DNA of 64,000 nt from an uncultured Actinomycetota bacterium (GTDB lineage: Bacteria > Actinomycetota > Thermoleophilia > Gaiellales > F1-60-MAGs149), in NCBI GenBank assembly GCA_963767885.1, contig CAVYFW010000014.1, positions 24,420 through 88,419 of the forward strand, in the 5' to 3' direction. Each line of letters begins with the position of its first letter. Position 1 is the first letter of the stretch. Of this stretch, positions 1 to 64,000 are shown piece by piece. The position numbers were made by a program, and so were the translations under genes. Under the pieces are notes generated by a model that worked only from the letters and a program-made list of their open reading frames with translations, was not told the DNA's origin and did no database searches.

Positions 1-1285
1 GCAGCAGCGAGGCGTCGAGCGCACGGGCGAACCAGGCCCCGAGCTCGGTCGCCGCCCAGTCGTGCGGCGAGCCGGTGAAGGGCACGAGCACCGGGCCGCG
101 CGGCACGCCGTCGCCGACCACCACCGCCACGTCGCACGGCGCGTCGGCCAGCAGCGTCAGCAGGCGCGCGTCCTCCAGCAGGCCGTCCGGCGCGTCGACC
201 AGCACGACCGACGCGTCCTGCTCGGCGGCGAGCCGCGCGAGGTCGGAGCCCGGGGTCAGCGAGGTGAAGGCGGCGACCCGCACGTGCGCCGCAAGCGACC
301 CCGTGGCGGCGCGCGCGTCGTGCACCGCCCGCACCGCGGCGGGCAGCGCCAAGGCGTCGCCGACCGTGGTGGCGGCGACGATCTCGCGCTCCGCGTCGCT
401 GGCCAGCAGGCCCGCCAGCTCCAGCAGACGGCCGAGCGCGGCGGTCGCGAGGGCGGCGACGGCGATCGTCGGCCGGGGCGCGGGCCGCGGCGCGGCCGGC
501 GACACGGCGTCACGCGCCGGTGCGGCGTCGGTGGCCGGCGCGGCGAGGGCGGGGTCGTGGCGCAGGATCGCGCGCTCCAGGTCCTGCAGCGCGGCGCTGG
601 GCTCCAGCCCGAGCTCGTCGACGAGCACCTGCCGGGCGGCGCGGTACGCGGCGAGCGCGTCCGCCTGGCGCCCGCAGCGGTAGAGGGCGAGCATGCGCAG
701 GGCGTGCGGCCCCTCGCGCAGCGGGTGCGCGGCGACGAGGTCCTCGAGCTCCGCGGCCGCGACGGCGTGACGGCCCAGCTCCAGCTCGGCCTCCAGCCGC
801 CGTTCGACGGCGATCAGCCGCAGCTCGTCGAGCCGCGCCGCCACCGGCCGCAGCACGCCGGCGGTGGCGAGGTCGGCCAGCGCCGGGCCCCGCCACAGCG
901 TGAGGGCGCTCGCCAGCGCCGCCCGGGCATCCTCCGCGCGGCCCTCCCGCAGCAGGGCGGCGCCCTCCGCGGCGCGGCGCTCGAAGCGGGCGACGTCGAC
1001 GGCGGCGGGGTCGACCCGCATCAGGTAGCCCGGGTCGCGGGTCTGGATCGCATCGCGCCCGAGCTCCTTGCGCAGCGCCGAGACGTGGCCCTGCACGACG
1101 TTGGCGGCCGTGTCGGGCGGCTCCTCCGGCCACGTCTCGTCGATCAGCCGGTCGACCGGGACGACCTGCCCGGCGTTCAGCACGAGCACCGCGAGCACCG
1201 TCCGCTGGCGCGTCCCGCCGAGCCGCGCCGGCCGTCCGTCGACGTGGGCCTCGAGCGGCCCGAGCAGGCCGTAGGCCGTCGCCAT
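1..1285 (-). CDS. AfsR/SARP-family transcriptional regulator (winged HTH + BTAD) with C-terminal USP-like region; 3' end runs off the window
   Basis: Manual translation from ATG at 1285: MATAYGLLGPLEAHVDGRPARLGGTRQRTVLAVLVLNAGQVVPVDRLIDETWPEEPP...; BTAD motifs HPLREGPHALRMLALYRCGRQADAL and LVDELGLEPS. Absent from ORF track because no stop occurs in the window. Confidence 0.85.
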   Translation of the reverse strand, partial: MATAYGLLGPLEAHVDGRPARLGGTRQRTVLAVLVLNAGQVVPVDRLIDETWPEEPPDTAANVVQGHVSALRKELGRDAIQTRDPGYLMRVDPAAVDVARFERRAAEGAALLREGRAEDARAALASALTLWRGPALADLATAGVLRPVAARLDELRLIAVERRLEAELELGRHAVAAAELEDLVAAHPLREGPHALRMLALYRCGRQADALAAYRAARQVLVDELGLEPSAALQDLERAILRHDPALAAPATDAAPARDAVSPAAPRPAPRPTIAVAALATAALGRLLELAGLLASDAEREIVAATTVGDALALPAAVRAVHDARAATGSLAAHVRVAAFTSLTPGSDLARLAAEQDASVVLVDAPDGLLEDARLLTLLADAPCDVAVVVGDGVPRGPVLVPFTGSPHDWAATELGAWFARALDASLL

Positions 1286-1307
1286 GGGCGCGAGGATAGT
1301 CTCCGGC

Positions 1308-1859
1308 TCAGCGGCTCGCCCGCGGCGCCGGGCGGCGCACGCAGAAGTGCCGGTCGTAGCGCACGCGGGTGGTCGCCGGACCGGCCTCGGCGATGGCGGC
1401 GAGCGTGCCGTCGGCGAGCTGGGTACGCATCTCCTGACGGGTCTCGGAGAGCGTCCGGGTCGTGAACCGCACGCGGCCCGGGAAGCGGCACACCAGCCGC
1501 ACGGCGCCGCGGGTCGACGCGAAGCCGGCGGCCGTGCCGTCGGGCTCGTCGTACGCCAGGCACATCGGGTTCGTGCGCGGGCTCGAGCCCTGGGGGCTGC
1601 GCCCGGACGTCACCCAGCCCAGGAACTCGTCGGCGTCGATGTGCAGATCGGTGCCGGCGACGACATCGACGTGCGGGATCGGCTCGCGCCCGAAGTCGAG
1701 GGCGGGCAGGCGCGGATGGCCGTGCGGCCACACGAGGTACGTGACGGCGGGGCCGCAACGCGTCGCGGCGCGGGCGGCGGGCGGCGACGCGAACCAGGCG
1801 GCCGAGGCGAGCGCGAGCGCGACGAGCCAGGCGTGGCGGGCAGGGCGGGACATGGGCAC
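1308..1859 (-). CDS. Hypothetical secreted protein
   Basis: N-terminal signal-peptide-like segment (AWLVALALASAAWFASPPAARA), several Cys, GC3-rich codons. Confidence 0.6.
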   Translation of the reverse strand: MPMSRPARHAWLVALALASAAWFASPPAARAATRCGPAVTYLVWPHGHPRLPALDFGREPIPHVDVVAGTDLHIDADEFLGWVTSGRSPQGSSPRTNPMCLAYDEPDGTAAGFASTRGAVRLVCRFPGRVRFTTRTLSETRQEMRTQLADGTLAAIAEAGPATTRVRYDRHFCVRRPAPRASR

Positions 1860-1940
1860 CTCCGGTCGATGGGCCCATGCTGTGCGCCGCCGCTGGCGCC
1901 GGCCTGGCGAGTGGCTGGCGGGCCGGCCGAACAGACACCA

Positions 1941-1968
1941 CGGCGCCGGCCGCTTCCGGCCGGCGCCG
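1941..1968 (-). terminator. GC-rich hairpin downstream of htrA
   Basis: Perfect 12-bp inverted repeat CGGCGCCGGCCG-cttc-CGGCCGGCGCCG, followed on the minus strand by TGGTGTCTGTT. Confidence 0.55.
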
Positions 1969-2000
1969 AGGCGCGTCAGTCGTCCTGGGGAAGGAAGGGG

Positions 2001-3373
2001 TTACGGCTGCTGCGGCAGCTGCGGCTGCTGCTGCTGCTGGCGCAGCCTGCTGCGCGGCGGCGGTGGAGAGGTCGCCGAGGGTCACGGAGACCTCGGTCTT
2101 CGACTTGTCCGCCCGCACGAGGCCGAGCTTGATCACGTCGCCGGGCTTCTTGGTCACGACCGCGTCCTGCAGGTCGCTGACCTCCTTCACCGGCTTGCCG
2201 TCGACGGACACGATCACGTCGCCGCCGATGTCGTACGTCTCGCCGTCGATCACGACCTGGTCGGTGGCCGCCTGCAGGCCCGCGCCCGCGGCCGGGCCGT
2301 CCGGGATGACGCTGGCGACCATCGCGCCCTCGTTCGTGCCGACGTCGACGCGATCGGCCAGCGTCTGGTCGACCGGCGACAGGGAGACGCCGAGCCAGGC
2401 GTGCTTGACCACGCCGTCGGCGCGCAGGCCGGACACGACGTCCTTGACCATGTCGATCGGCACCGCGAAGCCGATGCCCACGTTGCCGTCCGTGGTGCCG
2501 CCGGTCTCGATCTGCGAGTTGATGCCGATGATCTCGCCCTGCATGTTGAGCAGCGGGCCGCCGGAGTTGCCGTGGTTGATGGCGGCGTCGGTCTGGATCG
2601 CATCGCGGATCGCCGTCACGCCGTTCGGCGCCTGGATCTCGCGGCTGATGGCCGAGACGATGCCCGAGGTGACCGTGCGGTCGAGGCCGAACGGGTTGCC
2701 GATGGCGACGACGCCGTCGCCGACCTTGACGTCGGCCGAGGAGCCGAGCGGGATCGGGTTCAGCGACGAGGCGGGGACCTCGACCTTGAGCAGCGCGACG
2801 TCGGTGGCCGGGTCGGAGCCGACCACGCGCGCCTCGACGCGGTCGTTGTTGGAGAAGGACACGAAGACCGTCTGCGCGCCCTCGACCACGTGCGCGTTGG
2901 TGACGATGTAGCCGTCCTCGTCGATCACGAAGCCGCTGCCCTGGCCGTTCTCCTGCTCGACGCGGACCACGCCGGGGCCGGCCTCGTCGTAGATCTGGCC
3001 GATGCTCAGCTGGCCCGACGACGACGGGCTGCACGATCGTGCGCGTCTGCGAGGAGCTGCCGTTGGCGGCCGGCGCGGACTCGCGGATCGTGACGGTGTT
3101 GGTGCCGCCGTCGTCGAGGGCGGCGATGCCGGCGGCGCCGGCACCACCGGCGAGCAGGGCGACGAGCGCCAGCGGCAGGAAGCGGCGACCGAAGCCACCG
3201 CCGCCCCTGGGCGGGTCCTCGCGCGGCGGCTCCTGACGGGGCGGCTGCGGCGGGGCGGGCGGCGGATCACCGACGGTCGACGACGACGCCGTTTGCTCGG
3301 TGGGTGCGAAGAAGTCGAGATCGGTCCGCCGAGCGTCGGGAACCGAACCGTGATTCGACGGAACGGGGTGCAT
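2001..3373 (-). CDS. htrA: HtrA/DegP-family S1C serine protease with TM anchor and PDZ domain (frameshifts near 3015 and 2040)
   Basis: GSGF, TNAHVV, DVALLKV, IQTDAAINHGNSGGPL motifs then PDZ. TM segment lies in ORF 1976..3412. Likely true C-terminus QQQQQPQLPQQP with TAA at 2001-2003. Confidence 0.9.
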
Positions 3374-3504
3374 GAGGAGGGTTATAGCCCGCCTTCGTGA
3401 ATGCCCAGTCATCGTTCGTTTGGCCCGCGCGGCGCCTCCGTTAAGGTGACGTGAACCGACAGGCCGGATCGCCGTCCGGGTCGGTCGGGGTAGCGTTCCC
3501 GTCG

Positions 3505-5008
3505 GTGGAGAACCCGCGGCGCCGCTTGTCCCTGGTCGTGTTCCTGGCGGGCGTCGCGTCGCTGGCCACCGAGGTGACCGGCGCGCGGCTCCTGGCGCCG
3601 TACTTCGGCACGTCGAACGTCGTCTGGGCCAACGTCATCGGCATGACCCTGCTGTACCTGTCGGTGGGGTACTGGGTGGGCGGCCGCCTGGCCGACCGGC
3701 ACCCGCACATGCGCGCGCTCGCGGCCGTGGTGATGGTCGCCGCCCTCACCGTCGCGCTCCTGCCCTTCGCGACGCGGCCGCTGTTCGACGCCGCCACCGG
3801 GGCCTTCGCCGACCTCTCCGCCGGCGCCTTCATCGCGTCGTTCGCCGGCACGCTCCTGATGTTCGCCATCCCGATCACCTGCCTGGGCGCCGTCGCCCCG
3901 TGGGCCATCCGCCTGGCGGTGACGGACGTGCGCGAGGCCGGCACGGTCGCCGGACGCCTCTACGCGCTCTCCACCGTGGGCTCCATCCTCGGCACCTTCC
4001 TGCCGGTCCTGATCCTGATCCCGGCCATCGGCACGCGCCGCACGCTGCTCGTCTGCGCCGCCCTGCTCGCGCTGTCGGCCGCGCTGCTCCTGCCGCGCCG
4101 CGCCCTGGTGGCCCCCGTGGCGGTAGCCGCCCTGATCGCCCTGCCGCTGGGCCAGATCAAGGGGGGCGGCGACGACCGGGTGCTCTACGAGACGGAGTCG
4201 CCGTACCAGTTCGTGCAGGTGCTCGAGCAGCCGGACGGCGACCGCATCCTGCACCTCAACGAGGGCTGGGCCGTGCACTCGATCCTGCCCGCCGACGGCC
4301 CGCTGACGGGCGGCTACTGGGACTCGTTCCTGTCGCTGCCGCTCCTGACCGGACGGCCGGCCGGGAACCTGGCGATCCTCGGCAACGCCGGCGGCACGGT
4401 CGCCAACCTGTACGAGGCCGCCTGGCCCGAGACGTCCATCGACGGCGTCGAGATCGACCCCGTGGTCAGCGACGTCGGCCGCAAGTACCTGGGCATGGCA
4501 CAACCCGCGCCTGAAGGTGCACACCGCCGACGCGCGCTTCTGGCTGTACGGGGCCGACGGCGACTACGACGCGTTCATCATCGACGCCTACCGCCAGCCG
4601 TACATCCCGTTCCACCTGGTCACGAAGGAGTTCTTCGAGCTCGTCCGCGACCACCTGAAGCCGGGCGGCGTCGTGGCCATCAACGTCGGCACCCCGCCCG
4701 ACCTGACCGAGGCCGTCGATCGCATCGCCGACACCATGCGCGCGGTCTTCCCGGCGGTGCAGGTGTCGCGCTACGACGAGTTCAACTCGATCGTCGTCGC
4801 CTACGCCGACCCCGCGGACGCCACGGACGCCCGCGGCCGCCTGGCGTCCGCCGCCGGCCTGCCCGCCGCCGCCGCGCACCACCTCGGGCGCACGCTCGTC
4901 GACGTGCCGTCCGGCGGCGAGCCGCTGACCGACGACAACGCGCCGCTCGAGCGCATCACCGACCGCGCGCTGCTCGAGTACCTGCGCCGCGGCGCGCCCG
5001 GCAGCTAG
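3505..5008 (+). CDS. Fused membrane domain / spermidine synthase-like SAM-dependent transferase (frameshift near 4500)
   Basis: RLLAPYFGTS, GRLYALSTVGSILGTF, ESPYQ, VEIDPVV; continues in ORF 4517..5008 (DAFIIDAYRQPYIPFHL, LTDDNAP). Confidence 0.85.
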
Positions 5009-5115
5009 CAGTCCTCGATGATTGACGGCCAGGAGCCCTCACGCGCGAGGATCGTCGGTCCACTATGAGGGTGGAGCCGTCCCCGCTCCGCGGACCGTCC
5101 GAAGGCGAGGTTCCC

Positions 5116-5487
5116 ATGGCCACCGTGGGCGACGTGATGACCACCGACATCCTGACCGTGCCGAGCACGGCGACGCTCGGCGAGGTGGCCCGGCGGCTGC
5201 GGGCGCGCAACGTGGGCTCGGCGGTGGTCGTGGACGACGCGGAGCAGCCGCTGGGCATCATCACCGACCGCGAGCTCGTCGACTCGGTCGCCGCGAGCCG
5301 CAATCCCGACCAGGGACAGGCGGGCTCGTGGATGCGGCCCGAGATGTGGTCCGTCGACCGCGGCTCCAGCCTGGAGGAGGCCAGCGCGCTCATGCGCGAC
5401 GCGAACGTGCGCCACCTGCCGGTCACGGCGGAGGGGCGCGTCGTGGGCATCGTCTCGATCCGCGACCTGCTGGTCGGCAAGCTGTAG
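5116..5487 (+). CDS. CBS-domain protein
   Basis: Two CBS repeats (VGDVMTT...GIITDRE; VRHLPV...VGIVSIRDL); GAGG SD before ATG 5116. Confidence 0.9.
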   Translation: MATVGDVMTTDILTVPSTATLGEVARRLRARNVGSAVVVDDAEQPLGIITDRELVDSVAASRNPDQGQAGSWMRPEMWSVDRGSSLEEASALMRDANVRHLPVTAEGRVVGIVSIRDLLVGKL

Positions 5488-5516
5488 CCCCGACCGGCGC
5501 AGGTAGCCTGCCCGGG

Positions 5517-6275
5517 TTGCGCCGCCGCCGCTGGCTCCTCGTCGTCGCCGTCCTCGTCGTCCTCGCCCTCGCCGGTGGCGCGCTCGCGTGGTGGCAGGCC
5601 GGACGGTCCGACCCGGTCGCGCCCGACGCCGCCGTCGCCGCGTTCCGCTCGGATCCCGGGCCGCCCGCGCCGGCGGGCTCGCTGCCCCTCCCCGGCGTCT
5701 ACGGCTACGCGGTCACGGGCTGGGAGTGCGGCGGCTTCGGCCCCATCTGCCTGCGGCGCGACCTGCCGGCGGGAGCGGAGCTGACCCTGCGGCGCGCCGG
5801 CGGCGGCGTCCAGGAGCGCCTCTTCCTGTCCGAGCAGCACGGCGAGGGCCGGTCGCTCGTGCGGGGCGACGGCGGCTGGCGCCTCGCGGAGCAGTGGAGC
5901 GACCTGCAGTTCCTCGGGCTCGGGCAGCAGACGACCGACACGGCGGAGCCGCAGCCGCTCGTGCTGCCGGACGACCTCGCCGTCGGCGCGAGCTGGCGCG
6001 AGCAGTACCGCCTGCGCAGCGTGCCCGTCGAGGCGACGGCGCGCGTCGTGCGCAGCGAGACGGTGCAGGTCGGCGGCCAGCCCGTCGACACCGTCGTCAT
6101 CGCCACCGACACGACGCTCGGCGGCGCGCTCGCGGGCACCTTCCGCGAGACGACCTGGTACGCGCCGTCGCTCGGCGTCGACGTCCGGCGCCAGGTCTCG
6201 CGCCGCATCGACGGCTCGTTCCGCTACGAGCTCGAGCTCGATGCACGGCTGCTGGACGCTATTCCCCGCAGGTGA
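5517..6275 (+). CDS. Hypothetical membrane-anchored/secreted protein
   Basis: TTG start 7 nt after TAGCCT; N-terminal RRRR plus hydrophobic helix; beta-rich body with TWYAPSLG motif. Confidence 0.65.
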   Translation: MRRRRWLLVVAVLVVLALAGGALAWWQAGRSDPVAPDAAVAAFRSDPGPPAPAGSLPLPGVYGYAVTGWECGGFGPICLRRDLPAGAELTLRRAGGGVQERLFLSEQHGEGRSLVRGDGGWRLAEQWSDLQFLGLGQQTTDTAEPQPLVLPDDLAVGASWREQYRLRSVPVEATARVVRSETVQVGGQPVDTVVIATDTTLGGALAGTFRETTWYAPSLGVDVRRQVSRRIDGSFRYELELDARLLDAIPRR

Positions 6276-6369
6276 CGGGGGCCGGCCGCCGGGGGTATAG
6301 ACAGCCCGGTCCGTCTAAACTACAGGGCCGAACCTCTCGCGAATTCACGCTGCTCTGGGAGCGCCTCAC

Positions 6370-7137
<768 letters not shown>

Positions 7138-7140
7138 GCC

Positions 7141-8553
7141 ATGGCTCCCGAGCTCGAGACACCCGCACAGGTCGACATCGGCGCGTACAAGTGGGGCTTC
7201 CACGACGAGGAGAAGCCCGTCTTCAAGACGCGCCGCGGCCTCGACGAGGACGTCGTGCGCGAGATCTCCGCGCACAAGGGCGAGCCCGCCTGGATGCTCG
7301 AGTACCGCCTCAAGGCGTACGAGATCTTCCGCGCCAAGCCGATGCCCACCTGGGGCGCCGACCTCAGCGGCATCGACTTCGAGAACATCTTCTACTACCT
7401 GAAGCCCGCCGAGCAGAACGCGCGCTCGTGGGACGACGTGCCCGAGGACATCAAGAACACGTTCGAGCGCCTGGGCATCCCCGAGGCCGAGCGCAAGTAC
7501 CTCGCCGGCGTCGGCGCCCAGTACGAGTCCGAGGTCATCTACCACAACCTCAAGAAGGAGCTGGAGGACCGCGGCGTCCTCTTCCTGGACACCGACCAGG
7601 CGCTCCTGCAGCACGAGGAGCTGTTCCGCGAGTACTGGGCGACCGTCATCCCGGCGACCGACAACAAGTTCTCGGCGCTGAACTCGGCCGTGTGGTCGGG
7701 CGGCTCGTTCATCTACGTGCCGCCGGGCGTGCGCGTCGAGCAGCCGCTGCAGGCCTACTTCCGCATCAACGCGCAGAACATGGGCCAGTTCGAGCGGACG
7801 CTGATCATCGTCGACGAGGACGCCTACGTGCACTACGTCGAGGGCTGCACCGCCCCGACGTACTCCTCCGACTCGCTGCACTCCGCGGTCGTCGAGATCA
7901 TCGTCAAGCCGCGCGGCCGCGCCCGCTACACGACGATCCAGAACTGGTCGAACAACGTCTACAACCTCGTCACGAAGCGCGCCGTGGCCTACGAGGACGC
8001 GACGATGGAGTGGGTCGACGGCAACCTCGGCTCCAAGATCACCATGAAGTACCCGGCCGTCCTGCTGAAGGGCGCCCGCGCGCACGGCGAGATCCTCTCG
8101 ATCGCCTTCGCCGGCGAGGGGCAGCACCAGGACGCGGGCGGCAAGGTCACGCACATGGCGCCGGACACCACCAGCGTGATCACGTCGAAGTCGATCTCCA
8201 AGGACGGCGGCCGCTCCTCGTACCGCGGCCTCCTGCGCGTCAACCGCAACGCCGAGCGCTCGCGCTCCAAGGTCGTCTGCGACGCGCTGATCCTCGACCC
8301 CGAGTCGCGCACCGACACGTACCCGTACATCAACGTGTCCGCCGACAACGTCGACATCGGCCACGAGGCCACGGTCTCGAAGATCGGCGAGGAGCAGCTG
8401 TACTACCTCCGGAGCCGCGGCCTGTCCGAGGCCGAGGCGTCCGCGATGATCGTGGCCGGCTTCATCGAGCCGATCACGAAGGAGCTCCCGCTCGAGTACG
8501 CCGTGGAGATGAACCGTCTGATCCAGCTGCAGATGGAGGGCTCCGTCGGATGA
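7141..8553 (+). CDS. sufB: Fe-S cluster assembly protein SufB
   Basis: [43 protein letters not shown]. Confidence 0.97.
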
Positions 8554-9767
8554 CGTGGCTCGAGGAGCGCCGCCAGGCCGCCGCCGAGGCGAACGCGGCC
8601 CTGCCGGTTCCGACCATCCGCGACGAGCACTGGCGGTTCACGAACCTGCGGGGCATCGACTTCGCGGCCTACCGCGCGCCGGCGCCGTCCGTCGATGCCG
8701 CCCACGCCGAGGGGACCATCCTCGCGGTCGGCAACGAGGCCGGCCGGCTGATCCAGCGCGACGGCGCGGTCGTGGTCGTCGAGCTCGACCCCGCGGTCGC
8801 GGCGCAGGGCGTGATCTTCACCAGCCTGGAGTCGGCGGCCGCCGAGCATCCGGAGCTGGTGGAGCGGTACCTGGGCACCATCGTGGGCACGGACGAGAAG
8901 TTCGCGGCCGAGAACGCGGCGCTGTGGTCCGGCGGCGCGCTGGTCTACGTGCCGCAGGGCGTGCACGTGGAGCTGCCGCTGCACGCGGCCTTCGAGCTCG
9001 CCACGGCGGGCGGCGCGCAGCACTGGCGCCTGCTCGTGGTGGCCGAGGAGTCGTCGCGCTTCACGCTCATCGAGGAGCACGTCGAGGGCCTGCCGGGCTA
9101 CGCCAACGGCGTCGTCGAGCTGTCCGTGGGCGCCAACGCCCACGTCGAGTACGTGACGGTGCAGAACCGCCACCTGGACTCGCTGCACTTCGCCCACCAC
9201 CGGGCCGAGGTCGCGCGCGACGCGCGGCTGGAGTGGGCCGCCACGGCGCTCGGCGCGCGGACGGGCAAGACGCGCATGGAGTCCCGCCTCGCCGGCCCGG
9301 GCTCGACGGTGCGCCTGACCGGCACGTACATCGTGGACGGCGACCGCCACCTCGATCTCGACACGACGCAGGAGCACGACGCGCCGCACGCCACCAGCGA
9401 CCTCGCCTTCAAGGGCGTGCTGGCCGACGAGTCGCGCGCGGTCTGGCGCGGCGTCATCCGCGTGGCGCCCGGCGCCCAGCGCACCGACGCCTACCAGGAG
9501 AACCGCAACCTCCTGCTCTCGCCGCGCGCCCACGCGGACTCCATCCCGGGCCTCGAGATCGACACCAACGACGTGCGCTGCACCCACGGCGCCACGGCCG
9601 GGCCGGTCGATCGCCAGCTGCTCTTCTACCTGATGAGCCGCGGCATCGAGCGCAAGGTCGCGGAGCGCATCGTGGTGGAGGGCTTCTTCGCCGACGTGCT
9701 GGAGCGCATCGAGTCCGAGCCCGTCCGCGAGGCCATCCGCGGCGCGCTGCTGAAGCGGCTGCCGTGA
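8550..9767 (+). CDS. sufD: Fe-S cluster assembly protein SufD
   Basis: ATG overlaps sufB stop (ATGA); [31 protein letters not shown]. Confidence 0.95.
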
Positions 9768-11029
9768 GCGCGCAGGCGGCGCAGCCCGCCAAGACGGCGC
9801 CGCTCGACGCGGCCCGCCTGCGGGAGGACTTCCCGATCTTCAGGCGCGAGGTGCACGGCCGCCCGCTGGCCTACCTCGACTCGGCCTCCACGGCCCAGAA
9901 GCCGCGGCAGGTGCTGGACGCGATGGTCGACCTCTACTCGACCTCGTACGCGAACGTGCACCGCGGCGTCTACACCATCGCCCAGGAGGCGACGGAGGCC
10001 TACGAGGCGGTGCGCGAGCGCGTGCGGACGCTGCTCAACGCGTCGTCCACGAAGGAGATCGTGTTCACGCGCGACGCGACCGAGGCCCTCAACCTCGTGG
10101 CCTACAGCTACGGGCGGACCAACGTCGGCGAGGGCGACGTCATCGCGGCCACCGTCATGGAGCACCACTCCAACCTCGTGCCGTGGCAGGTGCTGGCGCG
10201 CGAGACGGGCGCGACCCTCTGCTTCGTGCCGATGACCGACGAGGGCGAGCTCGACCTGTCGACGCTCGACGAGATCGCGGCGACGGGCCCGGTCAAGCTG
10301 CTGGCCGTCACCGACCAGTCGAACTCGCTCGGCACGCGCAACCCGGTCCGCGAGCTCGCGGACTGGGTGCACGGGCAGGGCGGCGTGATCGTGGTCGACG
10401 GCGCGCAGTCGGTGCCGCACCGCCCGGTCGACGTGCAGGCGCTGGACTGCGACTTCCTCGCCTTCTCCGGGCACAAGCTGTGCGGGCCCTCGGGCGCCGG
10501 CGGCCTCTACGGGCGCCGCGCGCTGCTGGAGGCCATGCCGCCGTTCCTGACCGGCGGCGAGATGATCCGCTCGGTGCACCTCGACCGCACGTCGTGGAAC
10601 GAGCTGCCCTGGAAGTTCGAGGCCGGCACGCCCGCGATCGCCGAGGTCGTCGGGATGGGCGCGGCGATCGACTACCTGCAGGCCATCGGCCTCGACGCCA
10701 TCCACGCGCACGAGGCGCGCATCACCGCCTACGCGCTGGAGCGGCTGCGCGAGGTGCCCGGCGTGACGGTCTACGGACCGTCGGAGCCGACCCACCGCGG
10801 CGGCGTGGTGTCCTTCGTGCTCGACGGCGTCCACCCGCACGACGTGGCGGAGATCCTCGACCGCGACGCCGTCTGCGTCCGGGCCGGCCACCACTGCACG
10901 CAGCCGGTGATGGAGCGCCTCGGCATCGGGGCCACGACCCGCGCCTCCTTCTACCTCTACACGGTGGAGGAGGAGGTCGACCGCCTCATCGAGGGACTGC
11001 ACCGGGCCCGCGAGACGTTCGGGCTGTAG
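9764..11029 (+). CDS. sufS: Cysteine desulfurase SufS
   Basis: GTG overlaps sufD stop; YLDSASTAQKP, FSGHK (PLP Lys), RAGHHC. Confidence 0.96.
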   Translation: MSAQAAQPAKTAPLDAARLREDFPIFRREVHGRPLAYLDSASTAQKPRQVLDAMVDLYSTSYANVHRGVYTIAQEATEAYEAVRERVRTLLNASSTKEIVFTRDATEALNLVAYSYGRTNVGEGDVIAATVMEHHSNLVPWQVLARETGATLCFVPMTDEGELDLSTLDEIAATGPVKLLAVTDQSNSLGTRNPVRELADWVHGQGGVIVVDGAQSVPHRPVDVQALDCDFLAFSGHKLCGPSGAGGLYGRRALLEAMPPFLTGGEMIRSVHLDRTSWNELPWKFEAGTPAIAEVVGMGAAIDYLQAIGLDAIHAHEARITAYALERLREVPGVTVYGPSEPTHRGGVVSFVLDGVHPHDVAEILDRDAVCVRAGHHCTQPVMERLGIGATTRASFYLYTVEEEVDRLIEGLHRARETFGL

Positions 11030-11035
11030 GAGCCC

Positions 11036-11455
11036 ATGGACGACCTCTACCGCGAGCACATCCTCGACCACTACAAGAACCCGCGGAACCACGGGACGCT
11101 GGACGACCCCAAGGTCTCCGTCGAGGGCCAGAACCCGCTCTGCGGCGACCACCTGCACCTCGACGTGCGGGTCGAGGACGGCCGCGTGGCCGCGATCCGC
11201 TTCAGCGGCAAGGGCTGCGCGATCTCGCAGGCCGCGACCTCGATGCTGACCGAGATGGTCGAGGGCAAGCCGGTCGACGAGGTCGCCGCGCTGGGCCGCG
11301 AGGACATCGTGGAGGAGGTCGGCATCCCGCTCTCCCCCATGCGCCTGAAGTGCGCGCTGCTGGGCCTCGGCACCCTCAAGGTCGCGCTCAACCGCGCCGC
11401 CGGCACGCCCCTGCCCGCGGAGTGGGCGGGCATGGACGAGGTGGAGTGGAGCTAG
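11036..11455 (+). CDS. sufU: SUF system sulfur-transfer/scaffold protein SufU
   Basis: LYREHILDHYKNPRN, NPLCGD, GCAISQA, RLKCALL. Confidence 0.95.
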   Translation: MDDLYREHILDHYKNPRNHGTLDDPKVSVEGQNPLCGDHLHLDVRVEDGRVAAIRFSGKGCAISQAATSMLTEMVEGKPVDEVAALGREDIVEEVGIPLSPMRLKCALLGLGTLKVALNRAAGTPLPAEWAGMDEVEWS

Positions 11456-11465
11456 GCGACTCGCC

Positions 11466-12611
11466 CTAGGGCGTGCGCAGGCAGTACGGGAAGTCCGTCA
11501 GCGTCTCGGCGCCCTCGGGCGTGATCAGCAGGAGATCCTCGTAGCGGACCCCGCCGAGGTCCGGCAGGCCCTCGATGCCCGGCTCCACCGCGATCACGTC
11601 GCCGGCCAGCAGCTCGTCGTGCCCGGCCAGGCCGAGCAGCGGCGCCTCGTGCACCTCGAGCCCCACGCCGTGGCCGAGCGAGAAGTAGAAGCCCTGCGTG
11701 AGGGTCTCGCCCGGCGTGCGGGTGCGCTGCGTCGGGTAGCCAGCGCCCTCGACGACGTCGGCGGCCGCCTCGTAGAGCGCCCGACCCGTCACGCCCGGCG
11801 CCGCCAGCCGCCGCGCCGCCTCGAGCGCCTCTCGCACGACGCCGGCCAGCTCCGCCACGCGCGGCGGGACGTCGCCGACCAGGAAGGTGCGCGTCATGTC
11901 GGCCCAGCAGGCGGTCTGCTCGTCCTGCGGCCAGAGGTCGATGACGATCGGCAGGTTGGCGGGCAGCGGCCCGCTGCCGGAGTCGTGCCCGCCGCCCGAC
12001 CACGTCGAGACGACCATCAGGTCCTGCGTCGCCGGCGAGCCGGCGGCCGCGCACGCCTCGCGGATCGTCGCGCGCACGGCCTCGGCCGTCAGCACGTCGC
12101 CGTCGACCACCAGCCGGTCGCCGTCGATGTCGGCACGGCGCAGGAGCGCGGCGCCCGCGGCCATCCCCTCCTGGGCGGCGCGCTGTGCCCGCCGGATGCC
12201 CGCGAGCTCGGCGGGATTCTTGCGGCGGCGGCGCTCGTGGAAGCCGCGCGCGTCGACGTCGAGCACGACGCCGTCTGCGCGCAGGCGATCGGCGATGACG
12301 ACGGGCAGGTCGCCGGGCACCGACGCCCGCTGCACGCCGGCGCGCTGCACGGCGCGCGCGGCTATCTCGATGGAGATGTCCTCGCGGGCCATGCCCTCGG
12401 CGATCAGCTCGTAGAGGCCGAGCTCCTCCGGCATCAGCAGCTCCGCCTCGGGCAGAACGCGCGCGATGCGGTCGCGCTCGAGGGCGTTGGTGAGGATGAC
12501 CTGGCGACCGCCGGTCTCCAGGTACAGGAAGGCGTCGCCGATGCCGATCGGCACCTCGTGGCGCAGGGCGGCCGAGCGCTCGGTGTCGCCGTAGATGAGG
12601 ACGTCGGACAT
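11466..12611 (-). CDS. Xaa-Pro aminopeptidase (M24 family)
   Basis: DMTRTF, GHGVGLEVHEAP, VEPG, GVRYEDL; true start MSDVLIYGDT at 12611. Confidence 0.9.
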   Translation of the reverse strand: MSDVLIYGDTERSAALRHEVPIGIGDAFLYLETGGRQVILTNALERDRIARVLPEAELLMPEELGLYELIAEGMAREDISIEIAARAVQRAGVQRASVPGDLPVVIADRLRADGVVLDVDARGFHERRRRKNPAELAGIRRAQRAAQEGMAAGAALLRRADIDGDRLVVDGDVLTAEAVRATIREACAAAGSPATQDLMVVSTWSGGGHDSGSGPLPANLPIVIDLWPQDEQTACWADMTRTFLVGDVPPRVAELAGVVREALEAARRLAAPGVTGRALYEAAADVVEGAGYPTQRTRTPGETLTQGFYFSLGHGVGLEVHEAPLLGLAGHDELLAGDVIAVEPGIEGLPDLGGVRYEDLLLITPEGAETLTDFPYCLRTP

Positions 12612-12625
12612 GCCCCGCAGGCTAG

Positions 12626-14032
12626 CTAGGCGGCCGAGGTCGCCGGTGCAGGCGCCATGGCGGACCGCACCTGCAGCGCGAGCAGGGATACCGCGCTCCC
12701 GAGGGCGCCGGCGATGATCAGGACGCGCGCGTCGTCGAAGGGCTGCAGGCCGTCGGCCGGCGTGGCGCCGCCGAGGATGGCGACGAGGGCCGCGACGCCG
12801 ATGGTGGCGCCGACCTGCCGGAAGGTCATGAGCGCGCCGATGCCGGTGGCGAGGCGCGCCGGCGGCAGCCCGGAGACCGCGCCGACGGTCGAGGCGGGGA
12901 GCGCGAGCCCGACGCCGGCGCCGCCGATCAGCAGGCCGGGCAGGAAGTCGAGCAGGAAGCCCGGCTCGGCGCCGACCCGCCAGATCCACCACACGCCCGC
13001 GAGGGCGAAGAGGATGCCGCCCGCCGCGCCGACGAGGCCGGCGCCGAACCGCGGCACGGCCCGTCCGCCGTGCGGGGCGAGCAGCGCGGCGACGACCGCA
13101 CCGGGGGCCAGGGCCAGGCCTGCCTGCAGCGGCGTGTACTCCCACACGTCGCTGAGGAAGATGACGTTCGCGAGCAGCATGGCGCCCAGCGCGAGGTAGA
13201 ACAGCGCGGCGCCGAGGCTCGCGAGCGCGAAGCCCGGCGCGCCCACGACCTCGGGCTCGATGGCCGGCGCGTGGTGGGTGCGCGAGCGCACCACCAGCCA
13301 GGCGGTCGCGCCCGCGGCGATGGCGAAGGCGGCGACCACGCGCAGGTCCCAGCCCCACCCGGGCCCCTCGACGAGGCCGAGGGTGAGGGAGGCGACGGCC
13401 ACGATCAGCAGGCCGACGCCGAGCAGGTCGGGCACGCGCGCCTGGTCGGGATCGCGCACCTCGGCCAGCACGCGCGGCGTCAGGACGGCGGCGACGATGG
13501 CGATGGGGACGTTGACGAGGAAGATCAGGTGCCAGCTCGCCTCCACGAGCAGGCCGCCGATGGGCGGGCCGGCCGCAGCGCCGACGGCCCCGATCGAGGC
13601 CCAGGCGCCGATCACCCGCGCGCGGCGCTCCGGCGCCACGATGGGCAGCAGCAGGCCGAGCGAGGTCGGGGTCACGGCCGCGGCCCCGACGGCCTGCAGG
13701 ACGCGCGCGGCGACGAGCGCCTCGACGGTCGGGGCGACGGCGCAGAGCAGCGAGCCGAGGGCGAACACCAGGAGGCCGGCGGTGAACACGCGGCGGCGGC
13801 CGACGAGGTCGCCGAGCTTGCCGGCGGGGATCAGCAGGGCGGCGAAGACGATCGTGTAGGCGTTGAGGATCCAGGACAGGCTGGAGACGCTCGTGCCGTC
13901 GAAGTCGGCCCCGATCGATGGGAAGGCGACGTTGACGATGAACAGGTCGAGCACGGCGAGGAAGACGCCGGTGGCGACGACGGCGAAGGGCAGGCGGAAG
14001 GCCCTCGCGTCGGCGGCGGTCGAGGCGGTCAT
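12626..14032 (-). CDS. DHA2-family MFS efflux transporter
   Basis: LDLFIVNVAFPSI, WILNAYTIVFAALL, GKLGDLVGRRRVF; about 14 TM segments. Confidence 0.92.
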   Translation of the reverse strand: MTASTAADARAFRLPFAVVATGVFLAVLDLFIVNVAFPSIGADFDGTSVSSLSWILNAYTIVFAALLIPAGKLGDLVGRRRVFTAGLLVFALGSLLCAVAPTVEALVAARVLQAVGAAAVTPTSLGLLLPIVAPERRARVIGAWASIGAVGAAAGPPIGGLLVEASWHLIFLVNVPIAIVAAVLTPRVLAEVRDPDQARVPDLLGVGLLIVAVASLTLGLVEGPGWGWDLRVVAAFAIAAGATAWLVVRSRTHHAPAIEPEVVGAPGFALASLGAALFYLALGAMLLANVIFLSDVWEYTPLQAGLALAPGAVVAALLAPHGGRAVPRFGAGLVGAAGGILFALAGVWWIWRVGAEPGFLLDFLPGLLIGGAGVGLALPASTVGAVSGLPPARLATGIGALMTFRQVGATIGVAALVAILGGATPADGLQPFDDARVLIIAGALGSAVSLLALQVRSAMAPAPATSAA

Positions 14033-14047
14033 CGGGAGCTCCCATCA

Positions 14048-14096
14048 AGTTGCATCACGCAACGGACTGTAGGCGAGTTCGTCTCATGATGCAACT
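14048..14096. promoter_or_regulatory. Putative HxlR operator pair in the divergent MFS/hxlR promoter
   Basis: AGTTGCATCA (14048-14057) and its exact reverse complement TGATGCAACT (14087-14096); internal palindrome GTTGC-N5-GCAAC at 14049-14063. Confidence 0.6.
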
Positions 14097-14126
14097 GACA
14101 GGTGCGAAACGCGCTAGGATGGGCTC

Positions 14127-14588
14127 GTGCTCGGCAAGGACTACGACACGCAGGCCTGCAGCATCGCCCGCACCCTCGAGATCGTCGGCGAGCGCTGGAC
14201 GCTGCTCGTGGTGCGCGACGCGCTGCAGGGCAAGAAGCGCTTCGAGGAGTTCCAGGCCAGCCTCGGCATCGCCCGCAACGTCCTCGCCAAGCGCCTCGAC
14301 ACGCTGGTGGAGCACGGCGTCATGGAGCGCGTGCCCTACAGCGAGCGGCCGCTGCGCCACGAGTACCGGCTGACGGAGGCCGGCCGCGAGCTGCGGGTGC
14401 CGCTGATCGGGCTCCTGCGCTGGGGCGAGCGCCACGTCCACGATCCCGACGCCCCGTACGTGCGGGTCAGCCACCGCGACTGCGGCGGCGACGTCGTGGC
14501 GGAGCTGCGCTGTACGGAGTGCGGCGCGTCGCCGACGCCCCGCGAGGTCGAGGTCGAGCGCCGCTCGCCCGGCGCCGTGCCCGCCTAG
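14127..14588 (+). CDS. HxlR-family winged-helix transcriptional regulator
   Basis: CSIARTLEIVGERWTLLVVRD, EYRLTEAG, C-terminal HxxC...CxxC. Confidence 0.92.
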   Translation: MLGKDYDTQACSIARTLEIVGERWTLLVVRDALQGKKRFEEFQASLGIARNVLAKRLDTLVEHGVMERVPYSERPLRHEYRLTEAGRELRVPLIGLLRWGERHVHDPDAPYVRVSHRDCGGDVVAELRCTECGASPTPREVEVERRSPGAVPA

Positions 14589-15658
14589 AGCGGCGGGTTC
14601 TCCTCGGAGCCGTCGCGCAGCAGGCGGCGGCCGCGCAGCGCGAGCTCGACGCGGAAGCGGTCGTCCGCGAGGTCGAGGTCGAGGTCGGCCAGCTCCTCGA
14701 TGCGCGCGAGCCGGTAGCGCACCGTCCGCTCGTGCAGCCCGAGCGCGCGCGCCGTCGCCGCGACGCTCGTGCCGCTGCCGAGCCACGCCTCCAGGGTGGC
14801 GACGAGCGGCCCCGCACCCTGCCGGCCGCCCTCCAGCGGGCCGAGCACGGTCTCGACGAGGTCGGCCAGGGCCGCGCGGTCGGACAGGATCAGCGCCTCG
14901 GCCCGCACCTCCTCGTACGGCACGACGCCCTGCAGGCCGAGCCGGCGGGCGACCTCGAGCGCGCGCCGCGCCTCGCCGTACGACGCGCGGATGCCGTCGA
15001 CGCCGAGCCCCGGGCGGCCGAGGCCCGCCGGCTCCGGCCCGCGCGGCGCCCGGTCGCCGGCCAGCACCGCCACGACGACGCCGTCGCGCGGCGCCGCCAG
15101 CGCGCCGTCCTCGCGCAGGCGGTGCAGGACGGACTCGTTCACGTCGCCGACCACCAGCACGGAGCGCCGGCCCTGCAGGTCGACGCCGAGCCGCGCGGCC
15201 GCGGCGAGCATGGTGTCCGGCGCCGCCGCGCCCAGCAGGCCGTCGAGCAGGGCGAGCCGCGCCTCCTCGGTGCGCTCGACGGCGCGCAGCTGCTCGCGGA
15301 CGTAGCCGTCGGCGAGGGCCTTGGCCCCGTCGTCCAGGGCCCGCAGCAGCGCACCGGCCAGGCGGGCGTGCCCCGCGACCGGCTCCTCGCGGGCCAGCGA
15401 GCGCCACAGCACCCAGCCCGACGTGAGCCAGGCGTCCACGACCAGCGGCAGCGCGAGCCCGTCCGAGGCCGCCCGCGCCCCGGCCGCTGCGAGCCGCTGG
15501 ACGCCCGCCCGCGTGAGCCGCTCGCCCCCGGTCGCGGCGCGGCCCAGCGCGTCGAGCCAGGCACCGAGGTCGAGGCCCTCGGCGTCGGCTCCGACGTCCG
15601 CCACGACGGCGCGGACGTGGGCCGCACGCTGCTCCAGATCGGTCCCGGTAGGGGGCAT
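14585..15658 (-). CDS. PucR/CdaR-family transcriptional regulator
   Basis: SYGEARRAL, LVATLEAWL, TARALGLHERTVRYRLARIEEL (C-terminal HTH). Confidence 0.88.
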   Translation of the reverse strand: MPPTGTDLEQRAAHVRAVVADVGADAEGLDLGAWLDALGRAATGGERLTRAGVQRLAAAGARAASDGLALPLVVDAWLTSGWVLWRSLAREEPVAGHARLAGALLRALDDGAKALADGYVREQLRAVERTEEARLALLDGLLGAAAPDTMLAAAARLGVDLQGRRSVLVVGDVNESVLHRLREDGALAAPRDGVVVAVLAGDRAPRGPEPAGLGRPGLGVDGIRASYGEARRALEVARRLGLQGVVPYEEVRAEALILSDRAALADLVETVLGPLEGGRQGAGPLVATLEAWLGSGTSVAATARALGLHERTVRYRLARIEELADLDLDLADDRFRVELALRGRRLLRDGSEENPPL

Positions 15659-15716
15659 CGGGGGGAACGTACCCGACGCGGGGCGGCCGGGACCGGGACG
15701 TTCCTATACTGCCTGC

Positions 15717-16448
15717 ATGGCCCTGACCGAGGCAGTCCAGGACTACCTGGAGAAGCTCTACTGGTTCGAAGAGGCCCGGATCGAGCCGACCCAGGTGAAC
15801 CTCGCGCGGGCCATGGGCGTCTCCCAGCCCAGCGTCACGGAGATGGTGCGCCGACTCGTCGACGAGGGCCTGATCGAACGCGACGAGAAGAAGCGCCTGC
15901 ACTTCACGCCCCACGGGCGGGAGGTCGCACACAAGGTCGTCTCCCGCCACCGCCTGATCGAGGCGTTCCTGTGCGAGGTCTTCAAGATCCCGTGGGACGA
16001 GGTGCACGAGGAGGCGCACACGTTCGAGCACGCGATCTCGGACTCGCTCGAGCAGCGCATGTACGCCCTGCTCGCCGACGCCAAGGCATGCCCGCACGGC
16101 CACCCGATCGGCGACCACCCGCGCGAGGAGGGCACGCCCCTCTCGCTGGTGCCGCAGGGCTCGGTGGTGCGCGTGCTGCGCTTCGAGAACGAGGACGGGG
16201 AGCTCCTGCACCGCTTCCGCGCGGCCGGCCTGGAGCCGCTCGCGCGCTTCGAGGTCGTGAGCACGGCCGACGAGACGGTCCGCTGGAAGCCCCTCGACGA
16301 CGCGGGGGCGGCCGGCGAGCTCGACGCCGTGACGGCGGGCACCATCTCGGTCCGCGTCGAGCACGAGGGCGACGGCGCGGCGGCCACCGAGGCGCACCCG
16401 ACCGGCGCGCAGGCCGCGCTGCTCGGCGAGACCGCCTGGGGCATGTAG
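15717..16448 (+). CDS. DtxR/MntR-family metal-dependent repressor with FeoA-like domain
   Basis: EAVQDYLEKLY, SVTEM, RHRLIEAFL, VHEEAHTFEH, CPHGHPI; TATACT 6 nt upstream of ATG. Confidence 0.92.
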   Translation: MALTEAVQDYLEKLYWFEEARIEPTQVNLARAMGVSQPSVTEMVRRLVDEGLIERDEKKRLHFTPHGREVAHKVVSRHRLIEAFLCEVFKIPWDEVHEEAHTFEHAISDSLEQRMYALLADAKACPHGHPIGDHPREEGTPLSLVPQGSVVRVLRFENEDGELLHRFRAAGLEPLARFEVVSTADETVRWKPLDDAGAAGELDAVTAGTISVRVEHEGDGAAATEAHPTGAQAALLGETAWGM

Positions 16449-16462
16449 CCGGGCTTAACCGC

Positions 16463-17525
16463 GTGGTGGATCGCTCCGCGGAGGCCGTCGTCGAGGCGGG
16501 TGGGCGCGAGGTCCGCGTCTCCAGCGCCGACCGGGTGATCTTCCCGGCCACCGAGCGCACGCCCGCGCACACGAAGCTCGACGTCGTGCGGTACTACCTC
16601 GCCGTGGGCGACGGCATCCTGCGCGCGCTCCGCCAGCGCCCGACGACCCTCGAGCGCTGGCCGCGCGGCGTCCTGCCCGGGATGGTGCTCGCGACGCGCG
16701 CGGACTCGCGGGGCGCCGACGCCTTCTACCAGAAGCGGATCCCGAAGGGCGCGCCGGACTACGTCGAGACGGCCCGGATCGCCTTCCCGTCGGGCCGCAG
16801 CGCCGACGAGATCTGCCCGACCGAGCTCGCGGTCGTCGCCTGGTGCGCGCAGATGGGGGCGATCACGTTCCACCCGTGGCCGGTGCGGCGCGACGACGTC
16901 GACCATCCGGACGAGCTGCGGCTGGACTTCGATCCCCAGCCGGGGACGGACTTCGCCGACGCGGTGCGGGTCGCGAGCGTCGGGCGGGGCCTGCTCGACG
17001 AGCTCGGCTACGTCGGCTTCCCGAAGACCTCCGGCGGCCGGGGCGTCCACGTCTACGTGCGCATCGAGCCGCGCTGGACCTTCACCGACGTGCGCCACGC
17101 CGCGATCGCCTTCGGCCGCGAGCTGGAGCGGCGCCTGCCCGGCGAGGTCACGACGCGCTGGTGGAAGGAGGAGCGGGGCGCGCGCATCTTCGTCGACTAC
17201 AACCAGAACGCCCGCGACCGGACGATCGCCTCCGCCTACAGCATCCGCCCCAAGCCCGGCGCCCCCGTGTCGGCGCCGCTCGGCTGGGACGAGCTCGGCC
17301 AGCGTCCAGCCCGAGGACTTCACGGTCGCGACCATGCCGGCCCGCTTCGCGGAGGTCGGCGATCCGCACGCCGCGATCGACGACGTCGTGCACTCGCTGC
17401 AGCCGCTGCTCGACCTGTACGAGCAGCAGGGCGCGGGCGACATGCCGTACCCGCCCGACTACCCGAAGATGCCCGGCGAGCCGAAGCGCGTCCAGCCGTC
17501 GCGCGACCGCGATCGGCGCGCCTGA
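16463..17525 (+). CDS. Stand-alone AEP primase-polymerase, Prim-PolC / LigD-Pol type (frameshift near 17300)
   Basis: TKLDVVRYY, FYQKR, HPDELRLDFDP, KTSGGRGVHVY, DYNQNARDRTIASAYS, C-terminal MPYPPDYPKMPGEPKRVQPSR. Confidence 0.88.
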
Positions 17526-17529
17526 GGCC

Positions 17530-18391
17530 CTACGGGGCCTGCGGCAGCTTCTTCGCGCCCGGCGGCGCCGGGTTCGACGGCGGGGGCACGACGGGGCCGA
17601 TGTCGCCGTCCGGCGCCTCGTCCAGGTCGACGATCACCGGCGCGTGGTCGCTCGGCCCCTTGCCCTTGCGGGCCTGGCGATCGACCCACGCGGCCTTCAC
17701 GCGCCCGGCGACGTCGTCGCTCGCGAGCACGAGGTCGATCCGCATGCCGCAGTCCTGGTGGAACATGCCCGCGCGGTAGTCCCAGTAGGTGAAGACGCGC
17801 GCGTCGGGCCAGTGGTCGCGGACGACGTCGCGCAGGCCGAGCGACTGCAGGCTCGCGAGCGCCTCGCGCTCGGGCGGCGTCACGTGCGTCTGGCCGACGT
17901 AGGCCGCGGGATCGAAGACGTCCGCGTCGGTCGGCGCGATGTTCATGTCGCCGCAGACGACCGTCGTGCCCGGGTGCTCCCCGATCATCGCCTGCAGCGC
18001 GGCGAGCCACGCCAGCTTGTAGGCGTAGTGCTCCGACCCGGGCTCGCGGCCGTTCGGCACGTAGACGCAGGTGACGCGGACGCCGCCACAGGTCGCGGTC
18101 AGCGCCCGCGCCTCCGGGTGCGGGGAAGCCGGGCCCGCCCTCGATGCCGGCGACGACGTCCTCGAGGCCGACGCGCGACAGGATCGCCACCCCGTTCCAC
18201 GCGCTCTCGCCGTGGGCCGCGACCTCGTAGCCGCGGTTCGCCAGCTCGTCGCCGATCACCTCGCCGAAGGCGTCGTCCGCCAGCTTCGTCTCCTGCAGGC
18301 AGACGACGTCCGGCCGCCGCTCGTCGAGCCACGGCAGGAGGCGCGGCACCCGCTGCCGCAGGGAGTTCACGTTCCAGGTCGCGATGCGCAC
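17530..18391 (-). CDS. xth: Exodeoxyribonuclease III / AP endonuclease (frameshift near 18115)
   Basis: RIATWNVNS, CLQETK, NGVAILSR, YVPNG, GDMNIAP, GMRIDL, SDHAPV. Confidence 0.92.
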
Positions 18392-18644
18392 GGTGGGCAG
18401 GGTAGAGCCGCGGCCGGTGTTCGGCGCCGCGGAATCGCGACCGGCGCGGGCGGGACCCGTGCCGCCGCCCGCCGCGGACGACGGCCGCACCCGGCCGAAC
18501 GCTCGCGCGGGCGGTAGTACGGGCGGGCCGGCACCCCGCAGGCCGACCCGCCCCATCTCGAAAGCAGTATCCGGAGCGGGCCGCCGCCGGAGCCCCGTGC
18601 CGCGCTATCGCGCGGTCACCCGGCCTGGCGGCCCGCTCCGTAGC

Positions 18645-18800
18645 TCAGGCGGCTCCCGTTCGGCCGCGCAACGTCCAGCCGCTCACCAGCCCCGCCACCA
18701 GCAGGGCGACGAGCAGGATCAGCGCCAGCTTGAAGCCGGCGATCAGGAACCCGCCCCCGAAGAGCAAGACGCCCAGCAGGAGGATGAGGACGATCCACAT
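18645..18800 (-). CDS. Small 51-aa membrane protein (not in ORF track)
   Basis: Manual translation MWIVLILLLGVLLFGGGFLIAGFKLALILLVALLVAGLVSGWTLRGRTGAA*; two hydrophobic stretches, GC3-rich. Confidence 0.65.
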   Translation of the reverse strand: MWIVLILLLGVLLFGGGFLIAGFKLALILLVALLVAGLVSGWTLRGRTGAA

Positions 18801-18881
18801 GAGCGCGTCGTACCCAGCGCCGGCGCCCGTCCAAACGCCGACGCGCCGGCGCCTACGCGCGCGCGAGCAGGGACTCGATCG

Positions 18882-20544
18882 TCATGCGCGCCGCAGCCGG
18901 TAGAGGAGCACGTCGTCCACGGCGATCGGCTCGACCCCCAGGCTGGAGAAGAGCTGGCGCCAGTTGCCGGGGTAGCCGCGCTGGACGACGATCGAGGTGA
19001 CGCCCTTGTCGCGCACGAAGCGCTGCAGCTCCTCCTCGGCGTTGGCGGGCTCGGCGCCGCCGTAGAGGGTGTAGACGATCGGGTACGCCGCGTACGGGTC
19101 GGGCAGCACGGCCGCCGCGTAGCCGCCGGCGAGGTCGAACCAGTTGTCGGTCGTCGCCTGCCAGTACATGCTGTTGCCGCGCACGCCGTACGGCACGACG
19201 ATCACGCGCTCGTCCTTCGCGATGTACTGCTTGTAGGTGCCGTCGGCGAAGAACTTCGGCACCGGCACCTCGGTCCGCCACCAGCCGCCGTGCGGGTTCG
19301 GCATCAGCAGCAGCACGCTCAGCCCGATCAGCGCCCAGCGCCACGGGCTCGACGGCCGCTGGGCGATCCACAGCGACGCCAGCACGGCGACCGCGAGGGC
19401 GGTGTAGACCACGAACCGCGTGGGCAGCGCGAGGCGCACGAGCGGGAAGTGCTCGGTGTACTGCCAGGGGAGCTTGATGGTGGGGATGCCGCCGATGGTC
19501 AGGTGCGCGCCGAGAGCGCAGACGAACGCGACGACCGCCACCGTCACGAGCACCCGCCCGGCGACCGTGCGGCGGAAGGCGAACGCGGCGCAGAGGAAGA
19601 CGATCAGCAGCGGCAGCGGGCGTGTAGGCCAGCTGCTCCGTGAGGTTGCCGACGAAGCGGGCCGAGACGTCGGCGAAGTCCTGGGAGAAGAGCCACGTGA
19701 CCTGCGTCGGGTAGAAGAGGTTGTCGACGTCCGCGACGTAGGTCTTGGGCTGCAGGCCCTCGTGGATCGGGTTCGGGTGCGCGAGCGCGAAGTACAGGTA
19801 CGGGCTGACGATGACGGCCATCGCCGCGACCGCCACCCCGGCGCCGGCCGCAGTGCGCACGAGCTGGCGGCGCAGCCGCTCGTCGGCGACGACGATGGCG
19901 ACCCCGAGCGCGAGCGTGCCGGCGAGCAGGGCCGACATCAGCACCTCGAGGAAGATCAGGAACTGGCCGACCAGCACCGCCGTGAGGCTGACGACGTAGC
20001 GGCGGTCCGAGATCTCGCCGCGCGCGTGGCGGACGGCGAGCAGCGCCGCGAGCGGCAGCAGGAACACCAGCGCCAGGTTCACGTGGTTCAGGGTCTGGCC
20101 GAGCATGTAGCTCGAGAACCCGAACAGGTAGCCGCCGGCCACCGAGGCGTACCAGTTGCGCGTGAGCTCGCGGCAGAGCAGGAACGCCGTGAAGGCGGCG
20201 AGGGCCGGGGCGGCGAGCGCGAGCAGGTTGTAGGCCACGACCGGCCCGACCGTCGCCGTCAGCGGCACCATCAGCAGGGCCGGCCCGGGGATGACGGTCG
20301 CCCAGGCCAGGTTGAAGCCGCCAGGCGCGTAGATGTCGTCCGTCAGGAAGGGGTGGACGCCCTCCGTGACGACCTGCTTCCAGTGGACCAGGGACCACAT
20401 GAAGAAGCCCTGGTCCGAGCCGAACGACCCGACGACGGACCCCTGCGGGTCGGTCAGGGCCGGGAAGCCGAAGAAGGCGATCGAGCAGGCGCAGTACAGC
20501 GCCAGCGCGGCGACCGTGCCCCACCGCGTGTCCAGGAAGCGCAC
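18882..20544 (-). CDS. Polytopic membrane protein, probable GT-C-fold glycosyltransferase-like (frameshift near 19620)
   Basis: N-terminal loop with SDQGFFMW...APGGFNLAW, many TM helices, C-terminal MYWQA/GGY segment; split over ORFs 18853..20544 and 18882..19553. Confidence 0.65.
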
Positions 20545-20582
20545 GGGCCGGAAGCGTACGGGGTGGCGCTCGTCGGGGCGTC

Positions 20583-20620
20583 AAAAGAGGAGCGGGCGGC
20601 CACAATGGGCCGCCCGCTCC
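20583..20620 (-). terminator. Intrinsic terminator
   Basis: Perfect 13-bp stem GGAGCGGGCGGCC (20589-20601 / 20608-20620), 6-nt loop, followed on the minus strand by TCTTTT. Confidence 0.85.
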
Positions 20621-20805
20621 CGGTATCTCGCAGCGTATTCGTAGGGGACGCCGCCCGGCCGCGCGTCATCTCGACGCCGCGATCCGGACTACCCCAACGC
20701 TCGGCTCTGCGATTCCCCGTCGGTTCAGGGGTTTCGCCCCCTACGTGCGAGTACCTCCACTAGCCGAACTGTCAGTACTCAGTCGGACCACCTCCTTTCC
20801 GCGGT
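20583..20805 (-). ncRNA. Candidate ~220-nt structured RNA (or micro-ORF mRNA) with extended complementarity to the 16S rRNA 3' end
   Basis: Own promoter and terminator, several nested stems, GAAAGGAGGTGGTCC near the 5' end, more AT-rich than flanking genes, no long ORF of its own. Confidence 0.6.
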
Positions 20806-20811
20806 AGCAGC

Positions 20812-20841
20812 ACGGTACCACGGCCTCCGGTCGTCCGGCAA
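20812..20841 (-). promoter_or_regulatory. SigA-type promoter for the candidate RNA
   Basis: Minus strand TTGCCG (20841-20836), 18-nt spacer, TACCGT (20817-20812) preceded by TGG (extended -10). Confidence 0.55.
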
Positions 20842-20880
20842 TCCGCCATCTGGACCTACCAGGACGCCGGTTGATCCGTC

Positions 20881-21451
20881 CTACTGGTCGACGAAGTTCT
20901 TCCAGTACTGGCTCGGCGTCGGCCCGACCTGGCCCTGGTACTTCGAGCCCAGCCCGCCGCTCCCGTACGGCTGCTCCGCCGCCTCGCTCAGGGCGAGGAA
21001 CGAACACCTGGCCGATCTTCATGCCCGGATAGAGCGTGATCGGCAGGTTGGCGACGTTGGAGAGCTCGAGCGTGACGTGCCCGTCGAAGCCCGGGTCGAC
21101 GAACCCCGCGGTCGAGTGCACCTGCAGCCCGAGGCGACCGAGCGAGCTCTTGCCCTCGAGCCGCGCCACGATGTCGTCCCCGAGCGCCAGGCGCTCCAGC
21201 GTCGCGCCGAGCACGAACTCGCCGGGGTGCAGGATGAAGGCCTCGTCGTCGGGCGTCTCGACGAGCTCCGTCAGGTCCGGCATCGGCACCTTGACGTCGA
21301 TGAACCCGTAGCGGCTGTTGCGGAAGACGCGGAAGCGGCGATCGCAGCGCACGTCGATGGACGCGGGCTGGATCAGCGCGGGGTCGAACGGGTCGAGGCG
21401 GATGCGCCCCTCGCCGATCGCGCGGCGGATGGCGCCGTCGGACAGGACCAT
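20881..21451 (-). CDS. dcd: dCTP deaminase (frameshift near 21003)
   Basis: [40 protein letters not shown]; C-terminal [18 protein letters not shown] in the shifted frame ending at TAG 20881. Confidence 0.93.
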
Positions 21452-21546
21452 CGCGCAATCGTAGAGGCCGCGTCCGGGGCGCCGCGCGGCCGCTGCCGGG
21501 CGCGATACTGTGAGTAGGTTCCAACCGCTATGCAGGAAGGCGCCAC

Positions 21547-22900
21547 GTGACGATCGTCCTCCGCTCGGAGATCCCCGGCCCCCGCTCGCGCGAGCTGACG
21601 GCCCGCAAGGAGCGCGTCGTCGCGCGCGCGAAGACGCTGTGGACGCCGGTGTGGGTCGATCACGCGGAGGGCGCCCTGCTGACGGACGTCGACGGCAACA
21701 CCTTCGTCGACTTCGGGGGCGGCATCGGCTGCCTCAACGTGGGGCACTCGCACCCGCGCGTGACGGCGGCCGTGGTGGAGGCCGCGCAGCGCTTCCTGCA
21801 CACCGACTTCACGATCGTCCCGTACGAGGGCTACGTCGAGCTCGCCGAGCGCCTCCTGGCGCGCGTGCCCATCTCCGGCGAGACGCGCGCGGCCTTCTTC
21901 AACTCCGGCGCCGAGGCGGTCGAGAACGCCGTCAAGATCGCGCGCGCCGCCACGGGGCGCGAGGCCGTCATCGCGTACGAGGGCGCGTTCCACGGCCGCA
22001 CGCTGATGGCCATGTCGCTGACCTCGAAGGTGCGGCCCTACAAGCAGGGCATGGGCCCGTTCGCGCCGGAGGTCTACCGGGTCGTGTTCCCGGACGCCTT
22101 CCGCCTCGGTCCCGACGCGGCCGGGATCGCCCTCAACGACCTGCGGCGCGCCCTCGTGACCCGCGTCGACCCGACGTCGGTGGCCGCGGTCATCATCGAG
22201 CCGGTGCAGGGCGAGGGCGGCTTCGTCCCGGCCAGCCCGGCGTACCTGCACGGCCTGCGCGAGCTCTGCGACGAGCACGGCATCGTCCTCATCGCCGACG
22301 AGGTGCAGACGGGATTCGGCCGCACGGGCCGCATGTTCGCGATGGAGCACATGGGCGTGGAGCCCGACCTCGTCTGCGTCGCCAAGTCGATCGCGGCCGG
22401 CATGCCCCTGTCCGGCGTGCTCGGGCGGCAGGCCATCATGGACGGCCCGGGCGACTCGCAGATCGGCGGCACCTACGTCGGCAACCCGGTCGCCTGCGCC
22501 GCCGCGCTCGCGGTGCTGGACGTCATCGACGACGAGGGCCTGCTGGAGCGCGGCCAGGTCATCGGCGACCGCATGCGCGAGCGCTACCGGGCGCTGCAGG
22601 CGCGCACGCCGGCGATCGCCGACGTGCGCGGCCTCGGGCCGATGCTGGGCCTGGAGTTCGTGCGCGACGACGAGACGCTCGTCGCCCGACCCGGTGCTGG
22701 CGACGCGGGTCGTCGAGGAGGCGCTCCAGCGCGGCGTGATCCTGCTCAAGGCCGGCACGGCGAGCAACGTCATCCGCACGCTGGTGCCGCTCGTGGTCAC
22801 GGACGCGCAGCTCGACGAGGCGCTCGACGTCATCGACGCCGCGGTTTCCGCGGCCGTCAGGCAGGTTCCGGCAGGAACCGCCGGGGGTTCGGCAAGATAG
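21547..22900 (+). CDS. gabT: 4-aminobutyrate aminotransferase, class III PLP enzyme (frameshift near 22690)
   Basis: [50 protein letters not shown]; C-terminus in ORF 22694..22900. Confidence 0.88.
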
Positions 22901-22961
22901 CCCGAGGAGCGGGCCTTCGACCGCCCGCACCCTCGTCCCATGTCGGCTTGAATGCGATCGC

Positions 22962-23426
22962 ATGGGGAGAGGTCACGCGCTACGCGTGCTCGCGCTGCTG
23001 GTCGGGCTCGTTGCCCTGCTGGCCGTCTCGGCGCCCGCCGCGACGGCACGCTCGAGGGCTGGAGACGTCGAGGCCGACGTGCTCGCCCGCATCAACGCGG
23101 CGCGCGCCTCGGCCGGTCGGGCCCCGCTGACGTCGGACGCGCGGCTGGTGCCGCTGGCGCGCTCGCACGCCGTCCGGCTCGCCCGCTCCGGCCAGCTCTT
23201 CCACCGGCCCTACGTGCGCGTCCTGCAGGCCGTGAACGGCACGCGCGCGGGCGAGGTCGTCGGCGTCGGCTTCGACGGCGCGTCGCTCGTCACCGCGTGG
23301 CTGGCCAGCAGCGTGCACCGCTCGATCGTGCTCGGCCGGGGCTTCCGCCTGGCCGGGGTGGGGGTCGCCCGCGGGACGTTCGCGGGCACGGCCGCCTGGT
23401 ACGTCACGGTCGACGTCGCGGGCTGA
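22962..23426 (+). CDS. Secreted CAP/SCP-domain protein
   Basis: Signal peptide, INAARA, LARSHA, GEVVG, WLASSVHRSIVL. Confidence 0.8.
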   Translation: MGRGHALRVLALLVGLVALLAVSAPAATARSRAGDVEADVLARINAARASAGRAPLTSDARLVPLARSHAVRLARSGQLFHRPYVRVLQAVNGTRAGEVVGVGFDGASLVTAWLASSVHRSIVLGRGFRLAGVGVARGTFAGTAAWYVTVDVAG

Positions 23427-23584
23427 TCCCGCGGCCGCCCCGGTGCGGGGCTCGCGTCGCCGTGCGCTGGTCCGGCGACCACCCGATGAGGGGGCTCGCG
23501 TCGCTCAAGACCCTCGGTTGGGGTGCCGATGAGGTACCCACTGCAACCGACGGCTCCGAGCACGGACGCGAGGACTCTCTCACC

Positions 23585-24028
23585 TTGGGCGACTTCCACA
23601 TCAAGAAGATCATCCTGCCGAGCGGCAAGGCGGTCGAGATCGTCTACTTCGACGCCGAGGGGCGTCGCGAGGACGACGACCGCGCCGTGCGCCAGGCCTT
23701 CGACCTCAGCGGCCCGGCCACGCCGGTCGACGCGCCGTCGACGCTCGAGTGCTGCCCGGCCTGCACCGGCACCCTGGTCTATCCGGTGGACTGGCACGAG
23801 GCCGAGGGCGACGCGTGGGAGCTGGAGCTGCGCTGCCCGAGCTGCGAGTGGACGCATCGCGACGTGTACGACCAGGACACCGTCGAGCGCTTCGACGCGA
23901 TCCTGAACGACGCGACCGACGAGCTGATCGGCACGCTGGAGGAGGTCTCCCGCGACAACATGCGGGAGGAGATCGAGCGCTTCGTGGCCGCGCTCGACGC
24001 CGACCTCATCCTGCCGTTCGACTTCTGA
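23585..24028 (+). CDS. Hypothetical protein with CxxC...CxxC zinc-ribbon and acidic helical C-terminus
   Basis: TTG start after GAGGA; KKIILPSGKAVEIVYF, CPAC...LVYPVDW...RCPSC, ending LILPFDF*; strong GC3 bias; start uncertain. Confidence 0.75.
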   Translation: MGDFHIKKIILPSGKAVEIVYFDAEGRREDDDRAVRQAFDLSGPATPVDAPSTLECCPACTGTLVYPVDWHEAEGDAWELELRCPSCEWTHRDVYDQDTVERFDAILNDATDELIGTLEEVSRDNMREEIERFVAALDADLILPFDF

Positions 24029-24116
24029 GCACCCGCCGCACGGACGCGGACGCCCTGCACGCGCGGGCGTAGGCCGGGCCGGCGGGGACCGGGACGCCAT
24101 CCTCTACCCTGCGCGG

Positions 24117-26009
24117 GTGACCGGCGAGCGCATCGGCGACCGGTACGAGCTGAGCGAGCGGCTCGGCTCCGGGGGCACCGCGAGCGTCTGGCGTGCCCGC
24201 GACGTCGCCGACGGCCGGCCCGTCGCGGTCAAGCTGCTGCACCTCGACCGGGCCGAGAGCGCGGAGGCGGTCGCGCGCTTCGAGCGCGAGGCGCGGCTGC
24301 TGGAGGCCGTGCGCAGCGACCACGTGGTGCGGCTCCTGTCGCACGGCGACCACAAGGGCCGGCCGTACATGGTGTTCGCGCTCGTCGACGGCGAGGACCT
24401 GCGCGAGCGCCTGCGCCGCGAGGGGCCGCTGCCGCCCGTCGAGGCGACCCGCATCGCGCTCGCGATGGCGACGGGCCTCGAGGACGCGCACGCGCGCCGC
24501 GTCGTGCACCGCGACCTGAAGCCGGCCAACGTCCTGCTCGACGGCCACGGCGCCGTGCGCATCGCCGACTTCGGGATCGCCCGCATGCTCGAGGAGCCGG
24601 GCCTGACCCAGCCGGGCCGCGTGCTCGGCACCGGCGAGTACGTCTCGCCGGAGCAGGCGCTGGGCCGCAAGGTCGACGGCCGCTCGGACATCTACGCGCT
24701 CGGCGTCGTGCTGTTCGAGATGCTGACGGGCCGCCCGCCGTTCACCGGCCCCGGCTTCGCGGACGTCGCCGCCCAGCACGTGCGCGCCCCGGTGCCGTTC
24801 GTCGGCGACGTCGCCCCGGGCATCCCCGCCTCGCTCACCTCGCTGGTCACCCGCTGCCTGCAGAAGCGCCCCGAGGAGCGGCCCGCGAACGCGCGCCTCG
24901 TGCGCATGGAGCTCGAGGCCATCCTGGCGTCGCTCGAGGACGACGAGTACGAGACCGGCGAGCACGACGCCGTTCCCCTCGCCGCCGGCGCGAGCCCGTG
25001 GGAGGCCGAGCCCGATCCCGTCGACGACCCCTGGCGGACGAGCTCCCAGCACGACGACCACGACGGCGGGGACGACGAGCTCGGCGCCTGGCAGACCGAG
25101 AGCGTCCCGCGCGTGCCACCGCAGCCCCGGGCCCCGGAGCCGCGCTACCTGTACGAGGACGACGCGGTGCCGCCGCGCGTCGGGAGCGACTCGGGCGTCA
25201 CGCGCTGGCTCGCGATCATCGCGCTCGGCCTCGCGCTGCTCGCGGGCGCCTTCATCTGGAACGGCCTCAGCGACGACGACGACGGGACGGCGGGCACGAC
25301 GACGGACGACGCCGCAGCCGGGACGGGCACCGCTGCCGACACGGCCCCGGACAGCACCGCGGCGACCGAGGGGAGCACCGCGGACGAGGCCGAGGACGCC
25401 GTCGCGAGCCGGCCGCTGCGGCTGATCCGATCCGCGTCGTTCGACCCCGACGGCGACGGCGTCGAGCGCGACGACCTGGCGCCGCTCGCCATCGACGGCC
25501 TGCCGGACACCAAGTGGGAGAGCGAGCCCTACCGCGGCTCGCCGGACATCGAGCTCATCAAGCCCGGCGTCGGCCTGATCGTGGAGCTGGCGCGGCCGAC
25601 GGAGATCGACGCCGTGGTCGTGCGCTCGACGCGGCCCGGCTACACGCTCTCGGTCTACACCTCCGCCGAGGCCGACTCGCCGACCGGGCTCGAGGACTAC
25701 ACGCAGGTCGTGACGCCGCGCGAGGTGCTCTCGCCGCAGGTGCGCCTGGCCTTGCGCAAGCCGCTCAAGGCGCGCTACGTCCTGCTCTGGTTCACGAAGC
25801 TCGCGCCGACGGCCGTCAACGACCGCTACGGCGTCGAGGTCAACGAGGTGCGGGTGACGGGCGTGCCGGCCGGCGCTGCGGCGGCGACGACGGGCACGGA
25901 CGCCGGGGCCACGGGCACCGACGAGACCGCCACGGGCGAGGACGGCGCGACGACGACGGACGAGGCCGGCACCGCCGAGACCGCCGACGGCGAGTCCACC
26001 GCGCCCTAG
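24117..26009 (+). CDS. Hanks-type Ser/Thr protein kinase with TM and extracellular beta-sandwich (discoidin-like) domain
   Basis: LGSGGTASVW, VAVK, HRDLKPAN, DFG, GTGEYVSPE; TM; SFDPDGDG...AIDG...W...RYVLLWFT. Confidence 0.9.
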   Translation: MTGERIGDRYELSERLGSGGTASVWRARDVADGRPVAVKLLHLDRAESAEAVARFEREARLLEAVRSDHVVRLLSHGDHKGRPYMVFALVDGEDLRERLRREGPLPPVEATRIALAMATGLEDAHARRVVHRDLKPANVLLDGHGAVRIADFGIARMLEEPGLTQPGRVLGTGEYVSPEQALGRKVDGRSDIYALGVVLFEMLTGRPPFTGPGFADVAAQHVRAPVPFVGDVAPGIPASLTSLVTRCLQKRPEERPANARLVRMELEAILASLEDDEYETGEHDAVPLAAGASPWEAEPDPVDDPWRTSSQHDDHDGGDDELGAWQTESVPRVPPQPRAPEPRYLYEDDAVPPRVGSDSGVTRWLAIIALGLALLAGAFIWNGLSDDDDGTAGTTTDDAAAGTGTAADTAPDSTAATEGSTADEAEDAVASRPLRLIRSASFDPDGDGVERDDLAPLAIDGLPDTKWESEPYRGSPDIELIKPGVGLIVELARPTEIDAVVVRSTRPGYTLSVYTSAEADSPTGLEDYTQVVTPREVLSPQVRLALRKPLKARYVLLWFTKLAPTAVNDRYGVEVNEVRVTGVPAGAAAATTGTDAGATGTDETATGEDGATTTDEAGTAETADGESTAP

Positions 26010-26066
26010 ACGCGGGCCCCGCACATCGGGTGGTGATCCCTCGATCGGGTGACGTATGGTGGTGGC

Positions 26067-26396
26067 GTGGCGATCGCCGCCATCTCCTCCGCCGCCGGGG
26101 CCGAGCGTTCCCGCTGGCCCCACCCGCCCGAGCGCGAGCCCGTCGCCACGGCGCCGCCGCCGCGTGCCCGTCGCCGCGGCCCGGCCGGCGCGGCGCCCGG
26201 GGCCGAGCCCATCGACGTCGACGTCCTGTGGGAGGAGCTCGACGCGCCCTCCCCGCCCGGGCGCCCGCGGTTCCGCCCCTACGTGTTCGGCGGCGCCGTC
26301 CCGCTCGCACCGCCGCGCATCGCGGTGCACGAGGCCTACGTGAGCGCGATGCGCCGCCCGGCCCGCCCCGCGCGGGTCGACCTGCTCGCCGTCTGA
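26067..26396 (+). CDS. Small hypothetical protein
   Basis: GTG 6 nt after TATGGT; fills the gap between the kinase and ddl. Confidence 0.45.
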   Translation: MAIAAISSAAGAERSRWPHPPEREPVATAPPPRARRRGPAGAAPGAEPIDVDVLWEELDAPSPPGRPRFRPYVFGGAVPLAPPRIAVHEAYVSAMRRPARPARVDLLAV

Positions 26397-26409
26397 CGGC
26401 GCCGCCGCG

Positions 26410-27409
26410 TCAGTGCGCCAGCGCGCGCTGCCGTGCGTGCCGCGCCACGGCGAGCTCGATCAGGCGGTCGAGCAGCGCCGGGTAGGGCACGCCCGAGGCG
26501 TCGAAGAGCCGCGCGTAGACGCTCGTCCCCGTGAAGCCCGGGATCGCGTTGATCTCGTTCAGCACGTGGGCGCCGTCGGGCCGCACGAAGAAGTCGACGC
26601 GCGCCATCCCCTCGACCTCGCACAGGCGGGCGGCGCGGCACGCCGTGTCGCGGACGGCCTCGGTCACGTGGGGCGGCAGGTCGGCGGGCACGGCGAGCTC
26701 CATGCCGCCGGGGCTGTACTTCGCCTCGTAGTCGTACCACTCGGCCTCGATCAGGATCTCGCCGACCGCGGAGGCCTCGAGCTCGCGGTCGCCCAGCACG
26801 CCGCACTCCACCTCGCGCCCCGCGACCAGCTCCTCCGCGAGCAGCTTCTCGTCGTGCGCGAAGCCGAGGTCGAGGGCGGCGTCGAGCGCGTCGGCATCCG
26901 GCACGCGCGAGATGCCCACGCTCGAGCCGAGGCGCGCGGGCTTCACGAAGACGGGGTAGCCGACCGCGGCCACGCGGTCCGGCATGCCCTCGCGGGGCTC
27001 GTCGGCGCGCAGCGTCACCGAGCGCGCGACCGGGACGCCCGCGTCGCGCAGCACGGCCTTGGCGACGTCCTTGTCCATGGTCAGCGAGGCGCCCAGCACG
27101 CTTGCCCCGACGTACGCCACGCCGGCCATCTCCAGCAGACCCTGGACGGTGCCGTCCTCGCCGAAGGGGCCATGCAGCACGGGCACCACGACGTCGACGT
27201 CCAGCGCGCGGTCGGCGCCCGAGCTGCAGGTCGACCGGCGCGCCGTCCGGCCACGACCAGCGGCCCTGGCGATCGATGGTGATCGCCACCGCGTCGTAGC
27301 GCGTCGCGTCGAGCGCGTCGAGCACGGACGCCGCCGACATCAGCGAGATCTCGTGCTCCGAGGAGCGCCCGCCGCGCAGCACGGCGACGCGGAGGCGGGC
27401 GCCGCTCAC
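26410..27409 (-). CDS. ddl: D-alanine--D-alanine ligase (frameshifts at about 27200-27260)
   Basis: GGRSSEHEISL, LHGPFGEDG, FVKPARLGSSVG, YDYEAKY, RVDFF, NEINAIPGFT; GTG overlaps pknB stop. Confidence 0.93.
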
Positions 27410-29408
27410 GTGGTTACCGGCGCGGTCTCGGTCGGTGTCGTGTCCGTGTTGCCGAAGTAGTGGCCGACGTTGATGCGCACCCGGTCGCCGGCCACCGCCG
27501 TGGAGCCCTGCTCGGGCGCCTGCGCGATCACGAGCCCGTCCTGGGTGGGGTCGGCGACGGTCACCGTCCGCACGTTCGGGCGCAGGCCCGCGTCCTCGAG
27601 CACCGACACCGCCTCGTCGCTCGTCAGGCCGATCACGCCCGGCACCGGCACGGACTCGGGCCCGCTGGAGACGACGATGCGCACGGTCGAGCCCGGGTCG
27701 ACCTTCGTCCCCGGCGGCGGGTCCTGGTCGATGACGTTGCCGGCCGGGATCGTGCTCGACGACTGCTCGGCCACGTCGACGCCCAGGCCGAGGCCCTGGA
27801 TGGCGGCGCGCGCCTCGCCCTCGCTCTGGTTGATGACGTTCGGCACGGTCGGCTGCTCCGGGCCGCTGGACACGACGAGCCGCACCGTGGAGCCCTTCGC
27901 CACCGACACGCCGGCCAGCGGGGCCTGCGCGACGACCTGCCCCTCGGGCACGTCGTCCGACGGCTGCTCCGTGACCTGGACCTTGAACCCGGCGTCCGTC
28001 AGGGCCTGCTGCGCCTGCTCGACCGGCTGGCCGACGACGCTCGGCGTGTCGACCTCCTCCACGCCCTTGGACACGTTGAGCCGGACCTGCGTGCCGGTCA
28101 GCACCTCGGTGCCGGCCGTCGGGTTCTGCGCGATCACCACGCCGACGGGCTCCTGCGAGAACACGCGGACGATGCGCGGCGTGAGGTTCGCCTGCTCGAG
28201 GGCGTTGACGGCGTCCTCCTCCAGCAGGTCGGTGACCCCCGGGACCTGCACCTGCTCGGCCGTCGTCTCGGTCGACTCGGTGGTCTCCTGCGTGGTGCGT
28301 GGCCTCGGTGCTCTCGATCGACGAGCTGCCCGGCGTGCCGTCGTCGCCGCCGGAGAGGATGATGTAGCCGAGCGCGAGCGCCGCGCCGATGAGCAGCAGC
28401 ACGAAGAGCCACACCCACCAGCGGCTGCCGCCACCGCGCCGGTCGTCGCGGCGGAGGCGGCGGCTCGCGGTAGTACGTCTGCTCCGGCGGCGGCGGGGGC
28501 GGCACGTAGCCGGCCATGCGGGTGGCGCCGCCGGTGACGACCGCCGTCTGCTGCGAGACGCCGAGGCCCTTGCGCACGCGGTCGAGGTCGATGCCCATCT
28601 CGTCCGCCGTCTGGTAGCGGCGGTCGACCTCCTTGGCCAGCGCGCGCATGACGACGCGCTCGAGGTCGGGCTGCACGTCCGGGTTGAGGTGGGACGGCGG
28701 CACGGGCCGCTCCTGCACGTGGCGCATGGCCACCGCGACGGCCGACTCGCCGTCGAACGGGACCCGGCCCGTCAGCATCTTGTAGAGCACGACGCCGACC
28801 GAGTAGAGGTCGGCCGGCGGCCCGACCGGCAGCCCGCGCGCCTGCTCCGGCGAGATGTACTGGGCGGTGCCGATGATCGACCCGGCCTCGGTCATCTCCG
28901 ACGAGCCGGCCCGCGCGATGCCGAAGTCCGTCACCTTCACGCGCCCGTCGCGCAGCAGGATCATGTTCTGCGGCTTGACGTCGCGGTGCACGACGCCGTG
29001 GCGGTGCGCGAAGCGGAGGGCCGCGAGGATCTGCAGCGTCAGGTCGATGGCGCGGCGCGCCGGCAGGTGGCCCTCGTCCGCGATGACGTCGTCGAGGGTC
29101 GGCCCCTCGAGGTACTCCATCGCGATGTAGTAGGAGCCGTTCGCGCGCCCGTGGTCGTAGACCTGGACGATGTTCGGGTGGTTGAGCCCGGCCGCGGCGC
29201 GCGCCTCGCGCTGGAAGCGCTCCACGAACTGCGCGTCGTCGGCGTAGCGCTCGCCCAGCACCTTGATCGCGACCTTGCGGTGCAGCGAGACGTCCTCCGC
29301 CAGGAAGACCTTGGCCATGCCGCCCTGGCCGATCTTCTCGATGAAGCGGTACCGGCCGTCGAAGAGGCCGTCGCCCTGCACGCGCGTCGTGTCGTCAGAA
29401 TGGCTCAT
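27406..29408 (-). CDS. pknB: PASTA-domain Ser/Thr kinase PknB/Stk1 (frameshifts near 28430 and 28300)
   Basis: GQGGMAKV, RFQREARAAAGLNHPNIV, HRDVKPQN, GTAQYISPEQA; TM; four PASTA repeats in ORF 27406..28434. Confidence 0.92.
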
Positions 29409-29469
29409 TCGGCCCGGATCCGCCGGGATTCTTTCACGCGGAGCACGAGGCGTCCGTCACACGGACACG

Positions 29470-30912
29470 TCACAGCAGCGCTCGCAGGACGCGCGCGGCG
29501 ATGGGCGCGGCGGCCTGCCCGCCGGTGGCGTCGGTGTCCTCGAGGATCACGGCGATGGCCGCACGGGGCTCCGCGGCCGGCGCGAAGCCGATGAACCAGG
29601 CGTCGTTCAGGGTGCCGCGACCCGTCTCGGCGGTGCCCGTCTTGCCGGCCACCGAGATGCCCGGGAGCGTCGCCGCGGTGCCCGTGCCGTCGTCGACGAC
29701 CTGGGTCATGAAGTCGGCGAGGGTGCCGGCCGTGGACGGCGTCATCGCCTGGCCGAGCACGTGCGGCGCGGGCCGCTCGACGACCGTGCCGTCCGGCGAG
29801 CGCACCTCCTTCACCGGCAGCGGCTCGACGAGCTTGCCGCCGTTCGCCACCGAGGCCGCCACCAGGCACATCTGGAGCGGCGTCGCGAGCAGGCGCTCCT
29901 GCCCGATCGCGGTGCGCTCGACGTCGATCGGGGCGCCCGGCGGCAGCAGGCGTCCGGCCCGTCGGTACAGGCCCGAGGCGGCGATCTGGTCGCTGGGGTA
30001 GGCCATGGGGATCTTGGAGCCGAAGCCGAAGCGCTCCATCCCTTCGACGAGCGTCTGCTTCCCCAGTTCCTTGCCGACCTGGGCGAACGTGGTGTTGATG
30101 GAGTGCACGAGCCCGAAGCGGAAGTCGTGCGGCCCCGGCGTCTCGCCGCGGAAGTTGCACAGGGGCGGGCCCGTCGTGTCGATGCAGGAGGGCCCGGGGA
30201 AGCGGGTGTCCGGCGTCACCTTGCCGGCGTCGAGCGCGATCGCCGCCGTCACGACCTTGAACGTCGAGCCCGGCGGGTAGAGGCCCTGCGTGCCGCGGTT
30301 GAGGACCGGCGCGCCGGGCGCCGAGAACGCCCGCTGCAGGTCGCGGTCGACGGCGTTGGGGTCGAACGTCGGCGACGACGCCATCACCAGCACGGCGCCG
30401 GTGGTCGGCTCGAGCGCGACGACGGCACCGCGCAGCCCGCTCTCGCGCAGGGCCGCCAGCGCCTCGCGCTGCGCCTTGGCCGACAGGTTGAGGACGAGGT
30501 TGTCGCCGTGGATCGTCTGCCCGCGCGCCTTGTCGAGCAGGTCCTCGAGCCCGCTCGCGAGATCGCCGTTGGCGCCGGTGAGGTAGTCGTTCCACTCCTC
30601 CTCCAGCCCCGCCCGGCTCGCGGCGATCGACGAGTAGCCGACCCACTGCGCGGCGAGCCCGTCCTGCGGGTAGGTGCGGTAGAACAGGGTGCGTCCGTTC
30701 TGCCGCACGCGCCGGTTGCGGGCCAGGACCACGCCGTCGGCCGTCGCGATCGTGCCGCGGTCGACGCTGAGCTCGCGGAACACGAGGCGCGGGTTGGCCT
30801 GGCGCGTGGCGAGGCTCGGCGCGGCCCAGATCTGCCAGTACGTGACGGCGACGATGAGCGCGCCGAACAGCACCAGCACGAAGAGGTGCAGATGCGTGAT
30901 GCGCCGATTCAT
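29470..30912 (-). CDS. pbpA: Class B penicillin-binding protein PbpA
   Basis: MNRRI + TM, YPPGSTFK (SxxK), SIN (SxN), GKTGTA; canonical position after rodA. Confidence 0.92.
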   Translation of the reverse strand: MNRRITHLHLFVLVLFGALIVAVTYWQIWAAPSLATRQANPRLVFRELSVDRGTIATADGVVLARNRRVRQNGRTLFYRTYPQDGLAAQWVGYSSIAASRAGLEEEWNDYLTGANGDLASGLEDLLDKARGQTIHGDNLVLNLSAKAQREALAALRESGLRGAVVALEPTTGAVLVMASSPTFDPNAVDRDLQRAFSAPGAPVLNRGTQGLYPPGSTFKVVTAAIALDAGKVTPDTRFPGPSCIDTTGPPLCNFRGETPGPHDFRFGLVHSINTTFAQVGKELGKQTLVEGMERFGFGSKIPMAYPSDQIAASGLYRRAGRLLPPGAPIDVERTAIGQERLLATPLQMCLVAASVANGGKLVEPLPVKEVRSPDGTVVERPAPHVLGQAMTPSTAGTLADFMTQVVDDGTGTAATLPGISVAGKTGTAETGRGTLNDAWFIGFAPAAEPRAAIAVILEDTDATGGQAAAPIAARVLRALL

Positions 30913-31208
30913 CTCGGCCTCCGGAGGGACGCCAGTTGGTCGCTCCGCGGCCAAGGCCACCGTCACCCCGCGCAGCGGCGCGTCGGCGGCACGGCGCGCT
31001 CGTCCCTCGCTCCGCTCGACCGCGGTCCTCCTCCGTCGATGACCGCTCCGCAGCACATAACTGCCGTGCTGCTCCGCTCTCGCCGGCAGCAGCAGTCGCT
31101 TCGCTCCGAGCGCGCAGGCGCTCCGCTCGTGCCTCGCTCCGCGCAGAGCCGGCCACGCTGAATAACTGGTCTCGCCGCGGTTCCAAGCACTCCTCCGGCG
31201 ACAATTCG
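30913..31208. repeat. ~300-nt nested inverted-repeat (MITE/REP-like) element between rodA and pbpA
   Basis: Nested pairs CCGGAGG 30921/31192, CCGCGGC 30945/31174, GCGCGCTCG 30994/31107, GCAGCAC 31050/31066; recurring CGCTCCG motifs. Confidence 0.65.
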
Positions 31209-32507
31209 TCACAGCGCCCTCCGGTTCGCGCGCTGCGAGACGCACAGCAGGAGGCCCACGAGGGCGAAGTTCGCCGTCACCGACGAGCCGCCGTAGGACA
31301 CGAAGGGCAGGGTCAGGCCCGTCAGCGGCACCAGCTTGGTGACGCCGCCGATGATGACGAAGGCCTGGAAGCAGAAGGCGAAGGTGAGCCCGACGGCGAG
31401 CAGCTTCGAGAAGCCGTCGCCGGCCACCGCGGCGATCTTCAGGCCGCGCCAGGCGAAGAGGACGTAGAGCAGGATCAGGCCGGCCGCCCCGGCGAAGCCC
31501 GTCTCGGTCGCGATGACCGAGTAGATGAAGTCCGTCTGCGCGTAGGGGATGACGGTGTTGCCGCTGTCGGTGACCACGAAGCCGCGCCCGAGGCCGGTGC
31601 CGAAGATGCCGCCGTCGGCGATCGTGTACAGCGACTGCACGATCTGGAAGCCGTTGTCGTGCTCGTCCTTCCAGGGGTCGAGCCACGCCTGCAGGCGCTC
31701 GTCGACCTGCGGCGCGACCTGCGCCGCGAGCCAGGCCCCGAGCGCGAAGAGCCCGACGCCGAACGCGACGTACAGCCAGCGGCCGGTGGCGACGTAGACC
31801 ATCGCGATGACCGTGCCGTAGAGCAGGAACGACGAGCCGAGGTCGTTCATGCGCACGAGCAGCACCAGCGCCGCGCCGCTCATCAGGAGCAGCGGCAGCG
31901 TGTGGCGGAGCGCGGGGATGCCGATGCGCAGGACCGTGCGGCTCGGCCGCTCCAGCACCTCGCGGTGGTCGCGCAGGTAGCCCGCGAGGAACACCACCAG
32001 CAGCACCTTCGCGAACTCGCCGGGCTGGATCTGGTAGCCGCCGATGCGGATCCAGAGGCGCGCGCCGTTGACCTCGGCGCCGACCACCAGCGTCGCCGCG
32101 AGCAGCACCAGCGCCGTGACGCCGCAGGTGTAGCGCAGCGACTCGAGCCGCCGCAGGTCGCGGCCGATCGCGCAGACGCCCGCGAAGAGGGCGACGCCGA
32201 TGGCGATCCAGAGGCCCTGGTCGCGGGCGAGCTCCGGGTCGATGCGGTAGATCTCGATCTCGCCGATCGCCGTCAGCGTCGCCACCAGCGGCAGCAGGCT
32301 CGGATCGGCGTCGGGCAGCGTCAGGCGCAGCACCATGTGCGCCACGAGGTAGAGCGCGAAGAAGAACGCGGCGTACGACAGCGACGCCGTCGACACCTCG
32401 TTCTCGCGCGCCGCGAAGACCGCCCCGAAGCCGGCGGCGGTGAGGAGGCCTACGAGGACGAGCGTGAAGAGCTCGCGGTTGCGCGGCCTGGCGAGCCGCG
32501 CGATCAA
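31209..32507 (-). CDS. rodA: SEDS peptidoglycan polymerase RodA/FtsW
   Basis: RNREL, GARLWI, QPGEFAK, NDLG, TDFIYS, PLTGLTLPFVSYGGSS; TTG overlaps pstP stop. Confidence 0.93.
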   Translation of the reverse strand: MIARLARPRNRELFTLVLVGLLTAAGFGAVFAARENEVSTASLSYAAFFFALYLVAHMVLRLTLPDADPSLLPLVATLTAIGEIEIYRIDPELARDQGLWIAIGVALFAGVCAIGRDLRRLESLRYTCGVTALVLLAATLVVGAEVNGARLWIRIGGYQIQPGEFAKVLLVVFLAGYLRDHREVLERPSRTVLRIGIPALRHTLPLLLMSGAALVLLVRMNDLGSSFLLYGTVIAMVYVATGRWLYVAFGVGLFALGAWLAAQVAPQVDERLQAWLDPWKDEHDNGFQIVQSLYTIADGGIFGTGLGRGFVVTDSGNTVIPYAQTDFIYSVIATETGFAGAAGLILLYVLFAWRGLKIAAVAGDGFSKLLAVGLTFAFCFQAFVIIGGVTKLVPLTGLTLPFVSYGGSSVTANFALVGLLLCVSQRANRRAL

Positions 32508-33662
32508 CTCGCCGCGGGCTCCGTATCCGCGCGGGTCGACGCGTCCCACGGGCGCGTCGCCGCGATGCGGCCGACGCGACGCTGGGCCTCGCCCAGCGAC
32601 ACGAGCTCGTGGTCGAACAGGGCCTCGCGCTCCTGCTGGCTCAGGGTCGCGACGAGCACGGGGCTCGTGTCGACCTGCCGGTACAGGCGCAGGCCGGCCC
32701 CGAGGTCGAGCGGCACGCCCTGGTAGACCGCGACGCGCCCGCTGTCGGAGGCGCCGACGAAGTGCGCCCAGCGCAGCCCGGCGACGCCCAGCACCGCGGC
32801 GGCCACGAGCAGGAACACCAGCAGCGCGAGCAGGAAGGCGCGCCGGAAGTGCGTCGGCCTTCGGCGGGGGCGGCGGCGCGGGCGGCTCGTACTGGATGCG
32901 CGGCATCGCGGCCGGCTCGATCTGCTCGTGCTCCTCCGTGGCGCCGTCGCCGATGCGGAAGACGATGGCGGTGACGTTGTCGTCGCCCCCGGCCGCGTTG
33001 GCCGCGACCACGAGCTCCCGCGCGACCTGCTGCAGGCCCGCCCCGCTCGACAGGATGCGCAGCATCTCGTCCTCGCCGACCATGCCGGAGAGGCCGTCCG
33101 AGCACAGCAGGACGACGTCGCCCTCCTGCGCGTCGATGCTCCACGTGTCGACGTCGACGTCGTCGTCCGCGCCGAGCGCGCGCGTGATGATGCTGCGCTG
33201 CGGATGCCGCGCGGCCTCGTCGGGCGTCAGCGCGCCGCGGCGCACGAGCTCGCCGACCAGCGAGTGGTCGTCGGAGACCTGCTGCAGCGCGCCGTCCCGC
33301 AGCAGGTAGGCCCGCGAGTCGCCGACGTGGCCGAAGGAGATGCGCCCGTCGTTGACCAGCGCCGCCGTCACGGTCGTGCCCATGCCGGCGGCGTTCGGGT
33401 CGTTGCGCGCGCGGTCGTGGATGCGGCGGTTCGCCTCGCGGATGGAGCGGGTCAGCGACTCCTCGCCGTCCCAGCCCGGCCGCGTCTCCGTGCGGGTCAG
33501 CACCTCGATGGCGAGGGCCGACGCGACCTCGCCGGCGTTGGCACCGCCCATGCCGTCGGCAACGACGAACAGGGGCGAGGCGATCAGGTGCGAGTCCTCG
33601 TTGGAGCGCCGCACCTGCCCGACGTCCGTTGCCGACCCGATCTCGACGACCTGCAGGCTCAT
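32504..33662 (-). CDS. pstP: PP2C-family Ser/Thr phosphatase with TM anchor (frameshift near 32850)
   Basis: TDVGQVRRSNEDS, VADGMGG, GMGTT, HVGDSRAY, LCSDGL, GGDDNVT; TM and extracellular part in ORF 32504..32818. Confidence 0.9.
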
Positions 33663-34153
33663 CCGCCGCCACCCCCGGACCGGTAGGTCATCTCGGTGCT
33701 GCCGACGACGACGCTGTCGCCCGCCCGCAGCCGCCGCTCCGCCGCGAGCCGCTGTCCGTTCACGAACGTGCCGTTGGTCGACCCGAGGTCCTCGAGGTAG
33801 ACGTCGTCACCGCGCCGGAACACGCGCGCGTGGCGTCCTGACGCGAACTCGTCCCCCTCCAGCACCGCGTCGGCTTCCGGCCCGCGCCCGAACACCACGG
33901 TATCGTCGCAGAGCACGACGGTGCCTGCCGGGAAGGCCGGGCTGGACGTGACGACCAGCTGGCCGGGCCCCTGCGGCGCGCGTGCCGGCCGCGCGGGGGC
34001 GGCCACGCCGCCGGCCATCGCGGGCGCCAGGATCATGCTGTCCTGGGTGCCGCCGCGCACGTCGCGCACGCTCAGGCGGACGATGCGCCAGACGACGAGG
34101 TACAGGAGCACCACGAAGGCGACCCGCAGGACGACCAGGACCTGCTCGACCAT
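33659..34153 (-). CDS. fhaB: Membrane-anchored FHA-domain protein FhaB/FipA
   Basis: N-terminal TM, FHA motifs FGR, SGRHA, DLGSTNGT. Confidence 0.88.
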   Translation of the reverse strand: MVEQVLVVLRVAFVVLLYLVVWRIVRLSVRDVRGGTQDSMILAPAMAGGVAAPARPARAPQGPGQLVVTSSPAFPAGTVVLCDDTVVFGRGPEADAVLEGDEFASGRHARVFRRGDDVYLEDLGSTNGTFVNGQRLAAERRLRAGDSVVVGSTEMTYRSGGGGG

Positions 34154-34157
34154 TCGG

Positions 34158-35399
34158 CTACGTCCGCTTGCGCTCGAGCCTGAGGGTGGTCGTGCCGAGC
34201 GTGAGGACGTCGCCGGCCGTCACGGGCGCCTCGCGGACGCGCCGGCCGTTGACGAGGGAGCCGTTCGTGGAGTCGAGGTCGCGCAGCACGAAGCCGCCGC
34301 CGTGGCGGACGAGCTCGGCGTGCCGGCGCGAGACGTTGGTGTCGGCGAGGACGACGTCGCAGTCGCGGCTGCGGCCGAGCACGATGGCGCGGCGCTCGAT
34401 CGCGAAGCGGCCGCCGGGCCAGGTGAGGGCCCACTCCTCGCGCACCAGGTCGCGCGCGCCGGCCTCGTGCTGCGACAGCACCATCGTGTCGGGCGCCGGC
34501 GCGGCCTGCGGGCGGCGCGACTCCGGCAGCGGCTCGGGGATGGGCGGGATGGGGTCCGGGATGGGCGGCGGACCGGGTCCGGCTCGGGCAGCGGATCGGG
34601 CTCGGGCAGCGGGTCGGGCACCGACGGCAGGGCGAGCTCGGTGCCGGCCTCCGGGTCGACCGGCGGGGCGACGTCGGGCGCGACGTCGGGCTCCGCGTCC
34701 GCCTCCGGGTCCGCGGCCTCGGCGGCGGCCGGCTCTGCCTCGACCGCGGCGACGGCTGGCGGCCTCCAGGGGCTCGTAGTCCGCCGACGCCTCGGGATCC
34801 TCGATGGCCGGGTGCCCCGCCAGCGAGTCCTCGATCGAGGCGTCGACGTCCGACGGCGCGGGTTCGGGCTCCGGCGGCCGGCGGCGGGCCACGGCTGCGA
34901 CCGGCGCGACGGGAGGCGCGTCCTCGGCGAACGAGGACTCGTCGGTGCCGACCATGAACTCGGCCGGCAGCTCCCCCTCACGCGTGGCGCGTCCGTTGGG
35001 GCGCGGCTTGGCGGCCGGGCGGGCCCGCGGCGCCTCCTGCATGGCGACCGAGATGCCGAAGCTGCCCAGCGGGAGCTCCTCGGCGCTCTCGATGAGCACG
35101 CGGATGCGGCCGGGCACGGTGTAGCCCTCACGCCGGGCGTGCTCGCCGAGGTACGAGGCGAGCTCCGTGCGGAGCGACGCCTCGTAGGTGGCGAACTGCT
35201 CGCGGTCGGTCGGCGCGAGGTAGAGCGTGTAGACGTTCGGGACGTAGACCTGCGAGACCGAGATGGTCCGGTGGTCGTCCATCTCCTTGGCCAGCTTGCG
35301 GGCGAGCTCCACGGGCTGCACGTGCGAGCGGAAGGTCCGCCCGATGCCGCCCTCGAAGACGCCTTCGAGGCCGTTCTCGATGCGTCGGAGGAAGCCCAT
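34158..35399 (-). CDS. fhaA: FhaA (DUF3662 + Pro/acidic linker + FHA; compensating frameshifts within the linker)
   Basis: VQPVELARKLAKEMD...VPNVY, C-terminal LGRS, VSRRHA, DLDSTNGS. Confidence 0.88.
   Translation of the reverse strand: MGFLRRIENGLEGVFEGGIGRTFRSHVQPVELARKLAKEMDDHRTISVSQVYVPNVYTLYLAPTDREQFATYEASLRTELASYLGEHARREGYTVPGRIRVLIESAEELPLGSFGISVAMQEAPRARPAAKPRPNGRATREGELPAEFMVGTDESSFAEDAPPVAPVAAVARRRPPEPEPAPSDVDASIEDSLAGHPAIEDPEASADYEPLEAASRRRGRGRAGRRRGRGPGGGRGARRRARRRPAGRPGGRHRARPAVGARPAARARSAARAGPGPPPIPDPIPPIPEPLPESRRPQAAPAPDTMVLSQHEAGARDLVREEWALTWPGGRFAIERRAIVLGRSRDCDVVLADTNVSRRHAELVRHGGGFVLRDLDSTNGSLVNGRRVREAPVTAGDVLTLGTTTLRLERKRT
34575..34618. repeat. 18-bp tandem repeat (about 2.4 copies) encoding PDPLPE in the FhaA linker
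   Basis: gggtccggctcgggcagc / ggatcgggctcgggcagc / gggtcggg. Confidence 0.7.
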
Positions 35400-35426
35400 G
35401 GTCTAGGTCAAGCCGGTAGACCATGG
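35396..35426 (-). promoter_or_regulatory. 10-bp inverted repeat covering the fhaA start codon
   Basis: CCATGGTCTA (35396-35405), 11 nt, TAGACCATGG (35417-35426). Confidence 0.5.
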
Positions 35427-35442
35427 TTCCCGGCGCGGCCCC

Positions 35443-37479
35443 TCATCGATCCTGGGGCGTGGAACGGGCATGGTCGCTGGTCGCGGGGTCGCCGCCCGCC
35501 TCGACGAGCGCGGAGCGAAACGCGAGGAGTATAGCTACGAGGATGGTGCCCACCGCCGTCGGGGCGAGCGGCGCCGGGGGTGCGCCCCACACCACAGGCA
35601 GGAGCACCGTGAGCGCGGCCGCCATGCTCAGCCAGACGGCGCCGAACCAGGCCGCGCGCGGGCCGGCGAGCTGCAGGGCGGGCCGGCCGACCACCGCCAG
35701 GAGGCCCCACGCCGCGGCCACGCCGAAGGTGGCCGGGCCGGCGGCGTCGAGCACGAGCCGCACGGCGTCGAACGGGTCGTCGAGGCCGGCCAGCGACGCG
35801 CTCAGGCCCTGACCGGGCGCGGTGTCGGACAGGCCGAGCGGGCGCCCGGCGAGCCCGGCGGCGAGGGTGATCGCGAGGGCGCCGGCGGCGCCGAGGGCGA
35901 AGCGGACGTGGGCGCGCGCCGACGTGGTCGACGCCAGCAGGTAGAGCGGCGCCAGGCCGAGCAGCGCGAGCGGCGGCGCGAGGGCGGGCAGGACGGCGCG
36001 GCGGCGGTCGGCGGCGGCCAGCACGGGCCAGGCCAGCACGACGACGGCGGCCGGCGCGACCAGGCCCAGCGCGAGGTTGCCGAGCAGCGGCAGCGCGAGC
36101 GCCCCGACCAGGAGCACCGCCAGCAGCGGGCGCGCGACGGCGACCAGGCCGACCAGGATGCCGAGCACGACCGCCCAGCCCGTGGGGTAGAACGGCAGGG
36201 CACCGAGCAGCGGGATCGCGCCGATGGCGGCCGCGAGCCCGGTGGCGGGCCGCACCAGGCGGGCGCGGGTCGGGGCGTCGAGGGCGCCGACGAAGGGCAG
36301 CGCGGGCGCCTCGATGGCGCCGAGCCGAGCGGACAGGCGGCGGACGGCTGCGGCCGGATCGCCGAGCAGCGAGTGCTCGGCGGAGTCCTCGTGCTCCACG
36401 GGCCCGGTCGCCGGCGCCGGCTGCGGGCCGAGCGGCACGGCCGGATGCGCCATGGCGGCGACGGCGCGCTCCACGGTGTCGGGCGCCGGCGTCGGCACCA
36501 GCCGCAGGCGCGGCCGGCGGCGCGGCAGGAGGCGCGGCCGGGTGGCGAGGCGGCGCCGCAGGCGGTGCATGCGGCGCGCGGCGGGCGGCGGCTCGTCGAG
36601 GCGCAGCGCCGCGGTGGCGGTCCCGTCCAGCCCGCGCTCGATCTGGCGCGCGCCCGCGAGCAGCGCGTCGCGCAGCCGCTCGGCCTCGGGGCGGCGCGCG
36701 GGGTCGAGCTCCAGGGCGCTCTCCAGCACCCGCACGACGGGCGCCGGCAGCTCGGGCCGCGCCTCGGAGAGCGGCACGCGGTGGGTCTGGTGCAGGTCGA
36801 CGAGGTCGCGCGGCGTGCGGGCGCGGTAGGGATTGGTGCCGGTCAGCGCCTCGTACGCCATCAGCGCGGAGGACCAGACGTCGGCCGCGCCGGTGACCGG
36901 CCGGCCGCGCACCTGCTCCGGCGCCATGTAGGACAGCGTGCCGAGCAGGCGGTCGTCGGCCGTCGCGTCGGGGTGGTCGACGAACGCGATGCCGAAGTCG
37001 GTCAGCTTGAGGATGCCGTCGTCGCGCACCAGCACGTTGCCGGGCTTCACGTCGCGATGCACGACTCCACGCGCGTGCGCATGCCCGAGTGCGTCGCAGA
37101 CCGCCGCGACCGCCCGCAGGATCGCGGCGTCGTCCAGCTCACCCGCGCGGAGCACCCCGGCGAGGTCCTGGCCCCGCACGAGCTCGAAGACGACGTACAC
37201 GTAGTCGTCGTCCTCGGCGGTGTCGAGCAGCCGCACGATGGCGGGGTGATCGAGCGTCGCGGCGACGCGCATCTCGCGGCGCGCCCGGCGCTGGAGCCGC
37301 TCGTCGCGCGGGATCGCCTTGAGCGCGACCGCGCTGCCGTCGCGCTCGTCGACCGCCTCGAAGACGGTCGCCGTGCCGCCGACGCCGAGCACGTCGAGGA
37401 TGCGGAAGCGCTCCGCGACGACGCCCTCGGGGAACAGCGCAGGCGTGTGTGCCGCGCGCCGTCCGGCGTGCGCCGTCAC
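35443..37479 (-). CDS. Ser/Thr protein kinase with multi-TM C-terminal domain
   Basis: LGVGGTATV, VALK, HRDVKPGN, DFG, GTLSYMAPE; about 9-10 hydrophobic helices; GGAGGA SD before GTG 37479. Confidence 0.85.
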   Translation of the reverse strand: MTAHAGRRAAHTPALFPEGVVAERFRILDVLGVGGTATVFEAVDERDGSAVALKAIPRDERLQRRARREMRVAATLDHPAIVRLLDTAEDDDYVYVVFELVRGQDLAGVLRAGELDDAAILRAVAAVCDALGHAHARGVVHRDVKPGNVLVRDDGILKLTDFGIAFVDHPDATADDRLLGTLSYMAPEQVRGRPVTGAADVWSSALMAYEALTGTNPYRARTPRDLVDLHQTHRVPLSEARPELPAPVVRVLESALELDPARRPEAERLRDALLAGARQIERGLDGTATAALRLDEPPPAARRMHRLRRRLATRPRLLPRRRPRLRLVPTPAPDTVERAVAAMAHPAVPLGPQPAPATGPVEHEDSAEHSLLGDPAAAVRRLSARLGAIEAPALPFVGALDAPTRARLVRPATGLAAAIGAIPLLGALPFYPTGWAVVLGILVGLVAVARPLLAVLLVGALALPLLGNLALGLVAPAAVVVLAWPVLAAADRRRAVLPALAPPLALLGLAPLYLLASTTSARAHVRFALGAAGALAITLAAGLAGRPLGLSDTAPGQGLSASLAGLDDPFDAVRLVLDAAGPATFGVAAAWGLLAVVGRPALQLAGPRAAWFGAVWLSMAAALTVLLPVVWGAPPAPLAPTAVGTILVAILLAFRSALVEAGGDPATSDHARSTPQDR

Positions 37480-37567
37480 GCTCCTCCCCGACGAGTGCGG
37501 GAAGGGACGGATGGTAGAGTGGCGAAACCTTCGGGGTGTTGAGCCACGGCTCACCGTTTCGCGCTCC

Positions 37568-38797
37568 ATGCTGGCCTTCCTTTCCTTCTTCGAAGAGCTC
37601 GAGGTCGACGAGCAGCCGACCGAGGAGGCCCAACCCCGTAGACGCCCGCGGATGCCTCGACGGCCCGGCAGCGGAGGCGGCGGCGGGCGCTCCGGCGGCG
37701 GCCGCACGCCCGGGCTCCAGCGGCTGCTCATCCTGGCCGGCGTGGTGCTGCTGGTCGCCGTCATCGCGATCTGGCAGATCCGCTCGTGCCAGCGCGACCA
37801 GGAGGTCAAGTCCTACAAGGACTTCGTCGGCGACTCGAACACCATCGCCAAGACGTCGACCGACATCGGCAAGGAGTTCTCGGGCGCGATCATCAAGCAG
37901 GGCCAGACGCCGGACGCGCTCCTCTCGACCATCGAGCAGGAGATCTCCAAGCAGCAGGGCGTCGTGAGAACGCGGCGGCGCTCGACGGCCCCGGCGCGAT
38001 GGGCGGCCTGCAGCCGTACTTCCTGAACTCCATGCAGTACCGGCAGAGCGGCCTCCAGGGCGTGCACGACGCGCTCGAGCAGGCGTTCTCCAACCAGAAC
38101 CGCCAGGACAAGTCGGTGACGCAGGACGAGGCCGCGCAGGTCTCGGCGACCCTCAACCGGCTGATCGCGTCCGACGTCGTCTACGAGGACTCCTACCGCC
38201 AGCCGGCCGTCGCGGTGCTGAAGGACAAGAACATCGAGGGCGTGGCCGTCGATCCCTCGGTCTTCGTCGACGAGCGCGTGATGGAGCTCGCCAGCCCGAA
38301 GCAGATGCAGGTCATCCTGGAGTCGATCCTCGGCGGCACGCCGGCGGCGGACACCAGCACCGACGGCGGCACCGATACGTCCGGCACTGACACGCAGACG
38401 GACGCGAACGGCCGGCACGGCCTGTCGCTCGACGCGGACTGCTGCTCCTACCTGGCGGGCCCGCAACGCCGCGGCCAAGCAGCTCTCGCCGACGGAGCTC
38501 AACGAGGCGGACGCGAACTCCGACGGCCCGATGACGCTGCGCGTGCAGGTCAAGAACTCCGGCGACTTCCCCGAGAGCGATCTGACCGTCACGGTGCAGA
38601 TCGACGACAAGGAGTTCACGCAGAAGATCACGGCCCTCGACAAGGGCCAGGAGGAGACCGTCGACATCGAGTTCACGATCGATGACATCGACGTGTCGCT
38701 CGAGACCTCCATCACCGTGACCGCCGAGCCCGTCGAGAACGAGTTCAACAAGCAGAACAACCAGCAGAAGTTCCGCGTGCAGTTCCAGCTCGCGTAG
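37568..38797 (+). CDS. Membrane-anchored protein with helical region and C-terminal CARDB/Ig-like domain (frameshifts near 37965 and 38465)
   Basis: TM LLILAGVVLLVAVIAIW; C-terminal VQVKNSG...EPVENEFNKQNN; spread over three ORFs. Confidence 0.7.
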
Positions 38798-38806
38798 CGC
38801 GGGACG

Positions 38807-39286
38807 TTGGATCTCTCGGACTCGACCACGGTCGTCGCCCTCGTGGCGCTCGGCCTCGCCCTGGCGGAACTCGTCCTGTGCGTCTGGTTCCTGCTCTGGG
38901 TGCGGCGCGTGCGCGGCGCGCAGCGGGCGCTCCTGGCCGGCAAGAACGTCGACCTCGTCGAGTTCGCGGTCGGCATGCAGGCCCGGCAGGAGCAGGTGGA
39001 GGCGATCGTCGACGCCTTCGAGGCGCGCCTGCAGTCGGCCGAGACGCACGTCGGCGCGGCCCTGCAGCGGCGGGCGCTGGTGCGCTACGACGCGCTCGGC
39101 GACGGCGGCGGCAACCAGTCGACGTCCCTGGCGATCCTCGACGCCACCGGCACCGGCCTCGTGATCTCCGCGATCCAGGGCCGCGACTACGCCCGCATCT
39201 ACGTGAAGGACGTGGTGGACGGCGAGGCGGGCTCGATCGACCTGACGCCCGAGGAGCGCCACGCCGTGGAGCGCGCGCGCGGCTGA
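38807..39286 (+). CDS. DUF4446-family membrane protein
   Basis: N-terminal TM, VRYDA..GGNQSTSLAILD..G.VISAIQGRD.ARIYVK, LTPEE. Confidence 0.85.
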   Translation: MDLSDSTTVVALVALGLALAELVLCVWFLLWVRRVRGAQRALLAGKNVDLVEFAVGMQARQEQVEAIVDAFEARLQSAETHVGAALQRRALVRYDALGDGGGNQSTSLAILDATGTGLVISAIQGRDYARIYVKDVVDGEAGSIDLTPEERHAVERARG

Positions 39287-39298
39287 GCGCCGGTCCGC

Positions 39299-40133
39299 CT
39301 ACGCGGCGGGCGGGTCGTACAGCCGGCAGCCGGGGTTGGCGGAGCGCCGGGCGCGCGCTGCGGCCTCGATCGACGCGGCGAGCTCCTCGGCAGCGGAACG
39401 GCGATCGCCGGGGGGCGGGACGCGCCGCGGCGCGGTGCGCGGACGCTGCACGCGACGGTGCGGCGCCGCCCCCGGGCGCGGGCCGTGCTCGACCGGGGCG
39501 GGCGCGCGGCGCGGCAGGTCGGCCGCTGGCCTCGGCTGCTCGCGCACGAGCAGCATCGCCCGCTGCGAGCAGCCGCAGGCGGTAGATCGCGGCGGCGACG
39601 GCCTCGCGGAACCAGGAGCCGGCCATCGTCTGCCGGTACTCGTCGGCGAGCGCCGTCAGGCCCTCGGCGTCGACGACGACGCAGCCGATGCGGCGCAGCG
39701 CGGCGACGCGCTCCGGGGCGACGTCGTCCCCGGCCAGCCACACGGTCGGCCGCACGTCGTCGGACGACACGAGCCGGCCGCCGCAGCGCCGGAGGATCGC
39801 CGCGAGCTCCGCCTCGCCGGTCGGCGGCGTGCCGAGGACGGCGACCTGCGCGCGGTGCAGCGCCTCGAGCCGGCGCGCGCGGGCGTCGTGCTCCGTGTGC
39901 AGCATCGCGATGCCGCCGAGCGCGGACGGGTGGGGCAGGCGCGGCGCGGGGCCGGCGGCGCGGGCTCGGCGAGCGCCGCCACGGGCAGGGTGGCGCGCGG
40001 CGCCTCGGGCTCGGCCGGCGGCGGCGCGCGCGGGCGCCGGGCGTCCGGGTGCTGCGGTGCGCGGCGCGGCGGGCGAGGGCTCGAGGCCCGCGAACCGCCG
40101 GTAGGCGTCCAGGATGCGGCGGGTCACGCTCAC
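39299..40133 (-). CDS. Hypothetical protein with degenerate BRCT-like domain (frameshift near 39560)
   Basis: VAVLGTPPTGEAELAAILRRCGGRLVSSDDVRPTVWLAGDDVAPERVAALRRIGCVVVDAEGL follows the LigA-type BRCT pattern; GGGAGG SD near the start; C-terminus in ORF 39299..39556. Confidence 0.55.
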
Positions 40134-40280
40134 CTCCCCGGATATCGACGGCCGTTCACGGACCGCCTCCCCCCATCGGGGCCGACCGTGACGGGACACA
40201 CCGCGGTGGTGCGCCGTGGCGGCCCGGGACGTGCGGAACCCCTCTGCTACCCTGGCATCACTGCCGGTCAGGGGAGTTCC

Positions 40281-40788
40281 GTGCCGAACCACGTCCTCGT
40301 GCTGAACGCGACCTATGAGCCGCTGAACGTCACGAGCGTCTGGCGTGCCTGCTCCCTGGTGTTGTCCGCAGAAGGCCGAGGTGATCGAGGCGCATCCCGA
40401 GCGCGTCATACGGTCACCATCGACCACCCTGCCGCATCCGGTCGTGATCCGGCTGCGCAGCTACGTCCGGGTGCCGCGCTTCCAGGCCCGTCGCATCACG
40501 CGGCGGGCCGTGTTCGCTCGGGACGGCTACCGCTGCCAGTACTGCGGCACGACCTCGCGCCTCACGGTCGACCACGTCCTGCCACGCTCACGTGGCGGCG
40601 AGTCGACGTGGGACAACATCGTCACGGCCTGCGCGCCGTGCAACCTGGAGAAGGGCGACCGCCTGCCGACCGAGATCGGCATGACGCTCCGCACGGTCCC
40701 GCGCACGCCGCACGCGTCGCTGTTCCTGACGCTGGGCGCACCGGCGATCCCGCCCTCCTGGGAGTCGTACCTCGCCTACGTCTCGTAG
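40281..40788 (+). CDS. HNH endonuclease, McrA-like (frameshift near 40368)
   Basis: VLVLNATYEPLNV, PVVIRL, RDGYRCQYCG, TVDHVLPRSRGG, CAPCNLEKG. Confidence 0.9.
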
Positions 40789-41632
40789 CGGCGACCGCCT
40801 CCCCGGCCCGCTCGTCAGCGCCGACTGGCTCGCCGCCCACCTCGACGAGGTGCGCGTCGTCGACGTCCGCTGGTACCTCGACGGGCGCTCCGGCCGCGCC
40901 GCCTACGCGTCCGGGCACATCACGGGCGCCGTGTGGGCCGACACCGACGCCGACCTCGCCGGGCCGCCGAGCGAGGAGGGCGGGCGCCATCCGCTGCCCA
41001 CGCCCGAGCACTTCGCCGCGGCCATGGAGCGGCTCGGCATCGACAACGGCGACGCCGTCGTGGCCTACGACGACGCGTTCGGGTCGATCGCCGCGCGCCT
41101 CTGGTGGATGCTGCGCTCCGTCGGCGTCGAGGCCGCCGTCCTCGACGGCGGCCTGCAGGCCTGGCCCGCGCCGCTGACCACCGACGTGCCGGCGCCGCGC
41201 ACCGCCCGCTTCGCGCCGCGGCCCTGGCCCGCCGACGCGTACGTCGACACGGCGCAGGTCGACGAGCTGCGCGGCGACGCGCGGGCGCTGCTGCTGGACG
41301 CGCGCACCGCGGCCCGCTTCCGCGGCGAGGACAGCGGCGGCGTCGACCGCCGGCTCGGCCACGTCCCGGGCGCCCGCAGCGCGCCGTGGGGCGCCAACGT
41401 CGACGAGGCGACCGGACGCCTGCGCACGGCCGCCGAGCTGCGCGAGCGCTACGCGGCGCTCGGTGCCGGCGAGGCCGACGTGGTCGTCGCGTCCTGCGGC
41501 TCCGGCGTCACGGCCTGCCACGACCTGCTGGCGCTCGCGGTCGCGGGCTTCGAGCACCTGGCGCTCTACCCCGGCTCCTGGTCGGCGTGGTCCGCGGACC
41601 CGGAGCGTCCCGCGGCCACCGGCGACGCGTAG
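40785..41632 (+). CDS. Sulfurtransferase, tandem rhodanese (SseA-like); start codon apparently lost to a 1-nt deletion
   Basis: LVSADWL, GHITGA, GRHPLP, LLDAR, CGSGVTAC, LYPGSWSAW. Confidence 0.88.
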
Positions 41633-41638
41633 CCGGCC

Positions 41639-42803
41639 TCAGCGGACGAGCCGGAAGAACGCGCGCAGCTCCTCGACGAACAGGGCGGGCTGCTCGAACG
41701 CCGCGAAGTGCCCGCCGCGCGGCGGCTCGCCCCAGTGGCGGATGTCGGTGAAGCGGCGCTCGGCCCAGCGACGCGACGCGCGCGGGTTCTCGCGCGGGAA
41801 GATCGAGCAGCCCGCGGGCACGGCGACGACGTCGGCGTTCGCCCGCGTGAAGATCGCCTCCACGTCGCGGATGCTCTCCCAGTAGAGGCGCGCCGCGGAG
41901 GCTCCCGTCCCGGGCAGCCAGTAGAGCATCACGTTGTCGAGCAGGTCGTCCGGGCCCAGCACCTCGTCGAGGTGGGTCTCGTAGTCGCACCACGCCCAGA
42001 ACCGCTCCGCGATCCACGCGCACAGGAACGCCGGCGAGTCGACCAGCGCGTAGCCGATGGTCTGCGGCGTCGTCGCCTGCACCTCGGTGTAGCCCGAGCC
42101 CGCGGCGCGGGCGGCGGCGAGGTCGGCGAGCGCGGCGCGCTCCGCATCCGTCGGCGCGTCCAGGGTCGCCGGATCGGGCGCGGCGAGCGGCGGGATCAGG
42201 TGGATGCCGGCGAGGTGGGCGGGGTCGTGCAGGCCGATGGCGGCCGAGATGCTCGTGCCCCAGTCGCTGCCGGCCGCGCCGTAGCGGTCGTAGCCCAGCC
42301 GCGCCATCAGCGTGCTCCAGGCGCGCGCGATGCGCTCGACGCCCCACCCCGCGCTGCGCCGGCCGGTCGCTGAAGCCGTACCCGGGGAGCGACGGGCAGA
42401 CGACGTGGAAGGCGTCGGCCGCGTCGCCGCCGTGCGCGGGCGGGTCGGCGAGCGGCCCGAGCACGCGCAGGAGCTCGACGACCGAGCCGGGCCAGCCGTG
42501 GGTCAGCACCAGCGGCAGCGCCTCGGGGTGCGGCGAGCGGGCGTGCAGGAAGTGGATGCCGAGCCCGTCGAGCTCGGTGCGGAACTGCGGCGCCGCGTTC
42601 AGCCGCGCCTCGGTGGCCCGCCAGTCGTAGCCGCCGGCCCAGCGCGCGCAGAGCCCCTGCAGGTACGCCAGCGGGACGCCCTGCGACCAGTCGCCGACCG
42701 TCTCGCGCTCCGGCCACCGCGTGCGTCGCAGCCGCTCGCGCAGGTCGCGCAGCGCGTCCTCGGGGACGTCGAGGGCGAACGGCGTGACGGCATCGGCGGC
42801 CAC
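41639..42803 (-). CDS. Epoxide hydrolase, EHN + alpha/beta hydrolase (frameshift near 42355)
   Basis: RLRRTRWP, YDWR, LTHGWPGS, PSLPGYGFS, GSDWG, GGHFAAFEQP. Confidence 0.9.
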
Positions 42804-42812
42804 GCCGCGGAG

Positions 42813-43933
42813 CTACCCGACCGGGGCCGCAGCCACGCCCGCGCGCCGCCGCGCGAGGGCCGCGACGGCCGCCGCCGCGCGCGGGCCGGCGTGGCCGTCC
42901 CAGAGCGGGATCGGCGGCGGCGCGGGACGGCGCGGCGCGGCGAGCTCGGCCGCGATCGCGCCGCCGAGCGCCACCGGGTCGATGCCGACGAGGCGGTTCG
43001 TGCCGAGCGCACAGGTGACGGGCCGCTCGGTCGTGCTGCGGAAGGTCAGGCAGGGCACGCCGAGCGCCGACGTCTCCTCCTGCAGGCCGCCGGAGTCGGT
43101 CACCACCAGCCGCGCCTCGGCCTCGAGGGCGATGAAGTCGAGGTAGTCGAGCGGCTCGAGCAGCGCGCACCGCCCTCGGCGCCAGGCCGGCGTCGTCCAG
43201 CCGCGCCCGCGTGCGCGGGTGCACGGGGAAGACGACCGGCAGCTGCGCGGCGGCGGTGTCCAGGACGTCCAGGACGGCAGCCAGGCGGGCGGGCTCGTCG
43301 ACCAGCGAGGGTCGGTGCAGCGTCACCAGCACGAAGCCGTTGGGCCGCAGGCCGAGCCGCTCGACGGCGCCGGTGGCGCGGGCCGCCGGCAGCAGGTGCA
43401 GGAGGCTGTCGATCATGGTGTTGCCGACGAGCGCGATGGCGGCGTCCGGCACGCCCTCGCGGCGCAGGTTGTCGACCGCGTCGTCGCAGTGCACCAGCAG
43501 GAGCTCGGCCAGGCGGTCGGTGATGATGCGGTTGATCTCCTCCGGCATCGTGCGATCGCCGGAGCGCAGGCCCGCCTCGAGGTGCGCGACGGGCACGCCG
43601 AGCTTGGCGGCGGCCAGGGTGGCGCCGAGCGTCGAGTTGACGTCGCCGGGCACGACGATGGCGGCCGGCGGGTCGGGTGCCAGCACCGCCTCGACGCCGC
43701 GCGATGACGGCGGCGGTCTGCGCGGCCTGCGTGCCCGAGCCGACGCCGAGGTGGTGGGTCGGCTCCGGCAGGCCGAGCTGCTCCAGGAACGTGCCGGACA
43801 GCGAGCGGTCGTAGTGCTGGCCCGTGTGCAGGATCTCGACGGCGATGTCGGGCTCCGCGCGCAGGGCGTCGCAGACCGGTGCGACCTTGACGAAGTTCGG
43901 CCGCGCGCCGACGACGACCACCACCCGCTGCAC
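42813..43933 (-). CDS. wecB: Non-hydrolysing UDP-N-acetylglucosamine 2-epimerase (frameshifts near 43700 and 43170)
   Basis: VGARPNFVK, HTGQHYD, GDVNST, HLEAGLRS, MPEEINR, TLHRP, TDSGGLQEE, TERP. Confidence 0.92.
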
Positions 43934-44197
43934 GGGCGTGAAGCTAGCCGCGAGGCCGCGTGATGTCGACGACGGCAGGCGTGGCCAGGTCGTACCGGGT
44001 CACGTTGGTCGTCGACGCACCGCCGCGGGCGCCGAGCCGTGTGGTCGTCGAGAAGAGCACGTTCGCCAAAGTACCACAGGCCCTCACGCGTTCCCGGCGG
44101 GCCCGGCCGCACCGTCGGCGTGCCACCGCACCATCGGGCGGGAATAGGCCGCGACCCGCCGGCAGGAGCGCGTTCGCGCCGCGGGTACGCTGCGTCG

Positions 44198-45679
44198 GTG
44201 GAACGCGCCGCCCGCCACCTGCGCCTGCTCTCCGAGACCGTCGCGCTCGTCACGAGCTCGCTCGACCTGGTGGAGGTCACGCGCACCGTCGCCCACGCCG
44301 TCGCGCGTGCCCTCGAGACCGACGCGTGCTTCGTCTACGTGTACGACGAGGCCGCCGGCGAGCTCGTGCTGATGGCCGTCTACGGCACCACCCTCGCGAC
44401 GGCCACCGCGCCGCCGCGCATGAAGCCGGGCGAGGGCCTCACGGGCTACGCCGCCGCCATGCGCGAGCCCGTCGCCGTCGCCGAGAACGCGCACCTCGAT
44501 CCGCGCTTCAAGGCCTTCCCGAACCTGCCCGAGGAGCGCTTCCAGTCGCTGCTCGCGGTGCCCATGGTCGACCGCCGCGAGCGCCTGCTCGGCGCGATGA
44601 ACGTGCGCACCGTGCGGCCGCGCGAGTACGACGACGACGAGGTCGGCCTGCTGACGACGATCGCCGCGCAGGTCGCCCAGGCGATCGAGAACGCCCGCCT
44701 GTACGAGCGCGCGCAGCGGCGGGTGGCGGAGCTCGAGGCGCTGGCCCGCATCTCGGAGGCGGTCTCGCAGTCGCTGTACCAGGAGGAGGCGCTGGAGGCG
44801 ATCGTGCAGACGGCGGCCACGGCGGCGCACGCGAACTGCTGCGCGCTCGTGCTCGACGGGCCGACCGGCGCCACGGTCGCGCGCCGCTCGTCGCCCGAGG
44901 GGCCCGACGACGAGGAGCTGGTGGCGGTCGCCGGCGACGCCCCCGTCGACGCGCCGGGCCGCGTGGCGGTGCCGCTGGTGTGGAAGGCGCGGCGGATCGG
45001 CGCGCTGGTCTGCACCAAGGCGGGCCGGCGTCGCTTCACCCGCGAGGAGCGGACGCTGCTCGAGTCCGTGGCCCACCAGGCGGCGACGGCGGTCGAGTCC
45101 GGCCGCGGCGTGATGCGCGGCATCGTGGCCCAGGAGATCCACCACCGGGTCAAGAACAACCTGCAGACGGTGGCGTCGCTGCTGCGCCTGCGCGCGGCGG
45201 GGGCCAGCGACCCGCAGCGCGCGCTCGCCGACTCGGTCGACCGCATCCTCTCGATCGCGGAGGTGCACGACCTCGCGACGGCCAGCCGCGAGGGCGACGT
45301 CGACCTCGCCGACCTCGTGCGGCGGCTCGCGGCGATGCTCGGCCACGGGCTCGGCGCGGCCCCGGCGGACGCGGAGCTCCAGGTCGTTCAGGTAGCTGGT
45401 GACGTCGCGACGCCCGTCGCCCTCATATTCTGTGAGCTCTACGCGAATGCGCTCGAGCACGGCGGCGGTGAGGTCTCCGTGCGGCTCGACGAGGGGCCGG
45501 GCGGCGTGGAGATCGAGGTGCGCGACCAGGGGCCCGGGCTGCCACCGGACTTCGACCCCCAGCGCAGCCTCGGTCTGAAGATCGCGCACGCACTCGCCGA
45601 GAGCGATCTCGGCGGCAAGCTCACCCTCGGCGACGGCCGCCCCGGCGTTCGCGCCATCCTCACCTGGAGACCACGATGA
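44198..45679 (+). CDS. Soluble GAF-GAF sensor histidine kinase, HisKA_2 type (PdtaS/EutW-like)
   Basis: Two GAF-like regions, EIHHRVKNNLQTVASLL, ELYANALEHG, DQGPG, SLGLKI; no TM. Confidence 0.88.
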   Translation: MERAARHLRLLSETVALVTSSLDLVEVTRTVAHAVARALETDACFVYVYDEAAGELVLMAVYGTTLATATAPPRMKPGEGLTGYAAAMREPVAVAENAHLDPRFKAFPNLPEERFQSLLAVPMVDRRERLLGAMNVRTVRPREYDDDEVGLLTTIAAQVAQAIENARLYERAQRRVAELEALARISEAVSQSLYQEEALEAIVQTAATAAHANCCALVLDGPTGATVARRSSPEGPDDEELVAVAGDAPVDAPGRVAVPLVWKARRIGALVCTKAGRRRFTREERTLLESVAHQAATAVESGRGVMRGIVAQEIHHRVKNNLQTVASLLRLRAAGASDPQRALADSVDRILSIAEVHDLATASREGDVDLADLVRRLAAMLGHGLGAAPADAELQVVQVAGDVATPVALIFCELYANALEHGGGEVSVRLDEGPGGVEIEVRDQGPGLPPDFDPQRSLGLKIAHALAESDLGGKLTLGDGRPGVRAILTWRPR

Positions 45680-46248
45680 AGGTTCTGATCGCCGAAGACG
45701 AGACGATCATCCGGCTCGACCTGAAGACGCTCCTGGAGCGCGCGGGGCACGAGGTCGTCGGCGAGGCCAAGGACGGGTCGGAGGCGGTCGCGCTCGCGGA
45801 GCAGCTGCCGATCGACCTGATCGTGATGGACGTGAAGATGCCGCAGGTCGACGGCATCGAGGCGGCGCGGCGCATCCTCGCGACGCGGCCGCTGCCGATC
45901 GTGATGCTGACGGCGTACGCGCAGACCGACCTCGTCGAGCGCGCGGCCGACGCCGGCGCCTTCGGCTACCTCGTGAAGCCGTTCCGCGAGGCCGACCTGC
46001 TGCCCGCGATGCAGACGGCCCGCGCGCGCTTCGAGGAGCTGCAGGCGGTGCGCACCGAGGTCGCGTCGCTGCAGGAGGCGCTCGAGGCGCGCAAGGTGAT
46101 CGAGCGCGCGAAGGGCATCCTCATGGCGCGCGACGACCTCAGCGAGCAGGAGGCGTTCGCGCGCATCCGCAAGGCGAGCCAGGTCGCGGGCCGCCCGATG
46201 CGCGTCATCGCCGAGGCGCTGATCGCGACGTACGGGGACGGGTCGTAG
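45676..46248 (+). CDS. ANTAR-domain response regulator (PdtaR/EutV-like)
   Basis: AEDETIIRLDL, MDVKMP, YLVKPF, RKVIERAKGILM...SEQEAF; ATGA overlap with the kinase. Confidence 0.92.
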   Translation: MKVLIAEDETIIRLDLKTLLERAGHEVVGEAKDGSEAVALAEQLPIDLIVMDVKMPQVDGIEAARRILATRPLPIVMLTAYAQTDLVERAADAGAFGYLVKPFREADLLPAMQTARARFEELQAVRTEVASLQEALEARKVIERAKGILMARDDLSEQEAFARIRKASQVAGRPMRVIAEALIATYGDGS

Positions 46249-46277
46249 GGCTAGGCGTAGGACCTACGCGCCTGCAG

Positions 46278-46892
46278 CTAGGCGGCGTGGCGGCGGCCCG
46301 TCGTGCGGACCGTGTGCATGCCGCCGCCGGTGCCGGTCTGGCGCTCCTTCGCGACGTCGGCGAGCCGCGACGCGACGTCCTGCACCTGGCGCGGCGAGAG
46401 CACGCTGCGCCGCGAGGCCTCCAGCGAGCGGGCCTCGGCGCGGGCGCGCTCGAGGGCCTCGGCGCTCGTGGAGTCGACCCGCTCGCTGTGGCGCTGCACG
46501 AAGCGGTGCACGGCGACGAGGTCGTGCTCGCCGATGACGGCGATGCCCTCGCGGGCGGCGCGGGCCAGGGCGCGGCGGCTCGGCTCCTCGCCGACCACCA
46601 GCATGTCCCAGTCCTCCGCGTAGCCGACCTGCGTGGCGCCGCACGCGTTGATCATCGACCCCAGCAGCGCGGTGCCGTGCTCCGTCCGCCCGCTGACGGC
46701 GATGCGGCGCCGGGCCAGCGAGGCGCGGGCGCGGCGGGCGGTCTCGTGCTGCTCGTGGAGCTGGCGGATCGCCCCCAGGAACGACGGGCGGCTGCCCGCG
46801 CGCAGCACGCGCTGAGCCGTCGCGCCCGGAGCGTCGATGAGGCTCGCGAGGTCGTCGGGGGTGTTGCCGGCGGGAGGGAGCGCGTCGGACAT
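46278..46892 (-). CDS. Hypothetical protein with degenerate BRCT-like domain (paralogue of 39299..40133)
   Basis: IAVSGRTEHGTALLGSMINACGATQVGYAEDWDMLVVGEEPSRRALARAAREGIAVIGEHDL. Confidence 0.6.
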   Translation of the reverse strand: MSDALPPAGNTPDDLASLIDAPGATAQRVLRAGSRPSFLGAIRQLHEQHETARRARASLARRRIAVSGRTEHGTALLGSMINACGATQVGYAEDWDMLVVGEEPSRRALARAAREGIAVIGEHDLVAVHRFVQRHSERVDSTSAEALERARAEARSLEASRRSVLSPRQVQDVASRLADVAKERQTGTGGGMHTVRTTGRRHAA

Positions 46893-47003
46893 GGTGATGA
46901 GGGGTACGCGGCAGGAGGGAGCCCTGCCTCGTGCCTTCTACGTCGGGTGGCAGGTCCGGGCGAAGCATCCCCCGACATCGTGATCCGCCTATCCTTCGAG
47001 ACG

Positions 47004-47294
47004 ATGGCCGTCGACGTCCCGGTTCGCGATCCGCGCACCGCCGGTCCCGGCTCCGGCAGCGACGAGAAGTGGCGCGTGATCGTCCTCAACGACGATCACA
47101 ACACCTTCGAGGGCGTCGCCGCGGCGCTGGCGTCCACGCTGCCCGGCATCACGTACGAGCGCGGCATGGCGCTGGCCACCGCGATCCACAACCGCGGCCT
47201 CGCGGTCGTGTGGTCGGGCCATCGCGAGCAGGCCGAGCTGTACTGGGAGATGCTGAAGGACTACGGCCTGACGATGGCGCCGCTCGAGCGCTAG
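47004..47294 (+). CDS. clpS: ATP-dependent Clp protease adaptor ClpS
   Basis: WRVIVLNDDHNTFEGV, IHNRGLAVVW, EQAELY. Confidence 0.9.
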   Translation: MAVDVPVRDPRTAGPGSGSDEKWRVIVLNDDHNTFEGVAAALASTLPGITYERGMALATAIHNRGLAVVWSGHREQAELYWEMLKDYGLTMAPLER

Positions 47295-47479
47295 CGGCGC
47301 AGCACCTTCACGAGCACGAGCGCACCGAGCACGCCCGCGGCGATCGGGCCGTACTTCTTGGCCGCGGAGATCCCCTCCGCCTTGGCGAGCTGGACGGTGT
47401 CGCCGAGCTCGCCGACGGTGGCCACGAGGCTCTCGCGCGCGACGCGCGCCTCCTCGCGGAGCTGGTCGGAGCTGGTCAC
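47291..47479 (-). CDS. Small DUF3618-like membrane protein
   Basis: DQLREEARVARESLVATVGEL plus C-terminal TM; GTGA overlap with the upstream gene. Confidence 0.65.
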   Translation of the reverse strand: MTSSDQLREEARVARESLVATVGELGDTVQLAKAEGISAAKKYGPIAAGVLGALVLVKVLRR

Positions 47480-47868
47480 GAGGTCGCTGCCTCCTTGATC
47501 TCGTCCGGCAGCGGCTGCACGGTCTCGATCGCCTTCTGGGGGATCGGGGGCCCGGCCTTCTTCGCGCTTCGCAGGCCGATGAACGCCAGCAGGCCGGCGA
47601 TCGCGATGAACACGAACATCACGATGAGCGCGCCGGCCCAGATCGGCAGCCACTCGCCGATGGCCCAGATCAGCGCGATCAGCAGGCAGAACACGGAGAA
47701 GAACAGCAGCACGCCGGCCGTGATGAAGAAGACGGCGCCCTTGGCGGCCGCCTTGCCCTTCTCGACCATCTCGGTCTTGGCGAGCTCGATCTCGAGCCGC
47801 ACGAGCGTCTGCATCTGCTCGGACATCTTCCCGACCGTGTCCTGCAGCCTGTCCACCACCTCGCGCAT
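47476..47868 (-). CDS. Holin superfamily III (YqjE-like) membrane protein
   Basis: LVRLEIELAKTEM, two TM helices, PPIPQKAIETV. Confidence 0.8.
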   Translation of the reverse strand: MREVVDRLQDTVGKMSEQMQTLVRLEIELAKTEMVEKGKAAAKGAVFFITAGVLLFFSVFCLLIALIWAIGEWLPIWAGALIVMFVFIAIAGLLAFIGLRSAKKAGPPIPQKAIETVQPLPDEIKEAATS

Positions 47869-47878
47869 GGCGCGGATA

Positions 47879-49800
47879 CTACCCCGCTTCCTCCGCGGTC
47901 ATGCTCGCCTCCTCCCATTCGCGCATGAGCCAGGTCAGCTCCTCCTGCTTCTCCCGGTGCTGCGCGGCGGCGTGCGAGACGAGATCGCGGTCGGTGGCGA
48001 CCGCGGGATCGGCGAGATCGCGCTCCAGCGCGGCGACCTCCTCCTCCAGCGTCGCGATGCGCCCCTCGAGCTCCCGGATGCGGCGCACGAGCCGCTGCGG
48101 CGGCCGCCGCGCGGACGTCCGCGGCTGCGCGGCCGGGCGCGTCTCGGCCGGGCGCGGGGCGGGCTTCGGCGCCGGCTTCACGGGCTCGGCGGGCGGCGCC
48201 TGCGCGGATACCGCCGCGAGGTAGTCGTTGTAGTCGCCGGGCCGCAGCACGAGGCGGTGACGCTCGACGCTGAGCGTCTCGTCCGCGACGGCGTCGATCA
48301 GCGCCCGGTCGTGCGAGACGAACAGGATCGTGCCGTCGAAGGCGTCGAGCGCCTCCTCCAGCGCCTCGCGGCTCTCGATGTCGAGGTGGTTGGTCGGCTC
48401 GTCGAGCACCAGGGTGTTGGCGCCCGAGGCCACCAGACGGGCCAGGCTGAGGCGCCGCCGCTCGCCGCCCGACAGCACGCCGACGCGCCGCTCGACGGTG
48501 TCGCCGCCGAACAGGAAGCGGCCCAGCAGGTTGCGCGCCTGGCCCTGGTTGAGGGCGGTGCCGAGGCACATCGCCTCCAGCACGGTGGCGTTCTCGGGCA
48601 GCTCCTCGACGTGCTGCGAGAAGTACGCGAGCTCGGCGTTGTGCCCGAGCTTGATGCGGCCTGCGGCGGGGCGGCGCTGGCCGAGCAGCGTCTCGATCAG
48701 GGTCGTCTTGCCCGGAGCCGTTGGGCCCGATGACGGCGACGCGCGCACCCCGCTCCAGCGCGAACGACGCGTCCTCGACCAGCGGCTTGTCGCCCGCCAC
48801 CAGCCGCAGGTCGTCGGCCTCCAGCACGATGCGCCCGGGCCGCGTCGTCTTGGGGAAGCCGAACGCCAGCGACTTCTCGCCGCGCGGCTTCTCGACGCGC
48901 TCCATGCGCCCGAGGCGCTTCTCCACCGACTTGGCCTGGCGCGCACGCGTGCCGGCCTTGAACTTCGCGACGAACCGCTCCAGCCGCTGGATCTCCTCCT
49001 GCTGGCGCTCCCACGCCCCGGCCTGCGTCTCCAGCTGCTGCGCCTTCTCGCGGCGGTAGGCGGAGTACCCCATCGCGTAGACCTTCGACCGGCCGAGCTC
49101 GAGCTCCAGCACGCCGTTGGCCACCGACTCCAGGAACCAGCGGTCGTGCGACACGAGCAGCACGGAGGCGTCGAGGGACTGCACCTCGCGCTCCAGCCAC
49201 TCCAGCGACGCGAGGTCGAGGTGGTTCGTCGGCTCGTCGAGCAGCAGCACGTCCGGCCGGGCCGCGAGCGCCCGGGCCAGCGAGGCGCGCGTCAGCTCGC
49301 CGCCGGAGAACGTGTCGAGCGGCCGCGGCGAGGTCGGCGTGCGCGAAGCCGAGGCCGCGCAGGATCGACTCGATGCGCGTGCGCCACTCGTAGCCGCCGG
49401 CCGCCTCCAGCGCGGCCTGGGCGCTCGCGTAGTCGCGCAGCGTGTCCTCGTCGTGCGCGCCGCCGGCCATGCGCGCCTCGAGCTCGGCCAGGCGCGCCTC
49501 GGCCGCGTGCACGTCGGCCAGCGACTCGGCGACGTAGGCCTCGAGGGTGCGGCCCGACGAGCGCGGCGGGCGCTGGTCGTGCAGCGCCAGGCGCAGGCTG
49601 CGCGAGCGGGCGATCTCGCCGCCGTCGGCGCTGATCTCGCCTGCGAGGATGCGCAGCAGGGTCGTCTTGCCGGAGCCGTTGCGGCCGACCAGGGCCAGGC
49701 GCTGCCCCGGCGTGAGGCGGAACGCGACGTCCTTGAAGAGCTCGTGCCCGCCGTAGGCCTTGGCGATCCCGCTGACGTGGAGGGTGGCCACGGGCGACAT
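47879..49800 (-). CDS. ABC-F family ATPase (frameshifts near 49330 and 48712)
   Basis: Two ABC cassettes: GRNGSGKTT / FSGGE / DEPTNHLD / SHDR and GPNGSGKTT / LSGGE / DEPTNHLD / SHDR; C-terminal coiled coil. Confidence 0.9.
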
Positions 49801-49814
49801 CGTAGGATCCCCCG

Positions 49815-50363
49815 GTGGGCGACCTCGCCACGCTGGAGGAGCTCTGCGCCGGACGTCGCGAGACGCCGGACGCCGTGCGGGAGCTGATCGCGGCGGGCCG
49901 GCTGCCGGCGGCGTCGGCCGTCGGCGCGGACGGCGTCGAGCGCTTCCCGCGCGACTACTTCGCGCTGCTCGACGACGCCGGCTCGGTCGACGCCCTGCGC
50001 GACCGCTTCGAGGCGCGCTACGTCGTCGCCGCGGACACCTACGGCGCGGTGGCCGGCCCGGACGAGCTCGACGACGCCTGGTACGACTACCTGGCCGGCC
50101 GCTACGGCGCGCTGTACCTCGACGCGGAGCCGGAGAGCGCCGTCCGCGCCGCCCGCCTGAGCGCCTCGATCGAGCGCCTGCTCGCGGCGCCCGAGCCCGA
50201 CGACTGGCGCTGGCTCGATCGCCTGGCCGGCCGGGTGCGGGCGCTCGCCGCGACCGTCCGGCCGGACGCCCCGGGGGACGAGGACGAGCCGAGCCTCTAC
50301 GAGCGCCTGGTGCGCGGCGTGCAGGCGGCCTACCCCGCGGCCTTCGCCGAGCGGCCCGGCTAG
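49815..50363 (+). CDS. Hypothetical protein (DUF6058-like)
   Basis: TLEELCAGR, LIAAGRLP, WYDYLAGRYG; family recalled from motif pattern only. Confidence 0.55.
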   Translation: MGDLATLEELCAGRRETPDAVRELIAAGRLPAASAVGADGVERFPRDYFALLDDAGSVDALRDRFEARYVVAADTYGAVAGPDELDDAWYDYLAGRYGALYLDAEPESAVRAARLSASIERLLAAPEPDDWRWLDRLAGRVRALAATVRPDAPGDEDEPSLYERLVRGVQAAYPAAFAERPG

Positions 50364-51182
50364 CTCGCCGCCGTCGCGGCGCGGGCACGGCGCTCGAAGA
50401 GCTCCTGCAGCCGGCGGGTCGCACGGGCCCGCCGCCCCGTCGCCGAGCGGCGCGCCGTCGAGGCGGACGAGCGGCACGACCGGCTCCGAGGTCGCCGAGA
50501 CGAAGGCCTCCGGCGCGGACGCCAGCACGCCGCGCGGCAGGGAGCGCTCGTCGACCGCGAGCCCGTCCTCCCGCGCCCAGTGCAGGAGCTCGCCGCGCGT
50601 CACGCCCGCGAGCGCGCCGTCGGCGAGCGGCGGGGTCACCAGCACGCCGTCGACGACCGCGAAGACGTTGGCGGCGAGCGCCTCCGCGACGTTGCCCTCG
50701 GGCGTCAGCCAGAGGCCGGTGTCCGCGCCGGCCGCCCGGGCGTGCGCGAGGCCGACGCGCGAGGCGGCCGTCGACGTCGCCTTGACGCCCGCGGTCGGAC
50801 CGTCGGCGCGCCGCGGCCACGGCAGGCAGACGGCGGCGATGCCGCGCTCGCGGTCGGCGCTCCGGTCGGGCAGTGGATCCGCCGAGACCACGCGCGTGCC
50901 GCCGGCCGTCAGCACGATGCGGATGCGCGTCTCACCGCCGTGGCCGAGGCGCGCGACGGCCTCCGGCACCTCGGCGGCGAGGGCCTCCACGGGGCAGTCG
51001 ATGGCCAGCGCGGCGGCGCCGGCGGCGAGGCGCTCCAGGTGGCGGTCGAGCGCGAACGGCACGCCGCCGTAGGTGCGGATGGACTCGTAGACGCCGTGGC
51101 CGAGCAGGCCCGCGTCGAGGGCGGGGACGGCTGGCTCGCCGGCACCGACGGGGCGGCCGTTGACGAGGATGGCCACGGGCAT
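50360..51182 (-). CDS. Class IV PLP aminotransferase / aminodeoxychorismate lyase-like (frameshift near 50430)
   Basis: GHGVYESIR, HLERL, GVK, EALAANVF, LAGVTR, EAFVS. Confidence 0.85.
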
Positions 51183-51246
51183 GCCGGATAGGGTGCCGGA
51201 CCGGCGTCGGCGTTTGGCGCCGCCCGATCCTGGAGACAAAACGCAC

Positions 51247-51548
51247 GTGGCCTCCGCTGACGTCCACGACGACGTTCCGGACGTTCCGCGGGAGTCGCGA
51301 CGCGAGCACGCCCGGCGCATGGGCAGCCGCGCGAAGCTCTACGCTGTCGCTGATCGTGCTGGCTGCGCTGGTGCTGGTGATCGTCCTGCTCGCGCTGGAC
51401 AACCGCAACGACGCGCAGCTCTCCTGGGTCGTCGGCGACACGAACGGCGCCGGTCGTCTGGATCGTGCTCTTCTCGGCCATCGTCGGTTGGGTCGCGGGC
51501 GTCGTCACGCACATGCTCATCCGCCGCCGCACGCGCGCGCCGCACTAG
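51247..51548 (+). CDS. Small LapA/DUF1049-like membrane protein (frameshifted)
   Basis: RAKLYAV / LAALVLVIVLLALDNRNDAQLSWV / VWIVLFSAIVGWVAG spread across shifted frames. Confidence 0.55.
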
Positions 51549-52284
51549 CCGTAGCGCGGTACGCGAGCAGCTTCGACGGCGCGTCGTCGAGCAGCTTCGG
51601 CGTCGCCGTCTTCCACAGCACGCGGTACTGGCCGAGCTTCGGCGCGATCGTCTCGAAGGTGACGTAGGGGCTCGCGCCGATGCGCTTGCCGGCGACCGTC
51701 ACGAAGCCCGCGCCGGCCTTGCGCTGCAGGAACAGCCGGCCCTTGCGGATGCCGGGCGAGTCGTCGACGACGGCGTTGAAGCGGATGACGAGGCGCCCGT
51801 CGAGCAGGCGGCCGCCGGTGTAGACGTCGCGCAGCTCGACCCACGGGCGCACGCGCAGCTCGACCGGCGCGCTGATGGTGTCGGCCGCGATCGGGTGCTC
51901 GACGTCGCTCGTGTCCTTCTCGATGACGACGCGCACGCGCACGTGCTGGCGCGGCGAGGCGCCGGTGGAGAAGGTGCCGTCGTCGTCGGCGACGCAGTCG
52001 TCCTCGCGGCGCTCCGTGCCGGTCGCGAGGTTGCGGATCAGCAGGTGGCACTGCGCGCCGTAGGGGATCGCGCCGAGGTCGTCGCGGAAGGTGCCGGTGA
52101 GCCCGACGCCGCGCTCGCTCGTGACGTGCCAGCGCGGCACGCCGTCGCGCGCGTGCCCGAAGGCCTCGGCGGCGTCGTCGCCGCCGCCGGCACGGACCTG
52201 GAGATCGACGGTGGCGGCCCCGGCGGCGGCGGGCGCGGCGAGGCTGGCGAGAACGGCGGTGGTGGCAAGCAGGCGGCGGGTCAT
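51517..52284 (-). CDS. Hypothetical secreted protein
   Basis: Signal peptide MTRRLLATTAVLASLAAPAAAGA; beta-rich; 3' end uncertain. Confidence 0.65.
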   Translation of the reverse strand: MTRRLLATTAVLASLAAPAAAGAATVDLQVRAGGGDDAAEAFGHARDGVPRWHVTSERGVGLTGTFRDDLGAIPYGAQCHLLIRNLATGTERREDDCVADDDGTFSTGASPRQHVRVRVVIEKDTSDVEHPIAADTISAPVELRVRPWVELRDVYTGGRLLDGRLVIRFNAVVDDSPGIRKGRLFLQRKAGAGFVTVAGKRIGASPYVTFETIAPKLGQYRVLWKTATPKLLDDAPSKLLAYRATASAARACGGG

Positions 52285-52367
52285 GGCTCGACGGTAGGCG
52301 GCGCTCGTGCGCGCGGGATCCGGGAGCTCCCCGGGAATCGCGCCTCGGTACGATGCGACCCGGCTCC

Positions 52368-53600
52368 ATGCGACTCCCGCGCCCCACCAACCCGCTGCTG
52401 TCGGGGCGCGACGGCCGCCTGTTCCTCGCCGCCCAGGCGCTCGACGCGCTGGCGGTGGGCATCTCGACCGTCGCGCTGCCCTGGCTCGTCCTCGACGGCG
52501 GCGGGTCGGCGGGCGCCGCGGGTCTCGTCGCGACGATGGCCCTCGTGCCGTACGTGCTGTTCGGCCTCGTGGCGGGCGTCGCCGGCGACCGCTTCGCGCG
52601 GCGGCAGCTGCTCCTGGGTGCGCACACGGTGCAGGCGCTGGCCGCGATCGTCATCCCGCTGTGGACGTTCGAGGCCGGCACGCCGCCGATCGGCATCGTG
52701 CTGGCGGCGGCGTTCGTCATCGGCACCTGCCGGGTGTTCGCCGACGCCGCGGCCTTCGGCGCGGTCTCCTGCATCGTCGGGCGCGCGCACTTCACCGAGG
52801 GCCAGGCGATGCTCTCGGCGGCGTGGTCGATCGGCCTCGTCGCCGGGCCGGCCGCCGGCGGCGCGCTGATCGCGGCCATCGGCGCGGGCGAGGCGCTGGT
52901 CATCGAGTTCGCCGCCTTCGTGCTGGCGGCGCTGCTGCTGCTGTGCATGCACGACCGACTGGCCGCAAGCAGCGACCGCCCGCACGAGCGGCTGCGCGAC
53001 GCGCTGCTGGAGGGCCTGCGGGTCATCGGCAACGAGCCGATCATCAAGGCGTTCTTCGTGATGTCGTCGGCGTGGAACATCGTCGCGGCGGGCGTCCTGA
53101 CGCTGCTCGTGCCGCTGCTCAAGGACGCGATCGGCCTCACGAGCGCGGAGGCCGGCTGGGCGCTCGCGATCGGCGCGGCGATGGGCGTGGTGGCGGCGCC
53201 GCTGGTCGGGCCGCTCAACCGGCGCTTCGGCGGCGTCACGATCGTCCTCTGGGGCACCCTGATCAACGGGGTCACGGCGCTGGCGATCGGTCTCGCGTTC
53301 GGCTTCTGGGCGCTGCTGCCGGCGATCTGCGCCCTGTACCTCGCGGAGTGGGTGACGATGTCCGCGTTCATCGGCGAGCGTCAGCGGCGCGCGCCGCGGC
53401 ACCTGCAGGCCCGCGTCGGCATCAGCGGCCGCACGATCAACATGGCCTCGGCCACGGTCGGCGCGGCCCTCGCGAGCGCCGCGACGGAGTTCTTCGAGCT
53501 GCGCGAGATCTACGTCGTGATGGCCGTCCTGACGCTGGTCGTGGGGCTCGTCGCCTGGCGGCCGATCCGCCGCGCGGAGCGGCGCTCGCTGGCGCGTTGA
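52368..53600 (+). CDS. MFS transporter (H+ antiporter-3/DHA3-like), copy 1
   Basis: VALPWLVL, GVAGDRFARR, GPAAGGALI; 410 aa. Confidence 0.88.
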   Translation: MRLPRPTNPLLSGRDGRLFLAAQALDALAVGISTVALPWLVLDGGGSAGAAGLVATMALVPYVLFGLVAGVAGDRFARRQLLLGAHTVQALAAIVIPLWTFEAGTPPIGIVLAAAFVIGTCRVFADAAAFGAVSCIVGRAHFTEGQAMLSAAWSIGLVAGPAAGGALIAAIGAGEALVIEFAAFVLAALLLLCMHDRLAASSDRPHERLRDALLEGLRVIGNEPIIKAFFVMSSAWNIVAAGVLTLLVPLLKDAIGLTSAEAGWALAIGAAMGVVAAPLVGPLNRRFGGVTIVLWGTLINGVTALAIGLAFGFWALLPAICALYLAEWVTMSAFIGERQRRAPRHLQARVGISGRTINMASATVGAALASAATEFFELREIYVVMAVLTLVVGLVAWRPIRRAERRSLAR

Positions 53601-54829
53601 GCACCCTCGGCGGGCGCACCAACCCGCTGCTCGCGACGCGCGACGGTCGCCTCTTCCTCGGCGCGCAGGGACTCGACTTCGTCGCGCAGGGCGTGTCCAG
53701 CGTGGCGCTGCCGTGGCTGATCCTCGACGGCGGCGGCTCGACGCTCGCGGCCGGGCTCGTGTTCACGCTGACGGTGCTGCCGTACGTCGTCTTCGGCCTG
53801 CCGGCGGGCGTGGTCGGCGACCGCTACCCGCGCCGCCGCACGATGTGGATCGCGCACGCGGTCCAGGCGGGCTGCGCGATCATCATCCCCGCGTGGTCGC
53901 TGTCCGGGCACCCGCCGCTCGGCGTCGTGCTGGCCGCGGCCTTCATGATCGGCGCGGGGCGCGTCTTCGCCGACGCGGCCGCCTTCGGCGCGATCGCCAC
54001 CATCGCCGGCCGCGCCGCCTTCACGCGCGCGCAGGCGACGCTGCAGGCCGCGTGGTCGATGGGGTTCCTGCTCGGGCCGGCGCTCGGCGGGCTGCTGATC
54101 GACGCGATCGGGCCTGCCCGCACGCTGGTCGTCGAGGCGACGGCGTTCGTGATCGCGATGCTGATGATCCTGCTCGTGCGGGTCCCGTTCGACCCGCCGC
54201 AGCGACCGCACCACGAGCGCGCGGCGGCCGCGATCCGCGAGGGCCTCGCGATCATCTGGCACAACCCCGTGGTGCGCGGCTACACGCTGCTCACGACGTC
54301 GTGGAACCTGTGCGCGGCGGGTGCCTTCGCGCTGATCGTGCCGCTGCTGCGGGAGGAGATCGGCCTCTCGTCCGCGCAGGTCGGCGTGATCCTCGGCGTC
54401 GGCGCTTCGACGGGCCTGCTGGCGGCATTCGTCGCGGGCTGGGCCGGCGACCGCTTCGGCCCCTCGCGGGTCGTCACGCGCGGCGTCCCGCTCAACGGCG
54501 TGATGATCGCGCTGCTCGGCCTGAGCCCGGGCTTCGCGTTCGCCCTCTGCGTGAACGCCTTCCGCAGCCTGCTGGACTGGACGATGATCGCGATGTTCAT
54601 CGGCGAGCGGCAGCGCGCGGCGCCCGACCACATGCAGGCGCGCGTCGGCATCACGGGCCGGATGATGGTGGTCGGCTCGATCGCCGTCGGCTCGGCGATC
54701 GTGAGCGTGCTCAGCGTGGTCGTGCCGCTGCGCGCGCTCTACGTCGGCATGGGCGTGGCCATCCTCGGCGTGACGCTCGTCCTCGGCCCGCCGCTGCGGC
54801 GAGCCGTCGCCGCGGCGGAGCGGCCATGA
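53597..54829 (+). CDS. MFS transporter, copy 2 (tandem paralogue)
   Basis: TTG overlaps previous stop; shares TNPLL, RVFADAAAFGA, FIGERQR..P.H.QARVGI; 410 aa. Confidence 0.88.
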   Translation: MSTLGGRTNPLLATRDGRLFLGAQGLDFVAQGVSSVALPWLILDGGGSTLAAGLVFTLTVLPYVVFGLPAGVVGDRYPRRRTMWIAHAVQAGCAIIIPAWSLSGHPPLGVVLAAAFMIGAGRVFADAAAFGAIATIAGRAAFTRAQATLQAAWSMGFLLGPALGGLLIDAIGPARTLVVEATAFVIAMLMILLVRVPFDPPQRPHHERAAAAIREGLAIIWHNPVVRGYTLLTTSWNLCAAGAFALIVPLLREEIGLSSAQVGVILGVGASTGLLAAFVAGWAGDRFGPSRVVTRGVPLNGVMIALLGLSPGFAFALCVNAFRSLLDWTMIAMFIGERQRAAPDHMQARVGITGRMMVVGSIAVGSAIVSVLSVVVPLRALYVGMGVAILGVTLVLGPPLRRAVAAAERP

Positions 54830-55489
54830 GCCGCCACGTCCGGCGCGAGGGCCTCGTCCGCCGGCTGCGCGAGCTCGACGGCACCTCGGGCCGGACGACG
54901 TACGCGGGCGGCGCGGCGATCGTGGAGCACGGCGGCGAGCGCTGGACCGTGCGGCCGCCGTTCGGCCTCCAGCACGAGGGCGAATACGCGCGGGTGGAGG
55001 CCGGGCCGCTGCTGGCTGCGCTGGAGGCCGACCACCGCGTGGCGGCGCTGCTGGTGCGGCTCGGCGGCTACGCGGTCGGGGTCTTCGAGGGCGAGCAGCT
55101 CGTGGCGTCCAAGGTCGGCAGCCGCCTGGTGCACGGACGGCACCGCGCGGGCGGCTCGTCGGCCAACCGCTTCCGCCGCCGCCGCGAGAAGGAGGTGCGC
55201 GAGCTCCACGAGAAGGCGGCCGGCGAGGCCTGGCGGGTGCTGGGGCCCTGGCTCGATCGGGTCGACCGCGCGGCCCTGGGCGGCGACCGCGCGGCGGTGC
55301 GCGGCACGCTCGAAGCGGAACCGCGTCTGCAGCGGCTGGAGGCGATCGCCCTGCCGCGCTTCTTCACGGTGCCCGGACCCGCGCCGCGACGTGCTGGAGC
55401 GCCTGCCGTTCGACGTCTACGCGGCCGAGCTCGAGGTGGAGCCGATCGACGCGGAGGGCGGCTACCCTCGCTCCGCACCGCCCCCGTAG
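54826..55489 (+). CDS. acVLRF1-family release-factor homologue (frameshift near 55380; 3' end uncertain)
   Basis: LLVRLGGYAVGVF, SKVGSRLVHGRHRAGGSSANRFRRRRE, LGGDR, PDPRRDVL. Confidence 0.8.
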
Positions 55490-55552
55490 CTCAGGGGATA
55501 GAGCAGCGGTTTCCTAAACCGCGTGTCGGATGTTCGAGTCATCCCGGGGGCA
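55480..55552 (+). tRNA. tRNA-Arg(CCT)
   Basis: Acceptor GCCCCCG/CGGGGGC, D arm TAGCTCAGGGGATAGAGC, anticodon arm GCGGT-TTCCTAA-ACCGC (CCT at 55513-55515), T loop TTCGAGT; CCA not encoded. Confidence 0.96.
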
Positions 55553-55862
55553 TGGGCGGAGCGCCGGGGCTGGGCGGTTGGACGGCGCCGCCGTCCGACG
55601 CCGGCTCGAGCTGGCCGGGGACCGCGGCCAGCAGCGCGTCCGGGTGGCGATCCCACCGCACGATCACGCGTCGCACCTCGATCGCGAACGGCGGCTCGTG
55701 GCCGCGCCAGCGCTCCGCGGAGGCCTCCCACGACTCGCCGAGCGCCCGTGCCAGGAGGTCCACGACGGTGCCGGTATCGCCGCGCACGAGATCGTTCGCG
55801 GGCCAGTTGTGCCGCAGCCGCACACGATCGCCCGCTGCGGGCACCCAGTCCTGGAACGCCAT
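55539..55862 (-). CDS. Small hypothetical protein, SH3-like (GDRVRL...GDTGTVV)
   Basis: MAFQDWVPAAGDRVRLRHNWPANDLVRGDTGTVVD...VIVRWD; stop lies inside the tRNA on the opposite strand. Confidence 0.5.
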   Translation of the reverse strand: MAFQDWVPAAGDRVRLRHNWPANDLVRGDTGTVVDLLARALGESWEASAERWRGHEPPFAIEVRRVIVRWDRHPDALLAAVPGQLEPASDGGAVQPPSPGAPPMPPG

Positions 55863-55943
55863 CGCCGCGCGGAACACTACGGACAGCCGCAGCCATCCCA
55901 GCCACATCCGTCACCGTCCGGCACACCTCGCGGTGCGCGGTGC

Positions 55944-57131
55944 TCAGCGGAGGGGCAGGGCGGCGACGCGCAGGAACATCGTCATGTTCCCGTTCAGCGG
56001 CACGTCCGTGTAGTTCGCAATGACGGCCAGCCCCTCGGACGTCAGGGAGCCGGTCGGGTCGCCGGTGACGAAGCTGGTGCGCCCGAGGGTCGACGGCACC
56101 CGCAGCGAGTCCACGACGCGCATGTTGCGCCCGAGCGCGTCGCCGCGGACGAGCGCCACCCGGTAGGAGCCCGGGGTGCCGGCGGTGCCGAGGAAGGCGA
56201 CGACGAGGTGTCCGTCGACGTGCCGCGCGCCGATCACCGGCTCGCAGATGTCGCACGTCGGAGGGAAGGGCGAGCGGATGCGCCGCGGCGCGGGGTCGCC
56301 GGGTCCCCACAGGACGACGGTGATCTTGCGGCCGTCGCGCCCCCAGCGCAGCAGGCGGCAGGTGTCCGTGCAGGTCATGGCCTCGATCTTGCCGCCGGGC
56401 AGCCCGGGGATCGCGGCGGGCACGCCCAGCGGGCGGAGCGTCGCTGGATCGAGCTGGACGATCCGGGTGTCGAAGCGCGGCCGTGTGTTGCGCTGCCACG
56501 CGAGCCACAGGCGGCCCGTGCGATCCAGGCCGAGCCGGAGCGCGCCGTTCCCGCCCGCCAGCCCGGCGTAGTTGACGGCCTGGCCGTTGGCGTCGCAGCA
56601 GACGCCGGGGAACGGGCTCAGCTCGTTGCGGGGGTTGCCGATGGTGACCAGCCGCACCAGGCGGTCGGGGAGCTGCACGAACTCGCCGCCCTCGGAGGAC
56701 TCGGGCGGCGGGGCGCCGCCGACGATGTCCGCCGCCGCTCCGACGGTGCCGTCCGGCAGCAGCGGCACGCGGACGAGGCGCCAGTTCGCGTAGTCGATGT
56801 CCTTGTCCCACTGGAACACGAGGCCGTCGCGGTCCGCCTCCAGGAGCCACCAGTTGACCTCCGCCAGGGCCGTGTGCGGGGTGGTCGACCACGGCCCGAG
56901 CCGCCTGTTCGCGACCCGCGCGCTGGCCGCCACGGTCCATGACCCGTTGGGATCGGAGGATGGCGGCCGCATGAACCAGAGGCGCCCCGCCGCGAGGAAC
57001 GGGAGGTTGTACTCGATCGACGCCGGCACGCGCTTCCACCGCGGCGCCGCGGCCGCGTCGGCGCCGGCGGGGACGAGCCCTGCGACCACGAGGACCGCGG
57101 CCACGACGACCACGAGGCGGCGCGCGCGCAT
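55944..57131 (-). CDS. Hypothetical secreted protein, Cys/Trp-rich, beta-propeller-like
   Basis: GAAGGAG SD, signal peptide MRARRLVVVVAAVLVVAGLVPAGADA, 395 aa. Confidence 0.7.
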   Translation of the reverse strand: MRARRLVVVVAAVLVVAGLVPAGADAAAAPRWKRVPASIEYNLPFLAAGRLWFMRPPSSDPNGSWTVAASARVANRRLGPWSTTPHTALAEVNWWLLEADRDGLVFQWDKDIDYANWRLVRVPLLPDGTVGAAADIVGGAPPPESSEGGEFVQLPDRLVRLVTIGNPRNELSPFPGVCCDANGQAVNYAGLAGGNGALRLGLDRTGRLWLAWQRNTRPRFDTRIVQLDPATLRPLGVPAAIPGLPGGKIEAMTCTDTCRLLRWGRDGRKITVVLWGPGDPAPRRIRSPFPPTCDICEPVIGARHVDGHLVVAFLGTAGTPGSYRVALVRGDALGRNMRVVDSLRVPSTLGRTSFVTGDPTGSLTSEGLAVIANYTDVPLNGNMTMFLRVAALPLR

Positions 57132-57194
57132 CTCCGCTCCTTCCCGGCGGACCCACCACGCGGCGGGCGGCGGAGACGATGATATCCCGCGCGC

Positions 57195-57210
57195 TGTGGC
57201 AATTGCCACA
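57195..57210. promoter_or_regulatory. Perfect 16-bp palindrome, candidate transcription-factor site
   Basis: TGTGGCAATTGCCACA in a divergent intergenic region. Confidence 0.55.
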
Positions 57211-57407
57211 TGTGCTGCCGGTCGGTTTCGCGCCGCGCCGCGACGGGAAGCCGCGCCGTCGGTTGGCATCCCCGCAGCCCGCCAGTTGACACAGGCGCCG
57301 GCGGAACGCGGGAACCAGCTCGTAGGAGGGGTCGTCCGGCCGGGCCAGGCCGGGCGGCCCCCAACCCGACCTGCGTCATCACCGCGCCCACTGGCATCCT
57401 TCCGCTC

Positions 57408-58474
57408 GTGCCGCGCCTCGTCGACCACCGGGCGCTGCATGGCGCGGCCCGCGCGATCGTCGTCGCCGCGGGCAGCGAGGAGGCGGAGGCGGAGCTCGTC
57501 GCCGCGCACCTCGTCGCCGCGGACCTGCGCGGTCACGGCAGCCATGGCGTCGCGCGGCTGCCCCTGCTACCTCCGGTTCATCGACGACGGCCTGCTGGTG
57601 CCGAACACGCCGGTCCGCGTGCTCGACGACGGTGGCTCCATCGTGCGCCTCGCCGGCGACCGCGGCTACGGCCAGCGGGTGGGCCACGAGGCGATGGAGC
57701 TCGCCATCGGACGCGCGCGCCGCGACGGGCTGTGCTGCCTGACGCTCGCCGACGTCCATCACCTCGGCCGCCTCGGGACCTACGGGGAGCAGGCGGTGGC
57801 GGCGGGCATGGTGACGATCGCCTTCGTCAACGCCGTCGACCACGAACCGCCCGTCGCCCCGCACCGCGGCATCGAGACGCGCCTCTCGACGAACCCCCTG
57901 TGCATCGCCTTCCCCGGCGGCGACGAACGGCCGGCCACCGTCGTCGACTTCGCGACCAGCGCCATCGCCATGGGCAAGGTGCGCGTCGCGGCCCTCGACG
58001 GGCGCGCGCTGCCGGCGGGGGCGGTGCTCGACGCCGACGGGCGCCCGACGACCGACCCCATGGCGTTGCTGTCGGAGCCGCGGGGCGCGCTCCTGCCCGG
58101 TCGGCGGCCACAAGGGCTACGGGCTCATGCTGGCCTGCGAGCTGCTGGCGGGCATCCTCGCGGGCGGCGGCACGATCCAGCCGGGGCACGAGCGGCGCGG
58201 GTCGTTCATCAACGGCCTGCTCGCCTTCGTCCTCGACCCGGCGCGCTTCGCCGACCCGGTCTGGCTGCGCGGCGAGGTCGACGCCATCGTCGACTACGTC
58301 CTCTCGTCGCGCCCGCGCGATCCCGCCGAGCCGGTGCTGCAGCCGGGCGACCCCGAGCGCACGGCGCTGGCGCAGCGGGCAGCAGAGGGCGTGCCGTTCG
58401 ACGACGCGGCCTGGCGGCAGCTGCTGGCCTGCGGCGAGCGCGTCGGCGTCGACGTGGCCGCCGCGCTCGCCTGA
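57408..58474 (+). CDS. Malate/L-lactate dehydrogenase family 2 (Ldh_2) oxidoreductase (frameshifts near 57563 and 58098)
   Basis: ADLRGHGSHGV, HHLGRLG, TNPLCIAFP, DFATS, GGHKGYGL, QPGDPE. Confidence 0.88.
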
Positions 58475-58768
58475 TAGCAGGCAGCGGTGCCCGGCTAGCG
58501 CACGCGCCAGAACGCTGCCGCGAGATGCATGTTGGCGATGCCCCGCGGGCGCAGCTCGTCCTGCTGCGAACGGCGAATGCGGACGTCGGCGTGCGGGATG
58601 GAGGAGCGGCGCAGGAACATGTGTGAGACCTCGGTGCGGGGGAAGGGCCGGATCGACCGTGCGGACATGCTCGCGCGCCCGGCGTCCCGGCCGCCAGGGC
58701 CAGGCGTCCCGTACGGCCCGGGAACGTTGCGCGCGACCCACGCCGACCCGCGCCTACGATCCCGCCCG

Positions 58769-59783
58769 ATGCCGCCGCCGCTGACGTTCGAGGCCGTGCG
58801 ACGCGTCCCGAAGGTCGAGCTGCACCTGCACGTGGAGTCGCTGAGCAGCGCCGCGAGCGTCGAGGCGCTGGCCGACGAGCTCGGCGTGCCGCTGCTCCGG
58901 CCGCGCGGCGAGCTCTACCGCTGCGGCTCGCTGGCCGAGCTGCTCGAGGCGTGCGCGTGGTGGTGCGACCTCTTCCGCACGCCCGAGATCGCCGAGCGCA
59001 TCGCGTACGGCGCGGCGCAGCGGCTGCACGCCGACGGCGTCGTCTACGCGGAGGTCGCGGCCGGCCCGCGCTACTGGCCGCACCTGCCGTACGCCGACCT
59101 CCTGCCAGCCCTCTGCGCGGGCTTCGACCGGGCGCAGCGCGACGGGCTCGCCGACTGCCGCCTGCTGCCGACCATCAGCCGCGACCAGCCGGCCGCGTGG
59201 GCGCTGGAGCTCGTCGACTGGATCGCCGCCGCCGACCTGCCCCGCATCGTCGGCATCGGACTGGACGGCGACGAGGCGGCGACCGGCCGCACCTGTCCGG
59301 TCTTCGCGCCCGGCCTTCGAGCGCGCCCGCGCGCACGGGCTCGGCACGACGGCGCACGCGGGCGAGTCGTCCGGCCCCGAGGGCGTGCGCGACGCGCTCG
59401 ACGTGCTCGGCGTGCGCCGCATCGACCACGGCGTGCGTGCGATCGAGGACCCGGCGCTCGTCGCGCGCCTGGCCCGCGACGGCGTGACGCTGAACGTCTG
59501 CCCCACGCCGAACGTCGCCCTCGGCCTCTACCCCGGCCTCGACGAGCACCCGCTCGGCGCGCTGATCGCCGCCGGCGTGCCGGTCACGCTCGGCAGCGAC
59601 GACGCGTGCGTCTACGACATCACGCTCGCCGGCGAGCTGACGGCGATGGGCCAGCGGCTCGGCTGGACGCTCGCGGACGTCGAGCGGATCACGCGCCAGG
59701 CGATCGACGTCGCGTTCTGCGACGACGTCCGCAAGGCGGAGCTGCGGGCCGTGGTGGCGGCGGCCTACTCGAGCTCGTCGTAG
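58769..59783 (+). CDS. add: Adenosine/adenine deaminase (frameshift near 59312)
   Basis: PKVELHLH, AHAGE, RIDHGV, VCPTPN, GSDD. Confidence 0.85.
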
Positions 59784-59834
59784 GACGAGCGAGATCGCGC
59801 ACGCTGCGCCGATGCGGTTGCGCCTGCGCCCTGC

Positions 59835-60720
59835 GTGCGATCATCCGCGGCCGTGGACGGCGCGGCCCTCGGAGCCCTGGAGACGGGCGGCACGACGTGC
59901 GTGTGCGCCGTCGGCACGGGGCCCGACGACATCCGCGCGCAGGACCGCTTCCCGACGACCGGCCCGGACGAGGTCATCGAGCGTGCGACCCGCTTCTTCC
60001 GCGAGGCCGGGCCGATCGCGGCGCTCGGCATCGGCGCGTTCGGGCCCGTCGACCTGCACGCGAGCTCGCCGACCTGGGGCCACGTCACGACGACGCCCAA
60101 GCCGGGCTGGTCCGGCACGCCCCTGGCACCGGCGCTCCGCGACGCGCTCGGCGTGCCCGTCGCCTTCGAGACCGACGTCACGGCGTCGGCGCTGGGCGAG
60201 CACCGCTGGGGCGCGGGCCAGGGCGCCGATCCGCTCGTCTACGTCACCATCGGCACCGGCATCGGCGCCGGCGTGCTCGTCGACGGCCGGCCCGTGCACG
60301 GCCTGCTGCACCCCGAGCTGGGCCACCTGCGCATCCCGCACGACCGCGCGCGCGACCCGTTCGACGGCGTCTGCCCGTACCACGGCGACTGCCTCGAGGG
60401 CCTGGCGTCCGGCGCGGCCCTCGGCGCGCGACCCGGGCCGGACCCGACCGGGCTGCCGCTCGACCATCCGGTCTGGCAGCTCGAGGCCGAGTACGTCGCG
60501 CTCGGCCTGGTCAGCGTGATCGCGGTGCTGTCGCCGCAGCGGATCGTCGTCGGCGGCGGCGTCGGCATGCAGCCGGGCTTCCTGCCGCCGCGTGGCCGCC
60601 GAGGTCGAGCGCCTGCTGGCGGGCTACCTGGCCGCGCCGCCGCTCGTGGCCCCGGCGCTCGGCGGCCGCCAGGGCGTGCTCGGCGCGCTCGCGATGGCGT
60701 CGGGCGTCGCCGCCGCCTGA
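59835..60720 (+). CDS. ROK-family sugar kinase, fructokinase-like (frameshift near 60590)
   Basis: ETGGT, FGPVD, TPKPGW, TDV, TIGTGIGAG, HPELGH, CPYHGDCLEGLASG. Confidence 0.88.
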
Positions 60721-60792
60721 TCGCGCACGCGATGAGTCCCGACCGCGGCCGGCGTTTCACGTGCAACGCCTGGCCGGCTGAGCCGCCGACCG

Positions 60793-61518
60793 TCAGGCGA
60801 TCCGGCCGCCGCCGTCGAGCGGGAGCGTCACGCCGGTCGCGAAGCCGTTCAGGAGCAGGGCGAGCATGCCCTCGGCGACCTCCTCCGGCCGGCCGACGCG
60901 CCCCGCCGGCAGGGCGCCGCCGACGCGGGCCAGGAACGCCGTCCGCTCGTCCTCGCCGAGGCGGTCCCAGGCGGGCGTGTCGATGATGCCGGGCGAGACG
61001 GCGTTCACCCGCACGGGCGCGAGCTCGACCGCCAGCGCGCGCACGAGGGCCTCGACGCCGCCGTTGATGACGGCGGTCACCGCGGCGCCGGGGCTCGGGC
61101 GGTGCGAGGCGACGCCCGCCGTGAGCGTGATGCTGCCGTCGGCCGGCAGGCGCGGCGCCGCAGCGCGCGCCGCCCACAGCTGGCCGAGCAGCTTGACGCC
61201 GACGGTGCGCTGGACCGCGGCGGGGTCGAGGTCGACGACGCGCCCGCCGCCCGGCTCGTTCGCCGTCACCGACGAGGTCGTGCAGCGCGTCGAGCCCGTC
61301 GACCAGGGCGGACACGGCGGCCGGGTCGGCGACGTCGACGGCGGCGCCGGTGGCGCCGGCGCCGAGGCGGTCGGCGGCCGCGCGGGCCCGGGCCGCGTCG
61401 CGGCCGGCCACGGTGACCGTCGCGCCGCGGGCCAGGGCGCCCGCCGCCACGGCGGCGCCGATGCCGGACGTGCCGCCGATGACGAGGACGTGGCGGCCGG
61501 CGAGCGGGGTCCTGGCAC
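60793..61518 (-). CDS. SDR-family oxidoreductase (frameshifts near 61510 and 61270)
   Basis: VIGGTSGIG, LAVELAPVRVNAVSPG, RVGRPEEVA, LDGG. Confidence 0.85.
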   Translation of the reverse strand: MPGPRSPAATSSSSAARPASAPPWRRAPWPAARRSPWPAATRPGPARPPTASAPAPPAPPSTSPTRPPCPPWSTGSTRCTTSSVTANEPGGGRVVDLDPAAVQRTVGVKLLGQLWAARAAAPRLPADGSITLTAGVASHRPSPGAAVTAVINGGVEALVRALAVELAPVRVNAVSPGIIDTPAWDRLGEDERTAFLARVGGALPAGRVGRPEEVAEGMLALLLNGFATGVTLPLDGGGRIA

Positions 61519-61871
61519 GGGCGTTCCTTTCGCGCGGGTGGGCTGACGCGGCCGGGCTTGTCCTGCCCGACGCCGCGCGCCGCACGCCCTTCCCACGCGG
61601 GCGTAGCGGGCGCTCCGGCGCTCGCCGTCTGCCGACAGCGTGGGCGCGCTCGTCTCGAGCTGTCGTCGGTGTACGCGCTCGGCGCCGTCGTACCCGTCGC
61701 GCTCAGGCGTTGCTCGCTGCGCGGTGGTGGGCTGGCGACCGCGCGCCGAGCATCGCGCATGATGCGGCCGCGGGCGGTGTAACGCGCGGCCGTCCGGGTG
61801 AGACCAGGCGGCATGACGTCCGCTCGCTGCCGATGCTCGTGACGATCCCCCGGCGCGGTACGCTCGCCCCC

Positions 61872-62519
61872 GTGGCCGGCGAGCCCGCCCCGAGCTTCCG
61901 CGCCTCCCGCGAGGACGAGCTGCTCCTGCGGCGGCTGCGGGACGGCGACGAGGACGCGTTCATGGAGCTGATCGACCGCTACAGCATGCAGATGCTGCGC
62001 GTCGCGCGGATGTACGTGTCGACGCGGTCCGCGGCCGAGGAGGTCGTGGGCGAGACGTGGCTGGCGGTGCTGACGGGCCTCGACCGCTTCGAGGGCCGCT
62101 CGTCCCTGCGGACCTGGATCTTCCGCATCCTCATGAACCGGGCCAAGACCCGCGGCGTGCGGGAGCGGCGGGTCGTGCCGTTCTCCTCGCTGGCGGACGC
62201 GGAGGAGCACGACGACGCGACCGTCGACGCCGACCGCTTCGTGCCGCGCGGCGCCGGGGCGTGGGCCAGCGAGCCGGCGCGCTGGAGCGACCTGCCGGAG
62301 GAGCGGCTGCTGGCGCGCGAGACGCTCGAGGTGGCGCAGCGGGCGATCGAGGCGCTGCCGCCGAACCAGCGGGCGGTCATCACCCTGCGCGACGTGGAGG
62401 GCTGGGAGGCCGACGAGGTGCGCGACCTGCTCGACATCAGCGACGTCAACCAGCGCGTGCTGCTGCACCGCGCGCGGGCCAAGGTCCGGCGCGCCCTGGA
62501 GCGTGAGCTCGGTGCCTGA
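61872..62519 (+). CDS. ECF RNA polymerase sigma factor
   Basis: DEDAFMEL, AEEVVGETW, FEGRSSLRTWIFRI, LPPNQRAVITLRDVEG, RVLLHRAR. Confidence 0.93.
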   Translation: MAGEPAPSFRASREDELLLRRLRDGDEDAFMELIDRYSMQMLRVARMYVSTRSAAEEVVGETWLAVLTGLDRFEGRSSLRTWIFRILMNRAKTRGVRERRVVPFSSLADAEEHDDATVDADRFVPRGAGAWASEPARWSDLPEERLLARETLEVAQRAIEALPPNQRAVITLRDVEGWEADEVRDLLDISDVNQRVLLHRARAKVRRALERELGA

Positions 62520-62775
62520 CGTGTCCGCCGCCGAGCGCGAGCTGACGTGCGCCGAGGCCGTGGAGCTCGTCACGGCGTACCTCGAGGGCGCGCTCGACGC
62601 CGACGCTCACCGCCGCTTCGAGCTGCACCTGGTGGACTGCGAGGGCTGCTCCAACTACCTCGACCAGATGCGCAACACCATCGCCACGACCGGGCGCCTC
62701 GCCGAGGCGGACGTGCCGCACGCCTTCCGCGAGCGGTTGCGCGACGCCTTCCGCGGCTGGCAGTCGAACGCCTGA
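62503..62775 (+). CDS. Zinc-binding anti-sigma factor (zf-HC2/ZAS)
   Basis: LTCAEAVELVTAYLEG, FELHLVDCEGC (HxxxCxxC); overlaps the sigma gene 3' end. Confidence 0.9.
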   Translation: MSSVPDVSAAERELTCAEAVELVTAYLEGALDADAHRRFELHLVDCEGCSNYLDQMRNTIATTGRLAEADVPHAFRERLRDAFRGWQSNA

Positions 62776-62815
62776 CGCAGCGCACGCGCGGCCCCACCGA
62801 CCAAGGAGCTCGTCG

Positions 62816-64000
62816 ATGCCCTCGTCCTACGACACGATCGTGATCGGCGCCGGCCCGGGCGGCGAGGTCTGCGCCGGCGTGCTGGGGCGCGCGGGACAGC
62901 GCGTCGCGATCGTGGAGCGGGAGCTGGTGGCGGGCGAGTGCTCGTACTGGGCGTGCATGCCGACGAAGGTCCTGCTGCGCCCGCCGGAGGCGGTGGAGGG
63001 TGCGCGGCGTGCGCCCGGTGCCCGGCGGGCCGTCACGGGCGGCCCCGACGTCGCCGAGACGCTCGCCTGGCGCGACCGCATCGTGCACGGCTACGACGAC
63101 GCGGGCCAGCTGCCGTGGCTGGAGGATCGCGGCATCGAGCTCCTGCGGGGGGTCGGTCGCCTCGCCGGGCCGGGCCGCGTGCGCGTCGGCGACGTCGAGC
63201 ACACCGCCGACGCGATCGTGCTGGCGACCGGCTCGCTGCCGATCATCCCGCCGATCCCCGGCCTGCGCGACCTGGACGGCGTGTGGACGAACCGCGAGGC
63301 GACCGGCATGCGCGCCGTGCCGCGCCGCCTGCTCGTGCTGGGCGGCGGTGCGGTCGGCGTCGAGCTCGCGCAGATCGTGCGGCGACTCGGCGGCGAGGTC
63401 GCGCTGGTCGAGGGCGGGGAGCGCCTGCTCGGACGCGAGCCGCACGCCGTGGGCGAGGCGCTCGCCCAGGCCCTGGAGCGGGAGGGCATCGCGGTGCACC
63501 TCGGCCTGCACGCCGCGCAGGCCGCCCGCGACGGCGAGGACTACGTGCTGCGGCTCGAGGACGGGACGGAGCTCCGCGGCGACCGGCTCCTGGTGGCGAC
63601 CGGCCGGCGCCCGCGCGTCGAGGACCTCGGGCTGGAGACGGTCGGCATCGAGGCCGGCGAGCACGGCGTCGAGGTCGACGAGCGGCTGCGCGCGGCCGAC
63701 GGCGTGTGGGCGGTCGGCGACGTGAACGGCGTGCTGCTGTTCACCCACGTCGCCAAGTACCAGGGCCGCGTCGCGGCGAACGACATCCTGGGCCGCGGCG
63801 CCACCGCCGACTACCGCGCGGTGCCGCGCGTCGTGTTCACCGACCCGCAGGTGGCCGTGGTCGGCGTGGCCGAGGACCGCTTCTCGGCGACCGCGCCGAT
63901 GACCGGCGTGCCGCGCGCCTACACGTACGTCGACGACCCGTCGGCCGTCCCCGGCTTCCTGACGCTGGTCAGCGACGGCGAGGTGCTGACGGGCGCCCAC
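62816..64000 (+). CDS. Pyridine nucleotide-disulfide oxidoreductase (dihydrolipoamide dehydrogenase/mercuric reductase-like); runs off the window
   Basis: Manual translation: MPSSYDTIVIGAGPGG, GECSYWACMPTK (CxxxxC), LATGS, LGGGAVGVE, ATGRRP, WAVGDV, VPRVVFTDP. Confidence 0.9.
   Translation, partial: MPSSYDTIVIGAGPGGEVCAGVLGRAGQRVAIVERELVAGECSYWACMPTKVLLRPPEAVEGARRAPGARRAVTGGPDVAETLAWRDRIVHGYDDAGQLPWLEDRGIELLRGVGRLAGPGRVRVGDVEHTADAIVLATGSLPIIPPIPGLRDLDGVWTNREATGMRAVPRRLLVLGGGAVGVELAQIVRRLGGEVALVEGGERLLGREPHAVGEALAQALEREGIAVHLGLHAAQAARDGEDYVLRLEDGTELRGDRLLVATGRRPRVEDLGLETVGIEAGEHGVEVDERLRAADGVWAVGDVNGVLLFTHVAKYQGRVAANDILGRGATADYRAVPRVVFTDPQVAVVGVAEDRFSATAPMTGVPRAYTYVDDPSAVPGFLTLVSDGEVLTGAH

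Follow-up and report, generated by a model that had tools for sequence, protein, structure and literature searches.

A Gaiellales-type relative of the Ms_IGR-5 RNA with a complement to the whole 16S rRNA tail and a conserved mini-frame, proposed to be ribosome-loaded

Several bacterial small RNAs, among them SgrS/SgrT, RNAIII/hld and SR1/SR1P, combine a structured regulatory part with a short translated frame, whose peptide is conserved and has a function of its own. To our knowledge, none of these dual-function RNAs carries an extended complement to the 16S rRNA tail. Another small RNA, Ms_IGR-5 (IGR-5 of Mycobacterium smegmatis), has reportedly been listed by Rfam from the time of the Hfq study in M. 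smegmatis. The portions of the literature available to us present it as a conserved sRNA, with its function given as uncharacterised, and with homologues validated in S. lividans and S. avermitilis. In M. smegmatis the homologue is described in the accessible text as NAD-capped, and NAD captureSeq placed its start at an A (bioRxiv 10.1101/2021.12.14.472595); for M. smegmatis and M. abscessus an excerpt reports homologues with ribosome-protected reads (PMC4974804). Two further elements resemble parts of the RNA discussed here. In the STAB-SD of Bacillus thuringiensis cry3A, according to the part of the source available, RNase J1, a 5'-3' exonuclease, is blocked where a 30S subunit has bound (PMC4113751), and the fthC uORF candidate, again as given in partial text, has a purine-rich Shine-Dalgarno (SD) sequence, a short frame and an in-stem stop before a terminator (Narunsky et al., 2024; PMC11109978).

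Comparison of sequences and models indicates that the minus strand of our window (the whole 64,000-nt stretch of DNA that was analysed) encodes a divergent, Gaiellales-type, distant homologue of Ms_IGR-5 (RF02471). The homologues that the original prediction had hoped for in related genomes exist: a DNA search found the RNA conserved in 36/41 relatives. A model built solely from the window's order (R1) places it in 67/151 genomes of the class, and a joint model (R2) in 73/151 genomes of the phylum, with a single match in 72 of them. R1 matches 26/26 loci L204-L229 at E<=0.042 and recovers all 14 RF02471 loci (E 4.5e-7 to 0.042), each of its matches there starting at the first base of the RF02471 match. 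In the opposite direction, RF02471 gives sub-threshold scores of 25-39 bits on the intermediate loci L204, L205, L209, L210 and L214, and matches genomes G054 and G269 exactly where R1 and the sequence pattern do. Since R1 and RF02471 match the same loci, the RNA is not new as a kind, and the earlier impression of an unrecognised, novel family has to be given up, although cmscan misses the window. RF02471 itself finds no match on the window at E<=10 and none in the host genome (G000) at E<=0.01; the window thus stays below the Rfam gathering threshold of 45 bits under this model, which is an operational cut-off and not a biological feature. An Rfam cmscan of the whole 64-kb window returned a tRNA at 55480-55552 only, and the region compared with Rfam at E<=10 gave just chance-level matches, mostly on the terminator. 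Literature searches with the motif strings found no relevant paper, those for sRNAs with anti-SD pairing nothing relevant among the papers listed, and names of the ncRv081x type were absent from the literature searched. In the accessible text of two large motif surveys, the string Thermoleophil- occurs in neither, Gaiell- and Solirubrobacter are absent from one and Rubrobacter from the other.

The likeness to Ms_IGR-5 extends over most of the architecture. Both RNAs start with a +1 A behind a -10 box and continue with a 5' motif of the GRRGGRGGUGRUCC type: the 5' consensus of RF02471, ACAcAaGGAAGGAgGugGuCc, is found at the RNA start, where the window has ACCGCGGAAAGGAGGTGGTCC. A start codon follows 4-12 nt later and opens a frame of 10-14 codons, which runs through a GAGGU motif into a stop-holding closing helix with an AAUNC-type bulge (also present in the Rfam RF02471 consensus) and CACC at the 3' end of the helix. 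The covarying closing helix that RF02471 has around GAGGUG...stop is found in 50 sequences of all types, in a model-fitted alignment. In both cases the RNA is single-copy with varying neighbours. Three parts differ. The inner domain of the window RNA is larger and different; the long 3' hairpin with a GUCC loop (RF02471 model positions ~126-178) is replaced by a plain terminator, into which P2 runs directly; and at GAGGU the two frames are one base out of register, and therefore the peptide differs from that of Ms_IGR-5. The features of the window RNA are collected in Table 1.

Table 1. Features of the RNA gene on the minus strand, in window coordinates, from 5' to 3' of the transcript
Feature	Position	Strand	Details	Basis
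-10 box	20812..20817	-	TACCGT, with TGG before it; 6 nt 5' of the conserved +1 A	
Putative transcript start	20801..20805	-	ACCGC, +1 = A20805	Inferred from promoter spacing
Hyper-Shine-Dalgarno	20785..20800	-	GGAAAGGAGGTGGTCC; 16 contiguous pairs (2 G-U)	Pairing with own 16S 3' tail
Hairpin P1	20764..20786	-	Sequence-variable; holds the start codon	MFE folds
Micro-ORF	20741..20782	-	CTG start 20782-20780, 13 codons, TAG stop 20743-20741	Conserved frame
Second SD-like motif	20753..20758	-	GGAGGT, 9 nt 5' of the stop codon	
Closing helix, 5' strands	20735..20755	-	P2a 20755-20747; P2b 20746-20735 (contains the stop codon)	
Inner domain	20651..20734	-	Order-level sequence conservation high	
Inner-domain C-run and G-runs	C-run 20732-20726; G-runs 20719-20715, 20695-20691	-		
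Inner-domain small hairpin	20711-20709 with 20700-20698	-	CGC/GCG	
Inner-domain variable rod	20690-20651	-		
Closing helix, 3' strands	20622..20650	-	P2b 20650-20640; P2a 20631-20622	
8-nt bulge	20639-20632	-	AAUACGCU; separates the P2b and P2a 3' strands	
Intrinsic terminator	20583..20621	-	13-14-bp GC hairpin 20621-20589 and UCUUUU tract 20588-20583	Fold

The sequence argues for a stand-alone, structured and unannotated RNA gene of ~223 nt. Of the promoter proposed originally (TTGCCG-N18-TACCGT) the coordinates are correct, with TTGCCG sitting 18 nt upstream of TACCGT, and the -10 box is conserved: TANNNT is found at -12..-7 in 116/164 distinct upstream sequences, the three fixed positions being kept in 124 (T), 125 (A) and 125 (T) of the 164. 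The -35 element fared differently, and conservation of it was not found among the upstream sequences compared. Position 0 is an A in 155/164 sequences and is followed by a nearly invariant CCGCGG. At the other end, the terminator hairpin with TCTTTT ending at 20583 was identified correctly, and most of 30 relatives have a hairpin and a U-run in its place. A simple scan for sigma-70 and terminator consensus flagged 0 sites here, neither the promoter nor the terminator; its consensus excludes actinobacterial promoters. With TANNNT at a fixed distance in these 116/164 sequences and with neighbours that vary, the proposal of an independent gene is supported. RNA-library sequences exist for the region: a 129-nt contig covers 20695-20793 with 1 difference and a 177-nt low-depth contig spans 20453-20629, across the terminator, neither of them showing transcript ends or strand.

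A further element is the complement to the 16S rRNA tail. The host genome's own 16S gene terminates in ...GCGGCTGGATCACCTCCTTTCT, and therefore the motif can pair with the entire single-stranded tail. The motif GAAAGGAGGTGGTCC noted originally is indeed found at 20799-20785, and the addition of G20800 makes it a 16-nt complement. The expectation of a long duplex was right, while its details, ~14-15 nt with one G-U, change to 16 computed pairs with 2 G-U, at a predicted -27.9 kcal/mol (RNAduplex). A duplex of 15-17 pairs is predicted for 223/223 loci (53 distinct strings), with an energy of -25.5 to -31.1 kcal/mol, and the motif variants are A-to-G changes, so wobble pairs are kept. A degenerate 12-mer of the motif occurs 8 times in the host genome compared to 22 times for the reversed control. 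The motif alone is therefore not beyond chance; it is the conservation of the motif that exceeds chance. An SD duplex of 16 bp may hinder rather than help translation.

The micro-ORF predicted at 20782-20741, from CTG to TAG, is present as described. An in-frame NTG start and a stop are found in 30/30 relatives, and across the phylum 156/165 distinct copies have an in-frame start 4-12 nt after the 16S complement, closed by a stop codon. Of the nine copies outside this number three are script or truncation artefacts, and six (L135, L177, L184, L201, L214 and L215) are without a canonical start, having ATA, ATT, ATC or ACG instead. CTG serves as the start in 11/156 copies, the window included; it is a weak start and is located in a hairpin. 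In a frame test relative to the stop 155/161 were in frame, versus 41 and 1 in the remaining two frames. The start-to-stop length is 36, 39 or 42 nt in 80/82 cases from the window's order, and indels between start and stop occur in multiples of three. The second SD-like motif is invariant in alignment A1 and is present, as GGAGGU or GAGGUG, in all sequence types. It is read in two ways: the window's order and related type-B lineages translate GGA GGU (SGG...), whereas type-C lineages and RF02471-type copies translate GAG GUG (..EV..), and the start-to-stop frame is open under both readings. The different reading in the window's lineage means that conservation of the peptide does not extend to the whole family, and selection therefore seems to act on ribosome loading and translation rather than on the peptide. 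In the other lineages T, E and V are conserved within the peptide, so a peptide role is conceivable there. A check on the conservation of the anti-16S motif and the micro-ORF, as suggested originally, revealed both as the most conserved features of the family, which is compatible with ribosome engagement.

The 233-nt stretch folds better than 200/200 shuffles (z = -4.76). Covariation in relatives, which had been proposed as a check, is strong in the closing helix P2, in an alignment fitted to the model. Helix 2 is 90.1% paired with 5/9 pairs changed on both sides and helix 3 is 92.2% paired with 11/11 pairs changed on both sides, compared to 36-44% pairing in slid controls; in the all-type set of 50 sequences the values are 92.6% and 88.9% (slid controls 35-46%) and 17/20 closing-helix pairs changed on both sides, all of these counts coming from model-fitted alignments of relatives that are not independent. 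In P1, 5/6 modelled pairs changed on both sides; owing to the poor alignment of this region, no more than 68% of its cells are paired. The stop codon sits within the helix in which 11/11 pairs covary: its U and A columns are fixed (95/98 and 97/98) and the third position is only G or A. The G-run 3' of the stop pairs with the distal CCCCTACG (all 11/11 pairs change on both sides), and CTCGC pairs with GCGAG at 20631-20627. Covariation thus contradicts both the AGGGG/CCCCT hairpin of the original prediction and two pairings of its rod, TCGCAG and GGGG; one column paired with an invariant C in that prediction is an A in 53/98 sequences. Two other pairings were tried and found no support: for a long-range GGCUAG/CUAGCC interaction, only the invariant GGC/GCC pairs fit by eye, and a local GGCG/CGCC pairing competes with the covarying CGC/GCG hairpin.

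What could be the role of such an RNA? The parts of the ribosome module, that is the 16S complement, the start, the frame, the second motif and the paired stop, are conserved. We propose, with confidence that is evenly balanced, that this is a stand-alone Gaiellales-type Ms_IGR-5 homologue which is ribosome-loaded and ribosome-gated, and in which the act of translation is selected and not the peptide. Transcript bases 6-21 would pair along the full length of the free 16S rRNA 3' tail, so that a 30S subunit may be captured at the extreme 5' end. From the start codon, 8 nt further on and probably held within hairpin P1, the 13-codon frame would pass the second GGAGGU motif, enter the closing helix P2 and stop at a UAG predicted to be base-paired within it. 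Translation of the mini-frame would have to melt P1 and then P2, and the terminating ribosome could re-pair its anti-SD with the internal GGAGGU. It is from this putative sequence of 5' 30S capture, P1/P2 melting and GGAGGU re-pairing that we read the RNA as ribosome-loaded and ribosome-gated. Ribosome binding may also shield the 5' end from RNase J in the manner of a STAB-SD element, and the 3' structured domain could be toggled between folded and unfolded states. RNase J is encoded in the host genome. The likeness to STAB-SD lies in the SD-like sequence, which begins at base 6 of the probable transcript and forms 16 pairs with the cell's own 16S tail. However, STAB-SD directs no initiation, while here 156/165 copies keep a closed frame whose start is spaced 4-12 nt from the complement, and the complement is longer (16-17 nt).

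Other readings of the locus have to be weighed against this one. The RNA could act in trans on the ribosome pool, as a sponge or parking device for 30S or 70S or as a shield of the 16S 3' tail, for instance when cells are not growing. The complement spans the free tail to its last base in 223/223 loci, at predicted energies that far exceed those of an ordinary SD, and a second SD-like motif sits 9 nt 5' of the stop, all of which would suit such a role; but a sponge requires no start codon, fixed frame or in-helix stop, and there is one copy per genome, so that we consider an action in trans decidedly unlikely. If instead the locus were a tiny mRNA, the 12-14-residue peptide would be the functional product and the RNA structure would only tune stability or translation. 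The conserved start, stop and frame agree with this, as do the ribosome-protected reads seen on homologues in the part of the source available (PMC4974804), and outside the window's lineage peptides share x-T-x-E-V-A/T-A/G-x, with the third base of the Thr codon varying (ACC, ACG, ACU, ACA). However, in the window's order the frame is shifted relative to GGAGGU, so that the peptide ..ASGGxRx is unrelated to ..TxEVAAx; the N-terminal residues vary along with the P1 stem, the conserved residues overlap the RNA motifs GGAC and GAGGUG and helix P2, and within the order conservation is higher in the non-coding inner domain than in the peptide. A tiny mRNA is rather unlikely on this balance. The window RNA differs in the same respect from the dual-function sRNAs, since the peptide of its family is not conserved.

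The neighbourhood bears on two more readings. In the window dcd ends 75 nt upstream on the same strand. The membrane-protein gene downstream is also co-oriented with the RNA, and 14 relatives have a homologue of it in this arrangement. Neighbour genes were called with a GC3 filter, as longest-ORF calling gave wrong frames in this high-GC DNA. The upstream gene varies (Methyltransf_3 in 41/108 and DCD in 14/108 distinct loci), and of 153 distinct loci 97 have a convergent nearest downstream gene, 32 a co-directional one and 24 none called. A cis-acting leader, in which translation of the mini-frame decides on terminator formation and so controls the membrane-protein gene, is suggested by the order of mini-frame, helix and terminator, which recalls leader-peptide attenuators, by the co-oriented downstream gene in the window and its 14 relatives, and by the low-depth RNA-library contig (20629-20453) that crosses the terminator. 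With uORF and leader-peptide motifs such as fthC the RNA shares the purine-rich SD, the short frame and the stop codon in a stem ahead of the terminator. Yet those motifs precede one consistent gene, while here the next gene is mostly convergent, so the consistent co-directional downstream gene expected of an attenuator is missing, and neighbours vary between families. Inspection of folds and alignments by eye revealed no conserved antiterminator pairing; the G-rich and C-rich runs permit several weak alternatives, and between the 5' arm of the terminator and the 3' strand of P2, as a candidate antiterminator, the eye finds only weak, generic G/C complementarity. We regard a leader function as very unlikely. 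That the RNA is not a gene of its own, being instead the dcd 3' UTR or a 6S/Ms1-type RNA that binds RNA polymerase, is extremely improbable. Same-strand dcd 75 nt away, which is the upstream neighbour in many family loci, would fit a 3' UTR, the condition under which the original prediction would have fallen, but the conserved -10 box and the presence of dcd upstream in only 14/108 distinct loci speak against it. The 6S/Ms1 possibility, left open originally, rests on a likeness in general appearance: a stand-alone structured actinobacterial RNA of ~200 nt, formed as a long, largely paired rod. An SD and a reading frame are not features of 6S. No Rfam 6S match falls on the window, 6S-model matches at E<=0.001 occur elsewhere in 3/5 relatives (one of them exceeds the Rfam cut-off), and, in contrast to 6S, the closing helix leaves out the 5' 50 nt. 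SRP RNA was rejected too, as relatives carry SRP matches elsewhere (4/5), and the RNA was rightly judged not to be a tmRNA: ARAGORN finds nothing in 20300-21100 and there is no Rfam match.

Returning to the ribosome-gated reading, the Ms_IGR-5 family reaches Thermoleophilia-type lineages, far outside what the current Rfam model covers, and the RNA is single-copy in about half of the sampled phylum genomes. Its invariant core appears to be a ribosome-engaging device (full 16S-tail complement, start, short frame, second SD and in-helix stop) rather than an 'sRNA body', and these findings argue for a revision of the RF02471 model. By a speculative extension, which as a whole we think rather improbable, Ms_IGR-5-type RNAs would form a phylum-wide class that works on or through the ribosome: they would capture it by the 16S tail, run a 10-14-codon test frame into a stop-holding helix, and so report on or buffer translation-competent 30S subunits (or mature 16S 3' ends), or park ribosomes while cells are not growing. 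Such a ribosome-sensing or ribosome-holding RNA, if the reading is true, would represent a translational control element of a new kind, with no described counterpart. An anonymous sRNA thereby becomes a testable hypothesis in tractable hosts such as M. smegmatis and Streptomyces.

Within the closing helix, the inner domain differs in other orders. Its small CGC/GCG hairpin shows 100% pairing and changes from C-G to U-A, and its C-run has two alternative partners, with the second G-run 95% paired and the first 75% paired.

The element lies on the minus strand in the gap between the dcd stop codon (20883-20881) and the GTG of the next gene (20544), and the features read there in the original prediction, namely the TACCGT box, the complement to the 16S rRNA tail, the CTG..TAG frame and the terminator, are all present on that strand. 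The 233-nt stretch folds with -123 kcal/mol, better than 200/200 dinucleotide shuffles (z = -4.76). A scan for consensus promoters and terminators flagged no site at the element, and ARAGORN found no tRNA or tmRNA there. The observation is real, with the fold partly redrawn.

Features of the RNA gene in the window
Feature	Position	Strand	Basis
-10 box TACCGT	20817-20812	-	sequence
ACCGCGG, 6 bases past TACCGT	first base A20805	-	sequence
GGAAAGGAGGTGGTCC, complement to 16S tail	20800-20785	-	sequence
Hairpin P1, encloses CTG (20782-20780)	20786-20764	-	fold
Micro-ORF CTG..TAG	20782-20741	-	sequence
Second SD-like motif GGAGGT	20758-20753	-	sequence
Long paired domain	3' of GGAGGT, 5' of terminator hairpin	-	fold
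P2b: ACGUAGGGGGCG, stop codon included, with CGUCCCCUACG	distal strand 20650-20640	-	covariation
8-nt bulge separating P2a and P2b			
P2a: GGUACUCGC with GCGAG-A-UACC	distal strand 20631-20622	-	covariation
Terminator: 13-14-bp GC hairpin, then UCUUUU	ends 20583	-	fold

DNA searches found the element in 36/41 related genomes, so that the expected homologues do exist, and the window's own assembly carries it once. At least 118 stretches in the species collection match a degenerate pattern drawn from the 5' half; among the matches listed, every title that gives a lineage names a MAG of Gaiellaceae, Gaiellales, Gaiella or Thermoleophilia. The model R1, built from 29 sequences, all of the window's order, matches 67/151 genomes of the class, scoring strongly within the order and weaker but clearly in four other families (f6 24/26, f9 11/12, f11 6/11, f12 1/1), with matches in 0/74 genomes of three families of the class. 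Distant matches retain the 5' motif, the GGAGGU motif, the closing helix (P2a and P2b) and the stop codon, and have a smaller inner domain.

A search of the window with cmscan against Rfam gave no match at the element, as the novelty claimed for it would imply, but the novelty itself did not survive, since the element belongs to a known family. On pattern matches from other classes of the phylum cmscan reported RF02471, 'Actinobacteria sRNA Ms_IGR-5', with scores of 25-39 bits where the gathering score is 45. R1 in turn matches 26/26 loci, comprising all 14 fetched RF02471 loci and 12 pattern loci (E 2.3e-8 to 0.042), beginning at the first base of the RF02471 match, and RF02471 matches in two genomes (G054 and G269) coincide with loci from R1 and the pattern search. 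RF02471-type copies share the plan of the element (-10 box, +1 A, 5' motif, start and a frame of ~12 codons; 13/14 copies by script, the fourteenth by eye) and carry GGAAGGAGGUGGUCC or even the perfect GAAAGGAGGUGAUCC as 5' motif. RF02471 matches 49/151 sampled phylum genomes at E<=0.01 (19 above threshold), and the joint model R2 matches 73/151 at E<=0.001 (72 with one match), both tallies taking in the unpublished genomes G185, G201, G229, G296 (f14), G261 (f21) and G267 (f47). R2 is complete in f14 (10/10) and f21 (10/10), counts that rest partly on these unpublished genomes, none of whose sequences were used, and has no match in f24 (0/10), f26 (0/9) and f25 (0/7). The window thus holds a divergent member of Ms_IGR-5, a known but unexplained RNA family.

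Published reports place IGR-5 of M. smegmatis between MSMEG_5794 and MSMEG_5795, as an RNA that is NAD-capped with A as first base and labelled 'validated but yet uncharacterized' (bioRxiv 10.1101/2021.12.14.472595), and overlapping ncMSMEG15794c (PMC10454040). Others describe S. lividans homologues that were identified with Rfam and then validated in RNA-seq data (PMC8079986), an S. avermitilis homologue as a stand-alone transcription unit (PMC8780764) and 'significant ribosomal reads' for MS_IGR-5 homologues in Ribo-seq of M. abscessus and M. smegmatis (PMC4974804). Searches by motif strings, locus names and anti-SD sRNAs returned, in the excerpts available, no description of the 16S-tail complement or the mini-frame.

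The 16S gene of the window's genome ends in ...GCGGCTGGATCACCTCCTTTCT, an end found in 5/5 16S genes looked at (this one and four others). Where about 14-15 nt of pairing with one G-U had been proposed, the predicted duplex with this tail has 16 consecutive pairs, two of them G-U (-27.9 kcal/mol). With 8 matches in the genome, vs 22 for the reversed control, a degenerate 12-mer of the motif cannot be called rare. Significance therefore lies not in the single occurrence but in the conservation: 223 loci are predicted to form a 15-17-bp duplex of between -25.5 and -31.1 kcal/mol, without interruption in 214, with the 16S tail of the window's genome serving for every locus.

The micro-ORF is conserved in start, stop and frame. 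An NTG 8-11 nt past GGAGG is in frame with TAG or TAA in 30/30 of the first relatives, and within the order the start-to-stop distance is 39 nt (70 sequences), 42 (9) or 36 (1), i.e. in 80/82 distinct 5' halves, the remaining two being alignment slips or a copy without canonical start. Among all types, 156/165 distinct 5' halves have ATG, GTG, TTG or CTG 4-12 nt past the SD core and an in-frame stop, counted if 5-13 nt past the second SD-like motif, giving frames of 10-14 codons that end in TAG (138), TAA (14) or TGA (4). Three of the nine misses are artefacts (false match, truncated locus, script mis-anchor) and the other six carry ATT, ATC, ATA or ACG in the position homologous to the start. 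Within the spacing range, 155/161 sequences have an NTG in the frame of the stop, whereas the two remaining frames have one in 41 and 1. The peptide is not conserved across the family. Residues 2-4 change along with the P1 stem, and the window's order reads GGA GGU (..ASGGxRx*), while type-C lineages and RF02471-type copies read GAG GUG (..TxEVAAx*). Despite this difference the same paired stop closes the frame in both readings, and a frame that outlasts such a shift against the conserved RNA speaks for selection on translation to the paired stop, not on the peptide. In type-C loci (L176, L186, L187, L191, L193, L195, L199, L201) a conserved GCCGG-loop-CCGGC hairpin, absent from the window's type, is found ~20-40 nt past the closing helix. 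The GUCCC in its loop, to which the GUCC loop of the Rfam consensus is comparable, could pair with GGGAC within the mini-frame, and the two may form a long-range contact breakable by translation.

What is solid in the fold is the closing helix. Pair counts lean towards the model because the alignments were fitted to it and the sequences are related. In the R1 alignment of 100 matches (98 distinct) 86.8% of cells are paired, vs 36-44% with slid partners (P2a 90.1%, 5/9 pairs changed on both sides; P2b 92.2%, 11/11), and in 50 sequences of all types P2a is 92.6% and P2b 88.9% paired, with 17/20 pairs changed on both sides and slid controls at 35-46%. The covariation that the original prediction set as a check is thus found in the closing helix, whereas part of the inner fold drawn then is contradicted, both in its AGGGG/CCCCU local hairpin and in two 'rod' pairings, TCGCAG and GGGG: a column paired there with an invariant C is A in 53/98 sequences and covaries with the distal strand instead. 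Inside P2, a CGC/GCG hairpin (20711-20709 with 20700-20698) is paired in all sequences of the R1 alignment, with C-G to U-A changes. The C-run 20732-20726 may pair either with the G-run 20695-20691 (95% paired in model-fitted alignments) or with the G-run 20719-20715 (75%), or may stack on both.

What would such an RNA do? Sequence comparison shows conservation from the promoter and the tail complement, through the start, the frame and the second SD, to the paired stop and the closing helix. We propose that a 30S subunit would be captured at the extreme 5' end, that P1 would have to open for initiation and that elongation through 13 codons would melt P2; at the stop, GGAGGU lies 9 nt upstream and could be paired anew by the anti-SD of the ribosome. 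For the 5' part, STAB-SD offers the closest working analogy, since there a 30S subunit bound at a 5' SD blocks RNase J1 (PMC4113751); RNase J is encoded in the window's genome. The conserved ribosome module and this analogy therefore favour an RNA that is ribosome-loaded and ribosome-gated, a reading in which we have roughly even confidence. Conservation of start, frame and stop would also suit a micropeptide mRNA, but the peptide differs between types while the frame to the paired stop stays, so we regard this as unlikely; a ribosome sponge or tail protector seems slightly less likely still. The ribosome-engaging core deserves experiments in model actinobacteria.

The surroundings of the RNA speak for a gene of its own. 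Of 164 distinct upstream sequences, 116 have TANNNT at positions -12..-7 relative to the conserved A, and they share no other conserved feature. The upstream genes (113 ORFs called, 108 scanned) include O-methyltransferases (Methyltransf_3, 41), dCTP deaminase (14), Rieske proteins (8) and others, and of 153 distinct loci, 97 have a convergent gene as the nearest one downstream, 32 a co-directional one and 24 none called. With neighbours so varied, the element is not a 3' UTR of dcd, nor is it a leader that belongs to a single gene, and its reading as an independent RNA gene holds. A cis-attenuator is very improbable given the convergent genes. A UTR or 6S-like RNA is more improbable still, as dcd is so seldom upstream and 6S-model matches (E<=0.001, one above the Rfam cut-off) are found elsewhere in 3/5 relatives, which speaks against the 6S/Ms1-like option left in the original prediction; SRP RNA, as which the element was not recognised there, is likewise found elsewhere in 4/5.

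Soil RNA-library contigs, which may include DNA and give neither transcript ends nor strand, cover 20695-20793 (129 nt, a single difference) and 20453-20629 (177 nt). Two RNA runs from different studies (X15 and X16) have identical tables and are probably duplicate filings of a single data set. The window's own assembly is scored as 67% complete (5.0 Mb, 25 contigs). Its dcd gene changes frame at ~21003-21010 (-), with the N-terminal part in ORF 20741..21451 and the last ~42 dCTP deaminase residues in a different frame that ends at 20881; one base is missing at 21003 in an RNA-library contig from a relative. The RNase J gene (G000:C2:240089-241724) gives two adjacent matches (model 1-346 and 341-545). 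The split match and the frame change suggest frequent single-base indel errors in the assembly, not real pseudogenes. Past the terminator, 18853-20544 (-) encodes a 563-residue membrane-like protein, also downstream of the RNA in 14 same-family relatives (51-55% identity, ~290 residues). At four loci of other orders (L185, L188, L192, L203) a tRNA gene starts shortly past the terminator, Rfam-confirmed in L188 (272-344, -). At gathering thresholds, Rfam has a single match in the window, a tRNA gene at 55480-55552 (+; 63.1 bits).
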